Source: Puniceicoccaceae bacterium (lineage in GTDB: Bacteria; Verrucomicrobiota; Verrucomicrobiia; Opitutales; Oceanipulchritudinaceae). Taken from it: DNA of 64,000 nt. Both the position numbers and the translations under genes were made by a program. Below, in pieces: positions 1 through 64,000 of this stretch. The stretch spans positions 32,001 to 96,000 of the forward strand of contig JBFOMH010000002.1 in the NCBI GenBank assembly GCA_040830765.1, given 5' to 3'. Position 1 is the stretch's first letter; each line of letters starts with the position of its first letter. A model generated the notes under the pieces. It made no database searches, was not told the DNA's origin, and saw only the letters and a program-made list of their open reading frames with translations.

Positions 1-127
1 GGACGGGATACTGGTTTATGAATTGCCGGGCGACCTCGAACTACCTGCCGGTAATTGGACCTGCCTCCGCCGTATCGGGAAATCCGGTACCAACGAACCG
101 AGTACAGCAATCTTGACCAGGGATTGA
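1..127 (+). CDS. 3' end of a CDS entering the window, possibly an RsmD-family methyltransferase C-terminus
   Basis: Frame from position 2 is open to TGA at 125-127 (DGILVYELPGDLELPAGNWTCLRRIGKSG...). Family call rests only on loose resemblance. Confidence 0.35.
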   Translation, partial: DGILVYELPGDLELPAGNWTCLRRIGKSGTNEPSTAILTRD

Positions 128-131
128 ATCG

Positions 132-851
132 TCAAATCAAGCCCAGCTGCGCCAAGACCAGGGTCAGGGCGACAGTTACCGCTGTCTCGACCCGCAGGAC
201 CCGTTCGCCAAGAGAAACCAATTCGAAACCGGCATTGCGAAAAGCCTCCCGATCATGCTTGTTCCAGCCCCGCTCTGGGCCGATGGCCAGGCACACTGGT
301 TGTCCGCTCAGGCATTCAGATGCACTGAGGGGTGTGGTCCCCTCATAGACATCGAGTGCCATGCCCTTTGACGATACCGGCAAGGCTGCCAGACCACTTG
401 TGATCGAATCGGCAACCTCGACCGCGGGCAAATAGGTATCGAACGCCTGTTCAACCCCCTCGAGTAAAATCTTCCGCCACTCACCGCTCTTCCAAAGACT
501 GGATTGGCCATAGGCCGGGTCGGAGCGCCCGCAGGAGGCAAAGGTGATCGACCGCACTCCCAGCGTCGGGACGGTGGCGAGGATCTTCCGCGCCGTCGCC
601 GGTCGGCACATGCCAACCAGAAGATGGATATCCGGAGGCAGTGGAGGTCGCTCTCCCCATTCCATCGAAAGCTGCATCCGCTCCGGACCCAGCTCCCTGA
701 TCGTGGCCTTCCCCACCGGCCCGTTGACGACACCCACATCAAATGAATCGCCGACCTTCATCCGCAGGACCCCCCGGACATGCTCCAACCGCGGATCGCT
801 GGCAGCCAGTTCACACCGGGCATCCTGACTTTCAAATAATATACGATTCAT
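132..851 (-). CDS. rsmE: 16S rRNA m3U1498 methyltransferase RsmE
   Basis: HVRGVLR N-terminal motif and SPOUT motifs AIGPERG and LGERVLRVETA. Confidence 0.93.
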   Translation of the reverse strand: MNRILFESQDARCELAASDPRLEHVRGVLRMKVGDSFDVGVVNGPVGKATIRELGPERMQLSMEWGERPPLPPDIHLLVGMCRPATARKILATVPTLGVRSITFASCGRSDPAYGQSSLWKSGEWRKILLEGVEQAFDTYLPAVEVADSITSGLAALPVSSKGMALDVYEGTTPLSASECLSGQPVCLAIGPERGWNKHDREAFRNAGFELVSLGERVLRVETAVTVALTLVLAQLGLI

Positions 852-883
852 TTTGCGTTGCTCGACTCCCCCACAATCCCAAA

Positions 884-949
884 TTAAATCTTAGCCTTAG
901 TCGTAATCCTAATCTTAATCCACCCCAATCTTAGACTTAATCTTAATCC
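884..949. repeat. Hexamer array, solo arm(s) of the AATCTT/AGCCTT family
   Basis: AAATCTTAGCCTTAGTCGTAATCCTAATCTTAATCC...CAATCTTAGACTTAATCTTAATCC, between divergent rsmE and the phosphatase gene. Confidence 0.85.
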
Positions 950-953
950 CCTC

Positions 954-1436
954 ATGGCCACCCAAACCTCCGTCCTCTTTGTCTGCATGGGCAATATCTG
1001 CCGTTCGCCCTCCGCCGAGGCTGTCTTCAAGGCACTGGTCGAGGAGCGCGGCCTGTCTGATACGATCGCTTGCGATTCAGCCGGGACCATCGGATTCCAT
1101 GCCGGCCAGCCAGCCGACCATCGCATGCGACAGACAGCCGAAAAGCGGGGCTACCGGCTTGAGAGCATCTCCCGCCAGGTCCGGCCGGACGACTTCGAGC
1201 GCTTCGACCATATCATCGCCATGGACCTTGAAAACCTGGACGGCTTGCGTCCGTTCAACCCCAATGGCACCGGCAAGGCCAAGGTCAGCCTGATGTGTGA
1301 TTACGCCCGCGAGCATGATCTCCGGGAAGTTCCGGATCCCTACTATGGCGGACAGCAGGGATTCGAACTGGTCCTCGACCTGCTCGAGGATGCCTGTGCC
1401 GGACTACTGGATGATTTGGCGAAAGAGCCCGCCTGA
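954..1436 (+). CDS. Low-molecular-weight protein-tyrosine phosphatase
   Basis: P-loop FVCMGNICRS, DSAGT and DPYY motifs. Confidence 0.95.
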   Translation: MATQTSVLFVCMGNICRSPSAEAVFKALVEERGLSDTIACDSAGTIGFHAGQPADHRMRQTAEKRGYRLESISRQVRPDDFERFDHIIAMDLENLDGLRPFNPNGTGKAKVSLMCDYAREHDLREVPDPYYGGQQGFELVLDLLEDACAGLLDDLAKEPA

Positions 1437-2927
1437 TCAGTCTTTCAAAATCCAGCTGGGATCGTGGATGACAAACTGGAACTGGCCCCGGTAGGTCTCC
1501 AGCGTGGCATAGGTCGTTATACCATCCCCAACGGAACGCTCATCCAGCTTGTTGCGCAACTCCCGCATGGGGGCATAGATCTGCATTTCCAGGTCACCAA
1601 TCCGAACCTTGGCCGGACGCTCGGAAACAAGGACTGTATCCAGCCGGAATAGCTCTCCCAGCAGCGTGGCGCGATCGCGCTCCCCGAGGTTGGCCAGCCC
1701 TTCGGCATCGGGCACGGCCCGGCGATCCCTTAACCGGAAGTCCATGCGCGGTCGGTCATCCGTAAAGGCCTCCCTGGTCGGATTTTCCAGTGACATCCAG
1801 CCGTCGGTATCCTCGTCAAGGACACGGAAGCGGGCCACCAGGGGCAAGTGGTCGGAAAAACCGACCCCGCCGCCAACATTGTTCCAGCGCATGGGCCGGC
1901 CCCAGCGGGCATCGACATTCTCGCCCGGAAGGGTCAGGCGATCAAAACTGTTATCAACATACTGGATGCCCCGGTTGTCATAGAGGCCGGGTGCAAGTAG
2001 GATTTGCATCAAGGTTCCCCAATAGCCACGGTAGACTTCCGAACCACGCTCCTCTTCGGGTAACTCAAACCACAAATTGTAGAGCCCGTCAGCGTCGGGG
2101 CCGGCCATCCGTTTTTCGTTTCCATGCGTTGGCAGGATGTCATTGACGCCGGTCTCCTCAAACCGGTCAGCAAAGACGGCCTTGTGGTTGTAGTAGCAAT
2201 TGAGATCCCCGGCGATGATGACATCGGCATCCGGATCATCGAGGAGAATGGACTCCAGCTCGGCCCGGACAACGAGCGCATTCTGCACGCGTATGGGCTC
2301 GGTATCCGCATTGGAGGCACCGGATTTCCAATGGTTGTTGAGGACGATGAAGGTCCGGCCATCGACATCGAGACCGACCACCTGCAGGTCCCGGGCATCG
2401 TGAAGGTCCCGCTGCCTGACAAACTTGATTGGAAAACGGCTGAAAACGACATTGTTGTGCGGGGTGTGGTCCGCCATTTGGAAGCTGTCCGGCTTGGCGA
2501 CATGGTAACCGGTCAAGCCATGGTCCTCCAGGTGCTTGAGCATCAACAATTCCACCGGAAGCGCTGCCACCCAGCGCTCTTCCAAAAGCAACTCTTCCAG
2601 CGATCGACCTTGGGTCATGGCCAGGAATGCCTCCGGCGTGGGGCTTCCCAGGGGAGTCAAATCCAGTTCAAATTCCTGAAAGAGGATGACTTCCGGTCCC
2701 TTGCCCTCATTAACCGCCTCCAGCGCTCGCCGGATATTGGCCATTTTGTTGACCATTTGCTCCGGTCCATAGTGCCCCTCAGGGGGTTGCCGGTAATCCT
2801 CAAAACGTGAAACCCCGTCGATATCAAAAAGGTTTTCCACGTTATAGACCATGACCGTAAATTCGCGGCCAAAGAGGTTTCCACACAGTGCCAGGGAGGC
2901 GATCAGGATAGGAACGAACCGATTCAT
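1437..2927 (-). CDS. Secreted endonuclease/exonuclease/phosphatase (EEP) family protein
   Basis: Signal-peptide-like MNRFVPILIASLAL; motifs YNVENLFD, QE, NHWKS, GDLN, SDHLP. Start moved to ATG 2927. Confidence 0.85.
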   Translation of the reverse strand: MNRFVPILIASLALCGNLFGREFTVMVYNVENLFDIDGVSRFEDYRQPPEGHYGPEQMVNKMANIRRALEAVNEGKGPEVILFQEFELDLTPLGSPTPEAFLAMTQGRSLEELLLEERWVAALPVELLMLKHLEDHGLTGYHVAKPDSFQMADHTPHNNVVFSRFPIKFVRQRDLHDARDLQVVGLDVDGRTFIVLNNHWKSGASNADTEPIRVQNALVVRAELESILLDDPDADVIIAGDLNCYYNHKAVFADRFEETGVNDILPTHGNEKRMAGPDADGLYNLWFELPEEERGSEVYRGYWGTLMQILLAPGLYDNRGIQYVDNSFDRLTLPGENVDARWGRPMRWNNVGGGVGFSDHLPLVARFRVLDEDTDGWMSLENPTREAFTDDRPRMDFRLRDRRAVPDAEGLANLGERDRATLLGELFRLDTVLVSERPAKVRIGDLEMQIYAPMRELRNKLDERSVGDGITTYATLETYRGQFQFVIHDPSWILKD

Positions 2928-2980
2928 ACCTTTTTTCCTTATCCTTTCAGGGAAATTCAGCAACACTTTAGGAACGATTC

Positions 2981-3856
2981 GTGAGTGCCTTAACCCAAGC
3001 CATTGAAACCTGCATCACCGAAATAACCGGCACAGCCTTCGCAGTGGCCGGACAACAGAACCTTGGCGGCGGATGCATCAATGAAGCTTCTTGCCTGACC
3101 GGAAAAGACGGTCGGTCCTTTTTCATCAAGCAGAATACCCAGCAGATGCTGCCGGCATTCGAGGCAGAGGCCCACGCCCTCGACGCCATGTTGAAGACCG
3201 AAACCATCCGTGTACCGGCGCCGGTTGGGACCTGTCATGCGGATGGACAGGCCGCCCTCGTCCTTGAATACCTGGCCATGGGCAACGGCCGCAGTGGTAA
3301 CTGGGAGACAATGGGGCGCCAGCTGGCCCGGATGCACCGCCACGTTGCCGAGAACCATGGCTGGCCGCACGACAATTGGATTGGTTCCAGCCCGCAAATC
3401 AACACGCCCGGACCGGACGGTGTCCGCTTCCTTGCGGAATGCCGCCTTGGACCGCAGGTGGAATGGGCACGAAAAAGGGGATTGGCGTTGCGGAATGCTG
3501 AAGCCCTGATGGAACGCCTGCCGGATCTGCATGGCGACTATGTCCCCCAGCCCTCTCTCCTCCACGGGGACCTGTGGGCCGGAAATGCGGGCTTCCTCGA
3601 TGATGGGACGCCGGTCATTTTTGACCCCGCGGCCTACTACGGTGACCGAGAGGCAGATATTGCCATGACCGAAATGTTCGGAGGTTACAGCCCCGCCTTT
3701 TATGATGGCTACAACGCTGAGTGGCCATTGGATTCGGGTTACCGTATCCGCAAACAGCTCCACCTGCTCTATCATACACTGAACCACTACAACTTGTTCG
3801 GTGGCGGATACGGATCCCAGGCCGAGGCTCTCATCGCCAGCCTCCTCCGGTCGTAA
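2981..3856 (+). CDS. Fructosamine/ketosamine kinase family protein
   Basis: GGGCIN, LLHGDLWAGN and FDPAAYYGDREADIAM motifs. Confidence 0.92.
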   Translation: MSALTQAIETCITEITGTAFAVAGQQNLGGGCINEASCLTGKDGRSFFIKQNTQQMLPAFEAEAHALDAMLKTETIRVPAPVGTCHADGQAALVLEYLAMGNGRSGNWETMGRQLARMHRHVAENHGWPHDNWIGSSPQINTPGPDGVRFLAECRLGPQVEWARKRGLALRNAEALMERLPDLHGDYVPQPSLLHGDLWAGNAGFLDDGTPVIFDPAAYYGDREADIAMTEMFGGYSPAFYDGYNAEWPLDSGYRIRKQLHLLYHTLNHYNLFGGGYGSQAEALIASLLRS

Positions 3857-3860
3857 ATTT

Positions 3861-3893
3861 AAAAGGGCGCCTCCCCTTGCGGAAAGGCGCCCT
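3861..3893. terminator. Intrinsic terminator, probably bidirectional
   Basis: AGGGCGCCT...AGGCGCCCT hairpin with an A-run on the left and T-rich sequence on the right, between convergent ORFs. Confidence 0.7.
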
Positions 3894-3915
3894 CGTTATT
3901 TTCTATTTAAGCCAC

Positions 3916-4056
3916 CTAGCGCAGCACGCCTGTCAGGGCGGATGACCCGAAGCGCGGATAGGCGCGGAAGGTATCCAGACGCTCCGAAAGCGGAGCGGAC
4001 CTGCGGCCACGACGGGGACGAATCCCCTTAGGTGTGATTTTAGTTGTGTTGCTCAT
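3916..4056 (-). CDS. Small basic hypothetical protein (46 aa)
   Basis: [47 protein letters not shown]-rich leader, upstream TTGACG and downstream terminator. Confidence 0.5.
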   Translation of the reverse strand: MSNTTKITPKGIRPRRGRRSAPLSERLDTFRAYPRFGSSALTGVLR

Positions 4057-4234
4057 GGTTTGTTCTTCGTTTGTGACGCCTCCTGACGGAGTCGCCGCGT
4101 TGAAAGGGATGAACAACTGTATGATAAAAGAACGAGGCGAAATATTCCCGAAATTTGTCGGGGCGTCAAGTTCGGGAATGTAATAAAACGGTGAACTTGA
4201 GCCGGGCCCGTCACGGGCGGGGGAAGGCTATTTC

Positions 4235-5320
4235 CTAGCGGACGGTCGACCAGAGGTCCGCCACGAGGTCTTCGGTTACGGTATCCACTGTAACGGCATT
4301 TCCGATACGTTCGAGGGCGATGTAACGCAACTGTCCGGCCCGGGCTTTCTTGTCCTTGCGGGCGGCAGCCAGTAGCTCCTCAACGGCCAACGGCTCGCTG
4401 AGCCGGACTGGCAGGCCGTACCTTTCGAGCAGGCGGATAGTCCGGTCAGCGACCTCTGCCTCGACCATCTCCAACTTCCCGGAAAGGCGGCAGGCCAGCA
4501 CGAGGCCGATGGCAATGGCCTCACCGTGGAGGTAAGTCCCGTAACCGGCAACCGCCTCAATGGCGTGACCAAAAGTGTGTCCTAAATTCAACAGGGCGCG
4601 TCCACCGGACTTCGATTGCTCCTTTTCATCTGCGCTGACAACCCCGGCCTTGATGGCACAGTTCCGCCGGATGATGGCTGGAAGGTTGTCGCTATCGGGC
4701 TGCAGGCGCTCCCCTTTTTCAAGGTCCGCAAACAAGGTCTCGTCCGCGAGCAATCCATGCTTGATGACTTCCGCCATGCCGGCGCTGAATTCCCGTGGCG
4801 GGAGCGTCTTCAGGGTATCGAGGTCGGCAAAAACGGTCAGGGGCTGGTGAAAGGCCCCGACGAGGTTCTTGCCGCAGGCAAGGTTGATCCCGGTCTTGCC
4901 CCCGACGGAGCTGTCGACCATGGCCAGCAGGGTTGTCGGGACCTGGTAAAAGCCAATACCCCGAAAAAAGGAGGCTGCGGCGAATCCACCGAGGTCCCCG
5001 ATAACCCCGCCACCGACGGCAAAGAGGCGACCTCCCCGATCCAGTCCGGAAGCGGCAAGAAAATCACAGCACTTTTCCAGATGTGAAAATGCTTTTGTCG
5101 ATTCCCCGGCCGGGAGGACAAGGCGCGGCAAGTCGCCGAAGGCAGCATCGAGGAAAGCGGCCTGTGCGGTGGCGACATGTTGGTCGGTGATGACCGCCAG
5201 CCGCCGGCCCTCCGCCTGATCGGCGGCAACCTGTGCGGCCAGCTCAGCTGCCATGTCGCGTCCAATCCGGATGGGATAGGAGCGCTGGCCGAGGGAAACA
5301 TCTATCGATTCCAGGATCAT
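4235..5320 (-). CDS. aroB: 3-dehydroquinate synthase
   Basis: GGGVIGDLGGF, PTTLLAMVDSSVGGKTGIN, LNLGHTFGHA and HGEAIAIG motifs. Confidence 0.97.
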   Translation of the reverse strand: MILESIDVSLGQRSYPIRIGRDMAAELAAQVAADQAEGRRLAVITDQHVATAQAAFLDAAFGDLPRLVLPAGESTKAFSHLEKCCDFLAASGLDRGGRLFAVGGGVIGDLGGFAAASFFRGIGFYQVPTTLLAMVDSSVGGKTGINLACGKNLVGAFHQPLTVFADLDTLKTLPPREFSAGMAEVIKHGLLADETLFADLEKGERLQPDSDNLPAIIRRNCAIKAGVVSADEKEQSKSGGRALLNLGHTFGHAIEAVAGYGTYLHGEAIAIGLVLACRLSGKLEMVEAEVADRTIRLLERYGLPVRLSEPLAVEELLAAARKDKKARAGQLRYIALERIGNAVTVDTVTEDLVADLWSTVR

Positions 5321-5322
5321 CT

Positions 5323-6252
5323 TCAGTCTTCCAGTCCAAATAGTGCGTGCGTGTAGTGATGTATCGAGAACGGTTGCAGGTCCTCGGGCGATTCACCCAG
5401 CCCAACAAAAAATATCGGTAATTTCAACTCCCGGTAGATCCCCACGAGGGCTCCTCCCCGGCTCGTTCCATCCAGTTTGGTGACGATGATCCCCGTCAGC
5501 CCGAACGCTTCATGGAAAACCCGGGCCTGCTCGATGGAGTTGCTGCCGAGGCTGCCGTCGACGACCAGCCAGGCATGATGCGGGGCAAGGTCGTCATGCT
5601 TCTGCAGGACCCGGCGGATCTTCTGCAGTTCCTGCATCAGATTGGCCTTGTTGTGGAGCCGGCCGGCCGTGTCGAGAAGGAGGATATCCGCCCCGCGGCT
5701 CTTGGCCGCGGCATAGGCATCAAAGGCCACCGCGGCGGCATCGGCCCCGTGCTGGCTGGCTACCAGGTCAATATCCAGCCGTTCACACCAGGTCTTGATC
5801 TGTTCATTGGCGGCGGCCCGGAAGGTATCGCAGGCCCCGACGATGGTATTCAGGCCGTCGTTCTTGAAGAGATGGGCCAGCTTGGCAGCTGTCGTGGTTT
5901 TGCCACTACCATTAACCCCGATGAGGGCAATGACTTCCGGCTTGTTGGCCCCTGGGGTGAACCGTCCTTCCGACCCCTGGAGGGCCTCGTCAAGGACATG
6001 GGAACCAATACGGGCCGCCTCTTCCCCCTGGAGGTCCTTGTTCTTGCGCCAGGCCTCACGGATGGCATCCAGCACCTCCTCGGTCGTCTCCACCCCGAAG
6101 TCCGCCGTGTAGAGCGCCTCCTCCAGCTCATCAAGGGTCCCGGCATCAATGGTTTTACCGGCGAAGAGGCCGCCCACCTTGCCAAAGGCCTTGTAGAAAG
6201 TCGGAGTGGACCGCTTCAGGCCCTCCTTGAACTTACTGAAGAAGGATCTCAT
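5323..6252 (-). CDS. ftsY: Signal recognition particle receptor FtsY
   Basis: GVNGSGKTTT, DTFRAAA, DTAGR and TKLDG GTPase motifs. Confidence 0.97.
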   Translation of the reverse strand: MRSFFSKFKEGLKRSTPTFYKAFGKVGGLFAGKTIDAGTLDELEEALYTADFGVETTEEVLDAIREAWRKNKDLQGEEAARIGSHVLDEALQGSEGRFTPGANKPEVIALIGVNGSGKTTTAAKLAHLFKNDGLNTIVGACDTFRAAANEQIKTWCERLDIDLVASQHGADAAAVAFDAYAAAKSRGADILLLDTAGRLHNKANLMQELQKIRRVLQKHDDLAPHHAWLVVDGSLGSNSIEQARVFHEAFGLTGIIVTKLDGTSRGGALVGIYRELKLPIFFVGLGESPEDLQPFSIHHYTHALFGLED

Positions 6253-6689
6253 TTGGATGCTTCGCGCAAGGGCCGGTCCAGCGTCAGCTTGAACTGATCC
6301 AGAATGCCATTGATGAAGCGTTTGGCATCCGGGATGGAAAACTCCTTGGAAAGATCAATGGCCTCGTTGATGGAAACAATCGGAGGAATGTCCGTCCGCT
6401 TGAGCATCTCGTAAATGGCCAGACGCAGAATCGCAAGATCGACCTTGGCGATTCGGTCAAAATCCCAATTGCGGAGGTACTTGCGGATGACCTCGTCAAT
6501 TTCCTCAAGATGATGGATTACCCCGTGAATCAAGTCGTCCGCAAAGGCGTAATAATCCCGCGGCTGTTCCATCTCCTCATAGAAAAGACGCAGGGCGCCG
6601 GGCAAATCATCGGTAGTGTTGATCGACCACTGGTACAGAAACTGGATAGCGGCCACACGGTTGTCTCTGCGTCTGCTCATTTGCGCCAA
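6249..6689 (-). CDS. nusB: Transcription antitermination factor NusB
   Basis: RR..R..A.Q.LYQ, DLAILRLA, INEAIDL and FINGILD motifs; lies downstream of ribH. Confidence 0.96.
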   Translation of the reverse strand: MAQMSRRRDNRVAAIQFLYQWSINTTDDLPGALRLFYEEMEQPRDYYAFADDLIHGVIHHLEEIDEVIRKYLRNWDFDRIAKVDLAILRLAIYEMLKRTDIPPIVSINEAIDLSKEFSIPDAKRFINGILDQFKLTLDRPLREASK

Positions 6690-7246
6690 TCCTCCGGTCC
6701 CTCCTCCGGTTCTGTCTCTTCATCCGGCCAGCCAAGCTCGTCGAGGGCCAGGTCCATGTCCTCGTCAAAGATTCGCTTTTCAAGGGATTCGTTCAGCTGG
6801 GCCATTTCCAAGGCGGCATGGGCAAACTCAGCCCCGCGATTCATTTCCCCGGTAATGCGGGCCTCGGCCTGTTCCTCGTTACGCACAGTGATGATCCCGT
6901 TAATGACCGGAATCTCAAAGTTGATCCCGATGGTCTGCAGGGCATGGGCCGTGGCATGGGCAATGACGGCATGGTGCTCAGTATCCCCCTCGACAATAAG
7001 GCCAAGCCCGATGATCACATCGAAGCTGCCGGTCTTGGAAGCCATGGCGGCGGCATGGGGAATCTCGTTGGAACCGGGCACCCGGAAGACTTCAATGTCA
7101 TCGGCCCGCACGCCACTGGAGCCAAGGGTGTCGAGCACCGATTCCAGCAAGGCATTGACCAATTGGAAATTGTAACGGGCGGCAATGATCGCCACCCGGC
7201 AGCCTTCACCATCGATGGCGAGACTCTCTGGTTTATCCGTACTCAT
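6677..7246 (-). CDS. ribH: 6,7-dimethyl-8-ribityllumazine synthase
   Basis: ARYN, VPGSNEIP, GDTEH and PVINGI motifs; start set at MSTDK (7246); acidic C-terminal tail. Confidence 0.95.
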   Translation of the reverse strand: MSTDKPESLAIDGEGCRVAIIAARYNFQLVNALLESVLDTLGSSGVRADDIEVFRVPGSNEIPHAAAMASKTGSFDVIIGLGLIVEGDTEHHAVIAHATAHALQTIGINFEIPVINGIITVRNEEQAEARITGEMNRGAEFAHAALEMAQLNESLEKRIFDEDMDLALDELGWPDEETEPEEGPEDWRK

Positions 7247-7338
7247 GGTTTTGGCCAAATTGAAGGGCCTGTTCCACAAGTCAAGGGAGCAGTGCAACCT
7301 TGCCATGGGTGCGTTCTCCCGGCATGACGGGGACGAGG

Positions 7339-8286
7339 ATGGAGAACAACCGCCAAGTACCCCGATTTCCTGAACGCTGGGACCCGGCATGGATTGGCCG
7401 GCGGCGGCAATTGGAAGTCAAGCGGCTGGGTTATTGCGGGGAATCGGACCCAACGCACAGGCCTTCCCTGCCTTGGCCTTACCGTCTCTTCAAAATCGGC
7501 CTGAAGTTAAGCGGGCTCTATCGGCGCGGCCACCGGAATTTCCAGCAAATCCGACTCACCCGCATCGAGCACTCAATCGGCGAATGGCCGCCTTACCTTG
7601 ACGGCTACCGGATCCTGCAAATCTCTGATCTGCATGCCGACCTGGACCCTTGCTTCCTCGATCCCCTGTGCCGAGTGCTGGCGGACATCGAGGCGGACAT
7701 AACCGTTTTAACCGGTGACTTCTGGGAAGGCTCCAACAGTGAGTTTTCAACTGCCCTGGCAGCCATGGAAAGGCTCCTGAACACGCTGCCCCTTTCCCGT
7801 CATGGCCGTTTCGGGGTTCTGGGAAACCATGACCCCGCAGCCCTTGGCGCCAGACTGGAAGAGATGGGCATCAGAATGCTGATCAACGAGTCGGTGACCA
7901 TTGAAGCCGATGGAGCCGCTTTCGCCCTGGCAGGTATTGATGATGCTTATTACTTCAGGCTCCATGATATCAATTCCGCTGCCTCCACTATTCCGGATGG
8001 CCTGCCCCGCATCCTCCTGAGTCACAGTCCACAGGTGGCAGCGGAGGCGGAGGCTGCCGGTTTTCAGCTAATGCTGAGCGGGCATACCCACGGCGGCCAG
8101 GTCTGCCTGCCCGGCGGCTATTCCCTCGTCCGTATGGAAGTGGTTCCCGGACCATTGTTCAAGGGCCGGTGGCGTCACGGCTCCCTCAAGGGCTACACGA
8201 CAACCGGGGCCGGCGCCTGCCATGTCCCGGTTCGCTTCAACTGCCCGGCCGAAGTTGTCCTGCACACCATGCGATCCCCTGCTTAG
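7339..8286 (+). CDS. Calcineurin-like metallophosphoesterase (YkuE/YaeI-like)
   Basis: ISDLH, TGDF, LGNHD, LSHSP and SGHTHGGQ motifs; start uncertain. Confidence 0.9.
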   Translation: MENNRQVPRFPERWDPAWIGRRRQLEVKRLGYCGESDPTHRPSLPWPYRLFKIGLKLSGLYRRGHRNFQQIRLTRIEHSIGEWPPYLDGYRILQISDLHADLDPCFLDPLCRVLADIEADITVLTGDFWEGSNSEFSTALAAMERLLNTLPLSRHGRFGVLGNHDPAALGARLEEMGIRMLINESVTIEADGAAFALAGIDDAYYFRLHDINSAASTIPDGLPRILLSHSPQVAAEAEAAGFQLMLSGHTHGGQVCLPGGYSLVRMEVVPGPLFKGRWRHGSLKGYTTTGAGACHVPVRFNCPAEVVLHTMRSPA

Positions 8287-9062
8287 CGATGAAAGCGGGT
8301 CAGGTGCGCGCTGAGAAGGATCAGGCTCAGCAGTAAGCCGGGCAGGATGACCAGTGTCGGGGCCTGGTAAAGGAAGGCCTGGTTCTGTTTCAAGATGGAG
8401 CCGAGCTCGGCAAAGTCCGGATCGCCGATAAGGCCAAGGAAGGCGAGGCCGCTCAGCTCAAGCGCACTGATGGCAAAGAGCAGCCGGCAGAGGGCGAAAA
8501 GATCCGGCCGGAGGTTGGGCCAGATGGCCCAGCGGAACAGCTGCCACCCCTGTGATCCAAGAACCTCGCTGGAGCGGACATACAAGGCGCCCCGCACATT
8601 CATCCAGTAGACCCGCAATTGGCGGAAGGCAAAGGCCATGTTGCCCAGCCCGACCGCCAGGACCAGCGCGCCCGGGGATGGTTTGAGAAAGACCAGCAGG
8701 AGCAAGCCAATGAAAATGACCGGGAAGGCCACCCAAAGTCCGATTCCCATACGCACCAGCCTCCCCAGCCATCCGGGCCCGCCCTGCTCCACCACCACCA
8801 GGGCGGAGGCCAGAAGGAGGGAAATACCGAGGGCCGCAGCGGCAAGGCTGACCGTATTGGCCCCGCCCCGCCAGAGCCGGCTGGCAAAGTCCCGGCCAAG
8901 GCCGTCGATACCGAGCCAATGGCTCAGGGACGGGCCCTCAAGGGCGGCTCCCCGGAAGGCCTGCGACATCGGATCGTGCGGTGTCACGAAGAGCCCGGTC
9001 AGGACCAGCAGAAAAAGAAACAGAGCCCAGGCATCCCCGATGCGGATCTTCAGGTCAGGCAT
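8283..9062 (-). CDS. Peptide ABC transporter permease (DppC/OppC-like)
   Basis: HWLGIDGLGRD motif, hydrophobic helices, LAFLGL. Confidence 0.88.
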   Translation of the reverse strand: MPDLKIRIGDAWALFLFLLVLTGLFVTPHDPMSQAFRGAALEGPSLSHWLGIDGLGRDFASRLWRGGANTVSLAAAALGISLLLASALVVVEQGGPGWLGRLVRMGIGLWVAFPVIFIGLLLLVFLKPSPGALVLAVGLGNMAFAFRQLRVYWMNVRGALYVRSSEVLGSQGWQLFRWAIWPNLRPDLFALCRLLFAISALELSGLAFLGLIGDPDFAELGSILKQNQAFLYQAPTLVILPGLLLSLILLSAHLTRFHR

Positions 9063-10119
9063 CGCTGTCCTCCGGTTTGATGCTCAACTGGTGGTCCAGT
9101 TGCCGGGCCAGGTAGTCGAATCCGGTAATGGCCAGCAGGGCCATGACAACTACCAGGAGCAGCCCGTGCTGAATAACGAAAAGGTCCCGGTTGAGCACGC
9201 CGTCGACAAGGAATCGCCCCATACCCGGCCAGGAGTAGACCGTTTCGGTCAGGACCGCCCCACCCAGCAGGGCACCGGCCTGGGTCCCGATGACTGTCAC
9301 CACCGGCCCGCTAACCAGTCGCAGGATATGGCGGCCCCAGATGCGGAAGGAAGAAAAGCCGCGGGCCTTGAGGGCTGTCACCAACCGCTGGATGTAGGAT
9401 TCCCCAAGCCGGGCTTCCAGCGTCCCGGCGACAACAGCCGCCGGATAGAGCCCAAGGGTCAGGACCGGCAGGGCAAGGTGGCGGACGGTTATCCAGAAGG
9501 CCTCGGGATCGCCGGCAAGGATTGCGTCGAGAAGAAAAAAGCCGGTACCGCTGGGTGAAGGATGGGCAAAGTCGAAGCGTCCCCCGACCGGAAGCGCTCC
9601 CAGGGCAACGGAGAAGAAGAGGATGAATAGGAGCCCAATCCAGAAGATGGGCACCGTGAGGCCGAGGGCGGCGAGGCCACGGACCGGCTGGAGAAGGAAG
9701 CGCCAGCCGGTGGCATGGGCCATCAGGACCATGGAAATCCCAAGGGTTGTCCCGAAAAGCACCCCGAGGACGGAAAGCTCAATGGTCGCGGGTAGAAAGC
9801 GGGCAACCTCCTCCCGCACTGGGCGGCCACTGATAAGGCTCTGGCCCCAGTCGAGGGTGAGAAAGTCCGCCACTCCACGGGTGTAGCGGAGCAACCAGGG
9901 ATCATTGAGGCCAAGGCTCTCACGGATCTCCATGATCCGGGCCGGATCGGGGTTTTTCACCCGCAGGCTGACCGGATCCTCCGGCATCGCCTCAAGGGCA
10001 AGGAAGATCCCGAAGCTGGCTATAAGGAAGATGACCGCGAAGCGCCTCAGCTCGGCAAGGAGCAGACGCGCCTGCTTCCGGCGATGGTCCTTCGGCCTGG
10101 CGGTTTCCTTCCCGTCCAT
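9055..10119 (-). CDS. Peptide ABC transporter permease (DppB/OppB-like)
   Basis: LGLNDP, DWGQS, PATIEL and GAVLTETVYSWPGMG motifs. Confidence 0.92.
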   Translation of the reverse strand: MDGKETARPKDHRRKQARLLLAELRRFAVIFLIASFGIFLALEAMPEDPVSLRVKNPDPARIMEIRESLGLNDPWLLRYTRGVADFLTLDWGQSLISGRPVREEVARFLPATIELSVLGVLFGTTLGISMVLMAHATGWRFLLQPVRGLAALGLTVPIFWIGLLFILFFSVALGALPVGGRFDFAHPSPSGTGFFLLDAILAGDPEAFWITVRHLALPVLTLGLYPAAVVAGTLEARLGESYIQRLVTALKARGFSSFRIWGRHILRLVSGPVVTVIGTQAGALLGGAVLTETVYSWPGMGRFLVDGVLNRDLFVIQHGLLLVVVMALLAITGFDYLARQLDHQLSIKPEDSDA

Positions 10120-10124
10120 CGCGT

Positions 10125-11735
10125 TCAGTCCTCCTCGGAATCCGATCCCCAGTGAACCGGCCCGAAGAAATGGTTTCCGGTTGGGGAAAGCTGGTAGCCC
10201 CGGACACGCTTGTCGAGGACCGTGATTTGCTTCCCCTGGACCAGGGGAACCAGGGGCAAGTCACGCGCCCACAAATCAAGGACCTTGGCATAAATCTGCT
10301 CCCGGGCAACAGGTTCAGCGACCGCCAGCGCGGCATCCAGATACTGGTCCATCTCCGCATTGCGGTAGAAGGAGATGTTGGTTGCCGACCCCGGTACCGC
10401 CGCCTTGCTGTGGAAAAAGGTAGAGAGAAAATTGTCGGGATCCGGCGTGTCCGCCATCCACCCAAGGAGGGCCATCTCAAACTCGCCTCGCCGGGTGACA
10501 TGGAGGTGGCTCTTGAACTCCCGGTTGATGATTTCCACCTTGAAACCGACGGCCTCGAGGTCGTTGCGGATGAGGGAGGCAATCCTCTGTGGGTCGGGGA
10601 AGTACATCCGCGGCTGCCCGAAGGTAGCCAGTGTGATGGGCTTCGCAGTCCACTCGGGATGAGCCGCAACGAGTGCCTTGGCGGCCTCGACATCGCGACG
10701 GATGGGGCCCTCATCATCCGGGATGCCGAGGAAACTGGGCGGGGCCGGGTAATTGGCCACCTCGCCGTAGCCGTCGAGGGCCAGGGCAACCAGGTTTTCC
10801 CGGTCAATGGCCATGGCAACAGCACGCCGCAAATCGGGATCCTGCATGCGTTCATTGAGGAGACTGAACGACAGGTACCCGACATTCATTCCCGGAGCGC
10901 TATGGATCTCAAAGCGGGGATCCTCCAGCAGGTCAGCCAGCTCGGAAGGTTGGATGCCGTCCAGTCCATGAATGTGGCCGGCCACGAGCTCAGACAAACG
11001 CGATGTGTTAAGGGGAATGGAGCGGATGACCAAGCGCTCGAAGCCCGGCTCCGGCGTTCCCCAGTAATCGGGATTGCGCTCCATGATAATGGCCTCGTTG
11101 GGTCGCCACTCGACGAAGCGGTACGGCCCGGTCCCGACAGGATTGAACGGCATCTGGGCCCCGTGTTTTTCAAACCCTCCCGGGCTGACCAACCAGGCCG
11201 GGAAGCTGGCCAAGGCACTCAGCAGGCCGGCGTTGGGCCGGGACAGGTGCAGTCGCAGGGTCATCGAATCGACCACTTCCACCCGCTCGACATCCCCGTA
11301 TAGATTTTGCCAATACTGGAAGCTGGCATCCGGGAAGTGTGCCGGATGATCCGGATCCATCTGCCGGTCAAAGCTGAAGCGGGCCGTTTCGGCATTCAAG
11401 GGCGTACCATCGTGGAAGCGGACCCCTTCGCGGAGCTGGAAGGTGTAGCTGAGGCCGTCCGGCGAAATGCTGTAGCTCTCGGCGAGCCGCGGTTCCACCT
11501 CGAGGGTGCCGGGAACAAATCCGAGCAGGCCCTCGAACATCTGGGCCATCGTGTTGACCGATTCCCCATCATCCACATCCGCCGGATCCAGCTTTTGCGC
11601 ATCGGCCCCGCGGGCAAAGATGAAGGCGGAAGGTGCCTCGCCGGTGGTGCCTCCACCCTTGCCGCAGCCAGTCAGAAAGGTTCCCAGCAGGAAGCCGAGA
11701 ATTCCCGGCAGGAGAAAGCGTTTCAAATTGAGCAT
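10125..11735 (-). CDS. Peptide ABC transporter substrate-binding lipoprotein (DppA-like, SBP family 5)
   Basis: Lipobox LTGC; LDPA, LREGVRFHDG, PVGTGPY and NPDYW motifs. Confidence 0.93.
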   Translation of the reverse strand: MLNLKRFLLPGILGFLLGTFLTGCGKGGGTTGEAPSAFIFARGADAQKLDPADVDDGESVNTMAQMFEGLLGFVPGTLEVEPRLAESYSISPDGLSYTFQLREGVRFHDGTPLNAETARFSFDRQMDPDHPAHFPDASFQYWQNLYGDVERVEVVDSMTLRLHLSRPNAGLLSALASFPAWLVSPGGFEKHGAQMPFNPVGTGPYRFVEWRPNEAIIMERNPDYWGTPEPGFERLVIRSIPLNTSRLSELVAGHIHGLDGIQPSELADLLEDPRFEIHSAPGMNVGYLSFSLLNERMQDPDLRRAVAMAIDRENLVALALDGYGEVANYPAPPSFLGIPDDEGPIRRDVEAAKALVAAHPEWTAKPITLATFGQPRMYFPDPQRIASLIRNDLEAVGFKVEIINREFKSHLHVTRRGEFEMALLGWMADTPDPDNFLSTFFHSKAAVPGSATNISFYRNAEMDQYLDAALAVAEPVAREQIYAKVLDLWARDLPLVPLVQGKQITVLDKRVRGYQLSPTGNHFFGPVHWGSDSEED

Positions 11736-11777
11736 AGATCTGCTCTAAGCAGATGCTGGCCCATGGCAAGGTTGCTG

Positions 11778-13046
11778 TTACTGCGTGATCTCGTACGGCG
11801 GAAGGACACGCTCAACGGTTATCCGGCCAAGGCGGGTAAATGTCGGAAGCCCACCTTCATGCGGAACCGGGACTTCGCCCTGTACCAGCGGGGAAGCATA
11901 TTTCACAAACTGGTAATTGAGGGAAATGCCATCCTCGTTGATCCAGGAGGCCGGCAACGACTTGACGCCATTGGCAATTTCGCTGAGGTCGGCCAGCCCG
12001 GTTTCACAGGCATAAAGGTCTGAATCGGCGCGGGTCAGGGTGACCATCTTGTCGGTTTCCCCCTCCAGGGCAGCCTGGACTGCCGCCTTGCCAACCATGT
12101 AGGCTTCGTCGTTGTCAGCCTTGGAGGCGTTCCCGGCTGCACAGCGCTGGGCGTGTCCGGGACGGATGGAACGGGTCTTGAGTCCGCTGAAATGCTGATC
12201 GATAAGCCCCTTGAGGTAATCGCCGGCACCACCGAGCTGGGCATGGCCAAAGCTGTCCTGGCCGCCTCCGGCGGTGGAAATGTAGTTCCCGTTGCTGTCC
12301 ACGAGTCCTTCACCAACAACGATGAGGCAGAATTTCTCCCGCTTGAGGACCTCGGCCACGTCGTCGAGGAACTTGTCGGTCTCAAAAGCCACCTCGGGGA
12401 GGTAGATGAGGTGCGGGGCATCATTCGGAAAGTCGCGGCGCTTGGCCAGGGTTGCTCCGGCGGCAATCCAGCCGGCAGAGCGGCCCATGACCTCGAGGAT
12501 GTAGACGAGGTCGTGCTGTCCCATGGCCTCGGCATCGCAAGCCAGTTCACGGACGGTACTGGCAACATGCTTGATGACCGAGCCGTAGCCGGGCGTGTGG
12601 TCAGTGACGACCAGGTCGTTGTCAACGGTCTTGGGAATGCCGATGACCCGCATTTCCCAACCGGTTGAGGCCGCCAGCTTGGAAATCTTGTCAGCCGTGT
12701 CCTGGGAGTCATTGCCCCCGATGTAGAAGAAATACCGGATATTGTGGGCCTTGAAGACATCCACCACCCGCTGGAAATCGGCTTCTTTCTTTAATTTATA
12801 ACGGCAGGTCCCGAGGGCGGAAGCCGGCGTAAAACGGAGGCCGCGAATGGCCTGCTGGGATTCCTCGGCGAGGTCGATGAGGTTCTCCTGGAGGATTCCG
12901 AGGACCCCGTTGAGGCCACCGTAAATTTCCTCAATGCAATCATGGTTCAGCGCTTCCTCAATGACCCCGGCAAGGCTGGCGTTAATGACAGCGGTGGGAC
13001 CACCGCTCTGAGCTACAAGTACGTTTCCGTTAAGTTCTTCTGCCAT
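11778..13046 (-). CDS. Phosphofructokinase, probably PPi-dependent
   Basis: QSGGPTAVIN, GGNDS, PKTVDND and MGRSAG motifs. Confidence 0.92.
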   Translation of the reverse strand: MAEELNGNVLVAQSGGPTAVINASLAGVIEEALNHDCIEEIYGGLNGVLGILQENLIDLAEESQQAIRGLRFTPASALGTCRYKLKKEADFQRVVDVFKAHNIRYFFYIGGNDSQDTADKISKLAASTGWEMRVIGIPKTVDNDLVVTDHTPGYGSVIKHVASTVRELACDAEAMGQHDLVYILEVMGRSAGWIAAGATLAKRRDFPNDAPHLIYLPEVAFETDKFLDDVAEVLKREKFCLIVVGEGLVDSNGNYISTAGGGQDSFGHAQLGGAGDYLKGLIDQHFSGLKTRSIRPGHAQRCAAGNASKADNDEAYMVGKAAVQAALEGETDKMVTLTRADSDLYACETGLADLSEIANGVKSLPASWINEDGISLNYQFVKYASPLVQGEVPVPHEGGLPTFTRLGRITVERVLPPYEITQ

Positions 13047-13163
13047 GTCTGTAGAAATTTAAAGATCAAAACCCCAACGGTGTGGCCTTTAATTTTCCTT
13101 GGCAAATCAATTTAATCGAATCTTCGTGGGCATTGCCGGCCCTCCGCGGGGCCGCCCGGATCG

Positions 13164-14060
13164 ATGCCAATTTCCACCTACAACAGAGGGGTCATCGCAG
13201 CTGTCGTGGCCTACACCTACTGGAGCCTGATTCCCGTCTACTGGAAGCTGCTGGTTGGAATCAGTGCCCAGGAGTTGCTCTACAGCCGGTTGCTGCTGAC
13301 CTTCCTGACCTGCCTGATTCTCCTGCCATTGAGGGGCACGTTCCGGACCTTTCTGGCCTCCTGGCAGGATCCGACCCTCGTCAAGCAACGGCTTTTCGCG
13401 GCGATCCTGATCTCGGGAAACTGGTTTTCCTTCATGTGGTCAGTCGTCAATGACCGGGTCATGGAATCCAGCCTCGGGTACTTTCTCTGTCCGCTGGTCA
13501 GTGTCCTTCTGGGGCGCTTCATCGAGAAGGAACATCTCGGCTTCAGCCGCTGGCTGGCTGTCGGGTTTGCGGCCATCGGAGTGAGCTTTATTGTCAGTGG
13601 AGCTCACCACTTTCCCTATGCAGGCATTGTCATCGCCGTTACCTGGGCCGGTTATGGCCTGGCCAAGAAACGCAGTTCACAAGGTCCGCTGGTCGGACTG
13701 GGCATGGAGGTTGGCCTGCTCGCACCGGTTGCGGCAGCCCTGCTTCTCTGGACGGCTTCCCGGCAACCCCTGACAATTGCTGAAGTGGACGGAACGACCC
13801 TCGGGGTGCTTTCCCTGGTCGGACTGGTTACCGTCATTCCCCTGATTCTATTTGCCTATGCCGCCCAGAGGATTCGCTTGAGCACAATGGGAATGGGCCA
13901 GTACATCGTCCCATCGGTTTTCTTCGTCCTCGCCATCTTCTATGGAGAACCGGTTACCCCACTCCTGCTGGCAGGATTTGCCTTCATCTGGGTGGGTTTG
14001 GCCCTCTATGCCTACTCCGCGCGGCAGACAAATCCCGTTGACGATAAGGGCGAGGCGTAG
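13164..14060 (+). CDS. rarD: EamA-family transporter RarD
   Basis: W.L.PVYWK, SLGYFLCPL and GQYIVP motifs; about 10 TM helices. Confidence 0.85.
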   Translation: MPISTYNRGVIAAVVAYTYWSLIPVYWKLLVGISAQELLYSRLLLTFLTCLILLPLRGTFRTFLASWQDPTLVKQRLFAAILISGNWFSFMWSVVNDRVMESSLGYFLCPLVSVLLGRFIEKEHLGFSRWLAVGFAAIGVSFIVSGAHHFPYAGIVIAVTWAGYGLAKKRSSQGPLVGLGMEVGLLAPVAAALLLWTASRQPLTIAEVDGTTLGVLSLVGLVTVIPLILFAYAAQRIRLSTMGMGQYIVPSVFFVLAIFYGEPVTPLLLAGFAFIWVGLALYAYSARQTNPVDDKGEA

Positions 14061-14071
14061 ACATTGGATCC

Positions 14072-14533
14072 ATGAGTCAAATCGAGGAACGCCTTGCCGA
14101 GTTGGGATTCACGCTTCCCGAAGCACCGCAGGCGGCAGGTAACTACCTGCCTTACCGGATCTCCGGAAACCTGCTCTTCCTTTCAGGGGTTCTGCCTCTT
14201 CGAGACGGACAGTTCAGCCATCTTGGGAAGGTGGGTCAGGAACAAACAGAAGAGACCGCCTACGAGGCCGCCCGCAACTGCATCCTGACCGCATTGCCAA
14301 ACATCAAGGCGGCGCTTGGCTCGCTGGACCGGGTGAGCAAGGTGATACTGGTCAATGGCTACGTCAACGGGGTGGACGGATTCGCCAACAGTCCCCAGGT
14401 CATCAATGGGGCGAGCGACTTTCTGGTCGAGTTGTTCGGTGAAGCCGGTCGCCATGCCCGGACAGCGGTCTCCGTATCCGGACTGCCCAAGGATGTAACG
14501 GTGGAGCTGCAAATCACCCTCGAATTTACCTGA
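14072..14533 (+). CDS. RidA/YjgF family protein
   Basis: GNYLP, VINGASD and GRHARTAV motifs. Confidence 0.92.
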   Translation: MSQIEERLAELGFTLPEAPQAAGNYLPYRISGNLLFLSGVLPLRDGQFSHLGKVGQEQTEETAYEAARNCILTALPNIKAALGSLDRVSKVILVNGYVNGVDGFANSPQVINGASDFLVELFGEAGRHARTAVSVSGLPKDVTVELQITLEFT

Positions 14534-15513
14534 TGCTGAAGAAACACGGATTCATCATCGCCCTGGTCGGGGTGGTTATCCTGGCAGGACTCTTTCCGGG
14601 ACTTGGGGCCAGGGACGGAATGCTCAAGGCGGGCTTGCTGAGCAAGCTCGGGGTGATGGTCATTTTCTTTCTTCAGGGACTTTCACTGAAAACCAGCGAG
14701 CTGGCTGAAGGGCTCAAGGATTTGCGCCTCCATGCCTTCATCCAGGGATGGATCTTTCTCTTTGCGGCATTCTTCCTCTTCCCGGCAGCGGTCTGCATGC
14801 GGGCCATGGGGCATCCGGACATCGCCAACGGTTTCCTCTATCTGATCCTCGTTCCGACGACCATTTCCAGCGCGGTGGCTTTCAGCAGTGCGGCCGGTGG
14901 CAACGTCCCCGCAGCCATCTTCAATGTCACCCTGGCAAACCTCCTGGGCGTCTTCTGGGTTCCCACAGGTTGCCTTCTTTTCTTTGCCTCCAGCGGTGGT
15001 TTGTCGACCGAGCTTCTCCTGCCCCTGCTGGGCAAGATCGCCCAATTGATCCTGCTTCCCTTGCTGGTTGGCCAGATCCTCCGGCCATTCGTCCGCGATT
15101 CCCAGACCCTTGCCCGCATCCAGCCCTCCTTCAAGGTAATCAACCACTCCATCATCCTCTTCATCATCTTTGCTGCCCTTGCCCAAAGTTTCCTTTCCAA
15201 GGCATGGGACGGGATCAGTCCCTGGAGCCTGAGCCTCCTCCTCTTGCTCACCCTGATAATCGTGTTGCTGATCCATGCCGGGACCTGGTGGAGCAGCGGC
15301 CAACTGGGCCTCAAGCATGCCGACCGGGTAACGGCACTGTTCTGTGGTTCCCAAAAGACACTTGCTGCCGGTGCACCGATGGCGGTGGCCATCTTCGCCG
15401 AAGGCAGTGCCCTCGCCGGGATCAATCTCGGACTGCTTTTATTGCCCCTGCTCTGCTTCCATCCAATCCAGTTGCTGGTGGCAGCGCTTATTCTTCCCCG
15501 ACTAGCGAACTGA
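14533..15513 (+). CDS. Bile acid:sodium symporter-like (SBF-like) membrane protein
   Basis: IFFLQGLSL, PTTISS, AGGNVPAAIFN and FCGSQKTLA motifs. Confidence 0.88.
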   Translation: MLKKHGFIIALVGVVILAGLFPGLGARDGMLKAGLLSKLGVMVIFFLQGLSLKTSELAEGLKDLRLHAFIQGWIFLFAAFFLFPAAVCMRAMGHPDIANGFLYLILVPTTISSAVAFSSAAGGNVPAAIFNVTLANLLGVFWVPTGCLLFFASSGGLSTELLLPLLGKIAQLILLPLLVGQILRPFVRDSQTLARIQPSFKVINHSIILFIIFAALAQSFLSKAWDGISPWSLSLLLLLTLIIVLLIHAGTWWSSGQLGLKHADRVTALFCGSQKTLAAGAPMAVAIFAEGSALAGINLGLLLLPLLCFHPIQLLVAALILPRLAN

Positions 15514-16987
15514 CCGTTCCGAAGGAATCCTTGAGGTCCGGATAGAGCTTCCGGTAAACGGGATATAGGGTGTCATAGGCTGCCTGGTCTGCTCCGGGGT
15601 CCGTGGTTCCCGTCTCCTTGAGCATGGCATCGCAGGCGCTTTCGACATCACTATGGGCACCCACACCAACTGAGGCGAGGACCGCAGCCCCGTAGGCACC
15701 TCCTTCGGAAGCATTAACGGTGACGATCCGGGCCTTGAAATTATCGGCCAGGATCTGCCGCCACAAGGGCGACTTGGCCCCGCCGCCGCTGGCCACAATC
15801 TGCTGTGGCTGGATGCCGAGATCCCGCATGATTTCCAATGCATCGCGCAGGCCGAACGTCACGCCTTCCATGACCGAACGGGCCATATGCTCCAGCCCAT
15901 GGCGCAAGCTGAGCCCGAAAAAGACCCCCTTGGCATGTGGATCCGGATGCGGGGTGCGTTCTCCGCTCAGGTAGGGCAGGAAGACAAGTCCCTCGGAGCC
16001 GGCCTTGACGCCCCCAGCCAACTTATCGAGGTCCTTGAAGGACATTCCCTGGGCGACTTTTTCGTGGAACCACTGGTAGGAACCGGCACAGCTGAGCTGG
16101 ACGCCCATGAAATGCCACTTGCCAGGAACAGCGGAGCAAAATGTGTGCAGCCGTCCCTGCGGGTCCGGCTTGTAGGAATCGGCATGGGCGAAGACCACAC
16201 CACTCGTCCCGAGAGTGGCCGAGACCACACCCGTGCGGACGATGCCGCAGCCAACAGCACCGGCCGCCTGGTCACCGCCGCCGGCAATGATCGGTGTTCC
16301 CTCGAGCAGTCCCGTCAGGCGGGCAGCTTCGGCGGAAACACTGGCCGAGGCGACCGTCGATTCCGTCACCTCCGGCAGCATCTCCTTGGAAACACCACAG
16401 GCCTCCAGCATCCGCTCCGACCATTGCCGCTTGCCCACATTGAGCAGTGACATCCCGGAAGCATCCGAGACATCCGTGGCAAATGATCCGCTGAGGCGGT
16501 AGCGAATGTAGTCCTTCGGCAAAAGGATTTTAGCCGTATTGGCCCAAACGTCCGGTTCCTTCTCCTGGACCCAGGCAATCTTTGGGGCGGTAAAGCCGGG
16601 AAGAATGGGATTTCCGGTCAATTCAAGGACTTCCGCAGCACCGACTTTCCGGGTCAGCGATTCGCACTGTTCACCGGTCCGCTGGTCATTCCACATGATG
16701 CAGGGACGCAGGACCTTCCCTTCGGCATCCAGCAGGACCAGTCCGTGCATCTGTCCGGTCAACCCGATACCCTGGATGGCGTTGGCCCCGTATTGTTCAA
16801 CCACTTCACGAAGCGCCCCGAGGCAGGCTTCCCACCAGTCTGCCGGATCGGATTCCGCCCACAATGGTTTAGGGGTGCGGAAGGCGTAGGTCGGGGACAG
16901 GACCTGGATCACCTCTCCCGCGGCATCAATGACGACCACCTTGGCCGAGGAGGTCCCGACATCAATTCCAATGAAGTACTCGCTCAT
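15488..16987 (-). CDS. xylB: Xylulokinase
   Basis: GIDVGTSS, GQMHG, WNDQRT, GGGDQ and YLSGERTP motifs; adjacent to xylA. Confidence 0.95.
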   Translation of the reverse strand: MSEYFIGIDVGTSSAKVVVIDAAGEVIQVLSPTYAFRTPKPLWAESDPADWWEACLGALREVVEQYGANAIQGIGLTGQMHGLVLLDAEGKVLRPCIMWNDQRTGEQCESLTRKVGAAEVLELTGNPILPGFTAPKIAWVQEKEPDVWANTAKILLPKDYIRYRLSGSFATDVSDASGMSLLNVGKRQWSERMLEACGVSKEMLPEVTESTVASASVSAEAARLTGLLEGTPIIAGGGDQAAGAVGCGIVRTGVVSATLGTSGVVFAHADSYKPDPQGRLHTFCSAVPGKWHFMGVQLSCAGSYQWFHEKVAQGMSFKDLDKLAGGVKAGSEGLVFLPYLSGERTPHPDPHAKGVFFGLSLRHGLEHMARSVMEGVTFGLRDALEIMRDLGIQPQQIVASGGGAKSPLWRQILADNFKARIVTVNASEGGAYGAAVLASVGVGAHSDVESACDAMLKETGTTDPGADQAAYDTLYPVYRKLYPDLKDSFGTVSSLVGEE

Positions 16988-17003
16988 GGCTTCAGGGTAA
17001 TGA

Positions 17004-18308
17004 CTACAGGAACTCGTTCACAAGGTTTTCCAGCATTTCCTGGCGGCCACTCGGTATCGTCGGCTCGCCGTTGCCGAGGGCATAGGCGCTCAACTCCTCC
17101 AGTGTGACTCCGCCGGCCTCCACCTTGGCCCCGATTCCACCGTCAAAACTGCTGTAGCGGTTCTTGAGAAAATCCTCCATGCGCCCGTCCTCCCGAATGG
17201 CCGCGGCGATCTTGAGGCCCCGGGCAAAGGCATCCATCCCGCCAATGTGGGCGTGGAACAGATCTTCCGGCTCGTGCGACTCCCGCCGCCGCTTGGCATC
17301 AAAATTCAGGCCGCCGGTTGTGAAACCGCCCATGCCGAGAACCACCAGCATGATCTGCGTGGTCAGGTAAATGTCCGTCGGAAACTGGTCCGTGTCCCAG
17401 CCGATGAGCTCGTCCCCGCGGTTGGCGTCGATGCTGCCCAGCGCTCCCGCGTTGGCCGCCACGGTCAGCTCGTGGAACATGGTATGCCCGGCCAGGGTGG
17501 CATGGTTGGTCTCGATGTTGAGCTTGAAATGCTCCATCAAGCCATACTCGCGGAGGAAGTTGAGACAGGCCGCGGAGTCGGAATCATACTGGTGGGTCGA
17601 GGGTTCCCGCGGCTTCGGCTCAATATAGAACGGTCCCTCGAAGCCAATCGCCTTCTTGTAGTCAACCGCCATGTGCAGCAGGGCTGCAAGGTGGTCCAGC
17701 TCGCGCTTCATGTCGGTGTTCCACAGGGTGGCATAGCCTTCACGCCCGCCCCAAAAGGTGTAGCCAAGGCCACCCAGCTTGTGGGTCGCATCCATCGCCG
17801 CCTTGATCTGGGCCGCGCCGTAGGCGAAGACATCTGCGTAGGGTGAGGTCCCCGCCCCCTGTGCATAGCGCGGATGCGAAAACAGACAGGCCGTTCCCCA
17901 GAGAAGTTTCTTGCCCGTCTCCGCCTGCTTCTCCGCCAGCTTGTCGACCACCGCTTCCAGTATCCGGTTGCTCTCCGCCAGGTTGTTCATCTCCGGCGCA
18001 ATGTCCCGGTCATGGAAACAGTAATAGTCGATTCCCGTCTTCTCCATGAATTCGAAAAAGACATCCACCCGGCGCAGGGCATTCTCCAGTGAGTCACTCC
18101 CGTCGTCCCAGGGCATCAGCGCCGTTCCCCCGCCAAAGGGATCCGACAACTCGTTCCGCATGCAGTGCCAATAGGCCGCCGCAAACCGAAGATGCTCCGC
18201 CATCGCTTTCCCTTCCACCAGCTCTTCCGCATTGTAATGCTTGAAGGCCAGCGGGTTCTTGCTCCCCGGTCCTTCATACCGGATCTTCTCCACGTTGAAA
18301 TATTCCAT
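17004..18308 (-). CDS. xylA: Xylose isomerase (class II)
   Basis: [35 protein letters not shown] and GWDTDQF motifs; start MEYF at 18308. Confidence 0.97.
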
Positions 18309-18436
18309 GAAGAAACTCTCCCCGCCCGCCCCTTCCCTTGTCAAGATAAATGCACAGTTGTGCACAGTTTATTGGGTGGGATTCGGCCTTTCAGGGAGTT
18401 GCAATCCTTGGGTGAATGCTCCACATTTGCTTTATC

Positions 18437-18667
18437 ATGCCACTTTACGAATACACCTGTGAGAGCTGCCAGAAGCGCTCGGAGATCTTGGTCATGGGGG
18501 AGAAAAAACCGGTCTGTCCGGAATGCGGGAGCGAGGAATTGCACAAGGAGTTCTCCACCTTTGCGACCCAGTCGGAAGGCGCCTCGATGGCCAGTGCACC
18601 GACCCACACCCACTCGCCGGGATGCGGGTGCTGCGGAGGCGCACCGGGCAGTTGCGGACTCAACTAA
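18437..18667 (+). CDS. FmdB-family zinc-ribbon protein
   Basis: MPLYEYTCESC...CPECGS, with a Cys/His/Gly-rich tail. Confidence 0.88.
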   Translation: MPLYEYTCESCQKRSEILVMGEKKPVCPECGSEELHKEFSTFATQSEGASMASAPTHTHSPGCGCCGGAPGSCGLN

Positions 18668-18671
18668 GCCA

Positions 18672-19547
18672 ATGTGGAGGCACTTTCTAACGCACTCAGC
18701 GGTCACGGGACTGCTGATTGTCCTGATTTTCTCAGCCGGCTGTCGGGGTCCACGGGCTGAAGAACCAGCGTCCGAGGAGCAGGTCTCGCTTTCCCTCCTC
18801 GAACAGCGCTTGCTACGGGTGATTGAACTCGAGGACCAGTTGGAGGAAATCGCTTCCCAGCCGGATGCCGAATACGGGGAGGTCCAGCGCCGGTTCCAGG
18901 AGGTAGCGGCGGAATACCACGGCATCATCGTCCGCAATCCGGATGATCTCAATGCCCGCCTGCTCTATGCCAAACTCCTTTCCCGCTACGGGGACCGTGA
19001 AACGGCCTGGGAGCAGTTCATCACTGCCGCTAAACTCGCCGAGAACGAGGACCGCCAAATCGCGGTCATCCATCAGGAACTGAGCACTTACTATGCCGAG
19101 GAAGGGGACCACACCCGGGCCATCGCCTATGCCCTCAATGCCATCGACATTGAGCCCGAAACCGCCGCCTATCACTTTGGCCTCGGCCAGGTCCTCGCCG
19201 CCTTCAAGCCCGAGTTCATGGCCGATGGCATCTATTCCTCCGCCCGCATCGATGAAATGATGCTCAAGGCCTTCGCCACCGCCAAGGACCTCCAGCCCGA
19301 TGATCCCGACCTCCAGTTCCGCTACGGAGAAGCCTTCTACGATGTCGAGGATCCAGACTGGGAAAGCGCCCTCGCCCACTGGGAACAGCTCGCCTCCTTC
19401 CCCGGCCTCTCCCCCTTCCAGCAGGACGCCATCCTCCTTCACCGGGCCCGCTGCCTCGCCGGCCTCGGCCGCTCCGACGAAGCCCGCCAGCTCGCCAACT
19501 CTGTCCAGTCACCCGAGCTTCAGGAATCCGTCAAAGCCCTCTTTTGA
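18672..19547 (+). CDS. Putative lipoprotein with TPR-like helical repeats
   Basis: Lipobox-like SAGC after a hydrophobic stretch; TPR-like AYHFGLG and LQFRYGE segments. Confidence 0.7.
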
Positions 19548-19590
19548 CCGCTTATCCCTTTTTCCCGAAAAATCCCCATTCCCTTGTTGA

Positions 19591-19611
19591 AAATTGGAAT
19601 TATTCTAATTT
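19591..19611 (+). promoter_or_regulatory. PerR/Fur/Irr-like operator palindrome
   Basis: AAATTGGAAT-T-ATTCTAATTT (10-1-10, one mismatch), overlapping a TTGAAA -35-like hexamer just upstream of the Fur-family ATG. Confidence 0.65.
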
Positions 19612-19624
19612 AGTAACAGGGACA

Positions 19625-20062
19625 ATGGTCAAAAGCCTGCCAGTCGAAGCCAAGGAGGCATTGGATAAAGCGTTGATAGAGCATGGTTTGCGCTCAACAA
19701 GGCAGCGCGAGCATGTATTTTCGGTACTTTTGCACAAGCGGGACCATCCGACAGCAGACGAAGTTTACGCCCGATCCCGCCGGGAAATGGACTCCATCTC
19801 TCTGGCGACCGTCTACAACTGTCTGGAAACCCTGGTTGGCTGCGGCCTGGTGCGGGCGGTGAACTACGAGCGGGAGCCGACCCGCTATTGTCCCAACCTG
19901 CATGAACACGCCCATTTCCAGGATCGCCAGACGGGCCGGGTCTATGACGTAGACCTGCCACCTGACCTGATGAAGAAGCTGCGGGCGGTCCTCCCCGACG
20001 GCTACCATGCGGAAAGCATCGAACTCTATTTTCACGGAAAGGCGGAAGCGGAGAACAGCTGA
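19625..20062 (+). CDS. Fur-family transcriptional regulator (PerR/Irr-like)
   Basis: [23 protein letters not shown] and HEHAHF motifs; no C-terminal CxxC. Confidence 0.9.
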
Positions 20063-20101
20063 AGCCGACAATTTAAACTCAACAGCAAAGCAGAAAACAA
20101 G

Positions 20102-20866
20102 ATGAGCACACTGGAAATCAAGAACCTGAATGTCAGCATCAGCGACAACCACATCCTGAAGGATTTTTCCCTGACGGTTCCCCGCGGGGAAGTGCACGCG
20201 ATCATGGGACCGAACGGCACCGGCAAGAGCACCTTGGCCAAGGCACTGGCAGGTCATGAGGATTATGAAATCATGAGCGGTGAGGTTCTGCTCGACGGCG
20301 AAGCCATCGTCGGCATGGAACCGGACGAAATTTCCCGTGAGGGACTCTTCATGGCCTTCCAATACCCGAGCGAAATTCCCGGGGTAAGCATCGCCAACTT
20401 CATCCGGGCTGCCCTCACCGCCCGTCTCGAGGAAGGGGAAAGCTTCAAGGCCCCCGCTTTCTACAAGGAACTCTACGAAAAGATGGACCTTTTGAAGATC
20501 GACCGCTCCTTTACCAGCCGTTCGGTCAACGAGGGCTTTTCCGGTGGGGAAAAGAAGCGTTGTGAAATTCTCCAGATGGCCATGCTGCAGCCAAAGTACG
20601 CCGTCCTTGACGAGACCGACAGCGGACTCGACATCGACGCCCTGAAGATTGTTGCCGACGGGGTTAACAAGATGCGCGGTCCCGACCTCGGGGTTCTCCT
20701 CATCACCCACTACCAGCGCCTGCTGAACTACATCGTTCCGGACAAGGTGCACGTCATGTTTGATGGCCGCATCGTCCGCAGTGGCGGCCCGGAACTGGCT
20801 GAGAAGCTGGAAGCGGAAGGCTACGACTGGGTCAAGGACGAGATCGCCGCCCCGGCAGGGGCCTGA
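20102..20866 (+). CDS. sufC: Fe-S assembly ATPase SufC
   Basis: [25 protein letters not shown] and LDETDSGLD motifs. Confidence 0.97.
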
Positions 20867-20890
20867 GGGCGTGAAAGTCAGGCTTGGCGG

Positions 20891-20940
20891 TTAGGATTAA
20901 GATAAAGATTAAGGCTAAGATTAAGATTTAGATTAAGATT
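20891..20940. repeat. Hexamer array, solo arm in AAGATT orientation
   Basis: TTAGGATTAAGATAAAGATTAAGGCTAAGATTAAGATTTAGATTAAGATT between sufC and sufB, ending 8 nt before the sufB ATG. Confidence 0.9.
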
Positions 20941-20948
20941 GGGAGATC

Positions 20949-22355
20949 ATGAGTACTACACCGGATATTAATATCGAAAGGGATGTCGGGAATTTCCACT
21001 ACGAGACCGAATACGAATTTGATGCGGGCATCGGCCTGACTGAGAAGACCATCGATTACATCGCCGATGTGAAGGGTGAGGACGACTGGGTGCGGGAATT
21101 CCGCAAAAAGGCGCTGAAGACCTTCCAGGACAAGCCGCTCCCGACGCACTGGGCCTCCAAGGACTTGGAGAACATCGATTACGACAAGATCCGCTACTAC
21201 CTCTCCAAAGGCCAACGCCCTTCGCGGACCTGGGACGAGGTGCCGGACGAGGTCAAGGAGACCTTTGAGCGCCTGGGCATCCCGGAAAAGGAACGGGCAT
21301 TCCTTGCCGGTGTGGAAGCGCAATTCGATTCCGAAGCCTCCTACTCCAACATGAAGGAGGAACTGGCCAAGGAAGGGGTCATCTTTGTCGGCTCGACGGA
21401 GGGTTTGAAGGAGCATCCGGAAATCTTCCGCAAGTTCTTCGGCAAGGTCATCCCCATCGGGGACAACAAGTTCAGTGCCCTCAACAGCGCAGTTTTTTCC
21501 GGCGGTTCCTTCATCTATGTCCCACCTGGGGTGAAGGTGAAGCAACCCCTGCAGGCCTATTTCCGGATCAATGCGGAGAACTTTGGTCAGTTTGAGCGGA
21601 CCCTCATCATTGCCGACGAAGGAGCCGAAGTGACCTACATGGAAGGTTGTACCGCCCCGCAGTTTGAAACCTCTACCCTCCACTCCGCCGTCGTCGAACT
21701 GGTGGCCCTTAAGGGTGCCAAGATCCAGTACATCACCGTGCAGAACTGGTCCGCCAATGTCTTCAACCTGGTCACCAAGCGTGGCATGGCCATGGACGAT
21801 GCGGAAATCAAGTGGATCGACTGTAACATCGGCAGTCGCCTGACGATGAAGTACCCGGGCGTCATCATGCGCGGTCCCGGGGCCCGCGGGGAAGTCCTCT
21901 CCATCGCCCTCGCCCACGATGGCCAGCACCAAGACACGGGGGCCAAGATGATTCACGCCGCCGACAACACGACCTCAAATATCATTTCCAAGTCCATCTC
22001 CATTGGACACGGCCGCTCCACCTACCGTGGCGTAGTGAGTATTCCGCGACAATTGAAGGGCTGCAAGAATAACACCGAGTGTGACGCCCTCCTCATCAAC
22101 ACCAACTCGCGGACCGACACCTACCCGGCCATTACGGTCCGGGGCAACCAAAGCACGGTCCAGCACGAGGCCAGCGTCTCCAAGGTCAGCGCGGAGCAGA
22201 TTTTCTACATGATGCAACGCGGTCTGCCGGAAGACGAGGCCATGAGCCTTGCCGTCAACGGCTTTGTCAACGACCTCATCCGGGAATTCCCCATGGAATA
22301 CTCGGTGGAGTTGAAGCGCCTCATCGACCTGGAGATGGAAGGCTCCGTGGGCTGA
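20949..22355 (+). CDS. sufB: Fe-S assembly protein SufB
   Basis: [21 protein letters not shown] and FPMEYSVE...EGSVG motifs. Confidence 0.97.
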
Positions 22356-22408
22356 CGGCAACCCTCAGCTGCCAATACATCGTGGAAAACAAACCGAAAA
22401 AAGAAGAC

Positions 22409-23737
22409 ATGTCTGAGACACTCGAAATACCGACCCTTTCCCTTGGAGACCCCCAGACCTTCACCCGGCACCAGGAGCTGACCAGCCTCGGCGTGGACTG
22501 GTTTGCGGAGCAACAGGCCGACGCCTGGAAGCGTTATCAGGAGCTTCCCCTCCCCGTCCGGACCGATGAAAAGTGGCGCTTTGCCAACTTGCAGCGCTTG
22601 AAGGAACTGGATCAGTACCAGCCTGCCGCCATCGGGGACGCGGATACCGCCATTATCGCTGAGCAATCCCACCGCCTCGAAAACGTGGCTGGTCGGATTA
22701 TCCTTGCGGATGACACCCTGGCCGCACCCATCGAGCTGGCAGAAGGACTAGCCGAGAAAGGGATTATCTTCACCACCCTGCCGGACGCCATCGTCAAGCA
22801 CTCGGACCTGGTCAAGGAGTACTTCATGCAGCAGACGCCCGAACTGGGCTCGGAAAAGCTGGAAGCCCTGCATGTCGCCCTTCTGCGTAATGGCGTTTTC
22901 CTCTACATCCCGGACAACGTGGAAGTCGAGGACCCGTTCGTGGTCTACAATTGGGCCGTGGCCGACAAGGGCGCCCTCTTCCCCCACACGCTCTTTGTTG
23001 CAGGCAATCACTCCAAGGCGAGCCTGATTGAGTTTCAGGAAGGAACGGGTAAGGATACCTCCCACCTTGTTGTGGCCAATGCCCACCTGTTTGCCGGCAA
23101 CGGGTCGAAACCCAACCACACCATTGTCCAGAACTGGAACCTGAATACCCTCAGCTTCCAGCTCAATACCAACAACGCCCAAAGTGACACGGTCTCCAAG
23201 AGCACACTCATCAATGTTGGTTCGGTACAGGCCCGCCAGGAAGTGCATGGGAAGATTTTCGGCAGCGGTAGTAATGTGGAAATGTACGCCCTTAATGTTC
23301 CGACCGGCGCCCAGGAATTTGACCAGCGCACCCTGCAGACGCACATTGCGCCGCACAGCCGCAGTGACCTCCTTTTCAAGAATGCCCTTGTGGACAAGTC
23401 CCGGACCATCTTTTCCGGACTGATCATCGTCGAGGACGATGCCCAGCAGACCGATGCCTACCAGACCAACAACAACCTCATGTTGAGCGAGGAGTGCGAG
23501 GCCAATTCCCTCCCGGGTCTGGAAATCAAGGCCAACGACGTCAAGTGTTCGCACGGGGCCACCACCGGACGCATCGTCGATTCGGAACTGTTCTATTTCC
23601 TTGCCCGGGGCATCCCCCGCAAGAAGGCCCAGGAACTGATGGTCTTCGGCTATTTCGAGGAAATTGTCGGTAAGCTGGAGAACAGCGAGCTGGCCGGCTA
23701 CGTGCGCGAACTGGTGCAGCACAAGTTTACCGACTAA
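22409..23737 (+). CDS. sufD: Fe-S assembly protein SufD
   Basis: EKWRF, PGLEIKANDVKCSHGAT and FYFLARGI motifs. Confidence 0.94.
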   Translation: MSETLEIPTLSLGDPQTFTRHQELTSLGVDWFAEQQADAWKRYQELPLPVRTDEKWRFANLQRLKELDQYQPAAIGDADTAIIAEQSHRLENVAGRIILADDTLAAPIELAEGLAEKGIIFTTLPDAIVKHSDLVKEYFMQQTPELGSEKLEALHVALLRNGVFLYIPDNVEVEDPFVVYNWAVADKGALFPHTLFVAGNHSKASLIEFQEGTGKDTSHLVVANAHLFAGNGSKPNHTIVQNWNLNTLSFQLNTNNAQSDTVSKSTLINVGSVQARQEVHGKIFGSGSNVEMYALNVPTGAQEFDQRTLQTHIAPHSRSDLLFKNALVDKSRTIFSGLIIVEDDAQQTDAYQTNNNLMLSEECEANSLPGLEIKANDVKCSHGATTGRIVDSELFYFLARGIPRKKAQELMVFGYFEEIVGKLENSELAGYVRELVQHKFTD

Positions 23738-23764
23738 AAACCCCCCATTACCAACAGCTCTAAA

Positions 23765-24313
23765 ATGGACTCAGAACGCACAGTCAGTCGTGACATTACC
23801 GCTACAATTGTCCCTTATGGGGACGCGGTGACCATTCCCGCAGGGACGCGGGTCAGCATCACCCATCGCCTCGGTGGTAACTTTACCGTCACTTGGGAAG
23901 GCGGCATGGCACAGATCAACGGCAGCCAAGCCGATGCCATCGGCGAGGAAATTCCAACCGTGGAAACGGAAGCCGGGGCCGAGGCCCACGCCGGCCCGCC
24001 CAGCGAAGACAAGGTCTGGGCAGCCCTGAAGAAGGTTTATGATCCGGAAATCCCGGTCAACATTGTCGACCTTGGACTGATCTACAGCATGGAGGTCATC
24101 CAGGAGCCCGACTCCGGCGACTACCACGTCAAGGTGGACATGACCCTGACCGCTCCAGGCTGTGGCATGGGGCCGGTCATTGCCCAGGACGCGAAGTACA
24201 AGGTGGAGCAGGTGGCAGGCGTTACCCAGGCCCATGTCGACATTGTCTGGGATCCGCCGTGGCATCAGGACATGATCTCCGAAGAGGGGAAAATGGAACT
24301 GGGTCTCCTCTAA
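23765..24313 (+). CDS. sufT: Fe-S assembly protein SufT (DUF59)
   Basis: DPEIPVNIVDLGL, MTLTAPGCGMG and WDPPW motifs. Confidence 0.92.
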   Translation: MDSERTVSRDITATIVPYGDAVTIPAGTRVSITHRLGGNFTVTWEGGMAQINGSQADAIGEEIPTVETEAGAEAHAGPPSEDKVWAALKKVYDPEIPVNIVDLGLIYSMEVIQEPDSGDYHVKVDMTLTAPGCGMGPVIAQDAKYKVEQVAGVTQAHVDIVWDPPWHQDMISEEGKMELGLL

Positions 24314-24315
24314 CT

Positions 24316-24404
24316 ATCTTAATCTTAGCCTTAATCTTAATCTTAGCCTTAGCCTTAGCCTTTCGCGACGAGATTAAGATTAAGATTAAGGCTAAGATTA
24401 AGAT
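24316..24404. repeat. Inverted hexamer-arm pair (empty element)
   Basis: 24316-24345 is the exact reverse complement of 24375-24404 (30 bp). Confidence 0.92.
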
Positions 24405-24407
24405 TAT

Positions 24408-24446
24408 AAAAAAAAGGCCCTTCTGCCTTGGTAGGACAGAAGGACC
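24408..24446 (-). terminator. Intrinsic terminator of ppdK
   Basis: Minus strand reads GGTCCTTCTGTCCTACCAAGGCAGAAGGGCC followed by T8. Confidence 0.8.
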
Positions 24447-24482
24447 CTGAAAGTTGCGGGAAAAGAATTTCCGCTACTCGCC

Positions 24483-27245
<2,763 letters not shown>

Positions 27246-27356
27246 GCTTGATACTTGATTCGAGTTGTATAGTGATGATGACCACAGAGGGTCAGCGGTA
27301 AGAAAAACTGGCGAAATTAGACCGAATGCCCTCTGTGTCAATGAGTAACGTCCCCA

Positions 27357-28193
27357 ATGTCCAACGACCCATCCAGTGAACAGCCCGAATACGACCTGCC
27401 CACGGTCGATTCCATTGATGACCTGCCCGAACCAGAGGAAGAAGCAGGCCAGATGAGCTTTCTTGATCACCTTGAGGAACTGCGCTGGACGCTCTTCAAG
27501 AGCTTCATTTCCTTCGGGCTGGCCTGTATCCTCATCGGGGTCTTCATTGCCCAGTTTTCGGACATCCTTCGCTGGCCCTTTGATTTTGCCGTCAGTGGAC
27601 GGGAAATCGAGATGTCAGGCCTCATCAATACCTCCATCCTGGGGGTCTTCTCGGTCATCTTTTATCTCCTCCTTGGCGGCGGGCTGGCCCTGTCGCTTCC
27701 CTTCATCCTATATTTCGTGGGCAGTTTTGTCGCTCCCGGGCTTAATGAGCGGGAACTCCGGTTGCTCCGGCCTGCCTGTACGGCGGCCTTCGTCCTCTTT
27801 CTCGCGGGTGCCGCCTTCAGTTTCTTCGTCCTCGTCCCGGCGGCCATGCGGGCTTCCATCATCTTCAACGAGATGCTCGGATTTGCCCCACTGTGGACGG
27901 CTTCCAGTTACTACGGCCTGCTCACCTGGATGGTCCTGGGGGTCGGGATTGCCTTCCAGTTTCCCCTCGTGCTGCTGATCCTGGTCTACCTGGAGATCAT
28001 CAGCCGTGCCCAGCTGGTCGGCTTCCGCCGCTACTCCATCGTCATCTTCCTCTGCATCGGGGCACTCGTCACCCCGACAACGGACCCGGTGACCTTCATC
28101 CTTCTCGCCTTCCCGATGTCGCTCCTCTACGAGCTGGCTATCTTCGGGGCCAAGCGGATCGAGGGAAGAATCCGGCAAGAGGAGGAGGACTGA
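27357..28193 (+). CDS. tatC: Twin-arginine translocase subunit TatC
   Basis: [28 protein letters not shown] and LYE motifs. Confidence 0.95.
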
Positions 28194-28195
28194 AT

Positions 28196-28229
28196 AAAAA
28201 AGCGGCGCCATCCCGAAGGATGACGCCGC
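28196..28229 (-). terminator. Intrinsic terminator
   Basis: Minus strand GCGGCGTCATCC-TTCG-GGATGGCGCCGC followed by T6. Confidence 0.8.
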
Positions 28230-28252
28230 AAAAGGGTGCAAAATCCCTTGTG

Positions 28253-28414
28253 CTACTTTTTGGTCACGACAATCAAGGCGTGGATGATCGCCGGCAACCA
28301 GAGGAGGAAGCAAAGCACAATGTTGATGATCAACGACTTGTTAGCCCCGTCCTTGAGGTAGACTGCCAGCGGCGGCAAGATAATCGCGAGAATAATAAGC
28401 AGTACTGGATTCAT
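28253..28414 (-). CDS. YqaE/Pmp3-family small membrane protein (53 aa, absent from the ORF track)
   Basis: Hand translation MNPVLLIILAIILPPLAVYLKDGANKSLIINIVLCFLLWLPAIIHALIVVTKK, with the LPPLAV and P.IIHA signature. Confidence 0.9.
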   Translation of the reverse strand: MNPVLLIILAIILPPLAVYLKDGANKSLIINIVLCFLLWLPAIIHALIVVTKK

Positions 28415-28443
28415 TATGGTTCCCTTGGTTGAGGTTAGTTCAT

Positions 28444-28803
28444 TTAGTCCGTAATGGACGCGCCCTGTTCCTTCAGGGCATCGAGATAAACAGCCAGTCG
28501 CTCCTTGAGGGCATTCATGTCCTCGGTCAGGGCGGCAATGTCCGCCTTGAGGGCAGTGGCTTCGTCGCCCATCTGTTCCATGAGCGGAATTTCCTTCAAT
28601 TGAGCCGTGATGGGCTCGATTTCCGCCATCTTGGCCTCAATGGCTTTTTGGTACTCAGCCGCCTTGGCTTTCAGGTCATCGACGGAGAGGGTACTGGCTT
28701 CCTGCTCGAGGTCCGCCACCGGTGTCTCGGTGTCGACGCCCTTGCTGCAGCCGGCCAAAATAACCATTCCGGCCAGTAGAATGATAGAGAATAATTTCAT
28801 CAC
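28444..28803 (-). CDS. Hypothetical coiled-coil lipoprotein
   Basis: Lipobox LAGC followed by a heptad-rich helical body. Confidence 0.75.
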   Translation of the reverse strand: MMKLFSIILLAGMVILAGCSKGVDTETPVADLEQEASTLSVDDLKAKAAEYQKAIEAKMAEIEPITAQLKEIPLMEQMGDEATALKADIAALTEDMNALKERLAVYLDALKEQGASITD

Positions 28804-28913
28804 TTTCCTTGGTTAAGGTATTATATAGGGGAAAATACCTAAGGAATAATCCAAAGGAAAGCAACTGATTTCGGACTTGGGCCGGGTACGGGCCTTTGCA
28901 GGTATCTGGGGGC

Positions 28914-30473
28914 TCAGGAGGGATTGCCGGACTCCCCGGCATCAGTCACCTGCGGCCGCGGGAAGAGAATGGTCTTGCCGCCGAGCACCTGTCCGTCAAG
29001 GCGGCTGGACCAGTCCAGTTGGCCCTCCCAGCGCTCAACCGGTTCCTGCCCGAGAAGTCCGCTGATCTTGTCCGAGATATCCGGCATGACCGGCTGGAGG
29101 AAGGCGTTGGCGAGCCGAAGTCCCTCGGCGAGGTTGGCCAAAGTAGTGGCCAGCAATGCCTGGTCGGCGGCCTCTTCCGACTTGGCCAGCTTCCACGGGG
29201 CACGGATTTCGGCATAGCGGTTAAGGCTGGTGACGAAGGCAAAGGTCTTCTCCAGGGCGAGATGAAACTGGAACTGGTCGAAGGCCTGCAGGACCTCCTC
29301 GCGGGTCTTGTCCCAACCGGCCTTCAGTTCCTTCTCCGGGTCCTCCTCGACGGTTGCTGGCTGCAGCCCTTCCGGGAAATTGCGTCCGGCCATGTTGAGG
29401 AGGCGGCTGACGAGGTTGCCAAGGTTGTTGGCAAGGTCGGCATTGTAGCGGCCGAGGAACAATTCCAGCGTGAAATCGCTATCCTGCCCGACGCTCATTT
29501 CGCGGGTCAGGAAGTAGCGCAAAGCATCGGCGCCATAGGTCTCGGCAAACTCCACCGGATCGATCTTGAGCCCGGTGCTCTTGGACATCTTGGCCCCGCC
29601 GATGTGCCACCAGCCGTGGACCAGCAGCGCCTTCGGGGGCTCCACCCCGATGGCCTTGAGCATGGCCGGCCAGTAGACAGAGTGCGGCGGCACAAGGATA
29701 TCCTTGCCAATGACATGGTAGTCGACCGGCCAGTACTTGTTGAAGTCGTCCGTCCCGTAGCCAATGGCGGAGATGTAGTTGATGAGGGCGTCGAACCAAA
29801 CGTAGGTGACGTAGTCGGTATCGAAGGGCAGCTCGATGCCCCAGGAAAGCCGCGTCTTGGGCCGGGAAATGCAGAGATCATTGACGGGTTCCTTGAGGAA
29901 CTCCAGCACCTGCTTCTGGCGGAAGGCCGGCACGACAAAGGCATTCTCCTTGAGGAAGCTGATGAGCCAGTCCTGGTAAGCGCTCAGCTTGAAGAAGTAG
30001 TTCTCCTCCTGAATCTGAACCACCTCGCCGTAGATTTCCGGCCAGCTGCCATCCGCCTCCCGCTCCTTCTCAAGGACAAACTGCTCCTGGCGGACAGAGT
30101 AGAATCCCTCGTAGCTGCCCTTGTAGATTTCCCCGCGATCATGGAGGTCCTGGAGGATTGTCTGGACGACGTCCTTATGCCGCTGCTCGGAAGTGCGGAT
30201 GAAGTCGTTGTTGGAAATATTCAGATGCTGGCAGAGCTCGACAAAAAGCGGGCCGACCTCGCTGGTCAGCTCGAGGGGAGTCCTTCCCTGGGCCTCGGCG
30301 GTCTGGGTCACTTTCTGGCCATGCTCGTCAATCCCGGTCAGGAAATGGACTTCCTCGCCAGTGAGGCGCTTGTAGCGGGCGACAACATCGGTCAAAACCT
30401 TCTCGTAGGCATGCCCGAGGTGAGGCGGACCGTTGGCATAGTCAATGGCAGTGGTGATGTAGAACGTCTTCAT
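28914..30473 (-). CDS. metG: Methionine--tRNA ligase (short form)
   Basis: FYITTAIDYANGPPHLGH, YVWFDALINY, GKDI and KMSKS motifs. Confidence 0.96.
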   Translation of the reverse strand: MKTFYITTAIDYANGPPHLGHAYEKVLTDVVARYKRLTGEEVHFLTGIDEHGQKVTQTAEAQGRTPLELTSEVGPLFVELCQHLNISNNDFIRTSEQRHKDVVQTILQDLHDRGEIYKGSYEGFYSVRQEQFVLEKEREADGSWPEIYGEVVQIQEENYFFKLSAYQDWLISFLKENAFVVPAFRQKQVLEFLKEPVNDLCISRPKTRLSWGIELPFDTDYVTYVWFDALINYISAIGYGTDDFNKYWPVDYHVIGKDILVPPHSVYWPAMLKAIGVEPPKALLVHGWWHIGGAKMSKSTGLKIDPVEFAETYGADALRYFLTREMSVGQDSDFTLELFLGRYNADLANNLGNLVSRLLNMAGRNFPEGLQPATVEEDPEKELKAGWDKTREEVLQAFDQFQFHLALEKTFAFVTSLNRYAEIRAPWKLAKSEEAADQALLATTLANLAEGLRLANAFLQPVMPDISDKISGLLGQEPVERWEGQLDWSSRLDGQVLGGKTILFPRPQVTDAGESGNPS

Positions 30474-30567
30474 GATCTCCTTTGCGGAAAAAGCAGTCAG
30501 ATTTGCCCGCGACTCCGGTGGCGTCAATTTAATTGCCTGATTTAGGAAGATGGCAATGCTGTCGGTC

Positions 30568-31971
30568 ATGTCGGAAAAGAAACAGGCTACATGGGGTGGA
30601 CGGTTCTCGGAGGGACCCGCCGACCGGATGATCCGGTTCAGCGAATCGGTATCCTTCGACCAGCGGCTGGCACCTTACGACATCATGGGCAGCCAGGCAC
30701 ACGCCCGCATGCTGGCCCATGTCGGGTTGTTGGAGGAAGCGGAATGTTCCGCCATCTGCGAGGGACTGGATGCGATTGGTGAAAAAATCGCCGCCGGGGA
30801 ATTTACCTGGGACCCGCGCCTCGAGGATGTCCACATGAACATCGAACAGGCCCTGACCCAGGCGGTCCCGGCAGCAGCCAAGCTCCATACCGCCCGCAGC
30901 CGCAATGATCAGGTAGCCACCGACATGCGACTCTTTTTCCTCGATGCCGCCTGCCAGCTGGACGGTGCCCTGGTGACACTGTTGAAGGCCCTCCTTTCCC
31001 AGGCTGCCGCCACACAGGAAGTGGCCATTCCAGGCTATACCCACCTGCAGCGGGCCCAGCCGGTCTCCATGGCGCATCACTTACTGGCCTACATGGAGAT
31101 GCTCGGCCGCGACCGGGATCGCATTGCCGACTTCTGCCGGCGGGCCCGGGTCTGCCCGCTGGGGGCGGGGGCCATCGCCGGGACAACGCTCCCCATTGAC
31201 CGTGAATTTGTCGCCCGCGAACTGGGATTTGTCGACGAAGCGGGCAATCCGCAAGTGACCCGCAACTCCATGGATGCAGTCGCCGACCGCGACCTCTTCA
31301 TCGAATTCGCCAACTGCTGTGCCCTCGTCGCAACCCACCTCTCCCGGATGGCGGAGGACGTCATCCTCTGGAGCAGCAACGAGTTTGGCTTTGTCCGGCT
31401 GCCGGACGCCTACACCACCGGCTCCAGCCTCATGCCGCAGAAAAAGAACCCGGACTCCCTGGAACTGATCCGGGGCAAGGCAGCCCGCATCATGGGACAG
31501 TCCCATACCCTGCTCACTTTGGTCAAGGGACTGCCCTTGACCTACAACCGCGATCTTCAGGAAGACAAGCCACCGGTTTTCGAGACCCTCGACATGACAC
31601 TTGACTGCCTTCTGGTCATGGAAGGCACTCTCGCCGGAATGACGGTCAACAAGGAGACCTGCGAGGACGCCGTTGCGGATCCCCTGCTGCTGGCCACCGA
31701 CCTTGTCGATTATCTTGTCCTCAAGGGGGTTCCGTTCCGGGATGCCCACCATGTCGTTGGTGAGTTGGTGGCCCTCTCCGAGAAAAGCGTCTGCCCGCTG
31801 AATGCCATTCCCCTCGACGAGGCCCAGAAGATTTGCGACAAGATTGAGCCCGACTGGACCGATTGTTTTTCCGTCGAGAAGGCCCTTGCCGGGCGTGAAC
31901 GGCCGGGCATGCCCGGACCCAAACAGATTGAAATGGAACTCGACCGCTGGAAGGGAACCCTTCCGGAATAA
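30568..31971 (+). CDS. argH: Argininosuccinate lyase
   Basis: [25 protein letters not shown] and [12 protein letters not shown] motifs. Confidence 0.97.
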
Positions 31972-31976
31972 GGCTG

Positions 31977-33353
31977 GTGCAGCAAGCGGCCTCAGCGGGA
32001 ACGGACAAGGAGGGAAGTGCCAGTCCCTCGCTGGCACCCTACACCAACCTCCTCAAGTTCAGCTTTTTCAACGCCACCACCTGGATGATCGCCATGGGGA
32101 CCCCGCTGGTCCTGCTGGCCAGTGAACTGGGGGCCAACTCCTTTGAGGTCGGGTTGATCTATTCCTTTGTCTTCCTCCTCCTCCCGGTCCAGATAATCGC
32201 CACCTCGACCCTCCCGAAACTGGGCTACAAGAAGCAAATCATGCTGGCCTGGATCGCCCGCGGGGCCTCCCTTGTCATTCCCTTTCTCCTTGCCCTGCAG
32301 GCTCCGGATCCGGCTCCGCGCTGGATGGTCCATGCCCTCATTCTCTCGGCCTTTCTCTTTGCCTTCTTCCGTACCTTCGGCAGTTGTGCCCTGCCTCCCC
32401 TGCTCTACGCCACGGTCAAGGACTCGGTCCGCGGACGTTATTTCAGTACCGACCAGGCCATTGCCGCCATGGCCGGCATTCTGACCCTGCTCCTGCTGGC
32501 GGTGCTCTTTCGAATGGTCTCCGCATTTACAGCCTTCGCCTGGCAGTACACCTATGCCCTGTTCGCGGTTGTCATGACAATCTACTACATGGCCAAGGTG
32601 AAAGACCCACCGAAGCCGGCGCAAGCCAGCCTCAAGGAAATCGCCCTCGAGACCCCGAAGATTTCCCTTCAACGCTCCCCCTTCCGGCAATACCTGATTT
32701 TCATGATCAGCTCAGCCCTCATGGGGACCGCCTTTGTGCCCTTGAAGGCCTACTACCTCCGGGTGGAAGCGGGGATTGGCACGGACCAGATTCTTGTCTT
32801 CACGGCCATCCAGTATTGCGGGGCGATCCTTGGGACCATCCTTCTCCGGAAGCATATTGATGGGCTGGGAGTAAAGCCGGTATTCCGCATCTCCCTGTTT
32901 CTTGGGGCGGTGGTCAGCATCTACTGGTTCCTGCTTGTCAGTGGTCTTGTCCCGGGCATCGAGAACCTCCTCATGGTGGCCTATTTTCTCTTCGGCATAT
33001 CAGCCAGCCAGTGGCTGACCGCACACCTGAAGTACATGCCGCGCGTCTGCAGCGAAAAGCGGCAGGCCCTGCATGTCTCCGTCCATGCGGCGATTGTCGG
33101 CATCGTTGGGGGAATCGCCCCCATTGTCTGGGGTTACCTGGTCAAGACACCGGGCACCCCGGGGGTCGATGCGGAAGTTTTTGCCATCTTCTTTGTCGCC
33201 ATGCTGCTGGTGCAGGTCATGCTTTTCCTCTACATCCCGCGCCTGACCTCGCAACACCGGGAAAGGCCACCACTGCAGACGGGTTCCGGTCTTCTCCGGC
33301 CCTTCCGTTACCTTGGTGGGCTGATCAACATTATTCCGGAGAAACGGCGGTAG
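31977..33353 (+). CDS. MFS-like transporter
   Basis: About 12 hydrophobic helices and an RGRYF loop; start uncertain. Confidence 0.75.
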   Translation: MQQAASAGTDKEGSASPSLAPYTNLLKFSFFNATTWMIAMGTPLVLLASELGANSFEVGLIYSFVFLLLPVQIIATSTLPKLGYKKQIMLAWIARGASLVIPFLLALQAPDPAPRWMVHALILSAFLFAFFRTFGSCALPPLLYATVKDSVRGRYFSTDQAIAAMAGILTLLLLAVLFRMVSAFTAFAWQYTYALFAVVMTIYYMAKVKDPPKPAQASLKEIALETPKISLQRSPFRQYLIFMISSALMGTAFVPLKAYYLRVEAGIGTDQILVFTAIQYCGAILGTILLRKHIDGLGVKPVFRISLFLGAVVSIYWFLLVSGLVPGIENLLMVAYFLFGISASQWLTAHLKYMPRVCSEKRQALHVSVHAAIVGIVGGIAPIVWGYLVKTPGTPGVDAEVFAIFFVAMLLVQVMLFLYIPRLTSQHRERPPLQTGSGLLRPFRYLGGLINIIPEKRR

Positions 33354-33358
33354 CCTCC

Positions 33359-33471
33359 TTGGAGTGCTGCGGCATGCCGCAGCTTTATAAGGCGGCGACA
33401 AGTCGCCGCACTCCACGGCGCTCGCTATTCCGCAGCTTTATAAGGCGGCGACAAGTCGCCGCACTCCACGG
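33359..33471. repeat. REP-like GGAG-headed palindrome cluster with a 42-bp direct repeat
   Basis: TGGAGTGCTGCGGCATGCCGCAGC faces GCGGCGACAAGTCGCCGCACTCCA; 33377-33418 is identical to 33430-33471. Confidence 0.85.
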
Positions 33472-33477
33472 GGCGTG

Positions 33478-34986
33478 CTACATATCGAGCTGCGGACGCG
33501 CCGGGTCGGGCCAGTCGATATGGTAGAACTGGCCGCGGGGCTTGTCGGTGCGCTCGTAGGTGTGGGCCCCGAAGTAGTCGCGCTGGGCCTGGAGCAGGTT
33601 CTGCGGCAGGCGGGCGGTCCGGTAGCCATCGTAGTAGCTCAGGGCGCTGCTGAAGGTGGGGATGCTGATCCCGGCCTGGGCGGCGATCCCGATGACCTTG
33701 CGCCAGTTGGCCTGGGCCTTCTGGATGGTCTCGTTGAAGTAGGGATCGAGAAGCAGGTTGGCCAGCTCCGGATCGCGCTCATAGGCCTCCGTGATTTTCT
33801 GCAGGAAGACGGCGCGAATGATACAGCCACCGCGCCAGATCTGGGCAATCTCCCCAAAGTTCAACTTCCAGTCATATTCCTTCTGGGCTTCCCGCATGAG
33901 CTGGAATCCCTGGGCATAGGAACAAATCTTCGAGCAATACAAGGCATCGTGGATGGCCGCGATGAACTCGGCCTTTTCCCCCTCGAAGGCATAGCCCTCC
34001 GGGCCCTTGAGAATCGGCTCGGCCGCGACCCGCTCCTCCTTGACCGCACTGAGGAAGCGGGCAAAGACCGCCTCGGCGACCGTTGGGGCGGGCACGCCCA
34101 TGTCCAGCGCGTTGACGCTGGTCCACTTCCCAGTGCCCTTCTGTCCGGCTGTGTCGAGGACGATGTCCACGAAGGGCTGACCACTTTCCGGGTCGGCCTG
34201 CTTGAGGATATCGGCCGTGATCTCGATCAGGAAACTGTCCAGCATGCCGGCATTCCATTCCGAGAAGACCGCCCCCATCTCGGGTGCACTCAGTCCAAGG
34301 ACCCCCTTCATGAGGTCGTAGGACTCACAAATCATCTGCATGTCACCATATTCGATCCCGTTGTGGACCATTTTTACATAGTGACCGGCTCCGTTTTCGC
34401 CGATGTAGGCCGCACAGGGGACTCCCCCCTCGACCGGCTTGCCCGGCTCTGCTCCCTCAAGGGGCCGACCGGTTTCCGCGTCCACTTTCGCCGCAATCGC
34501 TTCCCAGACGGGCTTCAAATGTTCCCATGCCTCGGCCGCGCCACCGGGCATCAGGCTGGGACCAAAGCGGGCCCCTTCTTCACCACCGGAGACCCCGCTG
34601 CCGACAAAGCGCAGCCCCTTCTCCGTCAGCTCCTTCTCCCGGCGGATCGTGTCCGTCCACTTGGCGTTGCCGCCATCAATGATGATGTCGCCCTCTTCCA
34701 TTAACGGGACCAGGCCCTCGATCACCTTGTCCGTGGCCCAGCCAGCCTGCACCAGAATGATGACCTTGCGCGGGCGCTTCAGCGACTGCACGAAGCCCTC
34801 CAGGGTCGCTTCGCCGACCAGCCCCCCGGGCGTATCCGGGTGCTTGGCCACAAATTCCTCCATCTTGCTCGTCGTCCGGTTGTAGACCGAAATCCGGAAT
34901 CCATGGTCCGCAATGTTCAAGGCCAGGTTCTGGCCCATTACCGCCAAACCAATTAATCCAATTTCTGATAATCCTTCTTCACTCAT
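33478..34986 (-). CDS. gnd: 6-phosphogluconate dehydrogenase (decarboxylating)
   Basis: [26 protein letters not shown] and QRDYFGAH motifs. Confidence 0.97.
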
Positions 34987-35044
34987 GATGGAGAAAGCTT
35001 AAAAGACACGGCTCGCCCCCTGTCAACCCAACACGTGTTGGAAA

Positions 35045-35162
35045 TTGATCTTAATCTTAGCCTTAGGCTTAATATTAATCCCAAAACCCAATCTTAGTCT
35101 TAGCCTTAATCTTAATCTTAATCTTCTGCGCCGGGATTAAGATTAAGGCTAAGATTGAGATT
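35045..35162. repeat. Hexamer-arm cluster: two AATCTT arms and one inverted arm
   Basis: TTAATCTTAGCCTT...AATCTTAGTCTTAGCCTTAATCTTAATC...GATTAAGATTAAGGCTAAGATTGAGATT, abutting the RND permease stop codon. Confidence 0.9.
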
Positions 35163-35163
35163 A

Positions 35164-38100
35164 TTAAGCTTTCCACCAGTGGTAGGCGCGGCGGAAGAAC
35201 TTGGCGATATCCTCGAAGATGAGATAGACCATGGGGACGAGGAAAAGGGTGAGGAAGGTGGCGAAGGCGATCCCGCCGGCGAGGGAGACGGCCATGGGGA
35301 TAAGGAACTGGGCCTGGCGGGACTTCTCGAGGAGAAGCGGGGTGAGGCCGCCGATGGTGGTCAGCGAGGTCAGGAGGATGGGCCGGAAGCGGACGACGCC
35401 GGCCTTGGAAACGGCCCGGAGGAGGGAATAGCCTTCCTGGCGGCGACGGTTGACATAATCGACGAGGACGAGGGAGTCATTCACGACCACTCCTACGAGG
35501 GCGAGCATGCCGAGGATGGACATGATACTGAGGGTATCGCCGCGGAAAATATGGAAGAGAATGGCCCCGATGGTGCTGAAGGGAATGATCAGCATGATAA
35601 TGAAGGGCTGGGCATAGGAGCGGAAGACAATGGCCAGCATGGCATAGATCCCGAAGAGGACGAGAATGATGCCGAAGCGGAGGCTCTCGAAGCTCTCGCG
35701 CTGTTCGCGGGCTTCCCCCTCGAGGGAAAAGGAGACTTCCGGATGGAGGGCAAGGAGATCGGGGAGGTAATTCTCGATGAGGTCCGCCTTGATCTTTTCG
35801 ACGTCGCCCTTCCCTTCCTCGATGTCGGCGGTGACATTGAGGGTGCGGTTGCGGTCGACCCGGCGGATATTGGGCAAGCTTTTGCCCATCTCGGCATTGG
35901 CCACCTCAGCGAAGGGCACCTCGTTCCCGTCGGGGGTACGGATGCGCATGTTCTCGAGGTTGCCGAGGCTGCGGCGCTCCTCCTCCGGATAGCGGACCAT
36001 GACGCGGACATCGTCTCGCCCGCGCTGGATACGCTGGGCCTCGAGCCCGAAAAAGGCCTGGCGGACCTGCCGGGCGAGGTCCTCGGAGGTCAGGCCGAGG
36101 TTACGGGCGGCCGGCTTGAGAGTCAGCTTGAGCTCGTCCTTGCCGGACTCGAAGGAGTCGAGGATATCGACGACGCCGGGATAGGTAGCGAGCTGGTCCT
36201 TGAGCTTCAGGGCGAGAGCGTCGAGCTGCTTGAAGTCGGGCCCGGAGAGCTGGATATCGATGGGCGCGCCCGCACTGGAGCGGGAGAAGATATAGCTGAC
36301 TTCCCCACCGGGGACAAAGCCGACCTTGTTGCGCCATTCGCCCGAGACCGCAAAGGCGGAAACGGCGGGGTTGCGGGTTTCGCCAGGCTCCAGCTCAAGA
36401 ATCACTTCCCCGAGGTGGCTCTGGCCACTGCCACTTCTCCCGAAGCGGCTCCCGAAAGGCTGGCCACCGACGGTCATAAGGGAATTCATGATGGTCCCGT
36501 CGCCGTATTGCTCGTTGAACTGGTTACGCGTCTCCTCCGCAGCAGCGGCAATCTGGCGGATATAGCGCTCGGTGACTTCAATTGGCGTCCCGATCGGCAT
36601 GTCGAGGCGGACGGTCACGGTATCACTCTCGATACGGGGAAAGAAAAAGAACTTCAGCCGGCCGGTGGAGAGAAACCCGATCATAACCATGAGGAGGACC
36701 ACGAAGACGGCGGCCGTACTGTAGCGGTACTTGATGGCACCGTGAAGGAGCGGCCGGTAGACCTTCTTGATCAGCAGCTCCAGTCCATCAGCGAAGAAGC
36801 GTTGGAAGCGCTGCAGGAAATTGAGCTTTTCCCCCTTGCGGCCAAGGTGGGTCAGCAGGCTCATGTGGGAAGGCAGGACCAGCTTGGACTGGACGAGGGA
36901 GAACGCTAGGCAGGCAATGACGACAATGGCAATGACCGAGAAAAAGGCCCCGCGGCGACCCGGGAGCAGCATCAGCGGGACAAAGGCAATCATCGTGGTG
37001 ATGACCCCGAAGGTCACCGGGACGCTGACTTCATGGGTCCCCCGGATGGCGGCCTCGGTAGTGTCCCCGCCCTTGCGCAGATGGTTGAAGATATTCTCCC
37101 CGGTGACAATGGCATCGTCGACGACAATCCCCAGGACCATGATGAAGGCGAACATCGAGAGCAGGTTGAGGGAGATGTCGAAGAGCGGCATCACCGCCAG
37201 CCCGCCGAGGAAACTGACTGGCACCCCGATGGCTACAAAGATGGCCACCGAGAAACGGAGAAAGGCCGCCAGTATCAGGAAAACCAATACACCCCCCCAA
37301 AGGAGGCTGCTGGTCAGGGTATTGAGGCGGCCCTCGATCCGTTCCGACCAGTCGCTCCAGACGGTCAGGCTGACGCCCTCAGGCAGGGTCGCCGAGGAGC
37401 GCTCGATGTAGTCCTTGACGGTATTGGCCAGCTCAATGACGCTCTGGTCGCCGACGCGGAAGACATCGACCATGACGGCGCGGTTTCCGTTGAACTCGGA
37501 ATACATGACGTTCTCGTCAAAGCCGTCATTGACCTGGGCAATGTCAGCGAGGGTGAGCCGGGTCCCGTCGGCCTGGGTAACGACGACAATCTCCTCGAAC
37601 TCCTCCTGGAATTGGGCCTCGGCATCGGTCCGCAGGAGGACATCGCCCCCGCGGGTACGGATGCGACCGGCCGAGAGGTCGACGGAGGAACGGCGAATGG
37701 CATTGGCGACATCGGCAAACGTCAGCCCGTAGGCCCGGAGTGTATTTTCCGAAATCTCAATCGCCACTTCATAGGGCCGGGCCCCACGGAGCCCCACCTG
37801 GGTGACCCCGGGGAGGTTGGTAATCTCGTCCCGGATACGTTCCCCGAGGCGCTTGAGGTCACGCTCGGTCAGCGGGCCGGAAAGGACAATGTTGAGGACG
37901 CGCTCGGAACGGGAAGGTTGCTCGATAATCGGGCGCTCGGCGTCCTCGGGAAAGGTGCTGATGGAATCGACCCGGTTCTTGATATCGTCAAGCAGCTTGC
38001 GCGGTTCGTATCCCTTCTGGACTTCGGCGGTCACGGTCACCGAGCCCTCCGAGGCATTGGTAAAGATACGGTCGATTCCCTGGAGATCCTGAATCGCCTC

Positions 38101-38301
38101 CTCAATACGGACCCCGATGGCCTCTTCTGATTCGGTCGGGGTGGAGCCGCGGTAGATGACGCGGACATTGACGACATCCGCCTCGACGCTGGGGAAGACC
38201 TCAAGGGTCAGCCGGTTGAAGGCGGAGAAGAAGCCGACCACGCAAATGGCGGCCATGAGGAGGTTGGCCGCGACCCGGTTCCGTGCGAAGTAATCAATCA
38301 T
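35164..38301 (-). CDS. RND efflux permease (AcrB/AcrD/AcrF family)
   Basis: N.VAANLLM, LGIVVDDAIV, GVVVNDSLVLV and RFRPILLTSLTT motifs. Confidence 0.95.
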   Translation of the reverse strand: MIDYFARNRVAANLLMAAICVVGFFSAFNRLTLEVFPSVEADVVNVRVIYRGSTPTESEEAIGVRIEEAIQDLQGIDRIFTNASEGSVTVTAEVQKGYEPRKLLDDIKNRVDSISTFPEDAERPIIEQPSRSERVLNIVLSGPLTERDLKRLGERIRDEITNLPGVTQVGLRGARPYEVAIEISENTLRAYGLTFADVANAIRRSSVDLSAGRIRTRGGDVLLRTDAEAQFQEEFEEIVVVTQADGTRLTLADIAQVNDGFDENVMYSEFNGNRAVMVDVFRVGDQSVIELANTVKDYIERSSATLPEGVSLTVWSDWSERIEGRLNTLTSSLLWGGVLVFLILAAFLRFSVAIFVAIGVPVSFLGGLAVMPLFDISLNLLSMFAFIMVLGIVVDDAIVTGENIFNHLRKGGDTTEAAIRGTHEVSVPVTFGVITTMIAFVPLMLLPGRRGAFFSVIAIVVIACLAFSLVQSKLVLPSHMSLLTHLGRKGEKLNFLQRFQRFFADGLELLIKKVYRPLLHGAIKYRYSTAAVFVVLLMVMIGFLSTGRLKFFFFPRIESDTVTVRLDMPIGTPIEVTERYIRQIAAAAEETRNQFNEQYGDGTIMNSLMTVGGQPFGSRFGRSGSGQSHLGEVILELEPGETRNPAVSAFAVSGEWRNKVGFVPGGEVSYIFSRSSAGAPIDIQLSGPDFKQLDALALKLKDQLATYPGVVDILDSFESGKDELKLTLKPAARNLGLTSEDLARQVRQAFFGLEAQRIQRGRDDVRVMVRYPEEERRSLGNLENMRIRTPDGNEVPFAEVANAEMGKSLPNIRRVDRNRTLNVTADIEEGKGDVEKIKADLIENYLPDLLALHPEVSFSLEGEAREQRESFESLRFGIILVLFGIYAMLAIVFRSYAQPFIIMLIIPFSTIGAILFHIFRGDTLSIMSILGMLALVGVVVNDSLVLVDYVNRRRQEGYSLLRAVSKAGVVRFRPILLTSLTTIGGLTPLLLEKSRQAQFLIPMAVSLAGGIAFATFLTLFLVPMVYLIFEDIAKFFRRAYHWWKA

Positions 38302-39466
38302 CCCCAATTCCCTCCGGCTGGACATGCATGCCGTCAATGGCAAGGGGGAGCTGGGTCAGGCAGGCGAGTGTTCCGGGTTGGATGCTTTCCTCGCGGAAGA
38401 CGATGACCTCGTTGTCGGACCAGAGGGGCTCGACAGTGACACGCTTGATACGGTTCTCGTCGTCGAGGGCAAGGATGTAGCGGGCCTCGCGGAAGGCCCG
38501 GCGCGGCAGGACATAGACATTTTCCAGGATACTCCCCTCGATCCGGGCCTCGACAAAAAGCCCCACCTTGAGCGGCTGGCCATGGCTGGGACCGTAGGGG
38601 TCATCCACCTGGGCGACGACAAAGACCTGCCGGCTGCTGGTATCAATCGCACCCTCGACACGGACGATGCGGCCCCTCCAGCTGTGGTCTTCCTGTCCGA
38701 AGGAGGCACTCAATGTCACGGGAACATTGGGCTGGGTTGAGTTGTCTCCCCGGACCACGGGGTCGACATCGAGAAAGGCAAACTCCCCGGTGGTCAGGGG
38801 AAGGCGGATTTCCGCGTAGTCGACAGCATATACGCGGGCCAGGACGGAGCCCGGACTGACGACCTGGCCAATGTCGACATTCTTGTCGAGGACACGGCCA
38901 TCGTAGGGCGCGGTGATGCGGGTCCGCTCGAGATTGCGGCGGGCCTCGGCGACGCGCGCCTCGGCGGCGTCAACATTGGCCCGGGCAAGCGCCAGTTGGG
39001 GCACCCGGAGGACCAGGTCGGTCGGCGGAGCGCCTTCCCCGAGGCGTTCCCAGTCCCGCTGGGCCTGATTAGTCTGGGCCTCCTCCTCGGCGAGGCGGAC
39101 CCGCGCCTCGGCAAGGTTGGCCTCGGCAATCGTCAGGGCTGTCTGGTAGTCGCTGGGATCAATCTCCAGCAGGATGTCACCCTGCGCGAAAAAGCCACCC
39201 TCGCGGAAATTGTCGGCGACGTACATGATTTCCCCGGAGACCTGCGGAATAAGTGTACTTTCGGTCCGCGCAGAGACAGTCCCCTGGGTATCGAGAACAA
39301 CCGTAAAGGATTGCGGCTGGAGGGCCTGCGTCTCGACCTCGATGACCGGCTCCGGCGGTGTCCGGCGCTGGGCGACCGGCTTGGTGGCCACGAGAGCATA
39401 AAAGATAATGACCCCGACCCCGAGAATGAGGAACGGCAGTGACTTGCGGAGGATTTTCGAAAGCAT
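38294..39466 (-). CDS. RND periplasmic adaptor (MFP)
   Basis: N-terminal TM, PQVSG, ITAPYDG, alpha-hairpin; overlaps the permease start. Confidence 0.93.
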   Translation of the reverse strand: MLSKILRKSLPFLILGVGVIIFYALVATKPVAQRRTPPEPVIEVETQALQPQSFTVVLDTQGTVSARTESTLIPQVSGEIMYVADNFREGGFFAQGDILLEIDPSDYQTALTIAEANLAEARVRLAEEEAQTNQAQRDWERLGEGAPPTDLVLRVPQLALARANVDAAEARVAEARRNLERTRITAPYDGRVLDKNVDIGQVVSPGSVLARVYAVDYAEIRLPLTTGEFAFLDVDPVVRGDNSTQPNVPVTLSASFGQEDHSWRGRIVRVEGAIDTSSRQVFVVAQVDDPYGPSHGQPLKVGLFVEARIEGSILENVYVLPRRAFREARYILALDDENRIKRVTVEPLWSDNEVIVFREESIQPGTLACLTQLPLAIDGMHVQPEGIGDD

Positions 39467-39477
39467 CGTTAACAAGG

Positions 39478-39604
39478 TCTTAATCTTAGCCTTAATCTTA
39501 ATCTTAATCTAAGACTTTTACGCAGGGATTAGGATCAAGATTAAGATTAAGGCTAAGATTAAGATTGGGAGGGAAAGATTAAGGCTAAGATTGAGATTAA
39601 GATT
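39478..39604. repeat. Inverted hexamer-arm pair plus an extra arm, inside the RND operon
   Basis: 39478-39505 is the exact reverse complement of 39537-39564 (28 bp); another AAGATTAAGGCTAAGATT arm follows. Confidence 0.92.
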
Positions 39605-39605
39605 T

Positions 39606-41003
39606 TTAGTAGTCGCCCCCGAGGGCCAAATAGAGGGCGAGGCGGTTTTGCAGTAAGTCGTTTTTCACGGAAAGCATATTGCTGCGGGCGGTAAAGGCCC
39701 GGCGCTGGGACTCGAGGACGGTGATGATATCGACAAGGCCACGCTCGTAGCGTTCCTCGGCCAATTCCTGGGCGCCGACGGATTCCTCGGCGGATGTCTC
39801 CACGGCTGCCAGCTGCTCCCGCAGCAGTTCCTCCCCGACAAGGGCTGATTCCACTTCGCGGAAGGCGGTCAGGGCGGTATTCTGGTAATTGGCGATGGAT
39901 TCGGCAAGGGCCGCCTCGGAGCGATCGACATTGGCCCGCAGGCGCCCGCCCTGGAACAGCGGTGCAGTGAGGTTGCCAGCCAGGCTCCAGACATCAAAGG
40001 AGTCCTTGAGGATATCCTCCAGATCGGCACTGGCCCGGCCGTAGCGGGCCGTCAGGCTGATGGAGGGAAGAAGGGCCTTTTTGCTCTCGGCAAAGCGGTA
40101 ATCGGCAGCGGCCACGCGCTGCTCCGCGGAGAGTAGATCCGGGCGCCGCAACAGCAGGTCCGAGGGAACACCGGCCGGGACAATGCCCTCCAGTTCCGGA
40201 AGCGCCTCCGCCACGGCAAGGGTCCCGGAGGGATAACGTCCGAGGAGGACTTCCAGCTGGCGCACGGCCGTATCCGCGAGGCGCTTGCGCAGGTTGTAGG
40301 TGGAGCGGGCACCGGCAACATTGGCCCGGGTCAGGCGCAGATCGAGGGCCGGACTAAGGCCGCGCTTGAAGCGTTCCTCGACGGTGGTCAGGTTGGCCTC
40401 GAAGGAGGTCAGGGTCTCCATCGCAAGGGCTTCCTGCTGCCTTGCCTCAATGGCCGCAAACCAGGCCTGGGCGACCCGGGTGGCAATGGAGAGCCGCAGG
40501 GCACGGAAGTCGGACTCGGCGGCCGCGGCATCCGCCCCGCCGGCAAGGGCTTGCGCCCGCACGCGGCCCCAGAGGTCGAATTCCCAGTTGGCCACTGCGT
40601 TAATATCAAAGCGGTCGGAACGGAAACGGATCGGGGGATCCGATAAATTGTTGCTCATGGAGCGCTGGGCCCCACCGGTCAGGGAGACGCTCGGCAGGCG
40701 CTCGGCCCCCTCGATGCGGGCAATGGCCATCGCCTGTTCCAGCCGGGCCACACCCGCCTGGAGCTGGAAATTGCTGTCTACCGCCTCATTGACCAAGGCA
40801 TCCAGCTGCGAATCCCCGAAGGCCCGCACCCATGCCTGCGGTTCGAGACCCTCACCACTGCCGGTTCCCCAGCTCGACGGGACCTCCACCTCAAGGATGG
40901 CTTCCGCCGGCGGCGGCCCTTGCACGCAGCCTCCCAGCAGTGCCAACCCGGCCAGCCCGGTAATCACTCCTCCTTTAAGCATTGCCTCTTTTAAGCGGTT
41001 CAT
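39606..41003 (-). CDS. Outer-membrane efflux lipoprotein (OprM/NodT/TolC family)
   Basis: Lipobox GGC; WEFDLWGR, PSDLLLRRPD and LYLALGG motifs. Confidence 0.95.
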   Translation of the reverse strand: MNRLKEAMLKGGVITGLAGLALLGGCVQGPPPAEAILEVEVPSSWGTGSGEGLEPQAWVRAFGDSQLDALVNEAVDSNFQLQAGVARLEQAMAIARIEGAERLPSVSLTGGAQRSMSNNLSDPPIRFRSDRFDINAVANWEFDLWGRVRAQALAGGADAAAAESDFRALRLSIATRVAQAWFAAIEARQQEALAMETLTSFEANLTTVEERFKRGLSPALDLRLTRANVAGARSTYNLRKRLADTAVRQLEVLLGRYPSGTLAVAEALPELEGIVPAGVPSDLLLRRPDLLSAEQRVAAADYRFAESKKALLPSISLTARYGRASADLEDILKDSFDVWSLAGNLTAPLFQGGRLRANVDRSEAALAESIANYQNTALTAFREVESALVGEELLREQLAAVETSAEESVGAQELAEERYERGLVDIITVLESQRRAFTARSNMLSVKNDLLQNRLALYLALGGDY

Positions 41004-41147
41004 TCCTCAAAGCGCCAACTAAATCTGTTTTTACCGGATGGCAAATGACAGAGGTAGTTAACCGTCCATTTATTCCCTTCCACCCGGTGATTTGATTTGC
41101 ATTGACGGAATTAATTCCCCTTTCAATCCTCAATTCTCCTTGCTTGT

Positions 41148-41223
41148 GGGGCTGTAGCTCAGTTGGAAGAGCGCGTCGTTCGCAATGACGAGGTCGTCGG
41201 TTCGATCCCGATCAGCTCCACCA
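41148..41223 (+). tRNA. tRNA-Ala(CGC)
   Basis: GGGGCTG acceptor stem with G3:U70, anticodon loop TTCGCAA, GTTCGAT T-loop, encoded CCA; 76 nt. Confidence 0.95.
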
Positions 41224-41384
41224 TGCTTCGCCCTGCTACACTTCGTTTCGCAGGGCTACGCATGGCAGGCCATAGAAGCGGTTTATAACAAATACGCCCG
41301 GGAAACCGTGATTTAGCTTGAGGGATGGGGAAAAATATATGGCTGTGGGAGCAGCTCAACCACCGTTGAGGACGCAGCGAAGGC

Positions 41385-43172
41385 ATGAAAGAAGAGGAAT
41401 CCCAAAACACGCCACAGCGTGAAAGCCCGGGCAGGAAACCCCCGGGCGACCGCTTCATCCTGCTGGTACTGGCCGCGGCGGTCCTCCTCCGGCTGGTTTA
41501 CGTCTTCGAGGTAATGGGCGGCCCCTGTCCGGAAACCTACCAGAACACGGACTCGGACATGAATTTCTTCCTCATGCAGGGAAGGATCATTGCCAAGGGC
41601 GACTGGCTGCAGGACCGTTCCCTGCATCCCTACGCCAGCTGGCAACAGCGCATGGCACAGGAATACTTCGCCCACCTGGCCAAGGAAAGCGGTGAGGCGG
41701 AACCGCCCGTGGATCATGCCCGCAACCGCCAGCTCTGGGACGAATGGTACGGCGGCAAAACCTACCACCAGGAACCTCTCTACGCCTACCTGCTGGCCAT
41801 CCTGCATGCGCTCACGGGCCAGGAAATGCTGCTGGCCTACCTCATCCAGAGCCTCGCCGGGCTGGCCACCATCTTCCTGCTTTATGACGTCGCGCGGCAG
41901 CTCTTCGGGATGGCCACGGCCAGGGTAACAGCGGTGCTGGCCCTCCTGCATGGGCCAATGATCTTCTACGAGACCCTCCTGCTGCGGGCCAGCCTCATCA
42001 CCCTGATCAGTATACTGGTCGTCTGGCTGACCCTGCGGGCCCGGGAACGCGGCCGGTTCGCCGGCTGGATTGTCGTCGGGCTGGCAGGCGGTGCCTCGAT
42101 GCTCCTGAAGTCGACCTTCCTCCTCTACTTTGCCGGCATTGGTTGCCTGCTCCTGCTGGACCGCCCCTTGCGGATGCGCCGGGTTGTCCTCTGCGGCTCG
42201 GCGATGGCGGCAGGACTGGCGATTGCCCTGCTGCCCCTGATGGCGCGAAACCTTACCGTTGGCCTGCCCCCCCTGAAGATGGGCAGCGTGACCCCGATCA
42301 CCTTCCTTGCGGCCAATCTCCCGGAGCAGGAGCAGCTCTTCGCCAGTGAGGAGATCGCCATTATCATGGGCGAGACCAACGGGGAGACCCTCCCCATCGT
42401 CAAGGCAGTGTGGCGGGAAAACAGCCTTGGCTCCCTTGTCGCGACGGTCGCTAAGAAGGCGCAACAGGTCCTGCACTGGTACGAAATCCCCAACAACAAC
42501 AACATCTACTTCAACGCGCTCTATTCGAATGTCCTGCGATGGCTTCCCGCCACTTCGCACCTTCTCATCGCCCTTGCCCTACCCGGCCTGTTCCTCTCCT
42601 GGCGCCGCTGGCGGACCACGGCCCCGCTGTTGCTGATGGCGGCGAGCCATCTTGCCACCCTGCTGATCGCCTTTGCCCTTGCCCGTTACCGATTCCCGAT
42701 GGTGGTCTGCATCATCCCCCTGGCGGCCCATACCCTCGCCTGCGGGTATAGCTATCTGAAAACAAGACGGTACCGCCCCGCGTTGATCACGGTGCTGTCC
42801 TGCATCCTGCTCTTTGCCTACATTGGCCGGCCCCTTCCAAAGGACCGGACCCTCGTCCGGTCCAGCGATGTCCTTCTCTCCCAGATCGCTTATTACTCAA
42901 TGTATCTTGCGGTCGCCGAGGACCAGGGGGACTGGCCGACAATGGCCAGCCTGTGGGAGCAGTTCCTTGAGGCCAAGCCGGCATCGGTCCGCCGCATGGA
43001 GGATGGCCACCCGCCGCGCAACTCCCACGAGGAGGAGCTGGCCGGCATCTTCGCCAGGGCCTACCGGGACTACAGCGAGGTCCTGCTGAAGGCCAACCGT
43101 CCTGAGGCCGCAACCGCGGCCAGGCAGTCAGGAGCGGCCCTGGAAGAAGTTGTTCCCCAGCCGCTGCAGTGA
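41385..43172 (+). CDS. Polytopic GT-C-type (PMT/ArnT-like) glycosyltransferase
   Basis: N-terminal TM then DSD, YHQEPLYAYLLA, many TM helices, RYRFP and a helical C-terminus. Confidence 0.7.
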   Translation: MKEEESQNTPQRESPGRKPPGDRFILLVLAAAVLLRLVYVFEVMGGPCPETYQNTDSDMNFFLMQGRIIAKGDWLQDRSLHPYASWQQRMAQEYFAHLAKESGEAEPPVDHARNRQLWDEWYGGKTYHQEPLYAYLLAILHALTGQEMLLAYLIQSLAGLATIFLLYDVARQLFGMATARVTAVLALLHGPMIFYETLLLRASLITLISILVVWLTLRARERGRFAGWIVVGLAGGASMLLKSTFLLYFAGIGCLLLLDRPLRMRRVVLCGSAMAAGLAIALLPLMARNLTVGLPPLKMGSVTPITFLAANLPEQEQLFASEEIAIIMGETNGETLPIVKAVWRENSLGSLVATVAKKAQQVLHWYEIPNNNNIYFNALYSNVLRWLPATSHLLIALALPGLFLSWRRWRTTAPLLLMAASHLATLLIAFALARYRFPMVVCIIPLAAHTLACGYSYLKTRRYRPALITVLSCILLFAYIGRPLPKDRTLVRSSDVLLSQIAYYSMYLAVAEDQGDWPTMASLWEQFLEAKPASVRRMEDGHPPRNSHEEELAGIFARAYRDYSEVLLKANRPEAATAARQSGAALEEVVPQPLQ

Positions 43173-43204
43173 GGCGGACTTGCCCTGTCGGCAGTCGGCC
43201 GAAT

Positions 43205-43239
43205 AAAAAAGCGGAGGACCGCGCATGCGATCCCCCGCT
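43205..43239 (-). terminator. Intrinsic terminator
   Basis: Minus strand GCGGGGGATCGC-ATGC-GCGGTCCTCCGC followed by T6. Confidence 0.75.
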
Positions 43240-43265
43240 GGGAATTATAATCCAATCGGTTCAGG

Positions 43266-46200
43266 CTATTCCTCCGTATCCATGAAATCGATACGGCGGA
43301 ACCAGATATCGTTCCCGACGTCGTGCGGCGAAATGGGCCACTCGTCGCCATGGGTATACTGGTGCCAGATGGCATAGAGGCGGTTACCGGATGGATGCAT
43401 CCGAATCTGGGCATGGCCCTGATGCGGTCCACCCTGGGCCAGCCAGGGCCAACGGTAGACAGTCTCCCCGGCGTCGGGACTGGAGCTGTCGGGATTGATA
43501 TCCCAGGGCACCATCAGCCAGGTGGAACCACCATCGGTGGTCCGGGTGTAGAAGATATCCTCCTTCTCGGTGGTTTCCCCGCCCATGGGCTCGCCGATCC
43601 CATGGAGGACCTCCGCGGTGCCAAAGGCCACGTAATAGAGGCCATCGACCTGGGTATCATCCTCGGGATAGGTCTTGTTAACGGTGCTGCCGCCTTTCAT
43701 CGGCGGGACCAACCGCGGGTCGGTGACGGTGTACTTGTTGCCCTTGAGCAAGGAGACATTCCGTGCCGGCTCGAAGTCGCCCCGGCCGTAGCGGTATTGT
43801 TTCTTGCCCCAATCACCGGTTTCCGGATCGCGCTCGATGACCTCGTGAATAACTTCCTCCGGTCCGTTCGGATCGGTGGTATAGCTCTGGCCACCATCGA
43901 AGGAGCGCCGGACATAGAAGTCCATGTGATCGCCCCCGAGGCGCCCCCAGTTGGGAGTGAAGGAGAACCCGAAGACAACCGTGTCGCCGCGGATAAACCC
44001 GCGGTGTGCCTTGGCACTGGAGAACGGATTGGCGAAGGACTCATCGGTCATGTTGCCATGATACTGCTTCCATTTGCCAACCTTGTTCCAGGAATTGCCT
44101 TCGCCATCCCCTGCCCGTTCGATTGGATCCATCGACTCGACGGTGGCAGCACTCATGTTCATGTGCCGCCGATGTCCTTTCATAACCGTTTCGTCTGTCG
44201 CCTCCGCACCGGTGTCATAGCGTTGCAGGTTATCGAACTTATAGGGATTACCCGTATCACCAGGAGGAACAACACCCCGGACGACAAATACGTCCGATGG
44301 CTTTCCGTTGCCTTCGCGCCCCTGCCGGTAAGCGGCCAGCAGAACGGTGCGGCTCGCACCCATCTTGCTCTTGGGCTGGCTGATAAACCGGATCCGGCGC
44401 GCGGTTTCCGTCTTGTACTGACGGGTAATTCCAGTGCTTACCCCATCCGCATCCTTGAAGAAGATGGGGATGAGATCCCCGTTGTTGTCGAGGGCGGGCA
44501 GATTGAGGATATGACCGGCACTGATCCGATCCGGCTGATCGAACTTGAACGAGTGGTAGATGATGTTCTTGCCCTTGTCGTCCGGTTCAGGCCGTTCGGT
44601 GTCTGTATCCTCGCCATGTTCACCTTCCGGTGGAATCCCAAGGCCCTTGGTCTCCTCGTAGCCAAGGATGACCCAGCCACCGGATTGCACCTGCAGTGAT
44701 GGCCGGCAGGCTCCCGTATTCCCGTCAAGCTCGCGACCATCAGCAGTAACGGCGACGGTCTTGAGAACGCCAGGCTTGTTGATGAACTGTGTCCACCGTA
44801 AGCCGCTTGCGGGTTGATAGTCGCCCAGGACCTCTTCGTCCCAGATGTTTTCGTCACGGTCCGGACTGAGGTCAACAATCCCGAGCTCGGGCAGCTCGTA
44901 GGCATAGCGGGCCATGCCCCAGCCGCCACCGCGGCCACCATGGTCGCTATGGTCGTGGTCATGTTCATCCTCGGCTGAATCAGCCTCGGCGACATCGACC
45001 ACGGTGTCATCGCAGCCACCCTCATGCTCGTGTTCGGTGGCCTCGAAGTCTTCCTCGAGGGCCCCCATAAGCGGGATGAAGGTACCGGTGACCGGATCAA
45101 TGACCGGCAGGCCGGTTTCCGGATCCAGCTCGACCTTCAAGTTCTCGGTATTGACGACGGCGTTGTCAGAGACACGGACCGGCAGGGACATCGGCACCAG
45201 CCATTTGGGCCGGTTGGAGATCTCGGGCTGTTGTCCGTGATCATCGGGCGATTCCTCGCTGTGCTCGTCCCCGGAATGATTGGCATCGGGATCCCAGTTG
45301 ACATCTATCTTATCGAAGTCGTCGATCTTGATATAGCTGTACCAGATGTCGGTCTTCTTGTGGACGGTAGCACCGCTCCAGCCATGACCGCCACCCTTGC
45401 AGCTACCGGGAAGCAAGCCGCCCGGGTCTTCCTGCCAGGCGACCGCAAAGCCGACATTCCTCGCTCCATGCAGCATGGCGAAAAAGGCATCGCGGCGTCC
45501 GGAGGTCAGCCGTTCCGGCTTGAACCAGACCATGTCGCCGATTTCCTTTTCCGGATAATCAACGGCATTGCCTTCCCAGACCAAAACCCCACGGCAGGCC
45601 CACAAGGCGTAGTAGGGAATCTCGCCGAATCCCTGGTCGCCGACATCCTTGTCCTTGTCGTAGTCAACAGAACCCTGTCGACCCCTTACACCCCAGACGT
45701 CGTTCACGACATAGGCGTCATCATATGGATAGTCGTCGTCTCCCTTGATGGCGAAGCTGGGCTTGCCACCATGAGCGAAGGCACTGGTCCAGATAACCAT
45801 GACCTTGTCATCGACAATCTTTTGTCGCGGTCCGCGGGAATCACCCGGGAAGCGCTCACCCGACTTCAGCATGAAGGAGGATTTGCGGGCCATGTGGGAA
45901 ACGTTGAAACGCTTCCAGGTGGCTCCATCGTCCATCGAAACCGCGGTGATGATGTCCGCGCCCCGGCGGGAAATACCTGCCGAGGGATTGGGTTCCTGCT
46001 CCTCGGTGTAAGTAACGATGAGCGGCTTCACCTTGGTATGGGTGCTGATGACGTTGCCCTCTGCATCCTTGTAATCAACGAAGGTCGAATCGCCGGCGGC
46101 AGTCCTTGCCGGTACGTAGACCGGCATGATGTCCAGCTTCGGCTTGTCGACGGCATACTCCGGGCTCTTGGAGATGTTCCGGCGCATCAGTCGGGAGCCA

Positions 46201-47402
46201 ATCGCATCCTGCAACCAGGCGAGGGCGTCCTCAGGTAAGACATCCCCCAGAATGGCCAGGAGCTGATCGATTTCCTCCGTGTTGCTGAAGTCCAGAACCG
46301 TCAGGCCGAGTTCTTCCATAGCATCAGTCAGGGCCTCTTCCGATTCCTCGTTGATTTCGAGGGTCTTACTTTCCGCCTCGGCATTGTCGAGGGCGAGAAG
46401 GAGGCGCGCCAGGTTGATGACAGTCGGATCCGTGATTTCCTGCCCCGGGAAGAGATCCAAGGGAGATATCCGCTGGTTGGCCACGGCAGAGCCGATGTAG
46501 ACATCCCCAATCCAGATATCGACGGTTTCGCCGGGGAAGAAGGAGAATCCTCCCTCGGAATCCCCACCGGGTCCATGGGTCGCGGTGATATAAATCAGAC
46601 CCCGGACCGGGCCGTCAAACTGCCCGTGCGAGGGATGCTGCAGCTCATAAGTCTGGGCCAGCATGTTGTCGCTCCAGCCCGTCATTTGTCCCCCGAAGGA
46701 AACGTATTGATTATGAGCGCAGGCGTTGAAGGTCACCGGGACGATGTCCGTGGTCTTCAATTCGGCATGGACGGCCACCGTTGCCAGACGCTGGTCCAGC
46801 CACGGAACACCCCATGGACCCCATTGCAGGCCCTCGATGTCGTCCAATGGTACCACCAGGGACCATTGCTCCTGGGGTTCCTTCTTGAACTTCACCTTAT
46901 AGGGCCACTCCCCATAGTCGGGATCCACGCACAGGGCGAGGTACTCTTCCATCAAGGCGTCATACTCGCTTTCCAGACTGCTGATCGTCCCCTTAAGGAT
47001 ATCGGCTTGCTGGCTGATAGAGAGGTAGTCCGCCGATTCCGGAAGAAGCGTTGTCAACGATGTGTTGAGCGCAGTCAGCTGGGCATTCAGCCCGGCCAGC
47101 TCGGCTTCCATTTCCTTCAATGTTTCCTCATACCAGGGCGGGACCGGTTCGGGTGCCGGCTCGGTACTGAGGTAGACATTCACCTTGCTCAAGAGACAGC
47201 GGTCGGTGAACGGCTTGACGACGACATACATGTTATTGCGGTCGTTGTAGATTTCCACGGTGCCGACCCGTTCCATCGTGTGGTAGTCAACCAACTCGGC
47301 GTCCAGCATACCGACGGTGCCGTGCACGGTGACATAGTCGGCCTGGGCGGCCGGCAAAATCATCAGACACAACAGTGTGGCAGCTAATCGTGTAGTTTTC
47401 AT
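43266..47402 (-). CDS. Large secreted acidic protein (1378 aa), resembling 'choice-of-anchor O' proteins
   Basis: Signal peptide; AGGAG RBS; Asp-box-like SMDDGATW, SFDGGQSY and TTDGGSTW; KPERLTSGRRDA and WQEDP segments. Family name is recalled, not searched. Confidence 0.6.
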   Translation of the reverse strand: MKTTRLAATLLCLMILPAAQADYVTVHGTVGMLDAELVDYHTMERVGTVEIYNDRNNMYVVVKPFTDRCLLSKVNVYLSTEPAPEPVPPWYEETLKEMEAELAGLNAQLTALNTSLTTLLPESADYLSISQQADILKGTISSLESEYDALMEEYLALCVDPDYGEWPYKVKFKKEPQEQWSLVVPLDDIEGLQWGPWGVPWLDQRLATVAVHAELKTTDIVPVTFNACAHNQYVSFGGQMTGWSDNMLAQTYELQHPSHGQFDGPVRGLIYITATHGPGGDSEGGFSFFPGETVDIWIGDVYIGSAVANQRISPLDLFPGQEITDPTVINLARLLLALDNAEAESKTLEINEESEEALTDAMEELGLTVLDFSNTEEIDQLLAILGDVLPEDALAWLQDAIGSRLMRRNISKSPEYAVDKPKLDIMPVYVPARTAAGDSTFVDYKDAEGNVISTHTKVKPLIVTYTEEQEPNPSAGISRRGADIITAVSMDDGATWKRFNVSHMARKSSFMLKSGERFPGDSRGPRQKIVDDKVMVIWTSAFAHGGKPSFAIKGDDDYPYDDAYVVNDVWGVRGRQGSVDYDKDKDVGDQGFGEIPYYALWACRGVLVWEGNAVDYPEKEIGDMVWFKPERLTSGRRDAFFAMLHGARNVGFAVAWQEDPGGLLPGSCKGGGHGWSGATVHKKTDIWYSYIKIDDFDKIDVNWDPDANHSGDEHSEESPDDHGQQPEISNRPKWLVPMSLPVRVSDNAVVNTENLKVELDPETGLPVIDPVTGTFIPLMGALEEDFEATEHEHEGGCDDTVVDVAEADSAEDEHDHDHSDHGGRGGGWGMARYAYELPELGIVDLSPDRDENIWDEEVLGDYQPASGLRWTQFINKPGVLKTVAVTADGRELDGNTGACRPSLQVQSGGWVILGYEETKGLGIPPEGEHGEDTDTERPEPDDKGKNIIYHSFKFDQPDRISAGHILNLPALDNNGDLIPIFFKDADGVSTGITRQYKTETARRIRFISQPKSKMGASRTVLLAAYRQGREGNGKPSDVFVVRGVVPPGDTGNPYKFDNLQRYDTGAEATDETVMKGHRRHMNMSAATVESMDPIERAGDGEGNSWNKVGKWKQYHGNMTDESFANPFSSAKAHRGFIRGDTVVFGFSFTPNWGRLGGDHMDFYVRRSFDGGQSYTTDPNGPEEVIHEVIERDPETGDWGKKQYRYGRGDFEPARNVSLLKGNKYTVTDPRLVPPMKGGSTVNKTYPEDDTQVDGLYYVAFGTAEVLHGIGEPMGGETTEKEDIFYTRTTDGGSTWLMVPWDINPDSSSPDAGETVYRWPWLAQGGPHQGHAQIRMHPSGNRLYAIWHQYTHGDEWPISPHDVGNDIWFRRIDFMDTEE

Positions 47403-47449
47403 TTCAATACTCCTAACTTAAATTTGTGCTCATTGCTGCGGAGACGGCC

Positions 47450-48955
47450 TCAGTCGTGTGTGAACTCGAGGTCGTTATAGGGATAGTTCGTCACCAGCCA
47501 GGCTTCCTCCCCGCGTTCCGGGTTGGTCCCGTAACCAACGATGCGATCGCCGGCAGCGGATACGCCGGTGGCTTCCTTGAGGACCCAGGAGGACCCCATC
47601 AGGGATGCCTCTCCGGCACCGGTCTTGATGAGAATCTTCTCAAGATCGTACATGTAGCCGATGTACTCGTTTTCCCCACCATCCGGCAGGGTGTAGGGTC
47701 CATCGGGTTCCAGTACGGCATTGCCGGTCCAGACGAAGGCCTCCGAGGGGTAGCGGATGGTCTGGCTTGCACCGACAACCATGAGGTCGCCGGCTGTTGA
47801 ACCAGGCCGGTAGCAGATACTGCTGGCAACGCTATCGTACTTCTTCTTGGAGAGTCCGCCGATTCCCCTGACCACATAGACTTCGGTTTCCGCGGTTTCA
47901 GGATCATCTCCCATGAACCAGATACAGGCTTGCGGGCCCTTGGGGCTGTCACTGCGACCGGCAATGACGAAACCCAGGATGTCGTCAGTCTCGGTCAAGG
48001 CATAGGCTTCACACCACTGGCCGCCAGCGAGTGCCGGCAGGAGATAGCTTTCCAGAAGGGCTTCCCCGGTGGTCTCATCCACGCCCAGGAAGGTCGTGAC
48101 AAAGGCCTTGTTACCGGTCTTGGTAGCCCCATATCCGGCAATCGTCAGGCCGTCGGCGGAAACCGCTTCGGCCGAGCTTGATTGCAGGGTTTGCCCGCTA
48201 TCGTCGGTTGAGAAGTCCGTAATGGTCAGCTGTACCGGAATAGGCACGAGGTCTTCATCGACAACCAGTGTATCTGCGCGGAAGGCCACAGGGCCGGTCA
48301 TGGTATTTCCGGTACCGACGATGATTTGGCCATCAAACGAGACATCTGTGGCCACCATTTCGGAAATGCCGCCTCCGTAATCGGAAATAGCATAGAAATC
48401 CGTCCCGGGGACGAATTCCTCTCCGACACGATCCAGTACTGGGAGCAACCACTGAATGGCATAGGACACTTGCCCGACGCTGTAGGTGCCCACTGGGAAG
48501 GATCCTCCCCAGTCAAGGACGAGGTTCACCTTGTCGTAAGTGGGGACATAGGTCATATCCGAGGCCGCAAAGGCGGCACTGGGCTGGGATGGCTGGACAA
48601 GGCCGACATCCTCCTGAACTTGGAGCTCGTTGTAGAGCGGTGGAATTCCATCATCGGTGGCGATGGCCCAATCAATGTCGAGTCGCCAGGCACGGTAGAA
48701 GTCCACCACCTGGGTTGTGCCAACGGCGGTTTTCCCGTCGCGGGAAATACCCAAGGCAATGCTTGAGGTATGCGGGCCATCCATGTGCCCGAGCCGCCAG
48801 AAATAATACCCTTCAATGGGTGTTGGCGGCGGATCTTCCTCGTCTCCCGGTTTATCCGGCTTGCCGGGGATGCCCCCTTTGGCTCCAAATGCTGCGGAAC
48901 CTGCTGCCAGGACACTGAAGACGAGAATGATTATCGTGAATAATCTTAGCTTCAT
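47450..48955 (-). CDS. Secreted protein with HAF-like beta repeats
   Basis: Signal peptide; repeated A..VS.DG..I.G....AF units (ISRDGKTAVG, VSFDGQIIVG, VSADGLTIAG, VSAAGDRIVG). Confidence 0.7.
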   Translation of the reverse strand: MKLRLFTIIILVFSVLAAGSAAFGAKGGIPGKPDKPGDEEDPPPTPIEGYYFWRLGHMDGPHTSSIALGISRDGKTAVGTTQVVDFYRAWRLDIDWAIATDDGIPPLYNELQVQEDVGLVQPSQPSAAFAASDMTYVPTYDKVNLVLDWGGSFPVGTYSVGQVSYAIQWLLPVLDRVGEEFVPGTDFYAISDYGGGISEMVATDVSFDGQIIVGTGNTMTGPVAFRADTLVVDEDLVPIPVQLTITDFSTDDSGQTLQSSSAEAVSADGLTIAGYGATKTGNKAFVTTFLGVDETTGEALLESYLLPALAGGQWCEAYALTETDDILGFVIAGRSDSPKGPQACIWFMGDDPETAETEVYVVRGIGGLSKKKYDSVASSICYRPGSTAGDLMVVGASQTIRYPSEAFVWTGNAVLEPDGPYTLPDGGENEYIGYMYDLEKILIKTGAGEASLMGSSWVLKEATGVSAAGDRIVGYGTNPERGEEAWLVTNYPYNDLEFTHD

Positions 48956-49141
48956 TGTATACAGTCCTTTCGTGAAGTGTTTGCTTCATAAAAGGCGTGC
49001 GCCAATGAGGCTGAAAAGGGGACAGCGGATGCTGATTCCGCCACCAAGGACGACCATCCGAAAACAGGCATGGAGAGCGCTTCAGCTGGCTGTTCCCGGT
49101 TCCAGTCTTGATTTGCCGGCAATAATTGCCACCATGACCGC

Positions 49142-49474
49142 ATGACAACACCGACCAACGACAAGCTCTGGAATGTTCTCTGCCACCTCTCCGTCTGGCT
49201 CGGGGTAGGCATAATCCTCCCCCTGATCGTCTATCTGGTGACGAAGGACGATCCGGAATCATCCATCCCGGCCCATGCCAAGGAGAGCCTGAACTTCCAC
49301 ATCTCGATGTACATCTACGGGTTCATCAGCCTGCTGCTTTTCGTGGTTGTCATCGGCATGATTCTGCTCCCGCTGATCGCGCTGGCCACGGCCGTCCTCT
49401 CGGTCGTCGGGGCCGTCAAGGCCTCCAATGGCGAGGTCTACCAGTATCCGGCAACGATCCGGCTGGTGAAGTGA
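49142..49474 (+). CDS. DUF4870-family membrane protein
   Basis: LCHLS, PLIVYL, HAKESLNFHIS and GEVYQYP motifs. Confidence 0.85.
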   Translation: MTTPTNDKLWNVLCHLSVWLGVGIILPLIVYLVTKDDPESSIPAHAKESLNFHISMYIYGFISLLLFVVVIGMILLPLIALATAVLSVVGAVKASNGEVYQYPATIRLVK

Positions 49475-49499
49475 CCGTCGGTGACCCGGGACAGGTTCC

Positions 49500-50645
49500 C
49501 TACTGCTGGATATAGACCCAAGCGCCACTCTGGGAGACGTTCTCCCCGGGAACAAACAGCCATTGGCTGAGGCTGAAGGACCAGACGTAGGGATCGGAAT
49601 CGACCCACAGCCAGCCCATCCAGGATCCCGTATCGACGTAACCGCCGTCAACCGGCCAAAGGCCCCAGGTGGTTCCGGAAGCCCCGATGGGCTGCAGGCT
49701 GGTCACGCGGAATCCCAGCTGCATGAGCTCGGAACCGGGGGTAGTTGTCCGGACATTGCCCTCCGAGCTGATGAAGACCGGATTATCCAGGAAGGAACCG
49801 CCTGAACCAATGACCCGCTGGTTGGAGTCCTGATAAATGGTATCATTGAATTCGGTCACGTTGCCCGCCATGTCGTAGGCCCCGACAAAGGTGGTGGCAG
49901 CAGTGTAGGCCCCGACATCGGTAGGAAAGCCGGCGATGTCGGTCGGACCACCCGAGACCGCAAAGTTCAGGTTGGCACTGTTTGGATTGTCGCTGTTGGG
50001 CTCGACAAATGCCGGTTCAAGGTCACTGCGGGTCGGATAGAGCCACCAGTCGTCCGCCGGTCCGTTGGAGCTGGCATCGTAGTAGGCCGCCTTGTACCAT
50101 TCATTCTGGCTGGCCACGGCAACGCCGCCCGCGGCCCAGGCATCTGGGTTGCGGGTGACCGTGTTCGAATTGAGCGCCTGGGGATCCGTCAGGTCGTACA
50201 TGCCGGTATTGGGATCGCTGTTACCCTGGCCATTGGTCAGCCAGTTGCAGAAGGCCATGGCTTTCCAGAGGGAGAGGTAGTTGACCGGCTTGTTGGCCAT
50301 CCCCTCCTTCAATTCATAGGTGTAACTCCCCTTGGAACCGGAGCGGAGAATCCCGCCCCGCGGCTTGGCCCCCATATTGAAGCCATAAAGCCACTCGTTT
50401 TCACCGGCCGAGGCAACGGCGTTGAGAAAGGTCGCATACTGGGCATTGGTAACCTCGTAGGTCCCGATGTAATAATCGTAGGACACGGTCCCGCGCCGCA
50501 ACTCCGGAAAGTCCCCGTCTTCCGGATTGGGCGGGTTGTTGGCCCCGCCGACAAGGACCGTCTCGACTACCAGGTTGGCGAACAGGAAGAGCGGGGAGAG
50601 AAGGAAAAGGCTAAGGATCAAAGTGCGATACTGGAGACGTTTCAT
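49500..50645 (-). CDS. Secreted FGE/SUMF1-family domain protein with a Trp-rich C-terminal domain
   Basis: Signal peptide; YEVTNAQY, NEWYKAA, YDMAGNV.E and LGFRV motifs; tail WGLWPVDGGYVDTGSWMGWLWV...GAWVYIQQ. Confidence 0.85.
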   Translation of the reverse strand: MKRLQYRTLILSLFLLSPLFLFANLVVETVLVGGANNPPNPEDGDFPELRRGTVSYDYYIGTYEVTNAQYATFLNAVASAGENEWLYGFNMGAKPRGGILRSGSKGSYTYELKEGMANKPVNYLSLWKAMAFCNWLTNGQGNSDPNTGMYDLTDPQALNSNTVTRNPDAWAAGGVAVASQNEWYKAAYYDASSNGPADDWWLYPTRSDLEPAFVEPNSDNPNSANLNFAVSGGPTDIAGFPTDVGAYTAATTFVGAYDMAGNVTEFNDTIYQDSNQRVIGSGGSFLDNPVFISSEGNVRTTTPGSELMQLGFRVTSLQPIGASGTTWGLWPVDGGYVDTGSWMGWLWVDSDPYVWSFSLSQWLFVPGENVSQSGAWVYIQQ

Positions 50646-50880
50646 GGCGATACAGGTTGGATTATGACATTAGGAAAATTAATAGACTCTATAAGTGTTT
50701 GCCTAAAAACCTTATGTGCCGAGCCCCTTCCGGGGTCAAGGGATTTGCCGAGGGAGAAACCGTTTGGAAAGACATCTCCAGCTATACCCACTGGAGACTG
50801 GTGTCTGCCAACCTCCTTTTGATGCTGTATGGAAGGTATCCTCGCTAAGAGGCCTCAGTATTCAATCCGTCTCGCGGAAG

Positions 50881-51909
50881 TCACTTCCCGGAACCGGCCC
50901 TTTTCGCATTCAAGCGACGTCGGATAACAAGAATGGTGCCTAGGACAGGAAGTGCCAGCAGCCCAACTGTTGCGGGCTCCGGGACAGGATTGAATAACAG
51001 GGTGTCCAGTTCGTAGATGTTCTCCAGGTAATTATCGGGATCATATGGAGAGCCTGCTTGAGCAAGACTATACTCACGGTTCCACCAGTAATTCCCCGGA
51101 TCAGTTAAACCTTCAGTGGCTTCGAAAATGATGGGGGAGCTGGAGTTCCAGATCAATGAGTCTATCGTTTCACCAAGAATCTGGTAAGCAAAAGCAAATT
51201 CCACTGTATTGGCGTTGTTAGGATCGACCCGGGACCAGAGAATGGGGTCATCAACTGAGCCTCCGGCATCAGAATTTTTCAAGGTTCCGTCGACTGCGAT
51301 TTCATTGTCGTAGCCATTGCCGCTGGGTTCAGTAGGGCTGTCTTCGACCAATTCCGGCGATCCCAGCAAGCGATCGTCATTGGAATCATAAAACACCTTG
51401 TTAGTGCCGTCCTGACTTTTCAAATTCCAGTCGGTGTCCTTGGGATCCGTTGTCGTGTTCAGTTCGTCGACGCTGATGTCCTCCGCACTGAGTAAATATT
51501 GGCCAATCCGAATCCGGTATTGCTTATTCAGGCCTGTTTCGACGAGCTCTCCACCATCGTTTGGTTCTTCATATCGAGAGAACAGCTCAATCCGCCCGTA
51601 AATAAAGTTGTCATCATAGCCGAGCGAAGCTTCCACAATGTCCAGGCTTCCGAAATAATCCGAACCTTGGGACCCGTTGTAGAATGTCGTTTGCAATGGA
51701 CGCTCATAGAGCTCCATTTCATAGACATCGGCACCATCACCAACTTCCCAGCTCCGTTCGCCTGTCGTGGGATCCGTGGTTTTGGTCAAGCCTGTGACAA
51801 AGTCCTGTTGGGTTCCCAGATTATATATCGGGTTGGTGGGTGTATATTGACCCATCAGGCAGACAGGAAGAAAACTGATGCAGAACCACAAAGAGAGAGT
51901 ATTTTTCAT
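50881..51909 (-). CDS. PEP-CTERM sorting-signal protein
   Basis: Signal peptide; C-terminal VPEPAT plus TM plus RRR; acidic Asp/Thr/Asn-rich body. Confidence 0.9.
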   Translation of the reverse strand: MKNTLSLWFCISFLPVCLMGQYTPTNPIYNLGTQQDFVTGLTKTTDPTTGERSWEVGDGADVYEMELYERPLQTTFYNGSQGSDYFGSLDIVEASLGYDDNFIYGRIELFSRYEEPNDGGELVETGLNKQYRIRIGQYLLSAEDISVDELNTTTDPKDTDWNLKSQDGTNKVFYDSNDDRLLGSPELVEDSPTEPSGNGYDNEIAVDGTLKNSDAGGSVDDPILWSRVDPNNANTVEFAFAYQILGETIDSLIWNSSSPIIFEATEGLTDPGNYWWNREYSLAQAGSPYDPDNYLENIYELDTLLFNPVPEPATVGLLALPVLGTILVIRRRLNAKRAGSGK

Positions 51910-52071
51910 TGGTAGGAAGAGAGAACCTTATAATGTAAGGAAAAATTCTTATTAAAGTAAATAAAAAATTTAAGAATAATGAGTATTTTACCTTAGACTA
52001 TTGCAGGAGTAACCTAAATTGACTAAAGCAGCAGGTTGGCGGTAAACCCGAAGTCGAGCCATGCTGCCCCT

Positions 52072-53607
52072 ATGCTCTCCACCGTCCATTCCGGGGCCCT
52101 GATGGGGATTGAGGCCTGGCCGGTGACGGTGGAGGTCAATACCGGGGAATGTGGCGAGCCGAATCCGGTCGTGGTGGGGATGGCCAGTACGGCGGTGAAG
52201 GAGAGCAAGGACCGGGTCTGGGCGGCGATTGCCAACAGCCGCTACACCCTGCCGCAGAAGCGGACGGTAATCAACCTCGCCCCGGGGCATTTGCGGAAGG
52301 AAGGGGCGCTCTATGACCTGCCGATCGCTCTCGGGGTCTTGCAGGCAACGAGCCAGCTGAGCCCGCAGGGACTGGGAGATTACCTTGTCGCCGGTGAGCT
52401 AAGCTTGTCCGGGGAAGTCCGACCGGTCCGCGGTGGTCTTGCCCTGGCCGTCTGTGCCCACGCGGAAGGAAAGAAGGGATTACTCCTGCCCCCGAAGACA
52501 GCCGAGGAGGCAGCCCTGATGGGAGATGTGGATGTCTATGCCATTTCCTCGATGGATGCAGCCTGCGCCTTTCTCGAGGGACGCCATGTCCTCAAGCCGC
52601 TGAAGAAACGTTTCTCCACGGCTATCCCGTCGGCGGCTACTGACGGAACCGACTTCTCCGACGTGAAGGGTCAACAGGCCGTCCGGCGGGCGGTCGAGGT
52701 AGCAGCGGCGGGGGGGCATAATCTCTTGATGCTGGGTCCGCCAGGTTCTGGAAAGTCAATGATGGCCAAGCGGATTTCGACCATCCTGCCACCTTTGCGG
52801 GAAGCGGAATATCTGGACATCCTGCGCATTTACTCCGCCTCGGGCAAAACCCTGAACGGGGAGGCGGTGACGGCGCTGCGTCCCTTCCGCAGTCCCCACC
52901 ACACGATCAGTGACGTCGGGCTGATTGGCGGGGGGACCATTCCCGGGCCGGGGGAAATCTCCCTTGCGCACCATGGGGTTCTCTTTCTTGACGAGTTGCC
53001 GGAGTTCAAGCGCGGTGCCCTGGAGGTGCTGCGCCAGCCGCTGGAGGATGGAGCGGTGACCATTTCCCGAAGCGCCGGCAAGGTGACGCTGCCCGCTTCC
53101 TTCATGCTGGTCAGCGCCATGAATCCCTGCCCCTGCGGCTACCTTGGCGATTCGCGGAACCGGTGCCAGTGCACGGCCCTGCAAATCCAGCGCTACCGTT
53201 CGCGGGTCAGCGGTCCCCTGCTCGACCGGATCGACATCCATGTCGAGGCACCGGCCCTCAGCATCGAGGAGCTGCGGCAAAAGAATCCGGGCGAGTCCTC
53301 CCTGGCCATGCGTGAACGGGTCGCCGCCGCCATGGAGCGCCAGGCAAGCCGCTTCGCGGACAGCCCGCCGGGCATTCCCCGGGTCAACGCCCGGATGTCC
53401 CATGCCCGTATCCGGCAACATTGCCGGCTGGACGGAAACCTCGGCGACCTCCTGCAGCAGGCCATGAAGCGCCTCCGCCTCAGCGCCCGGGCCTACGACC
53501 GCATCCTCAAGGTGTCCCGGACCATCGCCGATTTGGAAGGTAGCGATAAAATCGCGACATCCCACCTGATGGAGGCCATCCACTACCGCAGCCTCGATCG
53601 GGAATAG
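52072..53607 (+). CDS. comM: YifB/ComM-family Mg-chelatase-like AAA ATPase
   Basis: [34 protein letters not shown] and SGPLLDRID motifs. Confidence 0.93.
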
Positions 53608-53612
53608 TCAAA

Positions 53613-54101
53613 ATCTTAATCTTAGCCTTAATCTTGATCTTAATCTCCCCTACCACATGAAGGTCGAATTCAACCACGAGAAACTCAAGGTTTACAGGGA
53701 CTCAATCCTGTTTGTGAACAAGTTGAACCAGATCCTGGATTCGCAAAAATCCAGAACCCCAATCAGGGATCAGATAGAAAGAGCGTCCATCTCGATTCCT
53801 TTAAATATCGCTGAAGGAAACGGCAAGTTCACGCCTAGAGACAAGTGCAGATTTTTTGATATTGCCCGTGGCTCGGCAATGGAATGCGCCGCTTGTCTGG
53901 ACATTCTTGTCGTTAAAGAAGAGATAGCCCCGCACATGGCTAAAATGTTGAAGGGTATCCTCCACGAAATCGTATGCATGCTGGTCGGCTTAATCCAATC
54001 AACGGATAAAAGGAGGAACTACTAAGTGGAAACTTTTGGAGTTAACCAAAAATCACGATTACGGCTTAGATTAAGATCAAGATTAAGGCTAAGATTAAGA
54101 T
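53613..54101. mobile_element. Putative element: four-helix-bundle gene bounded by perfect 34-bp inverted hexamer arms
   Basis: 53613-53646 is the exact reverse complement of 54068-54101. The interior is visibly more AT-rich than the flanking genes. Mobility is inferred. Confidence 0.6.
53657..54025 (+). CDS. Four helix bundle protein (23S rRNA IVS-encoded / bAvd-like family)
   Basis: HEKLKVY, DQIERASISIPLNIAEG and FFDIARGSAMEC motifs. Confidence 0.92.
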   Translation: MKVEFNHEKLKVYRDSILFVNKLNQILDSQKSRTPIRDQIERASISIPLNIAEGNGKFTPRDKCRFFDIARGSAMECAACLDILVVKEEIAPHMAKMLKGILHEIVCMLVGLIQSTDKRRNY

Positions 54102-54106
54102 CTAAT

Positions 54107-55135
54107 TTAATGAATCAGATCCCAGACGACGCGGCAGTCGTGTATCAGCTTTTTCAGGACATCGGGAGTGACGGCCTGCTTGGGATCGTCGCCGATGCCG
54201 GAGATGGGATTGACGTGGGCCTCGATGATAAGCCCGTCGGCCCCGTAGGCGATGGCGGCGAGGGAGCAGGCGGGGACAAACTTGGCCCGGCCGACGGCGT
54301 GGGAGGGATCAGCCACGACGGGTGCCCATGACTTGTCCTTGAGCAACGGGGTGATGCTCTCGTCCGGGTGATTGCGGAAACCGTCGAGAGCGGGCATGGT
54401 CCCGCGGGGACAGAAAATGACATTGGGATTGCCGTTGGCGGCAAGGTACTCGGCGGCGGAAATATATTCGTCAACCGGTCCCATGTGGCGACTACGCTTG
54501 AGGAGGACCGGGATTCCGGCCTCCGCGGTGCGGCGGCCAATTTCCGCCAGAAGGGTGTAATTGAGGGCGTTGCGGGTCCCGATCTGGAGGACGTCGACTT
54601 CGGCATCCAAAGCAACCGTCAACTGGGCCTCGTCCATGACCTCGGCGACCACCGGCAGACCCGTGCGGGTACGTGCCTCGAGCAGTACCTCCATGGTCTT
54701 GGCGGTTCCCTGGTAGCTGTGGGGAGAGGTTCGCGGTTTCCAGACACCCCCGCGGATACCGTGGGCGCCCGCTTCCTGGACAGCGGCAGCGGTCTCCAGG
54801 AAGGCCTGAGGATTCTTCGGATCGATGGTGCAATGACCGGCAATGAAAAGGGGTTCCTTGCCCAGCTCCACGTTTCCAATGCGGATGGAGTGTTGGGCCA
54901 GGTCGGAGCGGGCATCCATCAGCTTGTAGACCGACTCCATGCGGTCGACCCGGTCGATGTACTCCAGTCCGACGAGGCGATTGACCATGGTTTCACTCCG
55001 CTCATCCCCGATGATGGCGTAGATATTGCGGTGTGCCCCGTAGATGACCTGAATCTTACAGCCGAATTCGCCGACGATGGCCTCGACTTCGGAGAGTTGA
55101 GGATCGGTCAGGGTAGGTGCCTTGGAAATAATCAT
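54107..55135 (-). CDS. DAHP synthase, type I-beta, with N-terminal regulatory domain
   Basis: RGGVWKPRTSP, QIGTRN, PVLLKR, DPSHAVG and DGLIIEAH motifs. Confidence 0.92.
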   Translation of the reverse strand: MIISKAPTLTDPQLSEVEAIVGEFGCKIQVIYGAHRNIYAIIGDERSETMVNRLVGLEYIDRVDRMESVYKLMDARSDLAQHSIRIGNVELGKEPLFIAGHCTIDPKNPQAFLETAAAVQEAGAHGIRGGVWKPRTSPHSYQGTAKTMEVLLEARTRTGLPVVAEVMDEAQLTVALDAEVDVLQIGTRNALNYTLLAEIGRRTAEAGIPVLLKRSRHMGPVDEYISAAEYLAANGNPNVIFCPRGTMPALDGFRNHPDESITPLLKDKSWAPVVADPSHAVGRAKFVPACSLAAIAYGADGLIIEAHVNPISGIGDDPKQAVTPDVLKKLIHDCRVVWDLIH

Positions 55136-55160
55136 AAGCGGAGAGAATTAGCCAATCCGC

Positions 55161-55883
55161 CTAGTGAAGGGCAACGGCAAAAACGTCCGGAACCGGGCTT
55201 TCGGCCTGGAAATCCACCTCAGTACCGTCAATCGCCAGGTGGACCTGCGTCCTGAAACTGTGCAGGAAAAGCCGGTTCACGCCCTTGAGCTGCTTGAATT
55301 CGCGGTTGAAGGCATATTGACCATAGGTGGAATCGCCGATGATGGGCAGGTGCCGGTGGGCACACTGGACCCTGAGCTGGTGTGTCTTGCCCGTTTTCGG
55401 ATTGAGGGCGATGAGCGCCCGCGCTGGTGGGCCGGACCCGCGTTCCAGGAGGCGCATCTCACAAAAGGCATTGGCCCGGCCGAGGGTGACAACGGTGCGC
55501 AGGGAGCCACGTTGGCGGACCACCTTGAGGCAATCCCGCCAGCTGTCCTGCGGACGTGGAGGGATGCCTTTGACCAGGGCCACGTATTCCTTGCTGACCG
55601 AGTGCCGGGAGAAGCATTCCCTGACTTTCCGGGCGACCTCAAGGGTCTCGGCCATGAGGATCACCCCGCTGGTCGGGGCATCCAGACGATTGAGCAAGTA
55701 CCATGAACGGGTCCCGTCGAAATAGCTTTCCGTCTCGTGGTCGTAATCCGCCTCCAGGAGGGTGCTTTTGCGTTCCCCGCGGATGTTGGGATGGGACATG
55801 ATGCCGGCAGCCTTCTCCAGCGCCATCAGACCCGAGGGATGGGTCGTGAGCAGGCGGCAGGATTTATGTAGCGGCAAACCCAT
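55161..55883 (-). CDS. RluA-family RNA pseudouridine synthase
   Basis: RLDAPTSG, TGKTHQLRV, PIIGDSTYG and LFLH motifs. Confidence 0.9.
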   Translation of the reverse strand: MGLPLHKSCRLLTTHPSGLMALEKAAGIMSHPNIRGERKSTLLEADYDHETESYFDGTRSWYLLNRLDAPTSGVILMAETLEVARKVRECFSRHSVSKEYVALVKGIPPRPQDSWRDCLKVVRQRGSLRTVVTLGRANAFCEMRLLERGSGPPARALIALNPKTGKTHQLRVQCAHRHLPIIGDSTYGQYAFNREFKQLKGVNRLFLHSFRTQVHLAIDGTEVDFQAESPVPDVFAVALH

Positions 55884-55889
55884 GACATT

Positions 55890-57017
55890 CTAGTAATAGA
55901 AGTGAATGGCACAGGGAGCCTTCTCCCCCATCTTGACGATCATCTCGGGAGTCCATTCGAAGTACGGCGCCTCCCCGACGATGGCATCGACGGAGATCGT
56001 ATCGGCTAGCTTCCCGGCCGAAGTATGGGCCACCTTGACATCCGTCACCTGGCCATCACGGGTGATCGAGAACTGGACCACGACGCGCCCCCCGGGCGGG
56101 ATGGCCCGGGTATTGTAGACAAGGTTGCGCCAGCGGGCCTCGATGATCTCCGCGACCCGCCGCCAGTATTCGCCAAACTCCGAGTACTGGGCATCAAAGG
56201 CCAGCCGGCCAATGACAATGGCCCCCTGCCGGTTATCCTTGATGGGGCCGAAGGAAGTGTCCCGCTCGACCCGCAGGCGGGGCCGCGGAGTCGGCGTGGG
56301 CTGCTGGGCCGCCTGCGCCGGGGTGGTCATTTCCGCCTGCCCCTGGCCATCGTACTCACTGGTCACGAGGACCTCCTCGAGGGGTTCGGTAGGCTCTTCC
56401 GGTTCCTCCTGGGCCTCGGCCGGATTCTCAATGCTGGCTATGCCCTCGTCGGTCTCCGGCGCTTGCTCAATGTAGTCCGGATCCACCTGGACCGGTTGCT
56501 CCCGGGGTGCTGCTTCCTGCTGCACAACGGGACTGGCGGCCGAAGTCGGGCTGGCGGCTGGCGGCGAAGGGGGTGTCGGCTCCTGGTTGGGATTGCCCTG
56601 GATCAAGCGGTTGGATTCCTCTTCATCCCCCTCGACATAGGGCGTGTTGTCGGGGCTGAGGGCGGCGATGGCCTCCTCCTGGGCGGCGACCTGGTTGCGG
56701 TCGGAAATATTGAGGGTCTCCTCGGGCACCTGCTCCTGGACATTGGGAGCGGCCCGGACATAGGTCTCCTCCATCTCGGGCTGTTCGGGAATGGCCTCAA
56801 GCATGATTTCCATTGATTGCGGGATCAGGACCTGTTTTTCCGGCTCCTCGAACAATTCCCGCGGTGTGGCCCAGAAGAGGAGAAGGTGCAGGAAAAAAGC
56901 CAGCAGGATGGCGGCGAACAAACCTTCGCGGTTGCGCCGTTCCTCATCTTCCCGGGGATTCCGCTGGCGGGTCCTCCGGTCTGGTTTCTCAACTGTCGAC
57001 CTGTAATCGTACATCAT
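55890..57017 (-). CDS. TonB/TolA-like protein
   Basis: Single TM (FFLHLLLF), Pro/Glu-rich linker and a TonB-C-like terminus (VVVQFSITRDGQV). Confidence 0.7.
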   Translation of the reverse strand: MMYDYRSTVEKPDRRTRQRNPREDEERRNREGLFAAILLAFFLHLLLFWATPRELFEEPEKQVLIPQSMEIMLEAIPEQPEMEETYVRAAPNVQEQVPEETLNISDRNQVAAQEEAIAALSPDNTPYVEGDEEESNRLIQGNPNQEPTPPSPPAASPTSAASPVVQQEAAPREQPVQVDPDYIEQAPETDEGIASIENPAEAQEEPEEPTEPLEEVLVTSEYDGQGQAEMTTPAQAAQQPTPTPRPRLRVERDTSFGPIKDNRQGAIVIGRLAFDAQYSEFGEYWRRVAEIIEARWRNLVYNTRAIPPGGRVVVQFSITRDGQVTDVKVAHTSAGKLADTISVDAIVGEAPYFEWTPEMIVKMGEKAPCAIHFYY

Positions 57018-57607
57018 GCCTTCATCGATGGCAGGGCCACCCAATCCAGTTGGACCAACTCGGTTTGCAAACGTTGAACCGGGAGGCCCATTATATTTTC
57101 AAAGGAGCCACTGAAGCCCTCGATAATGAGGTCCCCGTGTTCCTGGATGGCATAAGCCCCCGCCTTGTCGTAGACGTGCACCTTGCCAAGGTACTGGTCA
57201 ATCAAAGCGCGGGTGAGTTCCCGGAAAGTGACTTCGCTGGTTGCGTGGAAACAATGTTCCCTGCCTTCAAGCAGCAGGGCCATTCCCGTGACGACCTGAT
57301 GCTGCCGGCCACTGAGGGTGGACAGCATGGCCACGGCATCCTCCCGGTTACGGGGCTTGGCAAAGAGACGCTGGCCGAGGGCAACCGTGGTATCGGCGGC
57401 AATGACAAGCGCCTCCGGACGTTCAGTGGCAACCGCCCTGCCCTTGTGGAGGGCATTGTGCTCCACCTGGTGGACCGGATCGGCAGTATCCGGTTCCCAT
57501 TCCGGAATATCCGGGGAAATAACCTCGAAGTCCGGCTGGATGCGGGCCAGCAACTCGCGGCGCCGCGGCGAAGCGGAGGCCAGAATCCACTGGATTCCGT
57601 CGCTCAT
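57014..57607 (-). CDS. maf: Maf-family nucleoside triphosphate pyrophosphatase
   Basis: ILASASPRR, ADT and DKAGAYAIQ motifs. Confidence 0.94.
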   Translation of the reverse strand: MSDGIQWILASASPRRRELLARIQPDFEVISPDIPEWEPDTADPVHQVEHNALHKGRAVATERPEALVIAADTTVALGQRLFAKPRNREDAVAMLSTLSGRQHQVVTGMALLLEGREHCFHATSEVTFRELTRALIDQYLGKVHVYDKAGAYAIQEHGDLIIEGFSGSFENIMGLPVQRLQTELVQLDWVALPSMKA

Positions 57608-58542
57608 AAGGTGCGGAGGGCGGGAATGGTCCGGACAAGGTAGTCCCGGCTCGCGATAATCTCCTCGGTCGTCAGGCGCGGGCTCATTTCCATGACGACG
57701 ACATCGTCCTCGCGGACATTGTCGGCAATGATGGACCAGTCGATGACGCCGGTTCCCGGCACCTGGTGATCGTGGTTGGCCGCACTGACATCATGGAGGT
57801 GAAAGCCGACCAGGTGCGGACGGAGGGATTCGAGGTGCTCCCGATGATCAATCAGGCCCATACGGACCTTCAACTCGGCGTGCCCGGAATCGTGCCAGTA
57901 GCCAAAAACCTCGTGCTCCTTGAGCGATTCCTGCAGGGCCAGCATGTCGGCATCAAGGGGCAGCTCGCTGAAGGCCTCGCGGTTTTCCACCCCGAAGACA
58001 ATGCCCAGTTCCCGGGCCCGGGCGGCGACCAGCCCATAGCTCTCCTTGAGGCGCTTCATGAAGCCTTTTTTCTTCCGGTTCAGTCGCCGCAGACCTTTCT
58101 CACGGGCCTGCTTGAGGGCGTCCGTGTCCTCGCCATCCGCTTCGTCGAAGGCCTTGTCAACAGCCGGCCCGGGGTTTCCCCAGACCAGACGGACCTTTCC
58201 GGAATGCAGGACAACGCGCTGGCAATCAACCCGTGCGGCAAAATCGAGTGTCTTGAGGGTATTGTGCAGCCAGAGGACGCGTTCCCGCCGACTGACCGCT
58301 GATGGCTCATAGAGATTGGGAGCCGCCCCCATTACCCCAACCGGCAAGGGGCAAAAATTGTGTACCGAGGCCACCTTGACAATACCCTGTTCAAGGCCCT
58401 CCAGGATGCCGGGGACAAGACTCAACCGTGTCCCGTGCGACAACTCGACATGGGAAAAGCCCAAATCGGCCAATTCGCGCAACATGGCCTTTCCGTCGTC
58501 GTGACGGTGCGAGTTCCAGCAACTGGAGATGGCAAACTTCAT
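57604..58542 (-). CDS. Xylose-isomerase-like TIM-barrel (AP endonuclease 2 family) protein
   Basis: SVHN, VENR, HDSGH, FHLHD and PGTGVIDW motifs. Confidence 0.85.
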   Translation of the reverse strand: MKFAISSCWNSHRHDDGKAMLRELADLGFSHVELSHGTRLSLVPGILEGLEQGIVKVASVHNFCPLPVGVMGAAPNLYEPSAVSRRERVLWLHNTLKTLDFAARVDCQRVVLHSGKVRLVWGNPGPAVDKAFDEADGEDTDALKQAREKGLRRLNRKKKGFMKRLKESYGLVAARARELGIVFGVENREAFSELPLDADMLALQESLKEHEVFGYWHDSGHAELKVRMGLIDHREHLESLRPHLVGFHLHDVSAANHDHQVPGTGVIDWSIIADNVREDDVVVMEMSPRLTTEEIIASRDYLVRTIPALRTL

Positions 58543-58607
58543 ACGGGCAAAGAGCTAAAGAGAAACCGCAATCAGCCCCGAAGCGCAACCCCGACCTGAA
58601 AAATAGC

Positions 58608-58638
58608 AAAAAAAATCCCTGCCGTTACCGGGCAGGGA
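58608..58638 (-). terminator. Intrinsic terminator of rpsU
   Basis: Minus strand TCCCTGCC-CGGTAAC-GGCAGGGA followed by T8. Confidence 0.8.
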
Positions 58639-58666
58639 CGAAAGACATTGGCCTTTGGGAACCGGA

Positions 58667-58867
58667 TTACTGGTTCTCGTAGCGGGCCCGTAACATGGCG
58701 GAGAAGGCAGCAACCTTCTTCTTGCGGCGACGGACTTCGCACGGCTTTTCGAAATAGCGCTTGGCGCGGACATCACGGATGACGCCTTCACGGTCGAGGC
58801 GCTTCTTGAGCCGGCGCAGGGCGCGCTCAATCGGCTCTCCTTTACGAATCTTAACTTCTACGGACAT
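58667..58867 (-). CDS. rpsU: 30S ribosomal protein S21
   Basis: GEPIERALRRLKK and YFEKP motifs. Confidence 0.96.
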   Translation of the reverse strand: MSVEVKIRKGEPIERALRRLKKRLDREGVIRDVRAKRYFEKPCEVRRRKKKVAAFSAMLRARYENQ

Positions 58868-58931
58868 GATTTATATTGAAATTGAGGAAAAGGGGACGAG
58901 CAAAACAGGCCAGAACGGCGCGTCAACAACA

Positions 58932-59029
58932 AATCTTAATCTCAATCTTGCTCTTAATCTTAATCTCCAGGCCGGCTGGGGGCTTGGGACGGGAAGATTA
59001 AGATTAAGATTAAGGCTAAGATTAAGATT
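58932..59029. repeat. Inverted hexamer-arm pair overlapping the clpB stop codon
   Basis: AATCTTAATCTCAATCTTGCTCTTAATCTTAATCT, a GC-rich spacer, then AAGATTAAGATTAAGATTAAGGCTAAGATTAAGATT. Confidence 0.9.
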
Positions 59030-61637
59030 GGGATGAAGTGATCGTCCAGGCCGGGTGGCCGCCCTCGTCGAGGGAGAAGGTCACAGTGGAATCCTCCGCG
59101 ATTTCGCCGCTGATGATGCCCCGGGCGAGCGCATTCTCGATCTCCTTCTGGATCAGGCGTTTCAGCGGACGGGCCCCATAGACAGGGTCATAGCCCTTTT
59201 CGGCAAACCAGTCCATGGCCGCTTCATCAAGACTGATGCTGACTTTGCGCTCCCGGAGCCGCTTGTTGAGGTCCTGCAGGAGAAGCCCGATGATGAGGCG
59301 GATGTTCTCGAGGGTCAGCGGCTTGAAGAGGATAGTATCATCCAGCCGGTTGAGGAATTCCGGACGGAAAGCATGGCGCAGCTCGGTAAAGACCGATTCG
59401 CGGACGCTTTCGGGAATCTCGTCCCCGCTGACCCCCTCGGTCAGGTAGCGACTGCCGATATTGGAGGTCAGGATGATGATCGTGTTCTTGAAGTCGACTG
59501 TATGTCCCTGGCTGTCGGTAATGCGGCCATCATCCATGATCTGGAGGAGAACGTTAAAGACATCCGGGTGCGCCTTCTCGATTTCGTCAAAAAGGATGAC
59601 GGAATAGGGCTTGCGGCGGACAGCCTCGGTCAACTGGCCCCCCTCGTCGTAACCGACATAGCCCGGGGGCGCCCCGACAAGGCGGGAAACCGAGTGCTTT
59701 TCCATGTATTCGGACATGTCCAGCCGGACCATGTTGTCCTCACTGTCGAACAGGGCCTCCGCGAGGGTACGGGCCAGCTCGGTCTTGCCGACGCCCGTGG
59801 GGCCAAGGAAGAGAAAGCTGCCGATGGGGCGGCGCGGATCCTTGATCCCGGCACGCGAGCGGAGAATGGCCTCGCTGACGACTCGGACGCCTTCCTCCTG
59901 CCCGACCACCCGCTGATGCAGGATGTCTTCCATCTTGAGGAGCTTTTCCTTCTCCCCCTCAAGGAGGCGGGAGACCGGGATGCCGGTCCAGCGGCTGACA
60001 ATGTCGGCGATTTCCTCGTCCGTGACCTCCTCCTTGAAGAGGTGGCTCTGCTTTTCACGGGCCGCAGCTTCGGCTTCCTTGAGCTTCTGCTCCAGATCGG
60101 GCAAGGTCCCGTGGCGCAACTGGGCGGCCCGGTTGAGATCATAGACCCGTTCCGCGGCATCCATCTCAGTGCGGACCTGCTCGATCTCCTCCCGGATGCG
60201 GCGGGTCGACTCGATGGTCGACTTCTCGCTTTCCCACTGGGCCCGCAAGGCGGAATGTCCCTCGCGGGCATTGGCCAGTTCCTCGCGCAGCTCCTCAAGG
60301 CGCTCACGGGAGGGCTGGTCCTTTTCCTTCTTCAGGGCCGCCTCCTCGATCTCCAGCTGCATGACGCGACGGGACAGGGCATCCAGCTCCTGCGGGAGGG
60401 AGTCCATTTCGGTACGGACCATGGCAGCCGCCTCGTCGACGAGGTCGATTGCCTTGTCGGGCAGGAATCGATCGGTGATGTAGCGATGCGAGAGGGTGGC
60501 CGCATTGACGAGCGCGTTGTCGGTAATGCGGACCCCATGGTGGACTTCAAAGCGCTCCCGCAAGCCACGCAGGATGGAAATGCTGTCCTCGACCGTCGGC
60601 TGCTCGACGAGGACCGGCTGGAAGCGGCGCTCCAGGGCGGCATCCTTCTCGATGTGCTTGCGGTATTCATCAAGTGTCGTGGCCCCGATACAGTGTAGCT
60701 CACCCCGGGCCAGCATCGGCTTCAAAAGGTTGCCGGCGTCCATTGCACCTTCGGCCTTTCCGGCCCCGACAATGGTGTGCAGCTCATCGATAAAGAGCAG
60801 GATCCGCCCTTCCGCGGCCTTGATTTCCTGCAGGACTGCCTTGAGGCGTTCCTCAAATTCCCCGCGGTACTTGGCCCCGGCGAGCAAGGCCCCCATGTCG
60901 AGCGCGAAGACCGTCTTGTCCTTCAGCCCTTCCGGGACGTCGCCCTTGAGGATCCGCTGGGCCAGGCCCTCGACAATGGCCGTCTTGCCCACACCCGGGT
61001 CCCCGATGAGGACAGGATTGTTCTTGGTCTTCCGGGAAAGTATCCGCACCACCCGGCGGATCTCGTCGTCCCGGCCAATGACCGGGTCCAGTTTGCCCAT
61101 CCGGGCCGTCTCCACGAGGTCGATGCCGTACTTTTCCAGCACCTCGTAGGTCCCCTCGGGATTCTGGTTGGTCACCCGCTGGGTTCCCCGCAGTGACCGG
61201 ATTGCCTCACGGACGCGCGATTCGGTCAGTTCAAAGGTCTCGAAAAACGTTTTCTGGCCGGTCTTGGCAGCCTGCCGGACAAGTCCCAGGAACAGGTGCT
61301 CGACGGAGACAAATTCATCCTTCATCTGGCTGGCCAGTTGCTCGGCATCGCTGAAGACACTGCCCAGCCCCTCCGTTATGTAGACGGTTCCTGCGGCCGT
61401 GGACCCGCTGACCGCGGGCAGCTTCTCCAGCTCCCGGTTCAGGGCCAGTTCCACCGCCGAGACGGTAATGTCGAGCCGCTTCAGAAGGGCCGGGACAATC
61501 CCGTCAGCCTGCAGCAGCATTCCGGCCAGCAAGTGCCAGCCGTCCACCTGCTGGTGTCCCAGCCGGCGGGCTTCTGTCTGCGCACTGGCCACTGCTTCCC
61601 GGGCCCGTTCTGTGTATTTGTTGGCGTCAAAAGTCAT
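59022..61637 (-). CDS. clpB: Chaperone ClpB
   Basis: Two AAA modules ([16 protein letters not shown]) and a middle coiled coil; GGAGG upstream of ATG 61637. Confidence 0.97.
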
Positions 61638-61649
61638 GCCTCCGTTAAC

Positions 61650-61733
61650 GCACAAATTGTACCAGCCTCAATTATTCATTAAAGCATTGATATAAAACAG
61701 CTTACAGAATAATCTCATTTCCCGGATGAGACA
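61650..61733 (-). promoter_or_regulatory. Candidate sigma54 promoter, IHF site and palindrome upstream of clpB
   Basis: Minus strand TGG-TACAATTTGT-GC (GG-N10-GC); TATCAATGCTTTA matches WATCAANNNNTTR; TCTCAT-N7-ATGAGA inverted repeat. Confidence 0.45.
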
Positions 61734-61780
61734 GTATTACCCACCCCGGGAAAGCGCCTTTTCAGCAAAGCGCCATTTTG

Positions 61781-63409
61781 TCACTCACCGGAGGGGACCA
61801 GCCGGACTGCCTTATAGGGCTGATCCATGAGGGGTTTCGGTGCCCAGCCCTGCACATCCGGGTGCATGAGGTACATGTTGCGGGACCAAGTAATGGGAAG
61901 AATGGGCAAAGCCTCCATGAGGATGGCCTCGGCCCTGGCAAGGAGGGCATAGCGGGCGGCGAGGTCGGTCTGCTGGTTGGCTTCGAGGACGAGGCGGTCA
62001 AACTCGGCATTGCTGAAGCCGGTCCGGTTGTTGCCATCGCCGGTGCGCATAATCTTGAGGAAGGTGGCCGGGTCGAGGTAGTCGCCGATCCAGGAGAGGA
62101 GGAAGATATCGAAATTGCCGCTGTCCATCTCGCTGATGAGGACCTGCCACTCCTTGTTAAGGATGGTGATGTCAATATTGAGTTCCGTGCGCCACATTTC
62201 CTGGACGACCTCGGCAAAAATCCGGGTGGTATCGTTGTTGACGATAATGAACTCAAGGTTGGGGAAGCCGGCACCATCGGGATAACCCGCCTCGGCCAAC
62301 AACTGGCGGGCCCGATCCGGATCATAACCGACCGGCTTCCCGGAGGGGTAACCATCAATAAAGGGGGGAACGAATCCACCGGCCGGCTGGCCGTTCTTGG
62401 TCACCTTGTCGATGATGGCCTGGCGATCGAGGGCAAGGTAAAGGGCACGGCGGACCTTGGGGTCGGAAATGGCCTCGTTGAGGGTGTTGATGCCCATGTA
62501 CCCGGTGGCGAAAAGCGGATCCTCGCGGAGGGTCGGGTTGTTTTCCTGACGATACTTGTCCCGTAGGTTGTAGGGAATGCCATTGGTGGCATGCAGCTGG
62601 CCGGTGAGGAACATGCGGTTCTCCGTCTGGCGGTCCTGGACAGGGAAGAAATGGATGGCGTTGAGGGTTACCGAATCAGCGTCCCAGTGATTGGGATTCT
62701 TTTCGACGATGATGCGCTGGTTGGGCTTCCACTCCTTGAGGAGGAAAGGTCCATTGCCGACAAAGTTCTCCGGCCGGGTCCAGCCACTGTCCCGGCTGGC
62801 AAAGGCATCGAAGGCCTCGATGGTTCCCCGGTGAATGGGATACCAGGTGTAATGGGGCAGCATGAGGGGAAAATACGGCGTCGGGCCATCGAGAATGACC
62901 TGCAGGGTCGAGGCATCAATGACCCGGATACCGACCTCGGAAAAGTCGCTGATCTCCCCACGGTTATAGGCAGCGGCGTTTTTGACCCGGAAGAGCATGC
63001 TCGAATACGGTGCCCCGAATTCCGGGTTAAGGATGCGCCGGTAGGCGTAGGCAAAGTCGTCAGCGGTCACCCGGTCGCCATTGCTCCAGTAGGCTTCGCG
63101 CAGGTAGAAGGTCCAGACACTCTTGTCGTCATTGGATTCCCACGACTTGGCCATGCCGGGAGCCACCTTGTTGCTGGTCTCGGGGTGCTCCGTGACCAGG
63201 CCCTCGACGAGCGACTTGATAACCCTGTTTTCCGGCATCCCGGTGACGATATGGTGATCGAGGTCGCGCGGCTCGGCGCCGTTGTTGTAGAGGAAGACCC
63301 CGTTGCGGGTGGCCTCCGCCACGGCAGATTCCGATTTGCCGCAGCCGGCAAGCAATGTCAGGAGGGCGGCCGCGGCCACTGTCAGAAAGATGAAGGGTTT
63401 ATTAGTCAT
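61781..63409 (-). CDS. Oligopeptide ABC substrate-binding lipoprotein (OppA-like)
   Basis: Lipobox LAGC; EPRDLD, WSNGD.VTA.DF, GNGPF and WIGDY.DP motifs. Confidence 0.92.
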   Translation of the reverse strand: MTNKPFIFLTVAAAALLTLLAGCGKSESAVAEATRNGVFLYNNGAEPRDLDHHIVTGMPENRVIKSLVEGLVTEHPETSNKVAPGMAKSWESNDDKSVWTFYLREAYWSNGDRVTADDFAYAYRRILNPEFGAPYSSMLFRVKNAAAYNRGEISDFSEVGIRVIDASTLQVILDGPTPYFPLMLPHYTWYPIHRGTIEAFDAFASRDSGWTRPENFVGNGPFLLKEWKPNQRIIVEKNPNHWDADSVTLNAIHFFPVQDRQTENRMFLTGQLHATNGIPYNLRDKYRQENNPTLREDPLFATGYMGINTLNEAISDPKVRRALYLALDRQAIIDKVTKNGQPAGGFVPPFIDGYPSGKPVGYDPDRARQLLAEAGYPDGAGFPNLEFIIVNNDTTRIFAEVVQEMWRTELNIDITILNKEWQVLISEMDSGNFDIFLLSWIGDYLDPATFLKIMRTGDGNNRTGFSNAEFDRLVLEANQQTDLAARYALLARAEAILMEALPILPITWSRNMYLMHPDVQGWAPKPLMDQPYKAVRLVPSGE

Positions 63410-64000
63410 AAATTGTCAGGTTGTTCTTCCGGATCACGCTTTTCACCTTCTCGACATAGAGCCACTGTTCCTGGGAATATCGGTAAAGGCCATCCGCCAG
63501 CTCAAGACCGGTCGGTGAACGGCCCTCAAGGCGGCTTTGCTCGCGGCGGAAACGCAGCGATGCATAAGCGGAATTGGAATTGAGGTTATTGATGTAGGCG
63601 AGAAAGGACTCCCGCGGGGAATAGTAACTGGCGACTTCATAGGTCGCCCCGGCCGGGCGTTTGCGGGGAACAATGCCGCATCCGGGCTCGTAACACCACA
63701 TCCCGAAAAGGTTGTTGCCCTGCTGGGCGAAGCGACTGGTCCCCCACCCGCTTTCCAAGGCAGCCTGAGCCAGAGCCAACGACGCCGGAATGATATCGAG
63801 GCGGCGTTCCAGTTCCTCCAGCTGCTCCGGGGCCGGCTGCTCAAACCGCTCAAACTCGAGTCCGACAGCATCCCCGGTAACCTGGAGCCAGTAGAGGTGG
63901 CGACGATTGAGAGGGCCGAGACGGGCCTGACGCTCAATCGCCAGCAACTGCCGGCGCAGGGCCAGCACGTTGGCGTTGCTCTCTTCAATGTAGGGATGCA
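63402..64000 (-). CDS. Glucosaminidase (GH73, Bax-like), 5' end outside the window
   Basis: LAQAALESGWGTSRFA, NNLFG and YS motifs; frame open to the window edge. Confidence 0.85.
   Translation of the reverse strand, partial: HPYIEESNANVLALRRQLLAIERQARLGPLNRRHLYWLQVTGDAVGLEFERFEQPAPEQLEELERRLDIIPASLALAQAALESGWGTSRFAQQGNNLFGMWCYEPGCGIVPRKRPAGATYEVASYYSPRESFLAYINNLNSNSAYASLRFRREQSRLEGRSPTGLELADGLYRYSQEQWLYVEKVKSVIRKNNLTIYD

Follow-up and report, generated by a model that had tools for sequence, protein, structure and literature searches.

Within the 64 kb stretch of DNA analysed here (the window), the spacer between yifB, which encodes a Mg-chelatase-like AAA ATPase (52036..53607, + strand), and the convergent gene for DAHP synthase (54107..55135, − strand) is occupied in its entirety by a single cassette. 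The left arm of this cassette (53613..53646) begins 5 nt past the yifB stop codon and comprises 5.7 hexamer units, whilst the right arm (54068..54101) is its exact reverse complement and lies 5 nt from the stop codon of the DAHP synthase gene. Each arm is 34 nt in length, with complementarity at 34/34 positions, and the 421 nt between them carry a single ORF of 122 aa (53657..54025, + strand) that runs in the same direction as yifB, its upstream neighbour. From the ORF list and profile scores this ORF belongs to the PF05635 / TIGR02436 family, and it is referred to below as the four-helix-bundle (4HB) gene. The arms have a period of six bases, TAATCT being accompanied by the variants TAGCCT and TGATCT, and because the inverted repeat is perfect the variant units are mirrored in both arms. 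A further, decayed copy of the repeat occurs at 54049-54072, overlapping the start of the right arm, such that 54049..54067 forms a decayed inner extension of that arm which is 83 % like the next 24 nt. An earlier, sequence-only reading of this locus had described a perfect 34 bp inverted repeat around one gene more AT-rich than its neighbours, with no clear target-site duplication, and this description holds in every respect: the G+C content of the 4HB gene is 45 %, whereas yifB reaches 64 % and the DAHP synthase gene 61 %, and reading of the cassette flanks reveals neither a target-site duplication nor a direct repeat. No Shine–Dalgarno-like motif is visible upstream of the 4HB gene.

Proteins of the PF05635/TIGR02436 family are common in bacteria, and we know of no function for them. 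The 4HB protein scores 76.8 bits against PF05635 (curated cut-off 33.8) and 73 bits against TIGR02436 (curated cut-off 24), and these were the only profiles matched in searches that found no nuclease, recombinase or polymerase domain. Its predicted model (pLDDT 94.5) is a four-helix bundle like the solved members of PF05635, with TM-scores of 0.83-0.92 to Xcc0516 (2gsc) and 0.75-0.87 to BT_0352 (2rld). A relation to Avd, the accessory protein of diversity-generating retroelements (DGRs), had also been named in the sequence-only reading, and the model does have the same predicted fold as Avd (PDB 4dwl, 8ub7), matching 4dwl with TM-scores of 0.78 (normalised to the query) and 0.88 (normalised to the target), an rmsd of 1.8 Å and 11 % sequence identity. 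Avd acts in a nucleic-acid-copying ribonucleoprotein. Retro-copying of this Avd-like, DGR kind was considered for the cassette and rejected, as there is no match to the reverse transcriptase profile PF00078 in the four hairpin-bearing assemblies searched (the source genome, G000, and its relatives G008, G009 and G010); a DGR has, in addition, a template/variable repeat pair, whereas none is seen at the cassette. With regard to quaternary structure, the 2gsc entry holds 5 chains and Xcc0516 is reported to be a homopentamer (PMC4990558, citing Lin 2006), a subunit number with which arms of some five units would loosely agree.

The hexamer of the arms recurs throughout the window, where a 12 nt, two-unit probe finds 62 matches at ≤2 mismatches, compared with 1.0 expected from shuffled sequence. 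Gene-less hairpins of the same hexamer lie at 24316..24406 (site A, 30/30 pairs), which is followed by a separate intrinsic terminator, and at 58932..59029 (site B, 30/35 pairs), whilst at site C two hairpins, each with an extra array, stand to the left (35046..35163, 26/28 pairs) and to the right (39478..39605, 31/32 pairs) of two RND-pump genes. In addition, a lone array of eight units in the AGATTA orientation, with no partner arm, is found at 20891..20940, its counterpart being shorter and diverged in G010 and missing in G009, and two short degenerate arrays of the cassette hexamer occur at 904..949. Across the G000 assembly (3.99 Mb, 40 contigs) there are 40 hexamer arrays in 26 loci, and the 23 loci with at least four units resolve into 14 hairpins and 9 lone arrays. 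Thirteen of the hairpins are gene-less and the fourteenth is the gene-bearing copy; their stems have 22-39 pairs and are 86-100 % paired, the best of them being that of the gene-bearing copy. By simple ORF calling, the arrays are placed in 17 tandem (co-directional), 6 convergent and 2 divergent spacers. The proposal that the cassette represents the 'full' copy of a repeat element is supported by these gene-less hairpins, both elsewhere in the window and in the remainder of the genome. G000 also harbours an orphan family of heptamer arrays. No partner gene for this family was found: by profile search, the gene in the cassette is the sole TIGR02436 gene of the assembly, and a TIGR04256 GxxExxY gene is absent.

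Short tandem repeats are known to expand by slippage, and the arms could in principle reflect chance, or microsatellite slippage occurring independently on each side of the gene, an origin that the sequence-only reading had disputed from the mirrored variant hexamers. The controls refute it, leaving it with next to no credence. The 34/34 complementarity extends to the variant units, the 62 matches stand against an expectation of 1.0, and the polarity of paired loci in G000 is 5′-(TAATCT)n...(AGATTA)n-3′ in 10/10 cases, the reverse order (AGATTA before TAATCT) being found in 0 of these 10. Moreover, the same layout is seen in orthologs of the gene and across the 4HB family at large.

That family was surveyed using TIGR02436 matches of at least 49 bits in 41 relatives, which yielded 70 loci; a match of 59.5 bits at G022:C14:118811-119053 (profile positions 25-106, within a 227-aa frame) was left out, as were weaker partial matches within frames of 200-380 aa. 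Seven of the 70 loci were dropped for short flanks, leaving 63 in which the two 250 nt flanks were compared and their best inverted match was scored. The median score is 41, compared with 17 for flanks taken from different loci (95th percentile 23, 99th percentile 32), and 59/63 loci exceed the 95th percentile of this cross-locus control, with 46/63 exceeding the 99th. Enrichment of inverted arms at 4HB genes had been suggested as a check, and it was found both in these relatives and, as set out below, in distant phyla; judged on flanking sequence, inverted arms are the rule for the 4HB family and not the exception. Tandem arrays with a period of 5-12 are present in 59/66 upstream and 64/67 downstream flanks of 4HB genes, as opposed to 96/500 random windows, and have a median of 4.4 units (IQR 3.7-5.7) and 31 nt, so are only loosely 'five' in number. 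Of 46 arms, 27 have a period of 7, 14 or 21, and 11 a period of 6, 18 or 24.

The arms also vary in step with the protein that they enclose. Pairs of loci from different genomes that have arm words in common display a normalised protein bit score of 0.52 (7 pairs), as opposed to 0.13 otherwise (937 pairs), and the observed correlation between arm words and protein was reached in 5/500 permutations. Within a species-wide genome collection, the best 80 loci for the 4HB protein have 48-60 % identity to it and are labelled as Verrucomicrobiota, Planctomycetota, Kiritimatiellia, Lentisphaerae, Bacteroidota and Ignavibacteria relatives, Desulfobacterales, SAR324 and others. Runs of at least three tandem TAATCT-like units occur at 47/75 of the closest-relative loci for which both flanks are present, compared with 3/63 of the loci drawn from all subfamilies, and at 25 of those 47 loci TAATCT-like arrays stand on both sides in inverted order. 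It is therefore the unit itself, and not just the capacity for pairing, that follows the protein subfamily across phyla, from which the sequence comparison suggests that the 4HB protein probably recognises the hexamer unit.

The yifB/DAHP synthase junction was next compared across the genus, for which 13 genomes including G000 were searched and the region was matched in 12/12 of the others. All genomes other than G000 are draft assemblies, and because hairpins break contigs the hairpin and array counts given here are lower bounds. In both G008 and G009 a 4HB gene occupies the same spacer, in the same orientation, within complementary inverted hexamer arms, which are built from AATCTC/AATCCC/AATCAT units in G008 and from an AACTTT-type unit in G009. 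The junction of G005 is empty, with the two stop codons 3 nt apart, and that of G010, the closest relative of G000 (88-90 % DNA identity), lacks a 4HB gene and contains instead a GC-rich repeat of another kind. In G012 the contig begins at the 3′ end of the DAHP synthase gene with a hairpin whose loop is short and whose arms are made of a fourth hexamer (TGCTCT-type), and this, as far as the contig edge allows, is a gene-less allele at the DAHP synthase end of the junction. The suggested comparison of relatives for full, empty or absent alleles at this position thus yields a series within one genus: three species have the complete cassette, one has a hairpin without the gene, and one has no cassette at all.

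The 4HB orthologs of G000, G008 and G009 have 55-60 % amino-acid identity to each other, with pN of about 0.30 and pS of 0.82-0.94; as pN lies well below pS, the ORF is kept by purifying selection. In a tree built from 6 flanking gene pieces (about 2.9 kb, supports 73-100), G000 and G010 form one clade and G008 and G009 another; G003 and G005 fall closer to the G008/G009 clade, and G012 groups with G007. A single clade of hexamer-bearing species was not recovered in this tree, and the placement of these species in separate clades therefore requires several losses or a transfer. The sequence-only reading had named syntenic, vertical conservation without arms as the contrary case to its own proposal; the gene is indeed syntenic in relatives, but it has arms there. 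That reading had also envisaged that the cassette may spread or be lost by way of its arms, and here a correction applies: gene-less hairpins are what is dispersed, whereas the 4HB gene looks to be single-copy and vertically inherited within the genus.

G000, G008, G009 and G012 each have a hairpin population to match their own unit. A TAATCT probe matches only 3/41 genomes, with 34 matches in G000, 35 in G010 and 2 in G038, which belongs to another family. The unit of the G009 cassette has 81 matches in G009 and 0 in G000, that of G008 has 43 in G008 and 3 in G000, and the G012 unit has 57 in G012 and 0 in G000, G005, G007 and G010. Most of these matches are plus/minus pairs 50-70 nt apart, i.e. 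gene-less hairpins, and each species contains some 12-30 gene-less hairpins or arrays of its own unit, mostly in intercistronic spacers. Independent mutation of the separate spacers cannot produce a unit that is uniform within a species, so the sequence must be copied among loci, whether by conversion or by re-insertion into slots already in use. G010 and G012 retain well-formed hairpin populations, and no 4HB gene of this subfamily is present in their assemblies (92 % and 98 % complete, respectively), an absence that at such completeness falls short of proving loss. A rule of one gene for one repeat family was therefore rejected, given these two hairpin families without a gene and the orphan heptamer family of G000. 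G003, G004 and G005 have neither the 4HB gene nor hairpins at the sites checked.

Furthermore, the same spacers are used by different units. The window is collinear with G009:C8:108-151 kb, and the two share hairpin-bearing spacers, each with its own unit, at site A (window 24316, G009 126545), site B (window 58932, G009 147546) and site C (window 35046/39478, with a single hairpin at G009 136141). The chance of finding at least three shared sites, given 4 + 4 gene-less sites in G000 and G009, is 0.0005-0.004. Site A hairpins are present in G000, G008 and G009; the same spacer in G010 has a hairpin of an unrelated, octamer-like unit, and in G007 a heptamer array at the contig end. Site B hairpins occur in G000, G010, G008 and G009. 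At neither site A nor site B was a hairpin found in G003, G004, G005 or G012, the last having possible vestiges at both. Between G000 and G010, 4/5 sites are conserved, one of these with its unit changed on both arms, and one site is replaced. Gene-less loci also cluster near the gene-bearing 'master' copy, with 5/22 lying within 38 kb of it in G000 and 6/29 within 31 kb in G009, although these clusters count as one event because they fall in the same inherited region. What this locus adds is the series of junction states within one genus, a set of four units that differ between species and are each accompanied by hairpins of the same unit, and the repeated occupation of given spacers by hairpins of unlike units.

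These patterns bear on the order of events. Hairpins may have come first, as regulatory or terminator-like structures, with a 4HB gene later landing in the loop of one of them, in which case the link between gene and arms would be incidental or a matter of target preference. Such a history would account for gene-less hairpins outnumbering genes, for the occupation of site A by hairpins of unrelated units in G010 and G007, and for the 3 nt spacer that is all there is at the empty G005 junction. It is nonetheless improbable in our judgement, since arms accompany 59/63 4HB genes across widely differing contexts, unit and protein subfamily vary together, and the hairpin at site A is followed by a separate intrinsic terminator. 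In G009, moreover, the gene-less hairpins have loops similar to the inner flanks of that species' master, which is what one would expect of hairpins that, to go by their sequence, look like internal-deletion derivatives of the cassette.

The closest known counterpart in overall construction is the intervening sequence (IVS) of 23S rRNA. In PMC4990558, ORF-bearing IVSs are described for Coxiella burnetii, and cited for Leptospira, Xanthomonas and Brucella, and in Coxiella RNase III cuts the stem beside heptameric repeats that adjoin the S23p ORF. According to an older proposal (Ralph and McClelland 1993, as cited in PMC4990558), the IVS ORF serves mobility. The cassette is like a 23S IVS in that the gene is of the S23p / PF05635 family and sits in the loop of a stem formed from terminal inverted repeats, that the insert is richer in A+T than its host and that a good ribosome-binding site is lacking. 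The IVS is located in a helix of the 23S (or 16S) rRNA gene, whereas the cassette stands between the protein-coding genes yifB and DAHP synthase, and the latter, unlike the 23S IVS, has tandem-hexamer arms and a population of gene-less hairpins. The cassette ORF is also intact and under purifying selection, whereas that of the Coxiella IVS is decaying, and RNase III cutting is shown there for the IVS whereas we infer it for the cassette. In short, the cassette is a PF05635/TIGR02436 member built like an ORF-bearing 23S IVS, but situated outside an rRNA gene. No description of a gene-plus-arms layout outside rRNA was found in searches of the literature outside subscription journals.

At the RNA level, folding of 53600-54112 closes the 34 bp stem in both the MFE and centroid structures (z = −6.4), in agreement with the proposal that the gene would sit in the loop of such a stem in a transcript, and the genome encodes RNase III. 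Mismatches within the stems of 46 loci, read on the sense strand, number 54 of G.U type and 56 of A.C type, so that no selection acting on the RNA of the sense strand is apparent. Contigs from RNA libraries (Logan, four runs) cover parts of the 4HB gene at the depth of its neighbours, in libraries that may contain DNA; they break off at the arms owing to the repetitiveness of the latter, and are of a kind that cannot reveal RNA ends. Two 'joints' within these contigs were considered as an excised form of the cassette and rejected, since the 28 or 72 other letters that they hold between the arms mark them as other hairpin loci.

A purely RNA-level, IVS-like element could be envisaged, wherein the stem would process or insulate transcripts, the protein would have no role in spread and the uniformity of units would stem from gene conversion by the host. 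The long predicted stem and the RNase III gene accord with this, as do the position of the hairpins in intercistronic spacers, where they are probably transcribed, their retention in the same spacers, and their persistence in G010 and G012 without a 4HB gene; the Coxiella paper likewise suggests that the RNA is of greater importance than S23p (PMC4990558). The absence of a sense-strand G.U excess (54 vs 56) points the other way, as does purifying selection on the 4HB ORF. So too does conservation of the unit sequence along with the protein subfamily across phyla (47/75 vs 3/63), and conversion among repeats of 30-40 nt dispersed over megabases would need to be very highly efficient. On balance we regard this explanation as unlikely.

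With regard to the hairpin population, the nearest parallel is the REPIN/RAYT system, in which, by the criteria given in bioRxiv 10.1101/2021.07.10.451892, the gene is flanked by its own repeat and kept in the same extragenic space. The cassette is similar in that its gene is single-copy, is inherited vertically and has members of the associated repeat population on either side, in occupying the same extragenic space (here in G000, G008 and G009), and in being accompanied by dispersed, gene-less inverted doublets that form hairpins of a lineage-specific repeat. The gene of REPIN/RAYT is a Y1/HUH transposase, whereas that of the cassette encodes a 122-aa helical bundle, and REP palindromes are replaced here by arms that are tandem arrays. 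REPIN/RAYT populations decay after loss of the gene, whereas such decay is not evident in G010 or G012; G003, G004 and G005 have lost or never had gene and hairpins alike at the sites checked, and G012 has possible vestiges at sites A and B. Comparison may also be made with MITEs and their autonomous parents, with which the cassette has in common its terminal inverted repeats and, in G009, gene-less copies resembling internal-deletion derivatives. Unlike a transposon with terminal inverted repeats, or a MITE, it has no transposase and no target-site duplication, and different species retain its copies at corresponding spacers.

Arms and hairpins might alternatively be non-autonomous and depend for their movement on a known enzyme encoded elsewhere in the genome and acting in trans, such as a RAYT or IS200-type Y1 transposase. 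Genes matching PF01797 are indeed present in G000, G008, G009 and G010, whilst the hairpin-free G005 has a weak, partial match. The sole strong Y1 gene of G000, on the other hand, has short GC-rich palindromes of its own on its flanks in place of hexamer arrays, the contig on which it lies has no hexamer array at all, and no reverse transcriptase is found in G000, G008, G009 or G010. As the flanks of the RAYT represent a different, GC-rich REP family, RAYT was rejected as the mobiliser, and mobilisation in trans by known enzymes in general is very improbable.

Our preferred reading, to which we would assign a probability of roughly 0.58, is that of a single resident 'master' 4HB cassette, IVS-like in its build and accompanied by a REPIN/RAYT-like population of hairpins, whose protein reads the repeated unit and helps to keep or re-copy those hairpins. 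Under this scheme, the cassette and the hairpins would be transcribed together with host operons, and the arms would pair into a double-stranded RNA stem of roughly 30 bp that RNase III would cut, thereby making the 4HB message independent of read-through from yifB. The encoded protein would recognise the repeated unit and may contribute to the upkeep or re-copying of hairpins, either through conversion from the master or through re-insertion into old slots. Counting against this reading are the neutral balance of G.U and A.C mismatches, the persistence of the G010 and G012 hairpin populations without a gene, the hairpin at site A in G008, which has units unlike those of the G008 master, the unrelated unit at that site in G010, the lack of nuclease, recombinase and polymerase domains in the protein and of a target-site duplication, and the fact that hairpins in the same spacers are explicable by vertical descent and ordinary gene conversion.

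A bolder version of the master-cassette reading would see the 4HB pentamer as the sequence-reading partner of a new intragenomic replicator, a protein devoid of nuclease, transposase and polymerase domains that reads the register of a 6-8 nt tandem unit and directs the templated re-copying of hairpins into fixed slots. The 23S IVS, the dispersed hairpins of short tandem repeats found in many phyla and PF05635 as an orphan family would then all belong to a single system that parallels REPIN/RAYT yet is independent of it; this we offer as a tentative and rather doubtful extension. To our knowledge, intergenic hairpins of short tandem repeats have gone unexplained, much like the function of PF05635/TIGR02436 itself. 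If it is true that the protein directs hairpin copying, then this would constitute a second, independent REPIN-like system, run by a protein that is not a transposase, and the origin of rRNA intervening sequences would also be explained.

With regard to base composition, the four-helix-bundle (4HB) genes of relatives display a lower G+C content than their distal flanks at 59 of 64 loci, with a median difference of -7.5 percentage points. Third-codon-position G+C is likewise reduced in the three orthologs at the yifB/DAHP-synthase junction (0.59, 0.42 and 0.30, against 0.58-0.78), namely the 122-aa gene of the window (53657-54025, forward strand) and its counterparts in the congeneric genomes G008 and G009. 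Despite this low G+C, the three orthologs look to have been vertically inherited. In G010, another relative of the same genus, the junction harbours a GC-rich repeat with internal palindromes, located at two contig ends (loci L074 and L062) that overlap one another as reverse complements. A single TAATCT lies immediately 3′ of the yifB stop codon in this genome, and may be a remnant of an arm.

Other flank layouts also occur. At L117 (G023:C9:149912-151623), a related 4HB gene sits between whole hairpins in direct orientation, instead of single arms, with one hairpin upstream and two downstream. These have the polarity 5′-(AGATCA)n...(TGATCT)n-3′, opposite to that of the TAATCT-type hairpins. 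Long direct repeats spanning the 4HB gene are similarly present at several other loci (L111, L100, L113, L086 and L107).

A GCACAAA-type unit, which was not found in G000 (the genome holding the window), builds a small hairpin family of approximately four loci in G010, at L162 4145-4295 (site A, corresponding to the window spacer at 24316-24406) and on contigs C45, C99 and C136. This unit is similar to that flanking a 4HB gene in another genus (L028). Beside its hexamers, G000 possesses a second array family, with the heptamers AAGGACG, AAGGACT and AAAGACG, at approximately 25 loci outside the window (contigs C4, C5, C6, C13, C14, C17-C19, C22-C24, C28, C39 and C40). These are mostly lone arrays, with a few inverted pairs (e.g. 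C14:16543-16632), and are accompanied by neither a 4HB gene nor a GxxExxY gene. Also outside the window is a RAYT-like Y1 transposase gene (G000:C7:64637-64975), with several short GC-rich palindromes on each side; this is an ordinary REP system, separate from the hexamer hairpins.

Within the window, the nearby ORFs at 50881-51909 and 49500-50645 seem, on inspection of their translations by eye, to encode a PEP-CTERM-anchored protein and one resembling a formylglycine-generating enzyme. Two RND efflux genes, encoding AcrB-like (958 aa) and HlyD-like (393 aa) proteins, occupy 35164-39475, and in both G000 and G010 this pair is bracketed by two hexamer hairpins, whilst at this position G009 has one hairpin and lacks the pump genes. 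Gene blocks may be gained or lost through hairpin-hairpin recombination.
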